Source: the human T2T-CHM13v2.0 reference genome, Homo sapiens. Taken from it: a DNA stretch of 64,000 nt. Shown in pieces: positions 1 to 64,000 of the stretch; the stretch's first letter is position 1, and the number at the start of each line of letters is the position of its first letter. The stretch lies in NCBI RefSeq assembly GCF_009914755.1, contig NC_060942.1; one strand, written 5' to 3'. The translations under genes were made by a program, and so were the position numbers. The notes beneath the pieces were generated by a model that did not search any database, had not been told where the DNA came from, and saw nothing but the letters and a program-made list of their open reading frames with translations.

Positions 1-899
1 TTACCAACCAGTAGCAATCCCTAGAACCTGGTGAATAGAAGCCCTGGTTTTGTATGTCTGTGGTGAAACTCAACAAGGCACAGTGATTATCACAAGCTGT
101 GATACTCTGTACTTTAACATAACCTGTAGAAAGAATGGAAACTCCTACAAACTTGGCAGCCTGCATTTATCAGTTGCATGCAGAGAGTAAAGTGTCTTTC
201 CATGTTCAAATCCACATGGTAGATTGTTGGGTATGAAACCATTGGGTCCTCTGCCATTGGTAGCCCGCATAAATGCAGAGGACAGAGAGATTCTAGGCAA
301 GTCCACAGTTCTCTGGCCCTTTCTCACTCTCTCTCATTGATTTTCATACTTAGCTCTTCCAAATTAAATGTTTCCAGTACTGGCAAGAAAAAGATTAAAA
401 TGAATATATTGTGCTTATTATATATGTGTTCAAGCAAATGAATGAGTGATAAATTTTTCTCTCAGCATTTTGAAAATAGTATTCTATTTCTACAGATCTT
501 TTTAACTAGAGAGAATTCACCTACCAATTTCCTTTGAGGCCATTCATTTCAAATTTATTTATTTTAAGATTTTTACATCTATCATTGCCTTTCTACTATT
601 TAAATATAATGTTCTTAGAATTTTTTTTAACCTAGTGATTTTATTTATGCAGCTAATAATATGACTTTTATCAATTCTGGAAAATACCCCAATATTATTT
701 AAATATTGCCTAATATCCATATTATCTGTTCACTTCCTCTGAAATTCAAATACATGAATATTAGATCTTATTATTTTATGCAAAACTCTAGAACCGTAGA
801 TAATTTCTCAAGAGACATCATTCTGAGTCATCAATTTACTATTCTACTGAGTTTAGTGTAAAGCGTTATTTGGCTGTTGTGTTGAGAATATATTTTTGG

Positions 900-1580
<681 letters not shown>

Positions 1581-2343
1581 GAAAGGATTTTGTCATTTGT
1601 CATTCTAAAATTGACAGGTGACTAAGCTCTTAGAACCAAGGTAGATAATAGTTCTGCATATAGCCAAGATGTTATAAAAAGGATTGAATTTCAACAATAA
1701 AAAAACAGTTGACAAGAAAAAACAATTTTTAAGAGACTAGATATAAAAACAATAAAAAACAATTCTGAGAGATAATAAACAAGGTGAACCCTGTATTTTT
1801 CCCACCTTAAAAGAGTTTCATGCCATGATTCAGGGAGGGGGACCCTAGTCACTGCTCAGCAGACTCTCTGAGTCAAGGACTGGAGAGCCCAGGGCACTTA
1901 GAATTCACAATAACAGAGTGCCAAATAAGAAAAGAAAGCAGCAAAAAAGGAAAATGGAAACAAATTGGAAAATACATGATGAAGATGATACATGTAATCC
2001 TAACCTTGTCAATAATTACATTAGTTTTAAATGGTTTACGTACCCAGTTAAAAGGCAGAGACTGAAGATGGAATTAAAAAGTAAGACCCGTCTATACTTT
2101 GCCCATAAGAAATACTCTCTATAGATGAAGGCATAAGTTAATTAAAAGTAAAAGAATAACAATTATAGTTTCTCCTCCTTTCCTAATGTAGAGCGATGGA
2201 AAGAGCATTCCTCCCACATTTACAAGAAAAAAGCTAAACAATTAGCAAAATTACAACATTTCTTACATCAAACTAATCATAAAGCTGAGAGTGCAGAGCA
2301 ACCCGATATCCTAAAATCTGCAGAGAATCAGGAGGCTTCTGTT

Positions 2344-2487
2344 TAGGGCTGCCAGATTTAGCAAACAGGAGCAAGATACTAAGTTAAGTTTGAATTTCAG
2401 GTAAACAAACAGACTTTTAGTCTAAGAATGTTCCAGATCTATGTAATTCAAATTTTACTTGGATTCTTGTGTTTATACGGTAACTAT
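2344..2487. mobile_element. MER53-like small hAT-derived MITE
   Basis: TAGGGCTGCCAGAT… start, internal palindromic arms (tttgaatttcag / aattcaaattt), end …ggtaacta, matching the recalled MER53 structure. Confidence 0.7.
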
Positions 2488-3894
2488 ACTGCTGAAAGAA
2501 ACATCTGAGCATTTTGTTATCTGAGATAGATTCTGCCCAATGCCATAAAGCTTATCAAAAATATTCATCTACTTAAAAAAATGCTAAAAGCCAAGGGTCG
2601 GCTAGCATGAGAATGTGAGGGCACTGGAGGTCACAGGTATCTAAATGGGTTCCCAAAGATTTCTCTCCATGAGTCTCTCTAGACACTCACATGAAAGATA
2701 GGCAGAAAATGGAAAAGGTTCCCATCATGGCGTTCCCAGCAGAAGAGGAGGAACGCCACTCCTGAAACTCTATCTGGATCCATCTTCCTTGTCTTTTCTA
2801 TGGAGAAAGCCTTAATCTCGAAGGGAAATAGCAACAAAAAATTGTCACCTTGAGTCATTTATGGAAACCCATTGCAGCTCTGCGAAGGAAGCAGGAAGAA
2901 AAAGCTGTATGTGTTAATCTAGCACCACCTGAAAGGTGAGAGTGGTGCAAATGCCCATGAAGCCCAAATATGTTAGATGCAGGGATGCAGTATTGGACCA
3001 AGATTAAGTATTAATCAGAATATCAGAGAAAGCCTCTCTCCTTCTATTCCACCACCACCAGGCTAACAAGAATAGAGTGCATGGAGCTGGAAGAATTGTC
3101 ACAGACAGATTCTTTTCAAGGTACAGCACAAAGAGAAAACCCAAAGTCAAGCTGTGAGCATACATTGATAAAATGACCTCAGCCAACCCAGCCCATATCC
3201 TGAACACATCACTGGATGAACCTGAAACATAAAAAACATTGAAAGTAACTACAATAACAATTCTCCAATGCAGACTGATTTCTAAGTTAACATAATCACC
3301 TATACAAAGATCTAGCATTAGAAGAAAAGAAATGACTTTCTCAATAAGAAACAGAAAACAAACTGGGAAATCATTTCTAGCAGACTACAAACATGTTAAA
3401 GAGTATTCTTCTAGTAGAAGGGATATCAGTCAGAAACACTACCAAACTTTTGAAGATGATGAATATGTTTATTACCTGGATTGTGACGATGATAACATGA
3501 GCATATACATATGTCCAGACTCACAAAATTTTATCCGTTAAATATCTTTATTTTTTTGAATACCAATTAAACCTCAAAAAGGGTGAAGAAAAAGAAACTT
3601 GGATCTACACAAAAGATAAATAGCACTGGAAATGGGAAAAAATGAAAGTAATAAATGTATTTCTTCTGATTTTGTTTTAAAAATACTGACATTGTTATAG
3701 CAAAAATAATAAAAATACATTCTGTGTGTATACATTTGTAAAGGTAAAACATGACAAAATGAACATGAAGGATGAGAGGGAGAAGTTATGAGTACAGGGA
3801 AAAGTGAGGAAAAGTATAGGGTTTACCTCGTTTCTAATCTCAGTGTTGTATTTTATTGCTTATATCTAGTGTTGTAAGATGTTTACTCTTTGTT

Positions 3895-4508
3895 TTCATT
3901 AGTTTTCTATTTCTGCATGACAATATTACTACAAATTTAGCAGCTTATAACAACCCCCATTTATTGTCTCACAATTCCATAGGACAGAAGTTTACACATG
4001 ATATTACTGAATTCTCTGCTTACAAGAATAAGGTTAAAATATGTCAGGCTGAAATCTCAACTCGAGCTTGGGGTGCTTTTCTAGGCTCATTCAATTTGTT
4101 GGAAAAATTCGTCTTTGTGGTTTTAGGACTGAGGTCCTCATTCCCAGCTTGCTGACAACTGGACACTGTTTTCTGCTCCTAAATTCCACTAATATTCCTT
4201 GCCACATGGACCCCTCTATCTTCCAAATCAGCAACAGAAAATTTCCCTTGCATCAAATCCATTCCACACTTTGAATCTCTTTCAAAACTAAAAGGTCAGA
4301 CTTTTAAAAGTCTCATTTGATTGTTAGGACCCCTAAAGATAATTTCCCTTCTTAAGGTCAACTGATTTGGGAGTTTAATTTTAACTATATCTGTAAAGTC
4401 CCTTCACAGCAAACCCCTAGATTCATATTTGAATAACTGGTAGAAGTTGTGTGCATACCAGGAGAGAGGTTATCACAGGGACCAACTTGGAGTTTTTCCA
4501 TGACAACA
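3895..4508 (-). mobile_element. MLT1-family (MaLR) solo LTR, degraded
   Basis: Typical reverse-strand MLT1 opening (…tttctatttctgcatgacaa…aaatttagcagcttataacaac…atttattgtctcacaattcc…); boundaries approximate. Confidence 0.65.
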
Positions 4509-5091
4509 TGTAAAATGTTAAATTATTTCACTATAGACTCTGACAAATGAAATATATATATATATTTATTGTAAAGTCTACAGAAAACAATAAAAGTGTT
4601 TTGAAAAGGTGAAAAAGGAAATAGATTGTTAACAATTTTTAAATATTCAATAAAATATTCAATAAATTTAAAAAAAAGTCTGATGCTCTAAGCTGCTGAA
4701 ATTTCGGAGTATTTGGTATGCACAAAGTGAATAAACACAACATGTTTACATCAAGACACTTCACCTGGGAATTTTGCACCTGGACTACATTAGTTTGACA
4801 TTTATTGAGCAACTTTGGTATTTTTCCATCAGCACACAAAGAGGAAACTTCTAAGAAAAATTCTGACACACCCACTACTTTTTTTCAAGTAAGGAAAAAG
4901 AATTATTGATAATGTTGCTTACAAGTCACTTAATTCCTTCTTGACATGAGAGCACTTTCTCTTTGGTTTAAGTGACTGAAATAGCTGTGCTTCTCCTGAC
5001 CAAATCACCTCTTATGGTGTTTCATGACATTGCAATGAACTAAGTAGCTGAATAATTCTGTCACTCTTTATTGGCTGCTGCTTCTTTTCTT

Positions 5092-5290
5092 CTTTCCAAC
5101 TTCTATTTTAGGTTCAGGGGATGCATGTGTAGGTTTGTTACATGGGTAAATTGCTTGTTGCAGAGGTTTGGTGTACAGATTATTTTATCACCCAGGTAGT
5201 GAGTGTATCCCATTGGTAATAAGTATTTTTTTTGTTCCTCTTTCTCCTCCCACCCTCCACCCTCATGTAGGCTCCAGTGTCTAACCACTT
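5092..5290 (-). mobile_element. L1PA/L1PB 3' end fragment
   Basis: ttttaggttcagggg…catgtgtaggtttgttacatgggtaaattg…ttatcacccaggtagtgag is the reverse complement of an older primate L1 3' UTR. Confidence 0.8.
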
Positions 5291-8200
5291 CTTTTGTTGG
5301 CTTCTGAGAAGCAATGTCTAGCTATTTGAAAGCAGTTTGGGATACTCAACTTACCATGAGTTTTTCCTGTTTATCCAAACCTTCATTTTCTCTTTCCCAA
5401 GTTTGTTCATTTACTCACTTTAACCTTATTTCATTCTATAGGGAAGTACATATTGCCATAAACCCTCTTGGAAACAAAGTCATTAAAATAGGCAAATAAT
5501 AAAAGGAAGATTATAATTAGGCCAAAGAAATGATCATACATTAGTTACTGAGTAGGGAAAGAATGGAAAAATATGGCCCTCAAATCACAGAAACCCACAG
5601 ACTGCTAATCTTTATGTTACTAAAGTTAAACATTTCACCTGCAGCATCAATACTCTTAAGTATAGCTGGATATCTGGCAGTGTCAATATGATATGAAAAC
5701 CTGATAGAAACAAACAAACCTGGACCCCTCCCTGCACGTACAGAATCAGAACTGTAGTCCTCTTCACAAATGACTCACATGCATCTAGTTTACTTAGTCT
5801 GAAGTTTGTAAAAAGGTGCCATCTGATGTTTTCTAGTGTCTTTCCTAGTATGATTGAAACAGCAGCTAAGGAATAAAATGCATTCATCACTGGAAATCTA
5901 TTCAAGATATAAGAAAGATGTTATATGAAGTGATAAAGTATGCCAAAAAGCAACACAGTGAAAAAGGAGACTATAATAAACTTTAAGTAGTTAATAACTG
6001 ATTGCTTAAAATGTATAATTATTACTTTATGTGCTTTACTGGTTTTATCTCATGGAATCCTTACATAGAGGTATGTGTTAGATTCCATAAATAGCCACCA
6101 GTTTTATGAAAGAAAAAAGAAAAGCAGAATGATTAAGCGACTTGTCTAGAGATTACACAATTTGTGGAAACCTTGATTCACAAGTCCTGAACACTTTGCC
6201 AGAGCATGTAAAAGACTTACTGACTCTTCTTAACTGACAGAGTAATTGGATTTTTATCACTTATAGCTGCCTATTTTCCATTTATTCTGAATCAGTTCAA
6301 ATCTTAATAGCAAGTACAATATTAATTTGAAAACAGTGCACATATCAGGAATCATAACCACATTCTTTGCATATGTTGAGGTCAAGAAACCAAATTTTAG
6401 GAACCACTTAAAATTACAAATTTGCTTTTCATCTTTGGGCTGTGTCATTAAGGTTTTTGGACTTCTTTTGCTTAACTCTATCTTGTAGCTGTTGGACCAG
6501 AGATTGTTGTCTAAGAACCATTCCTCTCGAAATATTACAAATCTATATGTAGTGCTATCTTAACAAGTGCTTTAATGCCTTGAATGTTCAGTTTATTCTT
6601 TGGTCCTATCATTAGTTAACTTCTCATTATGGAAGGACTAGGATCAAAATCCTGCTGTATTATAAATTAAAACTGAACTTCAGTATTTTTGGGGGAGAAA
6701 GGCACTAAGTATACTCAACTCTACCATAACGCATCCAAAAATATATTCAGGTCTTCTTTCTAACAAATGACTCTAAAACTAGTCTTGTAAAAGGAATATA
6801 AGTTTTAACAGAAGTCAGTGTAAATCAAATGTATGTAAATAAATTGAGTAGCAGCTGCATATACACAATATTTTAATTTTTACTTCACATATTATGTGGT
6901 TTCAAAAGATTTTATTACATATACATACTATAATGTTTTTATGATTTTTGTTTGCCATTTTGATTGAATTGTCATTATGATAAAAACTTAATATTAAAAT
7001 TTGGTTTATATTCTTATGTATAGGCTTCAGATTGATTTCTTAAAGTGAAATTTTTATGCAAACAATATATAAATATCTAATTATTTTAATTCCTAGACAA
7101 ATATTCTTTGAGAAATATTATATGAAATGTCACTCCAAATCAGTGTGTCTAAGTGATTCGATCCTCCATTGACAGCCGTTAGTATTAGTTTCCTAAGTTT
7201 CTGACAATTTGATGAGAAAAAGTATCTCATTTGAATTTGCATGCCTTTGGTTTCTAATGAGACTACACTTGTAAGCATCTTGTAAGAATACTTCTTGGAC
7301 AATTTTATGACTGCTTTTCTTAATTGTTGAAAACATTAAACCTTATCATTTTGTTATGTAATTTATATAATTTAATTGAGATATATATGTACATATTCAA
7401 GTCATATATATTGCAAATATTTCCCAGTTAGTCATTTGTGATGTTATTCTGTTTACATAAATTTATGTTTATCTTTCACTGAGGCATAACTTCTATAAAA
7501 TGCAAAAATATTAAGTACATAGCCTGAAGAATTCTTACCAAATCAGGATTTGTACCAAATTAATATGCCAATATAATTGCTATGTGATTCAATATGCAGA
7601 ATATATAGAATCATTTTTGTGTGCTTTGAAGTTATCCAGTATGTATATATGATAGTTTCAGCACAGTTTATTGCATAGAATGTTGTTTCCTCATTAGTTA
7701 CATGGTGTCATTTCTTGTAAATCCCATCACCATGTAAGCCTGGGTCTGTCTCTGGACTCCCAGTTGGTCTATTTATCCTTCCTCACACCAATGGTCTTAG
7801 TTATTGCTGTTCTATAGTATTTTTAAAAATCTAGTAAAGTTTGTATTCCAATTTTATTCTTCTTCAGAATGGTCTTTCTATTCCTGACCCATTCTATTAC
7901 TAAATTTGACATGATGGTTAATAAGTCACATACATATGAATTCTTATCTGCATCTGAATATGTTTGAGGTAATGCAGATGGGATGGAGAGAAAAGTAATG
8001 GGTTAAGGGAGAAAAAAATTCTGGCAGAACATTAAAATAGAAAATATTTAGTACTGAAAGTGTGGCCATTTTAATTGTCTTTTTTTAAGTTATATTTTAG
8101 CAAACATGCATTAAATTCGAAATAAGAAAAGAATAATCTAAAAACTGTATTTCCCTTTCTAAAAATACACCTCCCAGAGATATAATCCTTCATTACTAAG

Positions 8201-11004
8201 TAGCTGTGAATAGAATTCAGTATTCCTTCTTCATTCCTGGCATTCAAGTTCCTAGAAGCGATTTGCTCTATGATATGGCACAGAGATACGTTATAAATGA
8301 GTACACAGTTGAGATCATGAATCCAAACATGTCATTGTACTTTTTGGCAAGGGACAGATAAATGTTAATCATCACATCCAGTTTGCCAAGCAAAGAGACC
8401 AAAATAGAAAGAATGTAATTACGTATTTGTGAGTTAGATAACACCACAGCAGTCCCCTCTAGGATGGTGGAGGCAAACGTGGCCAATCCCTGTTTATCTC
8501 TGCCAATGTTTATTTATTTGTCAGTTGGTTCCCTGGCAGTCAGTAAGGTAATGGGCATACAATCAGGAAATGGAGATAAATATTTCAAATTTCAAGTCCC
8601 TTGAATGCTTAGTGAAATTAAAACACCTGAAGAAAAAAAAAGGAAAAACTTTGACATGAATAATTGGGAAAAACAGACTGGCTGAGTTCCATGAGAGGAA
8701 TGCTTGCCATAGGTATGTCCCCGGTTGCCTACCTGTCCCGTAAACTGCCTCTTTTGATCCCACTGCCTGATTGGTCAGCTTGGCACCCATAACAGCACCT
8801 ACCTTCCATAGAATGGATTGATCTTACATGTTAGGTCAAGGCCATCTAGAAAAAAATCAACAAGAGGGTACTTAATTATCCCTAGATATTGGTGAGTGTG
8901 GACTTTATAAGCCTGGATGCCCATGTTGAAGATAAAATAACTCTAAGATAATGAATGGAGAATTCTCAAAACCTGTAATAAATTAGTCATTTGAAAGTAA
9001 AAAGAGGGATGAAGAGAGGGCAATTTCTTGCCAATACCTCAACAGGATAACATTAAGGCAGAGATCTCCTTCTGAAGCTACATGAATGGTTAAAGCAAAA
9101 ATGCCTTTTAATCACTGCACGTGTCCTCTAATGGGGAAAAAACAAAATTATTTTGGGAATACATAAAAATTTCAGAACACATAGGGGTTGGGAATCCAAA
9201 TTGGAAAACAATCAGGAAGATGTGCAACCTGGTAGATATCTGAATCCTAATTTCACAGAAGCTGCATTCTGTCCAATGTGGTGTCAAACTTTTAAACTGT
9301 AGGTTTCAGTGAATGATTGTAACAGTCTACCTTAGCGATGTCATAAAAACTTTGGAGTAAGGACTAGGATGATGGGAAAATAGACAGATTATAGCTCATA
9401 ATCCAAAATAAAGAAGTCTTACACTGTTAGATCTATCCTCCTAGGACAATTTGATTCACAAATAGAGAAATGGATAAATTAAAACAACCATCCTGTTTTG
9501 GCTAATTTTTATTCTTGCCAGTATCCCCTCAACCTTTAAGAAGTTAAGGTGAGAAAAAAAAAATTCCAAGATGCTGCTTCTACAGAGTTGCTACAGGAAG
9601 AGGGATGGATAACTGATTAATAAAAAATAAAGCCAGAAATCTGCTTTGAAAAATTAATCCATGCCACTCCCCAAGAGTTTGTATTAAGAGGTTAACGTTG
9701 GTTAATTCCAACAAGCATTATGCCAGGAGCATTCCCTAGGTGGGTCCCTCTGTGCCATCTTCTTCAGTACCATGAAATATCGTTCCTCTTTCCCAATAAA
9801 AAAACTGACAGACATTTTGAAACACTTAAATCTTCCTCAACAAATAACACTCTTCTAACATCAAAGATAATTCTTGCTAATTGCTGTGGGAAGAATTAAC
9901 CCTTAAATCAGAAAGCCCTCTGAGGCAAAATTCTGAAAAAATTCACTCTTATGTAGTTTCAGGAATCAGTTGGTGAAAAAACAGGAGAAGATGTTCGGCC
10001 AGAAGATAAATGTCTGTATCTTTCTCTGTTCATTCTGCAGAAGATCCCTTCTTCCTGGTATTATAAAAAGAAGTGAACTAAAAGAAAACAATAAATATAA
10101 GATAATTCAAAACTTAAGGGATGAAAACCAACTAAATAAAAAAGTGATGACAAAATAAAGAATGATATGAAGTATAAAATTAAATAGTTAAATAGAGATA
10201 CTGAATTTATTAAACCTAAATTCAGTATCTATTTATTTATTAAAACTAAATTCAGTAATTTAAAATAAAAGCTCATGTACGAAGAAAAACACAAATAAAA
10301 AGTAGACTAAATAAATGAGTTTCAAGATCAGTGATAAAAAATGTAAAATGCCACAAGTCAACTGCTTTGAGAAAATAAAATGAGCTGCAAACACAGAATG
10401 TAAATAATTAAAATAATTCATAATAAAATGAATAATAATAAACACTTTTTAAAGTAACACGAATTATAGTAAAGAGACTTAATAGATTTTAAAGAAACAA
10501 AACACCACATATAAAACTTAAAGAATAAAAAATATAGTTAAAATTAGTAAAAAGTAAGAAACTGATAAAATTGAGATCATATAAATAAATGGAATGAGTA
10601 TCATTTTCATTTCTTGAAATTTATCCTTAAGTTACACTTCCATAAATTAAAGTAAAAAAAAAGGTTTTTCTGTAAAACATTAACATTTATGTAAATGTAA
10701 AACCATATTTCCTCTTCAACTTAACACTACATGTTATAGAATACATTTATATATAAGTATATGTGATAAATACATGGGTGTGGGTATTTATGGAGAAATA
10801 GAATGTTAGTGGAATTCACAGAAGAATGAGACCAAAACTAAAATAAACTGAATAAAATAAAACAGAATGTAAAAGGTGACTTTAATGGACCTATGGCATA
10901 CTATACGTTATGAATAGTATATGATGAACTCAGAAATGCTCTTCAGGATCAATCAAGCGATTTATGCTTACAGTGTATTCGTCCTTTTAAATTAATGTGT
11001 ACGG

Positions 11005-11590
11005 ATTATTCTATTTGTTTGAGTTGACAAATATAAACTACAAATATCTTGTACAATACGATGCCTTGAAATGTGTAGACATTGTGAAATAGTTAAATTG
11101 AATTAATTCACATCTGCATTACATCACATATTTATAAAAAACTGTGATGATAATACTTACTATACTGTCTACTTTTTAAAGCAATCTTCAAGAATACAAT
11201 ACATTGTTATTTACTATAGTCACCATGGTATATTATACAATAGATCTCTTGAGCTTACTCCTCCTATATAATTGAAATTGTGTATCCTTTGACCAATATC
11301 TCCCCACTCTTCTCTCCATCTCTCATCTCTTACTAACCACCACTCTACTTTCTACTTTATGAGTTCAACTTTTTGGATTCCACGCAGAAGTGAGATCATG
11401 GGGTCTTTGTCTTTCTGTGCCTGGATTATATCTTTTAACATCATGTCCTCCAGGTTCATCCATATTGTTGGAAAAGAAATTATTTCCTTCTTCTCTAAGG
11501 CTAAATAGTATCCCAGTCTGTCTATATACCACTTTTTCTTTATTCATTCATACACTGATGGACATTTAGACTGATTCATTATCTCAGCAC
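11005..11590 (-). mobile_element. L1MA-type 3' fragment
   Basis: …gcaatcttcaagaatacaatacattgttatttactatagtcaccatg…tagatctcttgagcttactcctcc…gtgagatcatg…gtccatcc-like L1M 3' UTR. Confidence 0.75.
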
Positions 11591-11899
11591 ATAAATAATT
11601 ATATAAAATGCCAAAATATGTGCATGTATAATTGATTCTGGATTGTATAAATGTTTTATATAATCAAAAAAGAAAGTACAAAAATATTTTTTAAAGAAAC
11701 TCTAAAATTGAATAAAAAATAGAAGATCAGTAGAGATAAAAATTTGATAATATACCTTCACTAAAAAATTAGTGAAGTCAAATAAATTTGCGATACATAT
11801 TTTCATGATGTATTATAAGATATAAAGGACTGCAAAGAGTATTTAACTTCATCTAATGGGTTTTTTTAAAATAGTATTTTTGCAGAAATTCTGCAATTT

Positions 11900-13320
11900 A
11901 TTTTTTGAATCTCTGAAACTAATGTAGCACAGAGTAAATGAGAAAATACTTTTTGCTGATGGGAATTCAAGTTGTAACTATGGGAGTAGAAAGATATCAA
12001 TATGAAATTTTAAAAAGAAAAAGAGTGCACTGTGGTATTAGATTTGAATTTGAGATATCAATATGCACTTATATCTTAAAATAAAACATGTTTCCTATCT
12101 TGGTGCACTGAAAAATCTGGGCTCAGTGATCCCAGATCGTGTCCAGATCTTGATTTTTTAAATACCATTCCTCATTAAAAGGAAACATGGATTCTTGTTA
12201 AAATGTCTGCATCTATATAGGGGGCAGTGAAAGTTTGTGAGTCTCAACATCTTGTTTTGACAAAAAGAATTAAAGTGCAAACATACAGACGGTGTAGTTT
12301 CAACAGAAAACAGGAACCAGCTTGGAGAGTCTCACATTGGCCAAATTTGGGTACACTTGAATATCAGAAAGAATATTGATGACACTGATTTATTTCTTTC
12401 TAAATGTCTGAGTTCACACTGACTCATAAGAAGTCCAGAGAGGGGAAGAGGTAGGAAAGAATGTGTTACACAGAAAAATTTCACCTAACTACATGTAAAA
12501 AAGAAAAAAAAGGAGTATTGTACCATCACTTTTACAACTATTAATGGAGTAATTGATAAAGAAAGGGATTGCTAATAACCATCAGTTGAAGGTATGTTAA
12601 GGAACAGGATCTCAAAGTATCACCTTATCATTACAAAGTACCAGCCTGATAATTACAAAGGAACTTTGCAATGTAAATGTCTGATGGACAACATATTAGC
12701 CAAGTGATCAACATATCATCAATTTACTGGGACAAACTGACATTAAAACCCTCCAGATGGTACGAATTGAGATGCTCTCCATATTACATATGAAGAATAT
12801 TTTCACAAAAATAATATCTTTAACCTTTGGTTTTGTTTTTTTTTTTTCATGAGAAAACAGTTATAAAAGATGCAAATTGTGCAGCAGTCGGTACTAGTCT
12901 AGGCACCTCAAAAATATCAATGTAATGAAACATTTTTTTAAATGTAGGTTTGTGTTCCAGGATAAAAATTGAAGAAATTTGACAACAAAATGTCATGTGT
13001 GATCCTTGATTTTTGAAAAATATAACGTTTAAAGATATTTCCAATTGTGAAAAAATATGAGCAGTGTAATAGTATTGCTAAATCAAGGTTAAACATTTAG
13101 TGTTGATAATGTTATTGTGGTTATATTGGAAAATGTCATTTTTAGTTGATACTTGCTGAAGTTTTAGGAATGTAATGTCACAATGTCTACAATTTATTTT
13201 CAAATGGTTCAGAAAGCACATACACAATGGAAATATATTTTTAAATGCCTACAGTTGAAGAATCTAGGTGAAGGCAATTGTACATTTTCCTGCTCATCCA
13301 ACTCACATTTAAGTTCTCAA
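11900..13320 (+). mobile_element. Old L1M (L1MC/ME-like) 3' remnants
   Basis: Patchy similarity (…atgtcatgtgtgatccttga…, …gataatgttattgtggttatat…, …gaatctaggtgaagg…); highly diverged. Confidence 0.45.
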
Positions 13321-13475
13321 TTGTTCAATATAAGAAGTTGGGGGAAAACAGAAATGAAAAGCCTGAATACTCCTACAGCCACTAATTAAATTTATTCTAC
13401 TTCTCCAAACCTCAAACATGCAAAACATGCAACAGGTATAAAGGCAAATTCTTTCAGATTTTCTGTAAGCAAATA

Positions 13476-13917
13476 CATTTGACCCTTGAACAACACAGGT
13501 CTGAACTGTGTAAGTCCACTTTTGCGCAGATTTTCTTCTGCCTCTGGCACTCATGAGATAGAAAGACCAATCCTTCCTCTTCCTCCTTCTCAGTCTACTC
13601 AACATGAGGACAATAAGGATGAAGACCTTCATAATAATCCACTTCTACTTAATAAATAGTAAACATATATATTTTATTTTGCTTATATTTTCTTAATGAC
13701 ATTTTCTTTTCTCTAGCTTACTTTATTGAAAGAATACAGTATATAATACACATAACATACAACATACGTGTTAACTGTTTATGTTATTGGTAAGGCTTCC
13801 AGTCAACAGTTGGCTATTAGTCATTAAGTGTTTAGGAATTCAAAGCTTACACAGGGATTTTCAACTGTAGAAGAGGTCAGAGCTCCCCTAAACTTCACGT
13901 TGTTTAAGGGTCAATTT
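13476..13917. mobile_element. Tigger2a (MER28) non-autonomous Tc1/mariner-pogo DNA transposon
   Basis: TIRs CATTTGACCCTTGAACAAC / GTTGTTTAAGGGTCAATTT, TA target duplications at 13474-13475 and 13918-13919, about 440 bp, internal sequence matches recalled Tigger2a consensus. Confidence 0.9.
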
Positions 13918-14070
13918 TACTTCCAAATCCATATACTTCAAGAGAATAGAAAAAGAGAAATGTTGCTTCTCAACAATTTTTATGTTACTTAAATTCTTAA
14001 TGGAAAAACTTAAGAAATAGTATGACATTTTAAATTAGGCTCTACCACTCATGAATATAAATGTAAATAT

Positions 14071-14503
14071 TGTCAGGCCTCTGAGCCCAAGCCAAGCCAT
14101 CGCATCCCCTGTGACTTGCATGTATACGCCCAGATGTCCTGAAGTAACTGAAGAATCACAAAAGAAGTGAAAAGGCCCTGCCCCGCCTTAACTGATGACA
14201 TTCCACCATTGTGATTTGTTCCTGCCCCACCTTAACTGAGTGATTAACCCTGTGAATTTCCTTCTCCTGGCTCAGAAGCTCCCCCACTGAGCACCTTGTG
14301 ACCCCCACCCCTGCCCACCAGAGAACAACCTCCTTTGACTGTAATTTTCCATTAACTTCCCAAATCCTATAAAACGGCCCCACCCCATCTCCCTTCGCTG
14401 ACTCTCTTTTCGGACTCAGCCCGCCTGCACCCAGGTGAAATAAACAGCCATGTTGCTCACACAAAGCCTGTTTGGTGGTCTCTTCACAGGGACACGGATG
14501 AAA
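14071..14503 (+). promoter_or_regulatory. 5' LTR (LTR7 family, LTR7Y/type Ia-like): promoter
   Basis: TGTCAGGCCTCTGAGCCCAAG…ATGAAA; ACAAAAGA SOX-like motif 14158-14165; GC/CACCC boxes near 14181, 14225, 14303, 14378; TATAAAA 14368-14374; AATAAA 14439-14444. Subfamily call is from memory of the TTCCACCATTGTGATTTGTTCC block. Confidence 0.92.
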
Positions 14504-14505
14504 TT

Positions 14506-14523
14506 TGGTGCCGTGACTCGGAT
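14506..14523 (+). other. Primer-binding site complementary to tRNA-His 3' end
   Basis: TGGTGCCGTGACTCGGAT is the exact reverse complement of the last 18 nt of tRNA-His(GUG) including CCA; 2 nt after the 5' LTR. Confidence 0.97.
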
Positions 14524-14646
14524 CGGGGAACCTCCCTTAGGAGATCAATCCCCTGTACTCCTTTTCTTTGCCCTGTGAGAAAGATCCACCTATGACCTCA
14601 GGTCCTCAGACCGACCAGCCCAAGGAACATCTCACCAATTTTAAAT

Positions 14647-14655
14647 CAGGTAAGC
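14647..14655 (+). promoter_or_regulatory. HERV-H major (leader) splice donor
   Basis: CAG|GTAAGC, exon end 14649, about 146 nt downstream of the 5' LTR, the usual position of the HERV-H leader donor. Confidence 0.85.
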
Positions 14656-14924
14656 GGCCTCTTCTTACTCTCTTCTCCAACCTCTCTCACTGTCCCTCAA
14701 CCACTCTCTCCTTTCCACTCTTCAATCTCTCCCTTCTCTTAATTTCAATTCCTTTCATTTTCTGGGAGAGACAAAGGAGACACGTTTTATCCATGGACCC
14801 AAAACTCCGGCGCCGGTCACGGACTGGGAAGGCAGCCTTCCCTTGGTGTTTAATCATTGCAGGGATGACTCTCTGATTATATACCCACATTTCAAGGGTG
14901 TCAGACCACGCAGGGACACCTGCC

Positions 14925-15325
14925 TTGGTCCTTCACTCTTAGCGGCAAGTCCCGCTTTTCTGGGGAAGGGGCAAGTACCTCAACCCCTTCTCTCCTTGTC
15001 TCTACCCCTTCTCTGGTTTCCTGGGGCAGGGGCAAGTACCCCAACCCCTTCTCCTTCACCCTTAGCCACAAGTTCCGCTTTCCTGGGGCAGGGGCAAGTA
15101 CCCCTCAACCCCTTCTCCTTCACCCTTAGCAGCCAAGTCCCGCTTTCCTAGGGGGCAAGAACCCCCCCAATCGCTTATTTCCGCACCCCAACCTCTTATC
15201 TCTGTGCCCCAATCCCTTATTTCCGCACCATGACCTCTTATCTCTGTGCCCCAATCCCTTATTTCCGTGCCCCAACCCCTTCTCTGCTTTTCTGGAGGGC
15301 AAGGACCCCCTACCCCTTCTCCGTG
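14925..15325 (+). repeat. HERV-H leader tandem repeats
   Basis: Several copies of GGGGCAAGTACC(T/C)CAACCCCTTCTC and two of CCTCTTATCTCTGTGCCCCAATCCCTTATTTCCG. Confidence 0.85.
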
Positions 15326-15358
15326 TCTCTACTCTTGTCTGGGCTTGCCTCCTTCACT

Positions 15359-16600
15359 ATGGGCAAGCTTCCACCTTCCATTCCTCCTCCTTCTCCCTTA
15401 GCCTATATTCTTAAGAACTTAAAACCTCTTCAACTCACACCTGACCTAAAACCTAAATGCCTTATTTTCTTCTGCAATGCCGCTTGACCCCAATACAAAC
15501 TCAACAGTAGTTCCAAATAGCCAGAAAATGGCACTTTGAATTTTTCCATCCTGCAAGATCTAAATAATTCTTGTCATAAAATAGGCAAACGGTCTGAGGT
15601 GCCTGACGTCCAGGCATTCTTTTACACATCAGTCCCTTCCTAGTCTCTGTGCCCAGTGCAACTCGTCCCAAATCTTCCTTCTCTCCCTCCCGCCTGTCCC
15701 CTCAGTACCAACCCCAAGCGTCACTGAGTCTTTCTAATCTTCCTTTTCTACAGACCCATCTGACCTCTCCCTTCCTCCCCAGGCTGCTCCTCGCCAGGCC
15801 GAGCTAGGTCCCAATTCTTTCTCAGTCTCCGCTCCTCCACCCTATAATCTTTTTATCACCTCCCCTCCTCACACCTGGTCCGGCTTACAGTTTCGTTCCG
15901 TGACTAGCCCTCCCCCACCTGCCCAGCAATTTACTCTTAAAAAGCCAAAGGCATAGTCAAGGTTAATGCTCCTTTTTCTTTATCCCAAATCAGATAGCGT
16001 TTAGGCTTTTTCATCAAATATAAAAATCCAGCCCCGTTCAAGGCTCGTTTGGCAGCCACCCTGAGACGCTTTACAGCCCTAGACCCTAAAAGGTCAAAAG
16101 GCCGTCTTATTCTCAATATACATTTTATTACCCAATCTGCTCCCGACATTAAATAAAACTCCAAAAATTGGAATCTGGCCCTCAAACCCCACAACAGGAC
16201 TTAATTAACTTCACCTTCAAGGTGTACAATAACAGAAAAAAGTTGCAATTCCTTGCCTCCACTGTGAGACAAACCCCAGCCACATCTCCAGCACACAAGA
16301 ACTTCCAAACGCCTGAACCGCAGCGGCCAGGTGTTCCTCCAGAACCTCCTCCCACAGGAGCTTGCTACACGTGCCGGAAATCTGGCCACTGGGCCAAGGA
16401 ATGCCCGCAGCCCGGGATTCCTCCTAAGCCGCGTCCCATCTGTGTGGGACCCCACTGAAAATCGGACTGTTCAACTCTCCTGGCAGCCACTGCCAGAGCC
16501 CCTGGAACTCTGGCCCAAGGCTCTCTGACTGACTCCTTCCCAGATCTTCTCGGCTTAGCGGCTGAAGACTGACACTGCCCGATCGCCTCGGAAGCCCCCT
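15359..16600 (+). pseudogene. gag: Disrupted HERV-H gag
   Basis: MGKLPPSIPP start region, PPPY late motif 15834-15845, intact CCHC knuckle CYTCRKSGHWAKEC 16363-16404, second knuckle broken (R for C, TGA for W); multiple stops. Confidence 0.9.
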
Positions 16601-16625
16601 AGACCATCACGGACGCCGAGCTTCG

Positions 16626-16900
16626 GTAACTCTCACAGTGGAAGGTAAGCCCGTCCCCTTCTTAATCAATACGGAGGCTACCCACTCCACATTACCTTCT
16701 TTTCAAGGGCCTGTTTCCCTTGCCTCCATAACTGTTGTGGGTATTGACGGCCAGGCTTCTAAACCTCTTAAAACTCCCCAACTGTGGTGCCAACTTAGAC
16801 AACACTCTTTTAAGCACTCCTTTTTAGTTATCCCCACCTGCCCAGTTCCTTTATTAGGCTGAAACACTTTAACTAAATTATCTGCTTCCCTGACTATTCC
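16626..16900 (+). pseudogene. pro: Disrupted HERV-H protease
   Basis: VEGKPVPFLINTEATHSTL (catalytic DTG reads NTE), …PTCPVPLLG* where LLGRD is expected. Confidence 0.88.
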
Positions 16901-16949
16901 TGAACTACAGCTATATCTCATTGCCGCCCTTCTTCCCAATCCAAAGCCT

Positions 16950-18790
16950 CCTTTGCGTCCTCCTCTTGTATCCCCCCACCTTAACCCACAAGTATAAGAT
17001 ACCTCTACTCCCTCCTTGGCGACGGATCATGCACCCCTTACCATCTCATTAAAACCTAATCACCCTTACCCCACTCAATGCCAATATCCCATCCTGCAGC
17101 ACGCTTTAAAAAGATTAAAGCCTGTTATCACTCGCCTGCTACAGCATGGCCTTTCAAAGCCTATAAACTCTCCTTACAATTTCTCCATTTTACCTGTCCT
17201 AAAACCAGACAAGCCTTACAAGTTAGTTCAGGATCTGCGCCTTATCAACCAAATTGTTTTGCCTATCCACCCCATAGTGCCAAACCCATATACTCTCCTA
17301 TCCTCAATACCTGCCTCTATAACCCATTATTCTGTTCTAGATCTCAAACATGCTTTCTTTACTATTTCTTTGCACCCTTCATCCCAGCCTCTCTTCACTT
17401 TCACTTGGACTGACCCTGACACCCATCAAGCTCAGCAAATTACCTAGGCTGTACTGCTGCAAAGCTTCACAGACAGCCCCCATTACTTCAATCAAGCCCA
17501 AATTTCTTCCTCATCTGTTACCTAATTCAGCATAATTCTCATAAAAGCACACGTGCTCTCCCTGCCAATCGTGTCTGACTGATCTCTCAAACCCCAGCAC
17601 CTTCTACAAAACAACAACTCCTTTCCTTCCTAGGCATGGTTAGCATGGTCAGAATTCTTATACAAGAGCCAGGACCACACCCTGTAGCCTTTCTGTCCAA
17701 ACAACTTGACCTTACTGTTTTAGCCTAGCCCTCATGTCTGTGTGCAGTGGCTGCCGCTGCTTTAACACTGTTAGAGGCCCTAAAAATCACAAACTATGCT
17801 CAACTCACTCTCTACATTTCTCATAACTTCCAAAATCTATTTTCTTCCTCATACCTGACGCATATACTTTCTGCTCTCCGGCTCCTTCAGCTGTACTCAC
17901 TCTTTAAGTCCCACAATTACCATTGTTCCTGGCCCGGACTTCAATCTGGCCTCCCACATTATTCCTGATACCACACCTGACCCTCATGACTGTATCTCTC
18001 TGATCCTCCTGATATTCACCCCATTTCCCCATATTTCCTTCTTTCCTGTTCCTCACCCTGATCACACTTGATTTATTGATGGCAGTTCCACCAGGCCTAA
18101 TCGCCACACACCAGCAAAGGCAGGCTATGCTATAGTACAAGCCACTAGCCCGCCTCTCAGAACCTCTCATTTCCTTTCCATCGTGGAAATCTATCCTCAA
18201 GGAAATAACTTCTCAGTGTTCCATCTGCTATTCTACTACTCCTCAGGGATTATTCAGGCCCCCTCCCTTCCCTACACATCAAGCTCGAGGATTTGCCCCC
18301 ACCCAGGACTGGCAAATTAGCTTTACTCAACATGTCCCGAGTCAGGAAACTAAAATACCTCTTAGTCTAAATAGACACTTTCACTGAATAAGTAAAGGCC
18401 TTTCCTACAGGGTCTGAGAAGGCCACCACAGTCATTTCTTCCCTTCTGTCAGACATAATTCCTCAGTTTAGCCTTCCCACCTCTATACAGTCTGATAACA
18501 GACCAGCCTTTATTAGTCAAATCAGCCAAGCAGTTTTTCAGGCTCTTAGCATTCAGTGAAACTTTTATATCCCTTAGGGTCCTCCGTCTTCAAGAAAAGT
18601 AGAATGGACTAAAGGTCTTTTAAAAACACACCTCACCAAGCTCAGCCACCAACTTAAAAAGGACTGGACAATATTTTTACCACTTTCCCTTCTCAGAATT
18701 CAGGCCTGTCCTCGGAATGCTATAGGGTACAGCCCATTTGAGCTCCTGTATAGACGCTCCTTTTTATTAGGCCCCAGTCTCATTCCAGAC
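16950..18790 (+). pseudogene. pol: Disrupted, internally deleted HERV-H pol (RT, RNase H and integrase remnants)
   Basis: RT motifs YKLVQDLRLIN and YSVLDLKHAFFTI; no YxDD seen; RNase H FIDGSS near 18072; integrase-like IQSDNRPAF near 18485; stops and frameshifts. Confidence 0.9.
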
Positions 18791-18799
18791 ACCAGACCA

Positions 18800-19370
18800 A
18801 CTTAGACTGTGCCCCCCAAAAAAACTTGTCATCCCTACTATCTTCTGTCTAGTCATACTCCTATTCACCGTTCTCAACTACTCATACATGCCCTGCTCTT
18901 GTTTACACTGCCTGTTTACACTGTTTCTCCAAGCCATCACAGCTGATATCTCCTGGTGCTATCCCCAAACTGCCACACTTAACTCTTGAAGTAAATAAAT
19001 AATCTTGGCTGGCAGGACTATGCTGAATCTCCTTAGGCACTCTCTAATCAGATGTCTTAGGTCTAAGGACCTTTTATACCTGTTTTTCTCCTTCTCTTAT
19101 TCCATTTAGTTTTTCAATTCATACAAAACCGTATCCAGGCCATCACCAATCATTCTATATGACAAATGTTTCTTCTAACAACCCCACAATACCACCCCTT
19201 ACCACAAGACCTCCCTTCAGCTTAATCTCTCCCACTCTAGGTTCCCACACTGCCCCTAATCCTGCTTGAAGCAGCCCTGAGAAACATCACCCATTCTCTC
19301 TCCATACCACCCCCAAAAATTTTCGCCACCCTAATACTTCAACACTATTTTGTTTTATTTTTCTTATTAA
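18800..19370 (+). pseudogene. env: Short env remnant and 3' untranslated region
   Basis: Only about 0.55 kb between the integrase remnant and the PPT; splice acceptor …cttctgtctag| at 18852; no immunosuppressive-domain motif visible. Confidence 0.7.
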
Positions 19371-19373
19371 TAT

Positions 19374-19386
19374 AAGAAGGCAGGAA
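19374..19386 (+). other. Polypurine tract
   Basis: AAGAAGGCAGGAA immediately before the 3' LTR TG. Confidence 0.9.
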
Positions 19387-19818
19387 TGTCAGGCCTCTGA
19401 GCCCAAGCCAAGCCATCGCATCCCCTGTGACTTGCATGTTTATGCCCAGATGGCCTGAAGTAACTGAAGAATCACAAAAGAAGTGAAAAGGCCCTGCCCC
19501 GCCTTAACTGATGACATTCCACTATTGTGATTTGTTCCTGCCCCACCTTAACTGAGTGATTAACCCTGTGAATTTCCTTCTCCTGGCTCAGAAGCTCCCC
19601 CACTGAGCACCTTGTGACCCCCGCCCCTGCCCACCAGAGAACAACCCCCTTTGACTGTAATTTTCCATTAACTTCCCAAATCCTATAAAACGGCCCCACC
19701 CCTATCTCCCTTCGCTGACTCTTTTCGGACTCATCCGGCCTGCCCCCAGGTGAAATAAACAGCCATGTTGCTCACACAAAGCCTGTTTGGTGGCCTCTTC
19801 ACATGGACGCACATGAAA
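19387..19818 (+). terminator. 3' LTR with proviral poly(A) signal
   Basis: Direct repeat of the 5' LTR (14 substitutions and 2 indels by manual alignment); TATAAAA 19684-19690; AATAAA 19754-19759. Confidence 0.95.
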
Positions 19819-20428
19819 AGTATCTTAAACATAAGTTAGTAAGATGAATCCAGCAATGTATAATAAATTGGTAATATATTAAAACTAATTAGTTTCCTAT
19901 CAAGAATGCAAGATTGTATATTATTAGAACAAATTCACTAATTCAAGATATTATCAAATTATAATAGAGATTACCTCAGTAGGTGCTGAAAAGGATTTAA
20001 TATAACTTGGAATAAATTATTTAAAATAACATATAAACTAAATTTAGAAGAAAGATCCCTTAGACTAAAATAGGTTATCACAAAAAATCCATAACAAATG
20101 TCATAAATTAGTGGTAAAATTGAAATCTTATTTGTTAAAGATCAGGAATAAGTCAATTATATCTCTTATAACTGTGTAATTAAATGATTGAAAAGTAATA
20201 AATCAAACATCTTTATAGATAACATGCTTGTTCATATAAAAAACAAGTTGACTGATAGGTTATTAGAACTCATGAAGAAGGTAGAGCAAAATAAAAATCT
20301 TGTTTTAAAAAAACGTATGTAGTTTTACAGGTAGGTGTGTGTGAAATACAATATTCAGCTGTATGTAATTATAAGGTTTAACAGTTATACAACTATATCC
20401 ATATAAAACTATATATAACCATATACTG

Positions 20429-20799
20429 TGTATTTGTCTGTTCTCACACTGCTAATAAAGACATACCTGAGGAGCAAAGTCACGTAATACAATTTATAAA
20501 GGAAAGCAGTTCAATAGACTCACAATTCCACATGGCTGGGGAAGCCTGACAATCATGGCAGAAGGCAAAGGAGGAGCAAAGTCACGTCTTGTATGGTGGC
20601 AGGCAAGAGAGAGCTTTTATAAATCTGATGATTTATAAAATCATCAGATCTCGTGAGACTTATTCACTAACGGAGAGCAACATGGGAAAGACCCGCCCCC
20701 GTGATTCAGTTACCTCCCACTGGGTCCCTCTCAGGACACATGAAAATTACTACAATTCAAGGTTAGATTTAGGTAGGGACCCAGAGCCAAACCATATTA
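20429..20799 (-). mobile_element. THE1 solo LTR
   Basis: TGTATTTGTCTGTTCTCACACTGCTAATAAAGACATACC … GCCAAACCATATTA, about 370 bp. Confidence 0.9.
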
Positions 20800-20802
20800 T
20801 AC

Positions 20803-21175
20803 AGGATAGTTAATTTATGTGTAAACTTGTTTAGCCCATAGTACACAGATACTTGTTGAAACAGGTCTACATGTTGCTGGGCAGGTATTTTTAGATGAAA
20901 TTAACACATAAGTAGAATATGAGAAAAGTATAGTACCCTCCATAACATGGGTGAGATTCATGCCATCAGTTGAAGGCTTAAGAAAGAGACAGACCTCCCC
21001 TAGGAAGAGGGAAACCTGACAATTAGAGGGCCTTTGGACTCCAGCTGTGACATCCACTCTTCCTTGAGCACGCATCCAGCCTGCTGCCTGGCCTGCAGAT
21101 TTTGAATTTATCAGTCTCCCAAATTCAGTGAGCCTACTACTTACATAATCTCTCTCTGTATATATATTAGACACA
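20803..21175 (+). mobile_element. MLT2 (ERVL) LTR fragment
   Basis: gttaatttatgtgtaaacttg…ccctccataacatgggtg…catcagttgaaggc… typical of MLT2. Confidence 0.7.
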
Positions 21176-21918
21176 CACCTCTTTCCCTTTCTCTAAAAAT
21201 ATGACTTCTAATCAAATTGATGTATAGATCCAATGCAATTCCCATAAAAAATCTTGTGAAAATACATGCACACAAGTGTGAAATGTGTGTGTGATTGCAT
21301 ACAAATTGACAGGAATATTTTTAAATGTATGTAGAAATGCAAATGACTAAGAATAAAACAAGATGAGGTGATTTTTCTGAATCTCTATCAAGAATTAACG
21401 TGTCATTGTTTAAGAATTAAGATAATGGAGTATTAGAACAGGAATAGTCAAATGGATGGAAAAATAAAGAGTCCAAAAGGAACAAAGCACAAATTAAGCT
21501 TTGATTAATGACAAGGCTTGGATTTCAAGTGAGTAGAAAAATACGGCCTATAAAATGAGTGTTATTGGGTCAATTCAGAATCCACATGGAAAAAAAAAAA
21601 TCGAACCAGTGTCAAAATTAATGCCTATTAATGTATATTAAAAATCCATTGCAAAACACATTTTCAAAAGCAATGTGGAAACATATCATTACAACCTTAG
21701 ATAGGATTTCTTAAGTAAAAAAAAAATTGCAATCTGTATGAAAGGACATTAACATAAATTCAACTGCATTAAAATCAAGTGCTTTGGCTCCTGAGGGACC
21801 CAGAAATATTGACTTCTGAACTATTCCTTGTGGTTGTTAACTAAGAAAAATACATTTTACACCTATCAAATAAAAACTTATTTTGTCTTTTATGTGAAGT
21901 CTGTTCCTTCTTCCCTAG

Positions 21919-22037
21919 AGACCTTGAAGATTTGTTGTTCAAGGAGAAACTGAAGAGCAAGAAGGAAAGTGAGAGCCAGCAATACCAGCAGAGCCAGATC
22001 TGAGCTGGGAGAAGGGGAGAAAGTTTGTGAAGAGGAG
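21919..22037 (+). ncRNA. Candidate internal exon (119 nt) of an HERV-H-initiated lncRNA
   Basis: Acceptor ctgttccttcttccctag|, purine-rich GAAGA-containing body, donor GAG|GTAAGA; non-repeat sequence 2.1 kb downstream of the provirus. Confidence 0.65.
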
Positions 22038-22787
22038 GTAAGAAAGTCGTTCTGAAAGATAATGAGTCCTGAAATTAAAAAGAAAGTTTTAGTTACACCC
22101 AGATGCTGTTAAATGGTAGTGAAGGACACTTGGAAAGAGCAAGTTTAAAGAATGTGATTATAGAAAAATAAAGAGAGGTGCCCTGCTAGTGCTTGGAGTC
22201 CTGCTCCATTTAATAATTGGTTACATATATTGACAAACTGATTCCCGGAGAAAGAACTTTCTGTACGTTAGAAGGGGTATCATAATCACACATGATGTAA
22301 AGCGGACCTCTAAGTTCAATGGCTCATCAGTCAACCATAGGTATGTTTGTTAATCAGCACAGGAATCTACTCTTTTAAACACATATTGAATGCGATGTAT
22401 TAGGAGATTTAGGGATTATATAAATAAAATATTTATACCTTCAGGATTAAGGAGATTCATTCTTTCTCAGATCTCTCTGCTTTTTATGTTCTCACACTTG
22501 TAGAGTTTATTACTGCTTTATAGCAATACAACTTTATCCTAAAATCTTCCCCAATTTGACTCCTTTTGTGTAATCCCCCAGAAGCATCATTGGATCCTAG
22601 GTGAGGCACCAGGTTGGAGGTATGGAATGGAAGGATGCCTGGGCCTCACCTATTCTGATTGGTTAAATGGGGAGCCTTCCCTTAGAGAATTTAACAAAAG
22701 TCAATTGGACATTAGCCAAACGGACAAGAACAGGTGGACTGAACACAAAAGGGAATTCTATAAACACATTTACAAGATTAGGAAGTA

Positions 22788-22937
22788 TTTTTTGTCTTGT
22801 TTTAAGAGATCTACTGCTATATTGCACAGGCTGGCCTGCCTCAGCAACATAGTAACGCATCTACTGGCTCAAGCAATCTTCCCACCTCAGGTCTCAAGTA
22901 GCTGGGACTACAGGAATGCGCCTCCGTGCCCGGCTAA
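22788..22937 (-). mobile_element. FLAM/Alu monomer, degraded and internally rearranged
   Basis: …gctcaagcaatcttcccacctcagg…gtagctgggactacagg…cccggctaa. Confidence 0.8.
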
Positions 22938-23764
22938 GGTTTCGAGTTTTGCTACTATATTTTGTCATTCTTGTATCTAATTACAAGAAATTTATTAGTA
23001 AATATAGGTAAATATTATTAGGAACACTAATACCATTCCGATGTTCATCACGTGTTTCTCTGTATAGCACTAACTAAGCAGCAGGGGGAAAAATGCATTA
23101 ATCGCTGCTTTGTATGTCACGCTTGAATATTATAAAAATCTTTGTTAAAAAGAAAAATACATGCCTCCAATATCCCAGAGGGCTTAACGGGTTTATGGCT
23201 TACTTCCTAGTTTGAGAAATGTTGGCCTGAAAAACTAAATTATTATTCTTTCAAAATGTGTTTCCACAGGAAGTTACCATTAAAAATGAAAAAAAAAATC
23301 TGTATAATGTAATACTTTATTTTGTATCAAAGAACAAATTTTAAAACATCCTCAAAGACCTTGTGAACTATTTATAAATCTTCATGAACCTTTGTGAAAA
23401 CTAGTTTGCCTTATTCTCCATTTAAAAATTTCAGTTAGTAGTGTTAGATATCCAATGTCCCCTTAGTGACCTAGAACTGTAATGAGCATGACAGACCGAT
23501 TCCAGACAATTCAGACCTACTTTCCTATTTCACAGGTGGGTATTTCAGCCTATATAACAGCTCCATTTTAAATTAAACGATATAGATATATTTTTGGTAG
23601 TAAGTGAAAGGCTCAATTTTAATTCACCGAATAGTCTCCTTAATGACATCTAATTAGGACATCTGTTAAGGGTACATGATCTTACATTCTTCATTTGGTT
23701 TTCCCCATTAAATTAGCTCTACTATTTTTTCACTCTTTTATTAGAAGCTTACTAATGGGGCTAC

Positions 23765-23767
<3 letters not shown>

Positions 23768-23810
<43 letters not shown>
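23768..23810. repeat. (TG)n microsatellite, about 21 units
   Basis: Uninterrupted TG run. Confidence 0.97.
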
Positions 23811-23813
<3 letters not shown>

Positions 23814-24613
23814 CTCTAAGAAACTTTTATAATACTAGAATATGCTTCCTGATTAGGTTGAACAGTCATTCTTTTTCATGTTAATAATTGGATTGACCTT
23901 ATTAAGAATTTAGAATCTCCTGTTCCCCTTTCTCAGAAAAATCTCTAAATTGGAGGACCTCCACAGAAGTTCCATCATTAGCTAGATATATCAGCTGACA
24001 GTGATTCAGTGATCAAAGTGATGATGTGATAAAGATGCAAATATTTGATGGTTTTTTTCCCCAAGAATTCTGCTTTGCATCAATATTACAGTGATGTGGC
24101 TTTGAAATATATTCTTAAGAAATTAATTATCCCTGTAGATATTATACATGTTTTACTTCTGATAGTTGTTTTCTATAATCTGGCAAATTATTATAAAATA
24201 GAAGATTTCCAGTTGAAGCTCTGTATTTTTTAATCACATAAAAATACCATAGGAATATTTTCATTTCTAAATATATACCTAACTCCAATGTCTATCTGCT
24301 TTTCCAGGGAACATTCATTATAAATTTAGCCTTAGTCCAATCTGCATATGTATCTAGTTCTCCCAACTAATTTTATAGGTCTTCAGAATTATTCCATTTA
24401 TTAACTACTCCCTCATGTAAGTGAAGTTTATTAGGCAACAATTTAACTCATTCTGGTCACTGGCTTATCAGTTCTTTGATTTAATAGTATTACACAAATA
24501 TCACATAATCCCATATTATCATCTTTTCTGTAAATCTATAGAACCAAACCAAACAAGACACAAAATCTCAAGAAGAATGATGGGATAAATGCTATTTGCT
24601 AAAATGTCTATGG

Positions 24614-24891
<278 letters not shown>

Positions 24892-25249
24892 AAATGTCTA
24901 TGGAATGCCTTCTTGGTGTGAAATATGAAAAATAAATTCAGGAAACAAATTATAATATCTCAAATAATCAAACCATAGGAAGCACTTAGAAAAAACAGGT
25001 GGGTCACGTTTGAATTACTGATAATATAAAAATGCTCATAACAATCAGGAAGAAATTATTATAATTTCCAAAAAAATGGCTTTGGGCTCAACATAGTAAT
25101 AATTCAATAGCCTTCCTGTTGGTATGCATTTAGAGAAAAGGTTTAAAAATCATGAGAAAATGCAGTGGATATATTTGTTAGCATTAATAGTATTAGTAAT
25201 AATGCTGATTTATACAGCATTGTATTAAACAAATACATATAATTTATTT

Positions 25250-25730
25250 AACAATCCTCCCATTAAAAAGTGGGATCTATTTCTGTTCTCCTTGAATTTG
25301 GTCTTGCCTGTGACTTCTCTGATACTAAGGTAAAATGGAAAGAGTGGTACACCGTTTCTGGATAGCCTTTTCGAAGAGTGGCAGTTCCCATGCTGCTCTC
25401 AAGCCTAGAAATGTCATGTAGAGAATATGACTGCTCTATTAGAGAACCCTCATGAAGCAGCCCAGAAGCCACATGGAGGGAGAGAGATAGCAATCAGGGT
25501 TACCTTTTCCCACCGAGGTAGAGGTAGCAAGCCTGTCGGTGGAATCATCTTGAACAATGTGGCCCTGCCCCCCTGCTATCAGCAGAAAACCATTTAACAC
25601 CAGACTAGAGCAAGGAAATTGCCAAGACCTTCCTCAATTTCTAACCCACAAAATCGTAAGAATACATTCACCACAGTTTTAAGCTCCTAAATTCAGGATG
25701 GTGTGTTAAGTGGCAATAGAAACTAGAACA
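25250..25730 (+). mobile_element. MLT1 (H/I-like) LTR, degraded
   Basis: …ctcccattaaaaagtgggatctatttc…ccttgaatttgg…; ends …gtggcaatagaaactagaaca. Confidence 0.65.
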
Positions 25731-26169
25731 GGATGTTTTATCAATGCGACATTTTGTATTTTAAAATAAGGTGATATATGCTGTTAGTTTTCATCCAAAT
25801 AGCAGATTATGAAAACTTTGCAGTGAAAAAATTAGCTGGCATTTCCATGCAGGCAAACTTTGAGGCACAAATTGTGCAAAACTGGCCCAGAAAACATGGA
25901 ATCCCTCTTCTTAAGTTAATACTGTTACTTAGAATATGACTGAACAAGCACAACAAGATTCAATATAGGGCATATTTTAATATTTATAGTTATATGAAAG
26001 TTTCTCTATGTGCCAGTGATTTATGCTATTTTCTTAATCTTTATAAAAGTTATGTTTATTTTTAACTGAAAATAACAACTGATTAAAATCTTTTTGAGAA
26101 GTGGAAAAATTTCCCTTACCAGTACGTTAATGTAAGAATATGATGATGGCTCTAAAGAAATCAATTATG

Positions 26170-26471
<302 letters not shown>

Positions 26472-27229
26472 AAAGAAATCAATTATGAAGAAATAACTGT
26501 TCTGTGGCAGGCAGAACGCTATATGGAGTAATACAAAATAAAAAAAAATGTTTTCAACCGTAAAGTATAATCTATTGTACCTGAAATAATATAAGATTCC
26601 AGGATAAATGAAACACTTCAAAAAATCAATTGAACTTGACAAATTTTGAAGATATTCCAAGAACTGATATTTTTCAAGTTGACAATCTTTTTTATAAAGT
26701 AGAAAAATTAGCAAAATTTTAGCCAAATATAGATCTCCTGTAAGTGTCCTGAAAAATAAGTGAATAATGAATTATTTGTAGGAGAGCAATCATGGTAATT
26801 TTCTTCATGAGCTAAAAATTGTAATCACTGTTGATGTGATACAAGGAGCTATGACTCAGAATTCTTACATTAATTTTCTTTATTTGATTGAGAAATAGGT
26901 AAGAGAAAAAGGTAGCAGCTACCAGGACAAAAGCTGATGAGGGCTATCGGGAGTTGCACAGCACTGCAGAGACAAAAATTACAATTCTTGGCTCCCAGGG
27001 CAGACAACCTTGAGAGTGAAGATGCCAAAGTTGGCAAGTACAGCCATGGAAGCCCAATATTTGGTGCCACATTTCCCTCAGTGTATCTGCAAATTTCTTG
27101 GAGCCTAGAGGCTGAGAAGCCTAACAGAAAGCAGCAGCTGAGTCTAAGAAGCTAATTAGAGTTTTCACTGGGCTCAAAATGCATGGGAGGAAAAAAAAGG
27201 ATGTTCAGTGCCTAGACATGAGTAAATTA

Positions 27230-29260
<2,031 letters not shown>

Positions 29261-31589
29261 ACTGTTACTTAACATTTAAATATTTTACAATAACAAATAT
29301 CAAAAAATAGTTTAAAGTAGAATTCATGCTATAATATTACACCGGAATAGTATTTGTGCCATACTAGTACTTCTGGAGTACCAAAATCAAGTATCAAAAT
29401 AATATCAAATGCAAAGGACATTTTATTGCAACTTCTGAGGGATGACATTAGTTGAATTTTAAGAATGATGTGTTAGGTTCAACTTATAAATCACTGTTAG
29501 ACACATAATCCTTAATCCACCTCTATGTAGCAATCTAGAAAATAACATCAGATATAAAGCCAATAGGTAGAATTATTGTCAAAGTCTCTTTGTTTATGGG
29601 GTGATTGAAAATTTCTTGGGAAACCTGTCCAAGGGTATTTTATTGTTTTTTAAAAAATTATCTCATTATGTCTCCATGCACTAATAAAAGAGCAAGTGTG
29701 TTTCCTTCAGGTCCACAGTGAATGAACATGAAGCGTGGAAGGACTGAGGTAGATTCTGTGGTAGAATAAGTGGTGAACTGCACAAACTGAAACCAAGAAG
29801 CAAAATGTTTCATCAAGATCCTGGCCAGAAATAAGGGCTGCATAATTCTTAAGAGCACCAAGCACTCAAATAACGATTCATCCTTGAGGCAGGTAGAAGA
29901 ATAAATTCCATTTGTGTGTATACACCCAGAAAAGTGCCCCGTGAGAACCACGTGAAGTAGGTTTCACGGCAATACAACTTCTGTTAGCAGGGCCCTCGGA
30001 GTTAGTCAATAATTTATCATTACATGAACTGAGCTTGGGAAAATCAAATTAAGCCTGAGCAAATAAGGAACATAGTTTTATCTGACTCTTGTCACTCATT
30101 AATCCGGAATTGATTTTTGGGTCAGACACCAAATTTTAAGTGGTTGTATGTGTCATTACTCAGATATGTTGTTTTCATTTTGGTATTGCAATGAATCATA
30201 GAGACATGAACCTTGGCTTAGAATATTTGCATTTGTTAAGATGAAAGTCAAACCATTCAACTTTACAGAGAAAAGGAAAGTTAAGGGCAAAAACAAGAGT
30301 ATTGGGAGTTTGTTTCTTGCATGAGACACTGCTTGAGTATTGCACTGGAGGATATGCAAATGTTCCTTAATCACGTGCCTCAAACAGCAAGTCTGAACTT
30401 CTTCATTAACGTCAGAGGACAGAAAAGTTACCCTTATCTTAGCCTGCTATCTTGATATAAGAAATTCACACACAGAATTTTCCAAATTTGATAGATTTTT
30501 TAATTATGAGGCATTTGAATTCTTATTTTAAATTTACATATGCCAATGAAATTACCTATGATTATAAGCATGATTTCAAACTAACTCTAACAGGAATAAA
30601 ACCCCACATTACATTTTAATAAGGTAGTATCAATCTTGAGTTATTAAGAAATGTATATGCTGCACACTGCTCAGAAATATGTTAGCATGGTATTGTTGGC
30701 CACCCACGGATTATCACACAGATAAGGGCATGCTAGGGACCTTCAGAAGCAAATGTTCATTTCATGTTATGCTCACAGAGTTTTGAGACTGTAAAATGTA
30801 TGGCACAATTTGAAGTATTTGGCCACTGTCAGTGACACGAATAGGTTATATAAACTGCATTTACTTCCAGTGGAAAAAGTAAACTACCACGCTGATGATG
30901 ATAGCTGAGCAGACCTTAGAACACTACCCTAGAAGTAAATTTATGATCCTGTGGCATGCTAGTGGATCCCCTGAACACACTAAACCTTTGATTGAAGATT
31001 TGTAAGAAAAAAAACTAATTTCCAGAACTATATATATATATTTACACTGGAAAGAAAATGAAGTGGAAAATAAAGTAAGCAATAGCTTCAAATTTATTTA
31101 AGTTTATTTGAAACCTTTTTTCAAAAGCCAATCAATGCTCAGAACAGAGAATTAGAATTCAGACAAAACCATTTTCAGTATTAGTTTGTAAAATCTAAAA
31201 TGTGATTAGGACAAGACATTAGCACTGGGAAATAATTTCTACTAGTAATAGTGAATAAAACTTACTGTGCAATATTAGTAAAAATGAAAATAGTGGAGAT
31301 CTTTCTACATATTTACAAATGTCTATGAACAATGGGGAATCCAATTTCTCCATCATTGCATTGGAAGCAATGTACTTTAATGGTAAGAATAAGCACCCCA
31401 GAGTCAGAGAAAGACCTGGATTAAAATTTTGACTCAGTTGTATACTCACTTTGGAAAAGTATTCAGTCTTCTGAACCTTGTGATTAACTCATGTAAAACT
31501 TAGTGTTAAAAATAAAAAAAGTAATTCGATTGTTCAATATTAAAGATAGTGTCGTATATAATTTGCATCAATAATTTTGCATTATAGGG

Positions 31590-31965
31590 TGTTAAATTAA
31601 CTTTCTCCTAAAACTGCCACCTTATATATTTTAAGTCCAGCCTAAAGGTTTCTCTGTACACAGTGAACCGTAACCTAAATGGAGATGTAAGCAGACGGTA
31701 ACTGAGGTTGTGCCAATCACTGAGCTTTGGCCAATCAAAAGGGACCATCTGTTCAAACTGTGTTCCAACAAGGGAAAAGCTGAGCTGTCACCAGTTATTC
31801 TATATGACTTTTTGCTTTTCCTGTCCATGAATCCTCTTCCACCACATGGCTGTACTGGAGTCTCTCTGAGCATACTCTGGCTCCAGAGGCTGCTGGATTG
31901 GTGAAGTGTTCTTTGCTCAATTAATCTCTGTTAAATTTAATTTGGCTAAGGATTTTCTTTTAACA
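31590..31965 (+). mobile_element. MER57-type ERV1 solo LTR
   Basis: TGTTAAATTAA…TTTTAACA termini, cctaaaggtttctctgtac core, two CCAAT boxes, 4-bp flanks AGGG/AGGT. Confidence 0.8.
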
Positions 31966-32229
31966 AGGTCAATATAAAATCCCCAAGCTGGGACCACGCA
32001 CTTTTACACGGTTCAGTCTTAACAGGAGGGAAGCCCACAGACAGAAGGACCCGGAACTCAATCTAGGGCTTGGGCTTTGCCTCTCAATGAAACAAATCCA
32101 TAGGTTTTTGAATGAAGATTTTATATTAATCAGATTATATTAAAAACAGATTTCTGTAACTTTTTCATTCAGAGTATACTAGAGGGAGCGAGGAGGGAAA
32201 GGGCAGAACCATGGAGATTCTTTAAAAGC

Positions 32230-33420
32230 TATTTCCCAAAAATCTTTAGCTCACAGGACAGTGGTAATAGGAAAAGGGAGGTGAGGACATATTTAAATAT
32301 ATTTTGAAAGACATCAGGGTTTCCTGATGGATTGGATGTGGACTGTTTGAAAAAGAGAGAAATCAAGAACAACTCTAATTATCTGACACTGTAATTAAAA
32401 GGATATAATTTTCATCAATTTAATCAGGAAAGGCTGCAGGTGAAGCATTTTTTTTTTTTTTTTTTGAGATGGAATCTCACTCTGTTGCCTAGGCCGGAGT
32501 GCAGTGGAGAGATCTCAGCTCACTGCAACCACTGCCGCCCAGGTTTAAGAGATTCTCCTGCCTGAGCCTCCCGAGTAGCTGAGATTACAGGGGCCTGCCA
32601 CCACGCCCGGCTAATTTTTGTAGTTTTAGTAGAGACGAGGTTTCACCATCTTGGCCAAGCTGGTCTTGACCTCCTGACCTCATGATCCACCTGCCTCGGC
32701 CGCCCAAAGTGCTGGGATTACGTGCCTGAGCCACCATGCCCGGCCGGTGAAGCAGATTTATGAGGAAAGACCAGAAACTCAATTCTGGAGATGTAAAGAA
32801 TGAAATGTCTATCTATGAGAATGAAGTTAGGAATGTCAGGTGTACAGGTAAGCTTTTCAGACGTTCGTGAGAGGGGCGAGTTGATGAGATGTACTTGGCA
32901 ATCATCAGCATGGACATGACATTTAAAGCCATTGCTAGGCTCCCCAAGGTCAGCATCCATAGGAGAGCTCAGCAACAAAGGCAAAAGTGATCAGTGAGGT
33001 ACGAGGAAAACCAAAGCAGCACAGTATAAAGGAAACCGAGAGATGAAAGTATATTGAGGAAGAAACGACATTCTACTGGGTCAAATACTGCTGTTCATTG
33101 GCGTAAGACCTAAGAATTGTAGAGTGAACTGGGAAATGTCCCATATGAGAGTTTTCGGTAAAACTGACAAGCATGGCTTCAGTGAAGTGGTGGAAAATCC
33201 TCCTGACCGTAGTGGGTTTGAGAGACAATGGGGAATAGAAAATAGGAGAAAGCAAATACAGACACCTACCTGTTTTAAAGCACTTTTTTGTTTTTACAGA
33301 AGCAGATAAGTGCTGTTGTTTCATTATGTGGGGGAGCCGGCAGATTGTTTATAAGCTAAAAGGAGTAAACTCATAAGGAAGAGAAAATTATTGATGTAGG
33401 TAACAAATAGATACGTGAAT
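32230..33420 (-). mobile_element. L2 fragment interrupted by an AluS
   Basis: …tttcctgatgggattggatgtgg…, …catcagcatggacatgacatttaaagccat… L2-like segments. Confidence 0.65.
32448..32745 (-). mobile_element. AluS, antisense
   Basis: Poly-T then Alu reverse complement ending CCCGGCC; TSD GGTGAAGCA at 32439-32447 and 32746-32754. Confidence 0.93.
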
Positions 33421-35078
33421 ACTTTTTTCTAATTGTTTATTATGGAAATTTTGAAACAAAGAAAGTAGAGAGAATATTATAGTGAACTCCCACAAATCTA
33501 GAAACAAGCTTTAATCATTGTGAACATGCTTTCAATCTTTTCTAATCACCCCACTTGTTTTTATTGTATTTACTTATTTATATATTTTAATTAATTTTTG
33601 CTGCAGGATTTTAAAGCAAATTCCAGATATCATACCACCTCTCCACTGAAACCAGTATGTTGTCCTAAATGAAAATCATATTAAAATTTTACATAACAAT
33701 ATGGAATTAACCTAACAATTTTGACCTTAATCACTTAGTATTATTTGAATAGTATTTAATATCTGCTTCATATCTGAAAGTTTCCAATTGAATCAAACAA
33801 AATATTCTTCTTATACCATATTTGTTTAATTCAGCATTTAAATAAGCACAAGTATTAATTTTGGTTGTTATGTCTTCTACATCTATTTTACTCTCCATTC
33901 TTTTTCTTCTTTAATCATCAAAACCAGCCCTAAAGAATGTCCAACTTTCCGCATTTAGTTTATTGCTTCTTCCTTATATGAGTTAACTTGTTCCTCTATT
34001 TCTTCCAGATGTTGCAAAAGTAGTTAGACCTAGAAAATTAATTAGCTAACAGTTCAATTACGTCTGTACATGATAAATTTTAGAGGCCATGCCTCACACT
34101 CTCCATTTCATCACATTTTGAGGCACTTATGCATCTGTGGTCTCTTTTGGTGATGCTGATATCACTGGGTAACGTGCAGTCTGAACTTTTCTCATAACAT
34201 TCCCCATCAACTCTTCACCTAATGCTTACATCATCCACTGATCCATCGAATGTTGTCTAAATTCATTATTACATTACAGATCGCAATACAGTATTTTTCT
34301 AATTTTATCATCCCTTATGGAGTCTTTTCCAAAAATTAGAAAGTTAACCTAAAAGAAAACTCAGAGATGTATGGCAGGATGAATGCAAATCTTGCCAATT
34401 TTCCAAATCGTATATGGGCACCTTAGCAAACTCTGATTGAAAACAAGGAGGTGTTTCTTTTAAAAAAAAAAAAAATCTTTATCAACTCATGAATTTTAGA
34501 TATATGTAATCCTTTCAACCTTTTTTGTTCGTGCTTAAATTCTCTCCCTTTAGTCAGAGTGAATATCTTCAAGTTTTCTGCTATACATTTTTAAAAAATT
34601 AATATACAATTCTTTGTTTAGGTTTGCGGCAAATTTGAGCAGAAAGTACAGAGTTCCCATAACCCTCTGTCCCCACCCATGTGCAGCCTCCGCTGCTATC
34701 AACATTCCACACAGCAGTGGTGCATTTGTTATAATCAATAAACCTACATGGACACATCATTATCACCCAAAATACATAGTTTACATGAGGCTTCACTCTT
34801 GGTGTTTTACATTCTGTGGGTTTGGACGAATGTGTAATGACGTAGATCACATTATAGTATACAGAGTGGTTTCACTGTCCTAAAAATCCACTGTGCTCTG
34901 CCTGTCCATCTTTCTCCCCTCTAACCCCTGTCCACCACAAATCTTTTCACTGTCTGCATAGTTTTGGCTTTTCTAGAATGTCACATAGTTGGAATCATGC
35001 AGTGTGTAGACTTTTCAGATAGGCTTCTTTCACGCGGTAATATACATTTAAGTTTCCTCTATGTATTTTCACAGCATG

Positions 35079-35129
35079 TGTATTAGGGAGGGATTTCTAC
35101 AGACAGAATTCCTAGATTCCTATCTCTAG

Positions 35130-35184
<55 letters not shown>

Positions 35185-35727
35185 AGGTTGACAGACGGAT
35201 GGATAAATGAATAGATAGAAAACAGGGGATTTATTTGGGGAATTGGCTCATGTGAGTATGGAGGCTGAGAAGTGGCATGATAGGCCACCTGCAAGTGGGA
35301 CAACCAGGAATGTCAACAGTGTGGCTCAGTCCAAGTCTAAAAGCCTCCGAACCAGGGAGGATGAGAGTGTGACTCTCAGTCTGAGGCAGAAGGCCTGAGA
35401 ACGTGGGGGCTGCTGGTGCAAGTCTTGGAGTCCAAAGGCCAGGGAAGGCTGGAGTTCTGGGGTCCAGGGCCAGGAAAAGAAGGGTGCTCCGGCTCCAAAA
35501 ATGAAAGAGTGAAATTGCCTTCCCTCTATCATTTTATCCTATCTGAGTCCCCAGTAAAGTGGACGGTGCCCACCCACATTGAGGGAGGCTCTTCCCCACT
35601 CTGTTCAAGGACTCACATGCCAATTTTCTCCAGAAACATCCTCACAGACACACCCAGAAATAGTGCTTTACCAGCTGTCTAGATTAACTTTATCCAGTCA
35701 AGTTGACACTGAAAATTAACCATCACA
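35079..35727 (-). mobile_element. MLT2 (ERVL) solo LTR containing a (GATA)n microsatellite
   Basis: TGTATTAG…CAAGTTGACACTGAAAATTAACCATCACA; 5-bp TSD GCATG / GCGTG. Confidence 0.88.
35131..35184. repeat. (GATA)n tetranucleotide STR, about 13 units
   Basis: Perfect GATA run. Confidence 0.97.
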
Positions 35728-37029
35728 GCGTGATAGCTCATTTGTTTCTAGTGCTGAATGATATTCCATTGTCTGGATAGACCCCAGTTTGTTTATCTAT
35801 TTACATACTGATGGATATTTTGGTTGCTTCCAAGTTTGGGCCACTGAAAAAAATGCAGCTATCAATAGCTGTGTACCCATTTTTATGTGTACATAAATTT
35901 CCAATTTCTTTGGGTAATTTGCTATTTTTTTTTACATACCACAGTAGCTTTTGATGGCTTCCATGTAGCCCTTGTACATTTCCTTTCTCAAATCCACAGT
36001 AAGAATCTCTTTAATAATCTGTGCAACATGAAATGAGCAGGAAACACAAACTGTGATGTCATCTCATGCCACAGTTAGACTGTCTCTCAAAATCGGCCAT
36101 CAGGCCTTCTGCTATATTCTATTCTTTCTCTTGAGCATATTATTTCTTTTCTCAAATGTATAAATTTGAATGTTCAAATTTTGGAAAAAGCAATTCAAAC
36201 ACACAAAAAACGACATTTCTAGTTGCCTTATGAATATTCCTAGCTTATTTTGGTCAAAATAAGATCAACATCCTACTTTTCAATTCTCTCATGTGTCTTA
36301 TTTTAATTAACTCCAAACTGTCTATCATGTAGATTCAAATCATTATGATTCTTCCCCAATTTATCCACCTTTATTGATGTCTGTTACTTATAGACTAAGT
36401 GCAACTGCTTAGCCCAAACCTTAAGTATTTGTCTGCAACCTTAATTTATACTCCTTCTTTTGTAGCATAAAAGCATAAATAAACTCTGTGATTCCTGGAA
36501 AGATACATTCAAGCACTGAACACTTTGTGCCTTAAATGTAAATAACATGATCAGGAAATATGACCAGACATTAAAAAACCATTTGAAAATTGTCAATGTT
36601 CCCTTCCCACAATAAAGTGATTTTTTAATGTCATTTTATTTTTAGAGTAACTTTCAATCTGGAAGAACAATATATACAATATTAATACATAAATGTTAAT
36701 CATTTTATACATTAAAATGAGTTATATATGAAGGTTTGCTTGGGCAATGTGGGTGTTTTCTTGGACTATTTAGCTAAGAGTAGTAAAGGTATTTTTACTA
36801 AAAAGTGTGAACTTATTACTTGAGTTCCGCACTTCATTTTATATGTAATAGACTCAGTTTAAGGTTATACAATTCAGTGGGTCAAATTTTACTTACTCAT
36901 ATAAGATTTTGCATTCATAATACTTAGAGTCTTGTCTTTTCTGCAATGACAAAAAATATGTGGGTAACCTGTTAATACCAGTTCTTTGGTTGCATGTCAG
37001 GATCATCTTGTATAGCTTTTAGAAATGCA

Positions 37030-37176
37030 GGCTGGGGGCGGTGGCTCACGCCTGTAATGCCCGCACAGAGTGGGACTCTGTCAAAACAAAAAAAAGAAAA
37101 AAAGAAAAAGAAAGAAGAAGAAAGAAAAAGAAAGAAAGAAGGAAGGAAGGAAGGAAAGAAGGAAGGAGAGAGAGGA

Positions 37177-37247
<71 letters not shown>

Positions 37248-37268
37248 GAAAGAAAGAAAGAAAAGAAA
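37030..37268 (+). mobile_element. Alu with almost its whole body deleted plus expanded (GAAA)n/(GGAA)n tail
   Basis: First ~33 nt of Alu fused to the last ~20 nt, then ~185-nt purine tract; TSD AGAAATGCA at 37021-37029 and 37269-37277. Confidence 0.85.
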
Positions 37269-38545
37269 AGAAATGCATAGCTGGCATAGCTGGGCCTTAC
37301 CCTACAGCTACTGGATTTGATTCCCCATGGGTGGTGACAATCTGTTTTTAAAAAAATTATAAGTACTCTAGTTTTCACAGAACACTTGAAATTAAGATTT
37401 TTGAGGCAACAATTTGATATATTAAGTAGAGAAGTAATATTTTGAACATAACACAGTATTATTTCTAATTTATGGTCAAAACCTGAGGCACAATAATCAC
37501 AAAAGTAACCAAAACTGTTTATCACAGTGTGGCTGGAAATAAGGAAAAATGTGGACATTACCTCAGTGTCAAACTAAAAGTGATTAGTTAAATGCATACG
37601 GTTCAGTCAGCTACTCAAATGCAATACAGCCATTATATGACAATTTAGATCTAAATGCACTGACACATAAAATATCTACTGTATACATTCTGTGTGAAAA
37701 AGAAAATGCTAAGTAAAAATGTGTACGATAGAATATACATATATGTATATTTTTCTTTTTTCTTGTTTCAATGTAAAAAATATATATATTTTACATATAT
37801 ATTTTCTTGTAAATATGTACAAAATTTAAGTCTAAGGAATATACACCATATCGGTAATGTGTATTTTTGTCTGAGTGATAGGATTATGTGATTATTCTTC
37901 ACACTTTACTTATTTCTGGATCTCTTTTGTAGTAACTGATTTTGTTGTTGTTGTTACTTACATAATGTTTTCATTTAAAAATCCACAGCCTATTAGCAAA
38001 ATAATAATGAAATAATTGACATCAATGAAATATGAAGAAAGGTAAGAGAAAAGTTTCTGGGGAAACTAGAGACTCTGTTGTCAGAGAGCACAAAGCTGAT
38101 AAAATGTCTAGTACTTCCAAGTTGCCACTGTTAGAAGGCTGAGGTTACCCTGAGAGAATCACGGTACTTGGAGCACTGCTTTAGTAGTCAATAGTACCTC
38201 GTTTACCTGCTTCCTGATGCAAAGACCACATCTTGCCATCAGTTCATACACAGTCACTTCTGGCTTTTCCATGATCCTGAACACCAGCAAGCCCAGAGGA
38301 TGCACTGGAAGTAAATACCAACTAAGATGAGTGATCCAGAGTGTAGAGGAAAGGGGAGGAAAACCACCACTAAGCAAACTCCCCCTAGGGAAACTAGTAG
38401 AAGTAATCAAATCACAGAGGTAGTTAGACTGTATTAATGTTTACCATATGCATAATTATGACCACCTCAATGAACATAAACATTCATATAGGTCAATTTT
38501 AAATGTCTAATTTCATAGTTAGTGACGTTGTTTCATTTTTCTCAG

Positions 38546-39345
38546 ATCGGTGACCTGGGCTCCTTATGTGCCTGAAAGAGTTTGAGTTTCCTGTTAACTC
38601 CAAATCAACAGTATTTTCAACAAGAAATGTGCAATTGAAATCAAGTGCTGTTTAAGTGCAGCTAGGATTTCCACAGGAAGACACTTGCAGTGAACAGAGT
38701 TATGGAGCAGCAAAAACACAGATCTATTTGGAAAAAGAGAAAACATATGCGTTGTATTTTGCTTCAATTATAAAATACCATCCTCTCAAAGGTGGTTCTA
38801 AATTACAAAGGACTTTGATTTCTAGGTAGATTCTGGGTAGAGACTTCCTTTCATATTGAGGCATTAATGACACCTTTTAACCTGGGAAGCAATATGACTG
38901 GAGTTGTACTTTGAGAAGATTAATCAGGTTTGGTTGCAGAATGAAAGAGAAGATGAAGTCAAGAGATTGGTTTAGAGGCTCTAGCAGAAGCTTAGTCATA
39001 TTTCAAAATGATCAAATATCAAGAAAAATTCTGAGCTGCATAACTTGTATAAAGTAATTTTCAGTGATTTTTTTCATGGTTATGATAAAAGAACTGGATT
39101 AGCAGAAACTTTTACCCTGAATCAAGATTTAATTTTTCTTTGAGCTCATCTTAAGGATATCGGAACATAGGGAGCAAACGATGGTGTGGCTGCCTCAGTG
39201 CTTGATTTTTAACGGTTTTGAAGAGAATAGTTACATTTCTTCTCCTAGTAAGAACTAATAAATACATTAACAGAAATGAATTCCCTATCCCTTTGTACAC
39301 TGGTCTATTTCTTCAAAACATTAAATACTATTGATAAGATATCAC
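38546..39345 (+). ncRNA. Candidate terminal exon of the HERV-H-initiated lncRNA
   Basis: Acceptor ttgtttcatttttctcag| at 38545, ~800 nt of non-repeat sequence without a long ORF, AATAAA 39257-39262 and ATTAAA 39320-39325, T/GT-rich sequence downstream. 3' end approximate. Confidence 0.55.
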
Positions 39346-41249
39346 CTTTTATAATTTGTGTTCATTACAGTTCTCTTGTCATGAAATGCAAATGAAATGT
39401 AGTATATACTAACAGCTTTTACAGAAAGACTAATCCTAAGAGAATCATATTTTTAAATTTGAATTTATAATAATTATGTTGTACATTATGGTTTCGATAT
39501 ATGTATATGTTGTGGGATGAGACACGCTCTTATTTTTTAATTTCATTTATTCATTTTTCAGTTTACATTATTGTCCCCTTTGAAGTAAAATTTAATAGGA
39601 TGTTCTCAAATTTTATTGAGGGTTGACAGACGGCCAAGGAAAATGTTTATTTTTATTTTTTCATCAAAATACAACTTGCATTTTGATTAACCTTTATATT
39701 CTAAAAAGAACTCTTTCAGAATGCAGTCAGAAAGGGCAAATAAGTCTCTTTCATAGAAATGATAAAATTTCCTTCAACAGACAAAGAGATCGATGGGAAA
39801 GTCATGTTTTTGCATTTGTCACAGCTGCTGATAAACTAAGAACAAATCAAGTGAGACAAGGGAGGAGCCATTTTACATATAATTCCTGATAAGATTATCT
39901 ATTTCAGCCTCCCTCTCTTCCCTTCCTTTATGGAATTTTGCATTCTCTTACTGCCTTTAATGTTACCGTCCTGTTGCATATGTATTTTTACCATGCAATA
40001 ACTCATATTTATTTTAAAGAACTCTAGACTTGAAGTCAGTGGATCACAAGGAATGAGGGGGTTTGGATATGAGACCTAAATATAATGTAAAGCTTATTAT
40101 GATCTTACGGTGGGTAGAGAGATGGAGCTTAAAAGGATCATAGGAAAGAAGTATTTGAACTACATTGCTGAAAGTAGCAAAAATATAAATCATTTATATA
40201 TGGAAATTTGAGTAATACATTAAATACATGGTAAATTATTTGGGAAGGTTACGTAGCTCACATTTTATTATACCTTCTCTATCCTATGCAGTTTAATACA
40301 CACGATGGGCCCTCCAAGTTAAATAACCCAATGAAACGGGAACATGCTCTTTTGTATTGAAGTTAAATTTAGTGAAGGCCACCCACTTTCAATAACATTG
40401 AAGCACATATATTCTGTTGTTGCTGTCCATTAATATTTATTTTTCCCCGTACAATGAAGTATGAAGCTATCGAGATAGGTTTCATAAATGACCTATGAAC
40501 TGTTATTTCAAAGCACACAAACTATGTAAATTGGGAGTAGTAATTATATCCTTTACAAATAAATTCCTGTGTCCTTCATTATCAATTTAATGGAGTATTC
40601 TTTAGAGCTCAAAAGGAAAATAAATAATCATGGTGTTTAATATTGGAAATTCTAAACTTTATCTGAATAAAAGAGTGAAACCACAAATGCTAATATTTTT
40701 ATCTTATTAAAAGCTAATTAAGAAATCCCTACTGGAAACTTTACATCTAAATGCCTGGTTCTTTGGAGAGACATCTGAGTCAGGCTGAATTAAGAAATGA
40801 AGCATAATATTTATAGCCCTAAGAGCTATGCAATGGCTCTTAAATTTGTGATTAACAGAAAATATAACAATTCTCTAAGGGGAAGAAATCATTCAAAACC
40901 AATTTTCAATTCCCTAAACATGTTATTTTTTAAAGACCCAGTGAGCCATGTTGAATATTCAAATTAATTAATAATTATCATAAAGTGTACTGCTACGATG
41001 CGTTCTGAGATAATTCAAAGAGGAGTTTTACCTTGCAGCTGGAATAAAATTTCCATTCATTTACCTCCTAGATGTGTAAACAACATTATTAAGTCAATTT
41101 ATCAAATGAATAAATACTATCATGTGTGACAGCATGGTTAATGGAGAAATTAAATATAAAGGGTAAAATTGTGCTTTAAACATGGAAACTGCATTCCCTT
41201 TGGACTGGTATAATTGTAGCCTGGTGGTCAAGAAATACAAATCTAGAAA

Positions 41250-42665
41250 GAGGATGACAGAGGCTTTAACTCTATTGCCCCCAGATTTTGACTTTTGGTT
41301 GTCTCAATTTATATAATTTTCTGTTGCCTATCACTTAACACGTTGCTGTAGCTATTATTGTTTTTGATAGTTTTGCCTTTTAGGCTTCACACTAGTTATA
41401 AGTGGATTGCACTTCACAATTACAGTGTTGAGGTATTCTGGGGTTGTCTTCATTTTACCTATGAGTTTTATACCTTTGAATGTTTTCTTGTTTCACGTTA
41501 GTGTCTTTTTCTCTCAGAGTGAAGCATTTTCTTTTGTATTTCTTATATGACTAGTCAGGTGGTGGTGAATTATTATAACTTTTGTTTGGAAAACTTTTAA
41601 CTATGTTTTCAGTTTAGAAATATATTTCTCAGTTTGAGGATTTCCATTTGACATTTAATTATTTCAATCTCTTCATTAAATATCTCTGATAAATTTCTGA
41701 ATCACTTTTTTTTGTATTATCTTGGAGATCACTGAGTTTCTTGAAAATTACTCTTTTGAATTATTGATCAGAGAGCTCATGTGTCACTGTCTCACTATGG
41801 TGGTCACTGGTTCCTTGCCCTGTCCATTTGGGGAGGTCCTGGTTCCCTGTTTGCTGTTGTTTCTTATGGATACATGCCTGGGTCTTTTCATCGTAGGAGT
41901 ATTCACTCTAGTCTGTGGATTGTTTGGGGGTTTTATTGGCTGTGTTTGCTTAGAGAATCTTCATAATTTACCTATTGAAATTCTTACATTTTTTCACCAG
42001 TGCCTTTGTTTCAGCACTAGATGATGCTTAAAGCCCAAGTTTGCCTCAGCTCCAGCAAGTGATCAGAGAGCACTGCTGGGCCAGAATGGGGGAGGTCCCC
42101 AAGGGGATATCCCATTTCACTGGAAGGCCTTGCAAGGGATTCGTGCCCAGAGGACCATGGAACACACCTCCTGCAGAGTGTTGCTGCTGAACAACCACAC
42201 TAATTTGGTATCTCCTTTGGCTGAGTGACAGAGCAGAGTTTCCAGAACTGTGGATGATGGTTGCACCTCCCTCTTTGTCTCTAGATCTGTCTGCTGTCAG
42301 GCACTCAGAATATTTCCATGGGTGGAGACATTGTCAGGTCTCCCTGCCAAAGAATCCAGAATGCTGAGGATGCTGCTTGTCATCATATCTCACTTTTTGC
42401 AGCGTGGAAACCATGAGTTGCAGGAAGTTTTCTGCGTGCTTGGTGCCAGGCAGACTGGGGTGAGAGGTGTCATGGGTATAAAAACAGGGTTCTCTGACTG
42501 TTTGCCTGCTGATTTTATTTCTCCATGACCTTGGGAATTAACTTATATTTGAGTTATGGGTTATTATTGGTGAGGATCTCAGTGCCGTACTTTTGGCTTT
42601 GGTTTTCTGGAGTAGGGGACAGTGAAGCCAGTTTGTGTCCATGTCACCACTTCAGAACTGGAAGT
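41250..42665 (-). mobile_element. L1M fragment (5' UTR/ORF1-side pieces)
   Basis: …atctcttcattaaatatctctgataaatttctgaat…, …cttttgaattattgatcagagagctcatg… antisense L1 ORF1-like. Confidence 0.65.
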
Positions 42666-44039
42666 CTGTATTGTACTCTTTAAATAGACATATGATAAGA
42701 ATATTTCATATATTTCATATCTATGTTTTCCCAATCTGACTCTAGTTTTGTATTAATATTGGTATTTACAACGTAATGACAACACTTATGTGTCTATCAC
42801 AGTTCTAATTACTTTATATGATTTAATGCTTATAATATATGTTATAAGTAGTGATATTATCTCCATACTACTGATAAGAAAAATGAAGCATATGATATTT
42901 AACTGTCTACCGTTAAATTGTCTACAAATTGCCTACATAGCTAATAATTACGCAAGTTGGGATTTAATCCCAGGCTACAAGTCTCCATAATGTATATCCT
43001 TAATCACTGTGACGCTCAGGTTCATAAATGGTCCTGCTTCTTTATAGTCGTCACTGTTTGACACATGGCTTAATCCATCCAGCCTGACAATCACCCGCTG
43101 CAGTGGTCTCAAATCTATGATTAGAATATCCTATTAAAGTAATGTGTAAAGGTAAACTTATTTCAGACAGCATTATTTAAATTACTAAACCTAATTTACT
43201 AATCACTAGTCTAAAATCATCTGTAAAATATTTTATTAACCTTTATAATAGCTATTTCCCTTAGGATATGACAAGCATCTCCAATCCCATTATGTATATT
43301 GTGAACTAAAGAACAGAAAACTTGAGCTATTGTCTATATTTTTAGAGACCAGGTGTTAAAGGAGGATTTAGAAGCAAATATTCTAAGTGACATCTCCATG
43401 ATTAGCTTGAAATCCTGCACTGCCTCCTGTACTTATCAAAAATGTTTCTAATACCCTAAGACTTTAGAACCTAGCATAGGATTTACTGATCTGCCTTTTC
43501 TAGTTCTAGTCCTGCAATAATTTTCTCTTTAACCATATTCTTCTTTAGTCACTTGGCGTTGTTTCCTTTTTTTGTTTCAGAGCCTTATAAAATTCCTTCC
43601 TTAGCAAAAAGACTTTTTTTCAACCTACCTTAACTCCCAAGCAAAGCTTTCCTTTTCAAGGTTTATTGTTGTTTCCCTGAGGGACACTATCTTTGAAGAC
43701 CTTTTCCAACTGCTTTGGTGTGTCTTTGAAGAAATCTTATATCTCAAACATTTTAAAGATCTACAGATTTTATATTTTGTTGGCAATGTATTATGTAATC
43801 CTCATACTGTATCTTAAATGGGAAAGATGCCAGCAGCACTGAACTTGCCAAAATAATACTGAAAGTTCCATTTTTCACATATCTCATTCTATTCTCTTTT
43901 TATTTTTTTCCTTACAGACACCTAAGGTAGAAGTGCAACAAGACTTATCAAATTTTTCCACAATTTTATCCAAAACCCAAGAAATATTTTCACGATGGAT
44001 GTGTGCAATCACACATCCATATTTATTATAAGGATTTGT

Positions 44040-44364
<325 letters not shown>

Positions 44365-45104
44365 TTATTCATTTATTCATTTGCAAACATTCTCCAGCAC
44401 CTAACCTACTATTTATTAGGTTTTTTGATAACAGTTAGGTATGAAATCTATGGTACCTTCTTTAAATCCATCATCTATTAAGAAAGATACCTATGTAAAA
44501 AGTAATTGAAATAATGTGCAATATGTTTTGAGTATGCAAGTAAAGGTGCAGATATAAGGATCAATTATATTTAGAAATGCAGGAATGGCTCATAAAATAT
44601 TTCAAAATAGTTCATAGTAAAACCAAGCCTTATCATAGACAGCTACCATAGCAGAGCCACAGAGATTAAAAATGAGTATGATACAGTTGAGAAGTTGCTA
44701 GTGAGTCAAAGGGTGGGATTAAGTTCAACAATGGAGCAAAGCACAAGACAAGAGCAGATCTTCAAGGGCTTTCTGTCTGATATAAAAATTTGGACTTTAA
44801 TTGGAAACCTAAGCAGGAATGAGTCATGATTTTTCTGGAATCACAAAAAATTCGAACAATGGAGTATGTGTTATCAAAGAATGCTTAGTATTTCACTTAG
44901 TCTAATAAAGTGATTAGTTCCAGTATCAGTATATCTAATTGAGTTTAAAATGACAAGCAACAGAGACCAGGTAAACTTGGAATGTCCAAAGGTTAATTGT
45001 CAAAATAATATAGATCTGTCTAGATTTAGAGTAAACAAATTAAGTGCACTAAACACAAGTGACCTTCTGAAAGATATTTTCTACAGGAGCCACCTGAATA
45101 CAAT

Positions 45105-45320
45105 AAAGAATTCATGGTCTTTAGAGTCAGAAAATCCTTGTTCTCATTCTGCCTCCATCAGTTAGTTGAGTATGACCATGGCAGATGACTTAGCTAATTG
45201 AGTCTTGGTCTGTTCATCTAATATTCTGAAGGAAAATAACTACACTATTGGTCTTCTTTTGTGGGTAAAATAATTGACATATATGAAGCACTTGTACATC
45301 GGGTGCTTAATAAAATTTCA
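45105..45320 (+). mobile_element. MIR fragment
   Basis: ctttagagtcagaaaatccttgttctc…tgaccatggcagatgactta…aagcacttg MIR core pattern. Confidence 0.6.
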
Positions 45321-46393
45321 CTTCATATTGTCTTCTTACAAAACTTGGATCATTTCCCTTTGTTTCACTGAGAGGATAGGAAAGGAAATATTACTACAGA
45401 GAAAAATTCCCTATAAATTTTTACTCATCCTAATAAAACCTTTCAATGATTCTCTATTGCATATACAGTGAGAACTGTTTCTGCTGCATTTCTTACATCA
45501 TTGCTTCAATATAGAAAATTATTACCCATTATTAAAGATGAAGCTCAGTTGTACCATAACCCAGGAAGGCATCCTTGATACCCAAGGCTGAAGAAAGCAT
45601 CCTCTTATTCCCCCATAGCACCTTCTGTCTCTACCATATCCCCTCATTGTGCTCAAAAACGTCTGTTTATGTGTACTTATTCTGCACAATAAGCTCTGTG
45701 TAGCACAAAAGTAGCAGTCTTTATTCTGTTCCCCAGAGAATTCTAAGTATGCAGTACAAGGTCTATCATTGTATAGGCTCCTTAAATACTCTTGAATAAA
45801 ACAGTATCTTTAACTCTTTAAAAAGGTAGAAATTTATAAAGAACAAATAACAGATTTATATATTTTTCATTGATAACCAATATTACATATTTTCAAGATA
45901 TAATTATTTTCATTCAGTTGTTTAATTTCCATGCTTTAAACTATGTTTAAAAGTCTATAAATGAAATTATTATTTCTCAGGACTTTTATGTCCAGCATTA
46001 TGGCAGACAAGATAGCCTGAAAACTCATTCTAGTAAGAAACACCTAAAATACTAAAATGCGTGTATGTGCGCGCTCGCGCACACACAAACACACACACAC
46101 CTATGCCTGTCTGGGAAAAAAGTAAGAAAATCCTAAGAAACTTGCCCATAAAAAAATATCTAAAACATGACTCCAGAGATGCATACATGCACTAAAGCTT
46201 ACATCTGCTTTAAATAATTCTCATGATCTTCTGTGGCTTAAAGCTTTCATTTCAATGGGGTAAAAACAAAGTCTAGCTAAGGATCCTCAACAGGATCCCT
46301 GCATGGGGTTAATAAGTCTGTCAGAAAGGGAATTAGAAAACAAGCAATCAAACAAACCCCAGGCACTTTAAAGATGGATAGCATGAAACCAGT

Positions 46394-46747
46394 TGCTAGA
46401 GTCTGAACGTTTGTGTTCCCTTAAAATTTATGTACTGAAACCTAATCTCAAATTCAGTGGTATTAAGAGGTGGGGTCTTTGGGAGGTAATTAAGTTATAA
46501 GGGGTCTATTCACAGGAATGGAATTAGTACCCTTATAAAAGAGGCTTTAAGGGGGTCTGTTGGCCCCTTGCTCTATGTGAGGACACATAGGAGGAATCAG
46601 CTATGATGAACTGGCCCTCACTAGATGCCAGATGTGCTACCACATTGATCTTGGGCTTCCCAGCCTCTAGAACTGTGAATAAACAAGTTATTTGATTTAT
46701 AAATGATCCGGTCTATTTTGTTATAGTAGCCAAAACAGATGAAGACA
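46394..46747 (+). mobile_element. MLT1A/MSTC-like MaLR solo LTR
   Basis: TGCTAGAGTCTGAACGTTTGTGTTCCC…cttcccagcctctagaactgtga…GAAGACA, about 355 bp. Confidence 0.85.
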
Positions 46748-47109
46748 CCTACATCTCAAATATGGTTCTGGGGTGTAGAGGCAGAGGTAACTGTTTGGGA
46801 GAGTCAATCTTATTTTCAAGTAGATTTTTCAGAGAAATAAACATGACCAGGATTTATAAAAGCAAATATACAAAACTTCAGTGTTATTGAGTAAATTTGG
46901 GAAGTAGTTATGGTTGTTTATGTAGTGATTTGTAAGATGAAGGTAAAGGCCACTTAGGCCTGTCTGAGAAGCTGTATAAGTAGATGTTTATTCTGGTTGC
47001 TGCATGAAGAATAGGTTAGAAGGGAACATGGGTAAAGATCACGAAGACACCACTAATGAGGTTCTTTGTAAATATGGTTCTGTACAGTTTGAATAACATT
47101 GAGTTTATG

Positions 47110-47287
47110 TGTTTTGTTTTATTTTGTTTTTTCAGAGACAGGGTCCTGCTTTGTTGCCCAGGCTAAAATGCAACGGCGCTATCATAATCATGGCTCACTG
47201 CAGCCTCAACCTCGTGGGTACAAAGTATCCTCCTGCCTCAGGCTCCTAAAGTTTTGGGATTACAGGTATGAGCCACTGTGCCCGGCT
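47110..47287 (-). mobile_element. FRAM/FAM or AluJ monomer
   Basis: gagacagggtcc…ggctcactgcagcctc…gggattacaggtatgagccactgtgcccggc. Confidence 0.85.
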
Positions 47288-49259
47288 GTCATTTCTAATG
47301 AGAGTGGAAGAACTGAAAAGAGTGAAACACATCAGAGAAAAATCTTAGTGGCATAAATGATAGTATTTGTTCACAGATTAAATGCACACATAGGAAGGAA
47401 GAAATAAAACCAGGATAAGTCCCAAATTTCTGGGAAGACCAATAAATCAGGCTCATACCATTGTTATAAATCACGTTTGGGTCAGCTGGAGGCTGGGAGT
47501 ATGGATGAGATCAAGATTTCAGTGGGAAGGTAAGTATATACGAATTTGAAGCTGCTGAAAATCCCAGCAAAGTTTTTATTGTGAATTAATTATTATTTTG
47601 TGGTTTTAAATAATACTTCCTGTTATCTTCTAGGGAATATACTCTTTCTTGTTGCTATTTACTTGTTTTTTAAAATTTTTTTATTCATTGCTGTCCTATA
47701 AATTGCAGATTTTTTTTTTTTATTTTTAAGCTTCCTTGAAAACTACTGCTGTGATTTTTATTAGATTAGCACTTAATTAAAATATTGATTTGTGGAGATT
47801 TTCCATCTTTGCCATACTGATCCCTTTCATCATAAACATATCCTTTCCTTTACTTAGGTTTTATTTTATATCTTTTAGTTATTTCTCCATAAATGACTTG
47901 CACACGTTTTTACTAATTTATTCATAAGAAATTTATTATTTTCATTTCTCTTATGAATACAAGTGTTACACTTCCTGTCTTACCTATCTGGTTATTGCTT
48001 TGGTTAGAAATATTAGCTATGTGTTTATCTTTTATTCACCAAACGTTCTAAATTATCTTACTGTTCTAATATTGTAGTACTCAGTAAGTTATTTTGGGTT
48101 TTTCAATTTTTCCATATGGGCTATCATATAATTAAATAATATCAGTTTCATTTCTACCTTCTGGTCTTTATCTCTGGTGACTTTGTGGTTATGTGTAACT
48201 TTACAGATGGTATTGCCTGGAAGACAGGATTCTGAAACCAGCACCAACTTTCCTTCTGCCTTCTCCTTGGTCAGTGTGGACAGACAATCGCTGGAGAGGT
48301 AAGATCAGGGTGTTTTCCCTCCACCACAATGGCAAGCCTATACCCAACCTGAACGTGTAGATGTATTTAATTCATTAGGCAGAACTCAAAGTTACCTCAA
48401 CCTGGCCGACCAATCACTCTCTGACCTTGTTTGTAACCCGAGTGAAAGCTCTTGACCAGAAATGAAGAAATGGAGTCACATTCATACCCAACCCTCTCTT
48501 GATATAACAGGAGTAGTGAATCCAGGCTTGAGAGAGATGGTAGATATCCAGGAAGTTACATGAACAGTTCCAAAGCAAAAGCACTGGCAAATACATGGAC
48601 ATAGGATAAAAGAGAGAGTTAAACATAGTGATATTGAAGCAAGTATAAGTTGACAAGAAAAACAAAACTGATGTACAGAAATGGAAGAAAGGGAACTACA
48701 GGTGATTAGATCAAAGCCATATCATAAAATATATGCTAGATTAGGCTGCATTAGAAAGTGAAGAACAACAATCTCATTTAATTCACAATAACAAACATAT
48801 TTTATTTGTATTTGTGGTGAAAGCCACCTCAAGTTAGTTTTATAAGCAGATTGTTATATATAATGACACTATTAGCGTAACATTACTAAACAATAAAGTC
48901 TCTACAGTGTTTTGTTTTTTTTTTTGTCTGAACCTAAATTTGACATGTTTTACTGCCCCTTAAAAGGTCCATGAGATGTTACAGAAATTGTAGAAGTGGT
49001 ATATAATATCTTCTCTTTAGATAGTAAACATAAACCACCAGCTCACAGGGTCAACGAAATCAGGATCCATAGTACTTATACATCAGGCAAGATTAATCAA
49101 TCTCTGCTCAGCTTCAAGTTACTAAAACACAGCTTGAAGATTAAGCATAAGGAACACAAGACGCTGCATGAGAAAAGGCTGGCTCAAATTAGAATGGATG
49201 TTTAGCCTTGTGAAATTTCCATGGACCAGGTGACAAGTGTGATAATTATTATACATATG

Positions 49260-52200
49260 ACTTATTTCTTAATAATTCAGTGGCATTTATTACATGAACA
49301 GTGTTTGCCATCACCACTCTATTTCCAAAACATTTTGGTCACCCCAAAAGAAAAGCGCTTACGGATTAAGTATTTAATCCCATTTCCCTCTCCTTGGCCC
49401 TGGCAGCTCCCTATCTACTTTCCATATGGACTTTATACTTTCTGCTAGATCTTTTGTATCTGGCTTCTTTCACTTAGCGTACCAACTTAAAGTTTTATCC
49501 ACCTTGTAGAGTGTATCTGTATGTTAATCATTTTTATCTCTGACTAGTATTCTATCATATACATATACCATATTTTGTTTATTCATTTGCTTGATGAGCA
49601 TTTGGGATGTTTTCACATTTTAGGTCTTGGGAATAGTGTTGCTATGAACAATTGTGTGCAAATATTTGTTTGATTACCACTTTTCAATTATTTGGGGTTT
49701 ATGCCTAGGCATGGTATTGCTAGGTCAGGAAATCAGAAAGTGCATCTTTCAATGTGGTTCTTCTTCTTCAATGTTATTTTGGCTATTTGTAGGCCTTCAC
49801 ATTTCAATGTGAATTATAGGATGGCTTTTCCATTTCTGCAAAATGGCTACTGGAATTTTCATATGCATAGCATTGACTTTATACATCATTTTGGGTAGTA
49901 TTGGCATTTTAACAATTATGTCTTCCAATTTTTGAATATGGTAGTCTTTCTGTTTATTCAGACCTTTAACTCTTTCCAATTAGTACACTAACGTTTCATC
50001 TGCTTGGTTAAATTAACTCCTGTGTAATTTAGTTTTTGATTTTATTGCAAATGGAATTGTTTTCTTAATTTCTATTTTGGATTGCTGGTGCATAGAAACA
50101 CAACTGATTTTTTGTGTATGTTTATCCTGTACCCTTCATATTTGCTGAACTTACTTATAAGCTCTAGTAGAGTTTTCTTTTGTGAATTCCTTGGGATTTT
50201 CTAAATATAGAATTATATCATCTTCGAGTAATAACAATTTCACGTCATTACTCTGGGTGGAACTTCTACCATAATTTTGAATAGCAGTGATGAAAACAGG
50301 CATCTTTGTCTTTTTCTTGCCTTAGGGGAACAGGAAATATACACTACATTAATTTATTTTCTTATTTTGAACCAACTCTGCATCCTTGAGAGAAAGCCCG
50401 CTTGGCCAGGGTGCAAAATAATTTTAGTATGCATTCAGGTTTGATTTGCTAAGATTTTATTGAGGATTTTTGCATCTATGTTCATAAGATTTACAAAGGA
50501 TATTAGTCTGTAACTTTTTTCTTTGCTGTCTTTATCTGGCTTTGGTATCATGGTAATGCCAGCCTAATAGAAAGAGTCAGGAGTATTCCCTCCTATTATA
50601 TTTTGTCTTTTTTTTTTTTGAAAGAGTTTGGGGAAAATTGGTGTTAATTTTTTTTAATGTTTGGTAAAATTAACCAGGAACCATCTCATCCTGGAATTTT
50701 GTTGTTATTTTGGGGGAGGTTTTTGATTATTTATTCAATCTTTTTACTTGTTACAGATCTGTTGAGATTGTCTACTCATTTTTGAGTCGATGTAGGTAAT
50801 TTGTGTGTTTCTATACATTTATCTATTTCACCTGTTACCTAATTTGTTGGCATACAATTGTTTATAGTATTCTATTATAATCCTTTTTACTTCTGTAAGG
50901 CTGGTAGTAATGTTCCCAATTTTATTTGTCAATAACAATGATTTTCTTTGTATCATAACTTTTTGTCTGACAGTCTATTTTGTCTGATATTAGTGTTGCT
51001 ATTCAAGCTCCCTTTTGTTACTATGTACATGCAATATATTTTTCCATAATTTCACTTTCAAACTATTTGTGTCTTTGAATCTGAAATAAGTCTTTTACAG
51101 ACAGCATATAGTTGGAATATATATTTTTGTTCTATGCTGCCGATTTGTATCTTTTAACTGAATAGTCAAATCCACTTACATCTAAAATAACTTCTAATAA
51201 ATAACACATTTCTGCAGTTTTACTGTTTGTTTTCTGTATGTTTTATACCTAATGTCCCTCATTTCTTTCATTCCTTCATCTTTAATTGATATTTAGTATA
51301 ACATTTTGATTTCCTTTTGGTTTTCTATTTTGTATATTTATTAGATATTTTCTTAGGAACTACCATGGAAATTCCTAAACATTTTATTATTAATATCTTA
51401 CATGTATAACAATCTAATTTGAATTGATACGAACTGAGACTCAACAGCATACAAAAAGTCTACTCTTGTAGAGATCCAGTCCACCACTATGTTGTTACTC
51501 TCACAAATTATACCTTTATACGTTTCATGCCCATTAACATGGATTTATAATTTTTTATGCATTTGTCTTATACATCATATAAGAAACAAGAAGACTAGTT
51601 AAAAGCAAAAAAAAAAAAATCATGCTGGCTTTGTATTTAGCTTTGCAGTTTTCTTTATTAGAATTATTAATATTTAATATAACTTTGACTTACTGTCTAT
51701 AATCAATTCTACTATATGATATTGTCTACATTTTTCTTTCATTTTCAATAATAGTTTTGATGAATATCTTATTCTTTGTTGATAGTTTTCTTTTTGTTTC
51801 TTTCACCGCTTTGAACAAGTCATCCTACTTCATTATGGCCTCCATAATTTCTGATGGGCAATTGGTCCTTGATATTATTGAAGGTCATTTGTATATGATG
51901 AGTACTTCTTTCTTGCTGCTTTCAAGATTTTCTCATTGTCTGAATTTAAATAATTTGATTATAATGTGTCTCAGTGTAGGTCTCTGTTTTTATCCCTCTT
52001 GAATTTGATTGAGTTTTTTGAATGCGTAGATTCATATCTTTATGAAATTTGGAGAGTTTTCAGCCATTATTGTTTTCAAATATTCCTTCTGTTCCTTTCT
52101 TTCTTTCTTCTCCTGCTGGGACTCCTATTTTATATATATATATTAGTATACTTGGTGGTGTTCCATAGGCTTCTTAGGCTCTGTTAATTTTTCTTTATCT

Positions 52201-53735
52201 TTTACGTTTTTCTTTCTGCTCCTCAGACTAAATAACTTCAATGAACTAATCTTCAAGTGACCCTTTCTTTTGCCTGCTCAAATTTGCAGTTGAAAATCTT
52301 TAGTGAGTTATTTAGTTTTTCAGTTATTATACTTCTCAGATCCAGAATTTCTATTTGGTTTCTTTTTAAAATTCCCGTCTCTATTGGTATTCTCTATTTG
52401 ATTATTCATTTTTCTCCAGGTTTCCTTAGCTCTTTGTCCATAGTGTCCACTACCTCTTTGAGTATATATCAGGCAGTTAACTTAAAGCTTTTGCCTAGTA
52501 AGCCCAATATCTGTGCTCCCTATGAAACAGTCTGTTAATTTCTTCCATAAATAGGCTATATCCTCTTGTTTCTTTGTATGCTAATTTTTGATAGGAAACT
52601 GGACATTTTGAATACTATAATGTGGGAATTGAAATTCAGATTTTTCTCTTCCTAAAGGTTTTTTTTTTTTTTCGGTTGTTACTGTTTGTTTGTTTGTTCC
52701 TTACTGTGGGCTGTAGCTATTTGTTTAGTAACTTTTAGAAACAATTTTTATAATATCCATATTCTTTATTATTTGTAGTCTCTGCAGTCTCTGTATCCCA
52801 GCTAATGTTCAGTTAGCGTTTTCACATAAATTTCCTTAAATGGAAAAAAGGAGGAGAAAAAAGAGAGAGAAGGAGGAGAAAGACAAGGAGGAAAAAGAGG
52901 AGAAAAGAAAAAAGTCATAAAGGCCAATAAAAAATTCCCAGCCTTTGCAAATTTGCCTTTGAATTTTAATAGTTTGTTTTGGGGCACTCTACTAATGCTT
53001 AGGCCATTTACAATTTTGTGTTCATCTTCATATTCTCCTTGCACTAACCTAGAGATAGACCAGAGGTTAAAACTTAGAGTCTTCTTAGTTCTTATCTCGG
53101 CATATGTTCCCCTTTCTAAACTCCTCTGTATACATAGGTACTTCTAAACTCCTCTGTATACATAGGTACTTCTAAATATCCCAATTTCTCAAAGAGACTC
53201 TTTCCCCAGATTTTCCTCCCAAATTTTTCAGTGAATCTATTGTTTGCCTCAACCAAAATATTTTGCCCCATAAATCTATGGGTTATTCATTGACCTTACA
53301 GTGTTTTCAAGGAATGTTCACTGTTTTTTTTATCCTGAGTAAATTTCTAATTAGGGGAAATAAAGGCAAGTGCTCTACATGAGTTCTACAGGTAGCCCCC
53401 AGACAAATTCGAGCACATGCAATTCTTTGGGAACAAGGTCTGTACTGCTTCCTCTGCAATGAGGAACCAGGGTCCCACACTGGGAATGTGTTCCACAACA
53501 CACAGCCACAACACTGGGGAGTTTGGGGTAAAGAGCCAGTAAAAATGCTGTGAAGGTCTTGCACCTTTTTCAAGGTGCTTTTTCATAATCCAGTATTTGC
53601 TTAATTTCTATAAACCTTTGACTATTTTCCAGAGTTTGGACAAAGTTGATTCTGACAATTTTCCCTAAATTATTTGATGTTTTTGTGAGGGGATGTGCCT
53701 TTGAAGATACCCACTCTGCTGTTCTCACTAATCAC
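49260..53735 (-). mobile_element. Long degraded L1M (MC/MD/ME-like) with 3' UTR, ORF2, ORF1 and 5' pieces
   Basis: T-rich antisense L1 with recognisable ORF2 segments (…gtttgatttgctaagattttattgaggatttttgcatctatgttcataag…). Confidence 0.8.
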
Positions 53736-56666
53736 TGGCTCATAGACTTTTAAGTTCAGAGTTGAAATACTGAGTCAATATAGTGCCTTGTAGTATTTTA
53801 AATAATACATAGGTATTAACAAAATGACTTAATGGATACCAAGTCTGTTCTGATACATCAATAAAGTAGATGCCACATTATTTGAAAGGCCCTTTGCCAA
53901 AGTGGTTGGTTATATTATATACAAAATTTAAATGACTAGATAGAGAAAGCTTTCTATGAGTCTTTGTGAAGATGTGGCATGCCTCCTGCAGAGAAGTTTT
54001 CATGCATCATCACAAATGAGCATAAAAACATCCTAAGATTCAGGCAACATATTCTAAAAGCAAGAGGGCTGTGTTCAAAACATGCAGAGGACCAGGAGTG
54101 TTCAAACAGCAATTATCAACAAGATACTGTCAGATGAACAAAGAAATTGATGAAGAATAATCCCTAATCCTACCTCTAGTTTGCTCTTCCCCCAATATAC
54201 CCAGCTATTGAGAACCCAAGGGATACTTTACGTAAGTAATTATAATGTCTATTCTTCATAACTAAACTAATTGGCAGTAGTGTAAACTGAGGCTCAGAAA
54301 GACTAAGTAACTTGTCAGCAAGATGCAGATATTTAATGTAAGCATAGGTCAGATGACTGTAAAGTTACTCTTCTTTTCAACTACACTTCCAGGGACCTTT
54401 ACATTTTATAAGTGTATTCTTTCATCTTAACAAAACAACTTGGAAGAATAGCTCTGGTATCTTCTTGCAACTGGTGTTATCAAGCCAATTGCACGCATTC
54501 AGAAGGCTATATCACTCTGCTCCTGACTAATGGTCACTGTGGAAACTGTAACTATACTGTGATTCACACAGTTTGGCTTCATCCAAGCCCAGTGCCAGCA
54601 GGTCAGCTTCACTCTGTTAACTCCCGTGGGGTGAAGGTCATTACAGAACTCCGCCTTGGCTAAGCTTATGCACAGCTGATCATGGATGATGCTGCATAGT
54701 TGTTCTATAGTCATCACTCACTGACAGATCTTCTAAGTTAGTGCCTTCAGTTCAGAATTTCTATTGCCACTGGAAATTTCCAATGATTCATGAAGACCAC
54801 GTTTTTTTCTGAATTTCAGAAATGGTATCATTTTTCACTTACCTCTCATTGTTGGGATTAGTAAGGAATGAACTCACAGAAATACTTCAGAAACTTTCGG
54901 ATGACTTTGACCGTTGTAACAACTAAGTACAAAAGAAATATAGAAGTACAAATAAAGAATTTTCAATATTTATATATTTATCAGTCATTTAAATTTTAAG
55001 TTCCTCTTATTTATCAGGCCATATATGTCATATATTTTTGAATTATTCAATCCTATTTTTAAATAGCTTACTATTTGAACTATTAAGGTAGTGCTCCTCA
55101 CTCATGTAATACAATGTCTAGTATTTTAAAAAGGAATTATTGATGATGAAAAGGATTTGTCATATATAATCAGTAGTCAGTAGATGTTTCAAATGAATTA
55201 AAATATACTAGGAGGAGTTGGGAACTTTTTAGAAGTGACTTTCAAAATTTCATTTGGGAATTTTTTAAAAATAGCATTTTATGATACCACCATTAAGGAA
55301 AGGAAAGGTAGGTCAAGCCAGAGGAAGAGAGGGAGACTTCTTAAAATTTTAAATTCCATCAATAGACATCTGACTTAATATTACTGATATGATCTGACAG
55401 AATTACTAACCATATATTTTAATATGCTAGGTGTCTTAGAGTATGGGTCTTTTCTCACTTGCTTTCAGGTCTTATACAGGCCAAAGAGGAAGTTGGCTAA
55501 GCCAATAGGGTCTTCAGCTCCACTTTGCTAGGATAAACCCATGCACTTTTGGTAAGCAACTTGTATGCTTATTTAGAACTCAGGAATCCCAAAAATAGAG
55601 TGTGCGTGTTGCTTTAATTCTGATAAAGAAGTAATATCTGGGAAGAAGAAAGCAAGGACGAATGGTACCTACTGTCCTGTAGCTCATATTCTTAAGAGAA
55701 AACAAAATACCATTAAATCATGAAGGGTCCCTGTCCCCCAACAACACAAATCCATAGGCACACAAATACACGTATGCCTTACTCACCGACCTGCAGTGTG
55801 CAAAAAGAAGGTTATATACAAAGAGCAACCTAAAGTCTACTTTCAAAGTCAGCCACTTTTTATTCAAATAAATTAGACCAAAATCTCATGTTTTAATGTA
55901 TCTAGAAGTCATCTGGAAGTATCCAGGCTTTCAGGCTTTATCTCCGTAAGCTTTTCCTTATCTGAGATGCGCCATAGGAATCTGCACTTTCTGTCAACAG
56001 AGATAATCAGATCATCATGGTGAATGCTGTTCGATAATGGTATTTTAATAAACAAAAAATTAAAGTTCTTAAAAACCCTTTCAATATGATCACCTCTGAC
56101 TTTTCATGTTGTTTCTTGCCAAGCATGTGTTATCATACATGGAGGTATGTTTCTGGATTGGAGCCTGGGGGTTGATTGAAGTGATTGTTCGGTGGGAAAT
56201 GATTTCACAGCCTATGTGCCAGGCATTCAGGGGAAATGGGCTAGCCTTGACACTCATGTGAGAACCAGGAGAGAAGCACACACTGCGGATTGTTCTGGTG
56301 ATGAGTAGAATATATCTCACTCCTCTTCACAAGTTTGTTTGGGCTGAGTGGCTTAAACTCCCACGGAGTTCCTCTACATTGGCCATTGATAAACATGCAG
56401 TAATTTAGGAGGTAATTTCAAGACATTGAGTCATAGTTTTAAGTAAGACATTTCTGTTCTTCAGCTAACACTAGAGAATAGCATGCTTATGTGGATTTAT
56501 TTAACAAAAAGTGCACTGCTTGTACTCCAAGCAAAAGCAGTTCTGAGCCAATGTTTCCTATATCAAGCATATGTGATGTCTTGTGAGATGAGAACTTTGT
56601 GTCCAACTGGGATGTTTTAAATTATCCCAAAGTGTCTAAGTTTATTTCTATGTAATATTTCAGTTA

Positions 56667-56750
56667 ATATATATATATACACACACATACATATATGTAT
56701 ATATAACAGGTAATCTCATGATATATATATATATATATATATGTATATAT
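56667..56750. repeat. (TA)n/(CA)n low-complexity repeats
   Basis: Two imperfect TA-rich runs. Confidence 0.85.
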
Positions 56751-56771
56751 TTCATAGTATGGATAGGTTAA

Positions 56772-57078
<307 letters not shown>

Positions 57079-60000
57079 TGAAAATTTTCTAAACAAAATA
57101 ATACAAGCCTTTATGAAGAAGCTTACATAATTTTGAATATCCTCCTTAAAGAAAAAAGTAGATGTAAGTACAAACACAAAATCAAGTTTAAAGTTAAATG
57201 TTTTTAGAATTAGAAAAAGCACAAATTTAAAAATGGTAAAATTGGATTAAGAATCTCATAATTTTTTTAATCTAAAAACTATCTGGCATGCTTTTTTTTC
57301 TATATTTTTCCAAAACCTCTTAAATTTTTGGCTTTTTATTCTTTTACTGCCTCTGCAAATGACAGGCATTTATAACGTTATTTTCTCTCAATAGAAAAGA
57401 ATACCATTAATCTGCCTTTTGTTAATGATGCTTGGAAGGTATAAAATCTATCTTTTCATGCAGCTATACTGTTTTCAGTACTATGTTATATAAAATTCAA
57501 ATAAGTTCTAATTTTCATAATTTCTATAAAAATGTTTCTGTAATTGTGTATGTTACATCACAAGTGAATTTCAGAGAAAAGATAACTTCCGTTATGACTA
57601 GGCTAATGAAAATTGAATGCTTCTCTTCCATTTACCCATCTCACATAAAGAACAAATTTCCATAGTCTAGCTTCTGGCTCCATACATTTCAGACCCCTTT
57701 TCACATCACCCACATATTTCTGATGTCAAATTTATTGCATTTATGTCCTTTAATTTAACACCTGGCCTTGTACCTTCATGTTATGATGCTGTAGGTAAGT
57801 CAATACGATGAGTAGTAATAGCATGGCTGAAATCGATCCCTAGATGTGCTATAATCCAATGGATAAAAGTGACAGTAAAATTCATATATTCTACTAAATC
57901 CTGAATCCAAATATATCACTAATTGAGCCGCCTCCATTAGCCAGAATTTGAAAAATATACTTGTCTACTATAGAAATTACTGTTGGTAGCATGAGTTTTC
58001 CAGAAGTAAGTCAGATGGAAAAAGACAGTGTTGGGAAATATTGTTTCTAAAGTACTGGTCACAAACACTTCTTTAGCAAATTTTACAGAAGCATACCATT
58101 TGAAAAGATGCCTAGGGCCTTTTGCAAGACCAAGGGATAGGTCCATACAAGTGAGGAGCCATTAAGCTCCTCAGTCGCAAGGGTCATTAGTTCCGCAGTA
58201 AATTTTCCTGTGCATGCAAAAAAACAAATGGGATTATTTCAGGAAGAGTAACTCATAAAGATTCTGACATAGAAAGGGGATGCTAAGTTCCAAAGCTAAC
58301 TTCTGCCTCTTTAAAGGAAGAAAACAAAATGTAAACACAACTTAAATTTCAAAACATCTAGTTATTTCTGATCTAAGATGGCGGGTAGGAGGCAGGACTA
58401 GCTTGCAGCTCCCACTCAGACAGAGCAGCATGTGGAGACTCACGTTGTAAACTTTTGCTCCAAGAACTACCACAGAAACATACCAGTAAACTTGAGAGAA
58501 TCCACAGACCCTTCGAAGGAACCGGATCACCACTGTAGGCTCCCTGAGACACCAAAAATCTGTGAATCTGCTTGTTTTCTCAGCGTGCAGGCTGGGGATC
58601 TGTGGCAACTTCTATGCCCTGGTCATTTGCTGCCTGGAAATAGATTCAGTGCTGTTGAAGGGGCACAGTGGGTGTGAGACCAGCCTTTACAACTGCAGGC
58701 TGCATGGCAGCAGAGTGAGGTCTGTGGCTGCCGGCTTTCCTCAACATCGCTGGTGACCTGCATGACATAGCAGAGGCAGCCATAATCCCCCTGGGAATAT
58801 AACTCCATTGGCCTGGGAACCAGACTTCCATCCCACACAACAGCCACAGCAAGCCCTGCCCAAGAAGAGTCTGAGCTCAGACACACCTATCCCTGCCCCT
58901 ACCTGGTGGCCTTTCTCTGCCCACCCTGGTTGCTGAAGATAAAGGGCATATGAGAGTTCTATGGCCCTGCCTACTGCCTGAGAAACCTGAATACTTAACC
59001 AAGCAACCCTAGGGCAAGCCGGCATCCTCCCTATAGTACTGCTGCTGACACACTCTTGAAAGTGCCACCTCCTTGCTGGAGGCCAACCAACACAAACCAA
59101 TGCACTAAACAAAAATACAACAAAGGACCCTCACAGAGTCCACTTCACTCACCTGCTACCTCCACCAGAGCAGGTGCTAGTATGCATGGCTGAAAAACCT
59201 GAAGATGGCTCACATCACAGGACTCTTTGCAGACATTCCCCTGGAGTACCAGCCTGGAGCCTGGTAGCTCTGCTGGGTGGCTAGACCCAGAAGAGCAAAA
59301 ACAATCACTGCATTTCAGCTCTCAGGAAGTCTCATCCCTAGGGAGAGGGAGAGACCACCACATTGAGGGAGCACCCTGTGAGACAAAAGAGTCTAAACAG
59401 CAGCTCCGGAGTCCCAGATCTTCCCTCTGACATAGTATGCCCAAATTTGAATGAACCCCCCCAAAAATTCTGGTAATATGAAAAAACAAGGTTTTTTTTA
59501 ACACTCCCACCCAAAGATTATACCAGCTCACCAGCAATGCATCCAATCCAAGACAAAAATCTCTGAATTGGCAGAAAAATGGTTCGTAATTTCAATTATT
59601 AAGCTAATCAAGGAGACACCAGAGAAAGGGGGAGTCCAACTTAAAGAAATAAAAAGCATGATACAGGATATGAAAGGGAAAATCTTCAGTGAAATACATA
59701 GTATAAATAAAAAACAATCATGACTCTTGGAGATCAAAGACACACTTAGAGAAATGCTAAATGCACTGGGAAGTCTTAGCAATAAAATCAGACAAGCAGA
59801 ATAAAGAACTTCAGAACTTGAAGACAAGGCTTTCGAATAACCCAATCCATCAAAAACAAGAAAAAAATTTAAAAAATTAATGAAGCCTCCAAGAAATTTT
59901 GGGCTATGTTAAGCATCCAAACCCAAGAATAATTGGTGTTCTTAAGGAAGAAAATAAATCTAAAAGTTTAGCAAACATGTTTGAGGTAATAACTGACAAA

Positions 60001-60908
60001 AATTTACCCGGCCTTCTTTGAGATCTAGCCATCTAAATACAAGAAGCTCAAAGAACACCTGGGAAATTAATTGCAGAAAGATCATTGCCTAGGCACATAG
60101 TCATCAGGTTATCTAAAGTCCAGACGTTGGAAAGAATCTTAAGAGCTGTGAGGCAAAAGCATCAGGTAACCTGCAAAAGAAAATCTATCAGAGTGACAGC
60201 AGATTTCTCAGCAGATATCCCACAAGCTAGAAGGGATTGGGGTCCTATCTTTAGTCTCATTAAATAAAACAATTATCAGCCAAGAATTTTGTATCCAGCA
60301 AAACTAAGCTTCAAAAATGAAAGAAAGGTACAGTCTTTTCTAGGCAACTGCTGAGAGAATTCACCACTACCAAGCCAGCACTACAAGAACTGCTAAAAGG
60401 AGCTCTAAATCTTGAAACCATTCCTCAAAGTACACCAAAACAGAACCTCTTTAAGCATAAATCTCAGAGGACCTGTGTAATAATAACACAAAGAAAAATG
60501 GTATTTGGGCAGCAAATAGCACAATGAATAGAATAGTACCTCACCTCTCAATACTAATGTTGAATATAAATGGCCTAAATGCTCCTTTTAAAAGATACAG
60601 AATGGCAGAATGGATAAGAATTCACCAACCAAGTATCTGATGTTTTCAAAGACTCACCTAAAACATAAGGACTCACATAAACTAAAAGTAAAGGGGTGGA
60701 AAAAGATATTCTGTGAAAATAGACACCAAAGAGCAGGAGTAGTTATTCTTACATCAGCCAAAACAAACTTTAAAACAACAGTTAAAAAAGACAAAGAGGG
60801 TCATTTTGTAATAATAATAAAAGGACTAGTCCAACAGGAAAATATCACATTCCTAAATATATATGCACCCAACACTAGAGCTCCCAAACTTGTCAAACAG
60901 TTTCTACT

Positions 60909-63202
60909 TGATATGGTTTGGCTGTGTCCTCAGCCAAATCTCATCCTGAGTTGTAACTCCGATAATTCCCATGTGTTGTGGGAGGGACTTGGTGGGGATA
61001 ATGGAATCATGGCAGCAGTTTCCTCCATACTGTTCTTGTGGTAGTGCATCAGTCTCAAGAGATCTGATGGCTTTATAAGGGGAAACCCCTTCTGCTTGGT
61101 CCTCATTCTGTCTTTGCCTGCCACCATGTAAGATGTGCCTTACCCTTCAGCCATGATTGTGAGACCCCCCCTAGCCATGTGGAACTGTGAGTCCATTAAA
61201 CCTCTTTTCCCTATAAATGACCCAGTCTCAGCTATGTCTTTATTAGCAGCATGAAAACAGACTAATATAGTAAATTGGTACTGGTACAGTAGGGCACCGC
61301 TGTAAAGATACCCGGAAATGTGGAAGCAACTTTGGAACTGGGTAACAGCCAGAGGCTGCGACAGTTTAGAGGAGTCAGAAGAAGATAGGAAAATGTGGAA
61401 AGTTTGGAACTTCCTAGAGACTTGTTGAACGGTTTTGACCAAAATGCTGATTATGATATGAACAATGAAAATCCAGGATGAGGTGGTCTCAGATGGAGAT
61501 GAGGAACTTGTTGGGAACTGGGGTAAAGGTGACTCTTGCTATGTTTTAGCAAAGAGAATGACGGCATTTTGCCCCTCACCTAGAGATTTGTGGGACTTTG
61601 AACTTGAGGAATATGATTTAGGATATCTGGTGGAAAACATTTCTAAGCAGCAAAGCATTCAACAGGTGACTTGGGTGCTGTTAAAAACATTCAGTTTTAA
61701 AGGAGAAACAGCATAAAAGTTCAAAAAATTTGTAGCTTAATGATGCCACAGAAAAGAAAAATCCATTTTTTGAGGAGAAATTCAAGCCTGCTGCAGAAAT
61801 TTGCATAAGTAACAAAAAGCCAAATGTTAATCACCAAGACAATGGGGAAAATGTCTCCACGGTATGTTAGAGACATTTGCGGCAGACCTGCCCATCACAG
61901 TCCCACAGGCCTAGCAGGAAAAAATGTTTTGGTGTGCCAGACTCAGGGCCCCCTGTTGTGTGCAACCTAGGGACTTGGTGCCCTTCGTCCCAGATGCTCT
62001 AGCTATGGCTAACAGGAGCCAAGGTACAGCTAGGGTCGTGGCTTCAGATAATGCCAAGTCTGAAGCCTGGTCAGATTCCACACAGTATTGATCCTGCAGG
62101 TGCACAGAAGTCAAAAATTCAGGTTTGCGAACCTCCACCTAGATTTCAGAAGATGTATGGAAACACCTGGATTTCCAGCCAAAAGTTTGCAGCAGGGGCA
62201 GGGCCCTCATGAAGAACCTCTCCGGGGGCAGTATAGAAGGGAAATGTGGGGTTGGAGCCCCCACACAGAGTCCCTACTGGGACACTGGCTACTGGAGCTG
62301 TGAGAAGAGGGCCACCATCCTTCAGAGACTACAATATTAGATCCACCAACAGCTTGCACCATGCACCTGGAAAAGCCACAGACACTCAATGCCAGTCCGT
62401 GAAAGCAGCTGGGAGGGAGGCTGTACCCTGCAAAGCCACAGGGGCGAAGCTGCCCAAGACCATGAGAATCCACCTCTTGCATCAGTGTGACCTGGATGTG
62501 AGACATGGCATCAAAGGAGATCATTTTGGAGCTTTAAGATTTGACTGCCCCACTGGTTTTCAGACTTACAAGGAGCTTGTAGTCTCTCTGATTTTGGCCA
62601 ATTTCTCCCATTTGGAATGACTGCATTTACCAAATGCCTGTACCCCCATTCTATCTAGGAAGTAACTAACTTGCTTTTTATTTTACAGGCTCATAGGTGT
62701 AAGAGACTTGCTTTGTCTCAGATGAGACTTTGGACTGGACTTTTGAGTTAATGCTGAAATGAGTTAAGAATTTGGGGAACTGTTCAGAAGTCATGATTGG
62801 TTTGAAATGTAAGGATGTGAGATTTGGGAGGGGCCAGGGGCAAATGATATGGTCCGGCTATGTCCCCACTGAAGTCTCATCTTGAATTGTAGGTCCCATA
62901 TTTCCCACATGTGAGAGGGACCCAGTGGGCGATAATTGAATAATGGAGGCAGTTTTCCCCATACTGTTTTCATGGTACTGAATAAGACTCATGACATCTG
63001 ATGGTTCTATAATGGAAAACCCCTTTCACTTGGTCCTCAGTCTCTCTTTGCCTGCTGCCATGTAAGATGTCCCTTGGTCTTCTGCCATGATTGTGAAACC
63101 TCTCAAGCCACGTGGAACTGTGATTCCATTAAACCTTTTTTTCTTTACAAATTACCCAGCCTTGGGTATGTCTTATTAGCAGGATGAAAACATACTAATA
63201 CA
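60909..63202 (+). mobile_element. Full-length THE1 (THE1B-like) MaLR element: LTR 60909-61269, internal region, LTR 62845-63202
   Basis: Both LTRs start TGATATGG and end ACTAATA(T/C)A; ~1.58-kb THE1-int with purine tract before the 3' LTR; L1 ORF2 resumes afterwards. Confidence 0.93.
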
Positions 63203-63587
63203 CTGATAGCCTTAAGTGAGATAGACAGTAACACAGTAACAGTGGGGGATTTCAATACTCCACTGACAGCACTAGACAGGTCATCAAGACAGAAAGTCAA
63301 CAAAGAAACAATGGACTTAAACTATATCCTCCAGAAATGGACTTAACAAATATTTACAGAATATTCTACCCCACAACTGCAGAATATAGATTTTTTTTTC
63401 ATCAGCACATGAAACATTCTCCAAGACTGACCATGTGCTAGGCTACAAAACAAGTTTCAGTAAATTTAAGAAAATTGACATTATATCAAGTAATCTCTCA
63501 GCTCACAGTGGAATAAAATTGGAAATCAACTCCAAAAGGAACCCTCAGAACCACACAAATACATGGAAATTGAATAACCTGCCCCTA

Positions 63588-63935
<348 letters not shown>

Positions 63936-64000
63936 AAATTCCTTGAACTGAATGATAATGGTGACACAATCTATGAAAACCTCTGGGATATGGCAAAACT

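What the first reader, a model, noticed from the sequence alone, without database searches (positions are those of the whole stretch)
14592..16458. Leader ATG spliced in frame onto the intact Gag zinc knuckle: predicted 52-aa CCHC microprotein
Seen: ATG at 14592 opens MTSGPQTDQPKEHLTNFKS plus 1 nt up to the donor at 14649. The acceptor cctcctcccacag| (exon start 16358) continues the frame as G-A-CYTCRKSGHWAKEC-PQPGIPPKPRPICVGPH* (TGA 16456-16458). The first knuckle keeps perfect C-X2-C-X4-H-X4-C spacing while the rest of gag is broken. A donor AAG|GTAAGC at 16644/16645 could close this exon. Established: CCHC knuckles bind single-stranded nucleic acid. Inference: splicing could rescue a nucleic-acid-binding microprotein from a coding-dead provirus. 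Caveats: weak Kozak context (cctATGa), an upstream ORF, and possible NMD if further splicing follows.
Basis: partly seen in the sequence, partly recalled or inferred. Interest (0 to 1): 0.7.

Follow-up and report, generated by a model that had tools for sequence, protein, structure and literature searches.

The report
HERV-H leader ATG and relic zinc knuckle
The predicted 52-residue zinc-knuckle peptide is a paper product of an ordinary decayed HERV-H provirus that drives the lncRNA LINC02582; the proposed splice site has no support, although old retrocopies show that the family did splice into this same small region.

Summary
Every sequence fact in the finding holds: ATG 14592, donor 14649|GTAAGC (the annotated end of LINC02582 exon 1), AG 16356-7, an intact first CCHC knuckle, stop at 16456-8, and a 52-aa joined frame. 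None of it is special to this locus or beyond chance.

- **The ATG is common.** It is one state of a CpG site: 144 exact copies in the genome carry ATG, 261 ACG and 51 ACA.
- **The arrangement is family-wide.** Of 80 ATG-bearing HERV-H copies fetched, 48 show the whole arrangement. The knuckle is intact in 61 of the 77 that hold this region, and its ligand codons are no better kept than their neighbours.
- **Translation is unlikely.** The ATG is the third in the exon, has weak context, and sits 14 nt behind a 42-codon upstream ORF. The RefSeq transcript skips the provirus interior.
- **The proposed acceptor has no support.** Four ancient retrocopies of spliced HERV-H RNA join the leader donor to the homologues of 16280, 16448 (twice) and 16487, never to 16358.
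- **What survives.** Acceptor 16280 is present here, is in frame and would give a 78-aa knuckle ORF, but its stop lies 186 nt before that donor, which predicts NMD.

Verdict: a retroviral relic; a functional microprotein is improbable.

The parts
14071..14503 (+). 5' LTR of the HERV-H provirus (LTR7 type). The annotated transcription start is at 14397 and an AATAAA lies at 14439.
   Evidence: Script alignment with the 3' LTR covers 431 aligned bases with 14 mismatches, 96.8% identity. The transcription start is from the hub annotation.
14506..14523 (+). Primer-binding site directly behind the LTR.
   Evidence: The sequence is seen. Its reading as a tRNA-His site is recalled, and agrees with Liang 2012, who place a tRNA-His primer-binding site downstream of the HERV-H 5' LTR.
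14397..14649 (+). LINC02582 exon 1, made of R, U5, the primer-binding site and the leader up to the retroviral major splice donor.
   Evidence: Hub annotation (NR_038340.1). The donor reads CAG|GTAAGC.
14450..14578 (+). Upstream ORF of 42 codons plus stop. Its first ATG has the context ACAGCCATGTT, and a second in-frame ATG lies at 14498. It ends 14 nt before the ATG at 14592.
14592..14649 (+). The leader ATG, 19 codons and 1 base (phase 1). It is the third ATG of the exon, with C at -3 and A at +4.
   Evidence: Genome counts of the exact 19-mer are 144 with ATG, 261 with ACG and 51 with ACA.
16153..16458 (+). The last open piece of gag: 101 codons without any Met, ending in TGA. It encodes the nucleocapsid (NC) region.
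   Evidence: no M. Pfam zf-CCHC scores 30.5 bits. The homologous stretch is open in 38 of 77 sampled copies.
16278..16279 (+). AG acceptor (exon start 16280) used in the spliced retrocopy L090. It is in the same phase as 16358 and would give a 78-codon frame that includes the knuckle.
   Evidence: The AG is kept in 76 of 77 copies. Its crude acceptor score is poor, rank 249 of 387.
16356..16357 (+). A second AG 15 nt upstream, at 16341-2, is also in phase.
   Evidence: The AG is kept in 74 of 77 copies. It ranks 36 of 387 by a crude score. No yUnAy motif lies in the 56 nt upstream. None of the 4 spliced retrocopies uses it.
16363..16404 (+). First NC zinc knuckle, C-X2-C-X4-H-X4-C, intact.
   Evidence: It is intact in 61 of 77 sampled copies. 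The closest solved sequences are retroviral NC proteins.
16432..16470 (+). Second NC knuckle, 13 codons, broken. The first ligand position is not Cys, and the stop at 16456-8 lies inside it.
   Evidence: The spacing matches the two motifs of 42 and 39 nt, 27 nt apart, quoted for the family's gag in Gemmell 2019. A stop at this codon is shared by 34 of 77 copies.
16485..16486 (+). AG acceptor (exon start 16487) used in the spliced retrocopy L091. It would give a 47-codon frame without a knuckle.
   Evidence: The AG is kept in 72 of 77 copies.
16645..16650 (+). Internal splice donor AAG|GTAAGC. HERV-H homology of retrocopies L090 and L091 ends exactly at 16644.
   Evidence: The GT is kept in 72 of 77 copies.
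16566..16859 (+). Protease remnant.
   Evidence: Pfam RVP scores 31.2 bits.
16998..17444 (+). Reverse-transcriptase remnant.
   Evidence: Pfam RVT_1 scores 24.6 bits, below its cut-off of 29.6.
19387..19818 (+). 3' LTR.
   Evidence: An AATAAA lies at 19754.
21921..22037 (+). LINC02582 exon 2, the annotated partner of donor 14649. Read from ATG 14592, this isoform gives a 46-codon frame without a knuckle.
   Evidence: Hub annotation.

Best explanation
The region is a 5.7-kb, env-less HERV-H provirus (14071-19818). Its 5' LTR promotes the lncRNA LINC02582. Its retroviral major splice donor (14649) serves as the exon-1 donor and, in the annotated RNA, is joined to non-viral exons far downstream.

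- **The ATG.** It is one state of a decaying CpG that a third of the family carries.
- **The knuckle.** It is the first of the two nucleocapsid knuckles of the old gag and has survived like its neighbouring codons.
- **The frame match.** The leader and the gag frame match after splicing because of phase geometry inherited by the whole family.
- **How the family spliced.** HERV-H RNAs did splice from the leader donor into this 200-nt region and out again at 16644. The acceptors that left traces are the homologues of 16280, 16448 (lost in this copy) and 16487, not 16358.
- **What could be made here.** Any peptide started at 14592 would at most be low-level translational noise. The products expected first are the 46-codon frame of the annotated RNA or the 94-codon frame of unspliced RNA, neither with a knuckle.

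Shown: the anatomy, the family counts and the retrocopy junctions. Inferred: that no functional microprotein is made.
For: **Anatomy**
- The LTR pair is 96.8% identical.
- Pfam finds zf-CCHC, RVP and a weak RVT_1.
- gag lies in pieces.

**Annotated splice**
- RefSeq joins 14649 to 21921 (hub annotation).
- The LINC02582 sequence was determined by 5' and 3' RACE in MDA-MB-231 cells, and ORF Finder found no protein (PMC6787210, passages).

**Family-wide nature**
- The exact 19-mer occurs 144 times with ATG, 261 with ACG and 51 with ACA.
- The first 80 of the 144 ATG-bearing copies, as listed, were fetched. Of these 80, 74 have GT at +58, 76 have an open leader, 74 have the AG, 66 have all of these, 48 also put the knuckle in the product, and 20 give exactly 52 codons.

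**No sign of selection**
- The four ligand codons keep their residue in 72-75 of 77 copies. Most neighbouring codons without a CpG keep theirs in about 70-76 of 77.
- Random sets of four codons reach the ligand value in 5.6% of 2000 draws.

**Poor start**
- The ATG is the third in the exon, has C at -3, and lies 14 nt behind the upstream ORF.

**Splice evidence**
- Retrocopies L090, L091, L089 and L092 join the leader end to the homologues of 16280, 16487, 16448 and 16448.
- L090 and L091 stop at 16644.
- L089 starts at the homologue of the transcription start and ends in a 28-A tail behind the LTR.
- No match to a leader-to-16358 or leader-to-16343 junction appeared among the 66 pattern matches.

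**NMD**
- The stop lies 186 nt before the 16644 donor.
Against: - No RNA-seq, Ribo-seq or proteomic data could be consulted, so use of AG 16357 at this locus is not excluded.
- The crude acceptor score (frequencies recalled, not MaxEnt) puts 16358 at rank 36 of 387. That is level with the annotated acceptor 21921 (rank 35) and far above the retrocopy-proven 16280 (rank 249). By that measure the site is not bad, and the measure is not predictive.
- The retrocopy search needed an exact 15-base leader word, so diverged retrocopies were missed. Four retrocopies is a small sample.
- Acceptor 16280, present in this copy, would also place the intact knuckle in frame behind the ATG (78 codons).
- ATG is 2.8 times commoner than the mirror CpG-decay product ACA (144 against 51). 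Independent neutral decay alone does not predict that.
- Ribosome-profiling work reports HERV-H-superfamily RNA on ribosomes in embryonic stem cells (PMC10759522, passages).
Confidence: 0.8

Rival explanations
1. Donor 14649 is joined to AG 16357, translation starts at 14592, and a 52-residue single-knuckle peptide that binds single-stranded nucleic acid is made from this locus.
For: - The frame exists and the knuckle passes Pfam.
- The joined frame would have a predicted pI of 9.1 and a charge of +3.7.
- Solved single-knuckle nucleocapsid proteins of about this size exist, for example the 56-residue chain 1u6p.
- The acceptor has CAG|G and an 11-base pyrimidine-rich run, and ranks 36 of 387.
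Against: - None of the 4 spliced retrocopies uses it.
- RefSeq does not use it.
- An AG lies 15 nt upstream and there is no yUnAy motif in the 56 nt upstream.
- The ATG is the third in the exon, has weak context and lies just after an upstream ORF.
- The 19-residue leader part is not basic, at charge -0.4.
- The stop is 186 nt before donor 16644.
- No extra conservation is seen.
Confidence: 0.03
2. An altered form of the model. Some transcripts of this and dozens of sister loci include the family's internal exon (16280 or 16487 to 16644). With acceptor 16280 the leader ATG reads a 78-codon frame through the intact knuckle. The product is made at low level in cells with high HERV-H transcription, as noise or as a source of presented peptides, without a cellular function.
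For: - Retrocopy L090 proves that the leader-to-16280 and 16644-to-downstream junctions were made.
- The AG at 16278-9 is kept in 76 of 77 copies and the GT at 16645-6 in 72 of 77.
- Liang 2012 cloned singly and multiply spliced HERV-H RNAs running from the primer-binding site to the 3' R region (PMC3253121, Results).
- HERV-H-superfamily RNA is ribosome-associated in embryonic stem cells (PMC10759522).
Against: - There is only one retrocopy for this junction.
- Its polypyrimidine tract is very poor, rank 249 of 387.
- The start-site handicaps are the same.
- The predicted NMD is the same.
- No data exist for this locus.
Confidence: 0.12
3. The ATG at 14592 is used, but on the RNAs known or most likely to exist. 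These are the annotated LINC02582 (46-codon frame running into exon 2) and unspliced leader RNA (94-codon frame ending at 14876). Neither contains a knuckle.
For: - Both frames were computed.
- The 14649^21921 junction is the annotated one.
- Among the 80 sampled copies, the unspliced frame from the ATG has a median of 53 codons and reaches 90 or more in 20.
Against: - The same weak start and upstream ORF apply.
- ORF Finder analysis by the LINC02582 authors found nothing they considered coding.
- Pfam finds nothing in the 94-residue frame.
Confidence: 0.1

Closest known systems
HERV-H (RTVL-H) proviruses with LTR7-driven lncRNAs that use the retroviral leader splice donor (the class that includes LINC-ROR; ESRG is recalled as another member)
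   Same: - It has an LTR pair, a primer-binding site and gag, protease and RT remnants.
- It lacks env and is 5.7 kb long.
- Exon 1 ends at the leader donor and is joined to downstream host exons. Izsvak 2025 (PMC12228294) and Kelley and Rinn 2012 (PMC3580499) describe this for the class.
- The genome holds 144, 261 and 51 exact copies of the leader 19-mer in its three states.
   Different: Nothing material. This locus is an ordinary member. The link between LINC02582 and HERV-H was not found in the papers listed.
Alternative exon inside gag of a gammaretrovirus (Akv murine leukaemia virus SA'/SD')
   Same: Both are facultative internal exons bounded by an acceptor and a donor inside gag, giving singly and doubly spliced RNAs in a gammaretrovirus-like genome (PMC1936429, abstract). 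Here the acceptors are 16280, 16448 and 16487 and the donor is 16644, as traced in retrocopies.
   Different: - The Akv exon lies in capsid. This one spans the end of nucleocapsid and the start of protease.
- The evidence here is fossil retrocopies, not RNA.
- No function is known for either.
Spliced HERV-H sequences fixed in genomic DNA by retrotransposition (Goodchild, Freeman and Mager, Virology 1995; Wilkinson et al., J Virol 1990, on unit-length and shorter spliced RTVL-H RNAs)
   Same: L089 and L092 are copies in which the leader donor is joined directly to the homologue of 16448. L089 starts at the transcription start and ends in a poly(A) tail.
   Different: Both papers are recalled only. 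Wilkinson 1990 (PMC249374) was not held, and Goodchild 1995 was never seen. I cannot say whether their acceptor is the same one.
Retroviral nucleocapsid proteins (two-knuckle Gag 8pug; single-knuckle MLV NCp10 1u6p)
   Same: The CCHC knuckle and the proline-rich linker align with a two-knuckle Gag (8pug, E 3e-5, query residues 14-52) and with NCp10 (1u6p, E 2e-4).
   Different: - The second knuckle is broken here.
- The peptide would carry a non-basic, non-viral-protein N-terminus.
- No processing sites are present.
- Nucleic-acid binding was not tested.
The proposal that the zinc-finger part of HERV-H gag (region G4) was exapted (Gemmell, Hein and Katzourakis 2019)
   Same: It concerns the same stretch of gag. 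They report that its presence goes with 38% and 68% higher transcription, and they speculate about a protein that binds viral RNA (PMC6629862, passages).
   Different: - They propose no splice route or start codon.
- My counts show no excess conservation of the ligand codons.
- The stretch also holds the family's internal splice sites. That offers an RNA-processing reason for their correlation. This last point is my inference and is untested.

Membership tests
HERV-H provirus (LTR7 / HERVH-int) | Two LTRs in direct orientation flanking an internal region | tested here: met
   The LTRs lie at 14071-14503 and 19387-19818, with 431 aligned bases at 96.8% identity.
HERV-H provirus (LTR7 / HERVH-int) | Primer-binding site for tRNA-His directly after the 5' LTR | tested here: inconclusive
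   An 18-base site lies at 14506-14523 right behind the LTR. It was not compared with a tRNA-His sequence, so the assignment is recalled. Liang 2012 place such a site there.
HERV-H provirus (LTR7 / HERVH-int) | gag with NC knuckles, protease and RT in that order | tested here: met
   Pfam gives zf-CCHC 30.5 bits, RVP 31.2 bits and RVT_1 24.6 bits, the last below its cut-off. All are in broken frames.
HERV-H provirus (LTR7 / HERVH-int) | High-copy family in the same genome with close sequence identity | tested here: met
   The first look found 1028 candidates, and the 40 that were scored are 95-100% identical over 101 bases. Of the 80 fetched copies, 77 align over the NC and protease stretch at 79-98% identity.
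Pfam zf-CCHC (PF00098) zinc knuckle | C-X2-C-X4-H-X4-C with a score above the gathering cut-off | tested here: met
   It scores 30.5 bits against a cut-off of 20.8, at residues 70-86 of the 16153-16455 translation.
Functional retroviral nucleocapsid of this family | Both knuckles intact within an open gag | tested here: not met
   The second knuckle (16432-16470) lacks its first Cys and holds a stop. gag lies in at least five frames.
Translated small ORF / microprotein | A transcript that contains the ORF (junction 14649^16358) | not testable with these tools
   No RNA data were available. RefSeq joins 14649 to 21921. None of the 4 spliced retrocopies carries this junction.
Translated small ORF / microprotein | A usable start codon (first AUG or good context) | tested here: not met
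   It is the third ATG of the exon, has C at -3, and lies 14 nt after a 42-codon upstream ORF.
Translated small ORF / microprotein | Sequence constraint on the coding frame | tested here: not met
   Ligand codons are kept in 72-75 of 77 copies, like most neighbouring non-CpG codons. The shuffle control gives 5.6%. This compares paralogous copies, not orthologues in other primates, which could not be examined.
Translated small ORF / microprotein | Ribosome footprints or peptides | not testable with these tools
   No such data were available. The literature searches found only family-level ribosome association.

The most novel reading that the evidence does not exclude
The leader-to-NC frame is a family-level 'multi-copy gene'. 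Dozens of HERV-H loci (48 of the 80 sampled ATG-bearing copies) can join an ATG-bearing leader in frame to the intact first knuckle. The route is the family's own internal exon (acceptor 16280 or a neighbour, donor 16644), whose use is fossilised in retrocopies. In pluripotent cells, where HERV-H RNA is abundant, the pooled output would be a real CCHC peptide that binds HERV-H or other retroelement RNA. The excess of ATG over the mirror decay product (144 against 51) would then reflect amplification from, or retention of, ATG-bearing sources.
Probability: 0.04. Interest if true: 0.6.

Novelty: already known. Interest (0 to 1): 0.22.

Why it matters
If the peptide were real, it would be a retrovirus-derived nucleic-acid binder made from 'non-coding' HERV-H RNA in stem cells. 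It would also give body to the published speculation that the zinc-finger part of HERV-H gag was co-opted.

As it stands, the value is negative and practical.

- **The configuration is generic.** The ATG, the donor, the AG and the knuckle are family-wide, so any junction read or peptide would map to dozens of loci. It cannot be credited to LINC02582 without locus-specific variants.
- **The by-product is more useful.** Retrocopies pin down where HERV-H RNAs really were spliced (acceptors 16280, 16448 and 16487; donor 16644). These sites lie inside the gag region whose presence correlates with transcript level. That suggests an RNA-processing explanation, rather than a protein one, which can be tested.

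Tried and rejected
- **Papers not held.** Jern 2005, Wilkinson 1990 and Wilkinson 1993 were not held, so published HERV-H splice-site coordinates could not be read. Goodchild 1995 is recalled only.
- **Literature searches.** Ten searches found no paper that describes a leader-to-NC junction, a HERV-H CCHC microprotein, or a link between LINC02582 and HERV-H. One search was badly framed and was swamped by unrelated virology. Supplementary tables of Ribo-seq and sORF catalogues were not opened and could bear on this.
- **Splice-site scoring.** MaxEnt was not available. A crude matrix from recalled base frequencies was used and turned out to be uninformative. It ranks the annotated acceptor 21921 and the candidate equally, and it ranks the retrocopy-proven 16280 near the bottom. 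I give it little weight either way.
- **Control sample of ACG-bearing copies.** This was meant to test whether the ATG travels with a subfamily. Within the ATG sample, the donor triplet CAG goes with the shared stop (18 of 28, against 5 of 18 for CCG), which points to subfamily structure.
- **L017.** It looked like a spliced copy because it has no GT after the leader. It is instead a leader followed by an inverted primer-binding site and U5, so it was rejected as splice evidence.
- **Structure, complex and atlas tools.** They were not used.
Full report
**1. The observation**

The bases are as described. The ATG is at 14592-14594 in the context CCACCTATGAC. Nineteen codons and one extra base follow, up to CAG|GTAAGC at 14649/14650. 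That donor is the annotated end of LINC02582 exon 1 (hub annotation).

At 16356-7 there is an AG behind a C-rich pyrimidine run. Joining 14592-14649 to 16358 onward in a script gives a 52-codon frame that ends at TGA 16456-8. The translated stretch 16153-16455 scores 30.5 bits against Pfam zf-CCHC, cut-off 20.8. AAG|GTAAGC is present at 16644/5.

The six-frame list shows gag split over at least five short frames before the last open 101-codon piece at 16153-16458. That piece contains no Met.

A second AG 15 nt upstream (exon start 16343) is also in phase and would give 57 codons.

**2. What the region is**

- LTRs lie at 14071-14503 and 19387-19818. They are 96.8% identical over 431 aligned bases.
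- A primer-binding site follows the 5' LTR at 14506-14523.
- The knuckle is followed by a protease remnant (RVP, 31.2 bits) and a weak RT remnant.
- This is a 5.7-kb env-less HERV-H provirus. The leader stretch has 1028 first-look candidates in the same genome, and the 40 that were scored are 95-100% identical.
- The second nucleocapsid knuckle (16432-16470) is broken. Its first ligand position is not Cys, and the stop at 16456-8 lies inside it. The layout of a 42-nt motif, 27 nt and a 39-nt motif matches the two zinc-finger motifs quoted for the family's gag in Gemmell 2019 (PMC6629862, passages).
- The closest solved sequences are retroviral nucleocapsids: a two-knuckle Gag (8pug, E 3e-5) and the single-knuckle MLV NCp10 (1u6p, E 2e-4).

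**3. Is it more than chance?**

*The ATG.* The exact 19-mer around it occurs 144 times in this genome with ATG, 261 times with ACG and 51 times with ACA (reversed-pattern controls gave 0). So the ATG is one state of a CpG site and is common.

*The arrangement.* I fetched the first 80 of the 144 ATG-bearing places as listed.

| Feature | Copies out of 80 |
|---|---|
| Hold the NC region | 77 |
| GT at +58 | 74 |
| Open 19-codon leader | 76 |
| AG at the homologue of 16356-7 | 74 |
| All of leader, GT and AG | 66 |
| Knuckle also in the joined frame | 48 |
| Joined frame of exactly 52 codons | 20 |

*The knuckle.* It is intact in 61 of 77 copies. Its four ligand codons keep their residue in 72-75 of 77 copies, like most neighbouring non-CpG codons (about 70-76 of 77). 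Random sets of four other codons reach the ligand value in 5.6% of 2000 draws. That control is depressed by codons where the window itself is the odd one out.

*The stop.* The stop at 16456-8 is shared by 34 of 77 copies.

*The phase.* The phase match has a prior of one in three. Of 386 AGs in annotated intron 1, 103 extend the frame by 30 codons or more.

Nothing here singles out this locus or suggests selection.

**4. Could it be translated?**

- Exon 1 holds two earlier ATGs, at 14450 (context ACAGCCATGTT, G at -3) and at 14498.
- They open a 42-codon upstream ORF that ends at 14578, 14 nt before the ATG at 14592.
- The ATG at 14592 has C at -3 and A at +4.
- On the annotated RNA (14649^21921) the same ATG reads 46 codons with no knuckle. 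On unspliced RNA it reads 94 codons.
- If the exon is closed at 16644, the stop lies 186 nt before the junction. By the usual 50-55-nt rule (established knowledge) this predicts nonsense-mediated decay.
- The authors who mapped LINC02582 by 5' and 3' RACE found no ORF they regarded as coding (PMC6787210, passages).

**5. Is the acceptor used?**

No RNA data were available, so I looked for fossils. These are genomic copies in which the leader end is followed by something other than the intron.

Four pattern searches used a 15-base leader word, two free bases, and then either 'not G' or 'G, not T'. They gave 13, 3, 29 and 21 matches. Most are point-mutated donors or unrelated sequence; the reversed controls gave 5 forward and 2 reverse matches each. 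Three are clean junctions, and a fourth came from a junction-spanning search.

| Retrocopy | Leader joined to homologue of | What follows |
|---|---|---|
| L090 (contig 1) | 16280, directly behind the AG at 16278-9 | HERV-H homology runs to exactly 16644, then stops |
| L091 (contig 8) | 16487, behind the AG at 16485-6 | HERV-H homology also stops exactly at 16644 |
| L089 (contig 12) | 16448 | Starts at the homologue of the transcription start and ends with LTR sequence and a 28-A tail |
| L092 (contig 11) | 16448 (same junction, different flanks, 86% identical to L089) | Runs on unspliced to at least 17290 |

In L090 and L091 the sequence after 16644 is a different repeat. The two are 93.5% identical over 843 bases, and the repeat is absent from the window's provirus and from the other stored HERV-H loci. 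Its first bases look to me like the 5' end of an L1 element; that naming is recalled, not tested. The linkers before it differ (7 and 198 bases), so these are two separate events.

These four copies show three things. The leader donor, the donor at 16644 and acceptors at 16280, 16448 and 16487 were all used in HERV-H RNAs that reached the germ line.

*State of these sites in the window and in the 77 sampled copies*

| Site | Window | Copies with the signal |
|---|---|---|
| AG at 16278-9 | AG | 76 of 77 |
| AG at 16485-6 | AG | 72 of 77 |
| GT at 16645-6 | GT | 72 of 77 |
| AG at 16446-7 | GG (lost) | 11 of 77 |

*Limits.* There are only four fossils, an exact leader word was required, and each junction type is seen once or twice. 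My crude acceptor score (recalled frequencies) ranks 16358 36th of 387. That is level with the annotated 21921 (35th) and close to 16487 (39th), while the proven 16280 ranks 249th. The score therefore neither helps nor hurts the candidate. No yUnAy motif lies within 56 nt upstream of 16357, whereas both annotated acceptors have one at 28-40 nt. This is a weak negative.

**6. What survives of the interpretation**

All three positions 16280, 16358 and 16448 are in the same phase. With acceptor 16280, which this copy retains, the ATG would read 78 codons through the intact first knuckle to the same stop. With 16487 it reads 47 codons without a knuckle.

So the idea that a spliced HERV-H RNA can place the knuckle behind a leader ATG is geometrically sound and rests on real family splice sites. 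It holds for dozens of loci at once, has the same poor start and the same predicted NMD, and has no data at this locus. I put low-level, functionless production through the family exon at about 12%. I put a real family-level CCHC peptide at about 4%.

**7. Comparison with what is known**

- The locus is an ordinary LTR7/HERV-H lncRNA promoter unit (Izsvak 2025, PMC12228294, passages; Kelley and Rinn 2012, PMC3580499, passages).
- Spliced and multiply spliced non-coding HERV-H RNAs running from the primer-binding site to the 3' R region were cloned by Liang 2012 (PMC3253121, abstract and Results). No acceptor coordinates appear in the passages I saw.
- A facultative exon inside gag is known for Akv MLV (PMC1936429, abstract).
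- My inference is that the same stretch carries the family's internal splice sites, which offers an RNA-processing explanation for that correlation.
- A 2026 preprint raises HERV-derived micropeptides from lncRNAs in general terms (10.64898/2026.04.29.721355, passages).
- HERV-H-superfamily RNA is ribosome-associated in embryonic stem cells (PMC10759522, passages).
- Spliced HERV-H copies in genomic DNA and a shorter spliced RTVL-H RNA are, as I recall, described by Goodchild 1995 and Wilkinson 1990. Neither could be read.

**8. Verdict**

The thing itself is already known: a decayed HERV-H provirus serving as the promoter and first exon of a lncRNA. The microprotein is improbable and, as specified, unsupported. 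Interest is low. The retrocopy map of real HERV-H splice sites is the most useful by-product.

Noticed in passing
window 14592-14594 and genome-wide: At this leader CpG, the ATG state (144 exact copies) is 2.8 times commoner than the mirror decay product ACA (51). Independent neutral CpG decay should give about equal numbers. Inheritance from ATG-bearing source elements is the likely reason. Within the ATG sample, the donor triplet CAG goes with the shared stop in the second knuckle (18 of 28, against 5 of 18 for CCG).
   Followed up: partly
L090 (contig 1, about 83.899 Mb) and L091 (contig 8, about 99.715 Mb): These are two independent chimeric retrocopies. Each has a 5'-truncated HERV-H U5 and leader, the internal exon ending exactly at the homologue of 16644, a linker of 7 or 198 bases, and then the start of another repeat. 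The two repeats are 93.5% identical over 843 bases, and to my recollection they are the 5' end of an L1. This looks like HERV-H-promoted, spliced read-through into an L1 that then retrotransposed, or template switching by the L1 enzyme.
   Followed up: partly
L017 (contig 1, about 233.075 Mb), plus contig 3 at 181010962 and contig 16 at 66369366: In three copies on different chromosomes, the leader ends exactly at the donor position and is followed by the reverse complement of the primer-binding site and U5. This is a snap-back-like inverted structure, not a splice product.
   Followed up: partly
contig 3 at 158819798: In one copy, the leader end is followed directly by sequence like the R region of the LTR (homologue of window 14421-14438). 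It could be a splice or a deletion to the 3' LTR. It was not fetched.
   Followed up: no
window 16446-16447: The acceptor used by two independent singly spliced retrocopies (L089, L092) is AG in only 11 of 77 sampled copies, and is GG in this provirus and in 63 of the other copies. The family's apparent main subgenomic acceptor is therefore absent from most present-day copies, or was a feature of a minority of source elements.
   Followed up: partly
window 14900-15330: The leader between the donor and the gag start holds imperfect tandem repeats. Repeated peptide-like motifs appear in several frames in the ORF list. The distance from the ATG to the knuckle varies from 1463 to 2282 bases among copies. 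Their copy number was not analysed.
   Followed up: no
window 14504-17514, 15591-15651 and 15721-15819: RefSeq lists a mobile_genetic_element and two non-allelic-homologous-recombination regions inside the provirus (hub annotation). They were not examined here.
   Followed up: no
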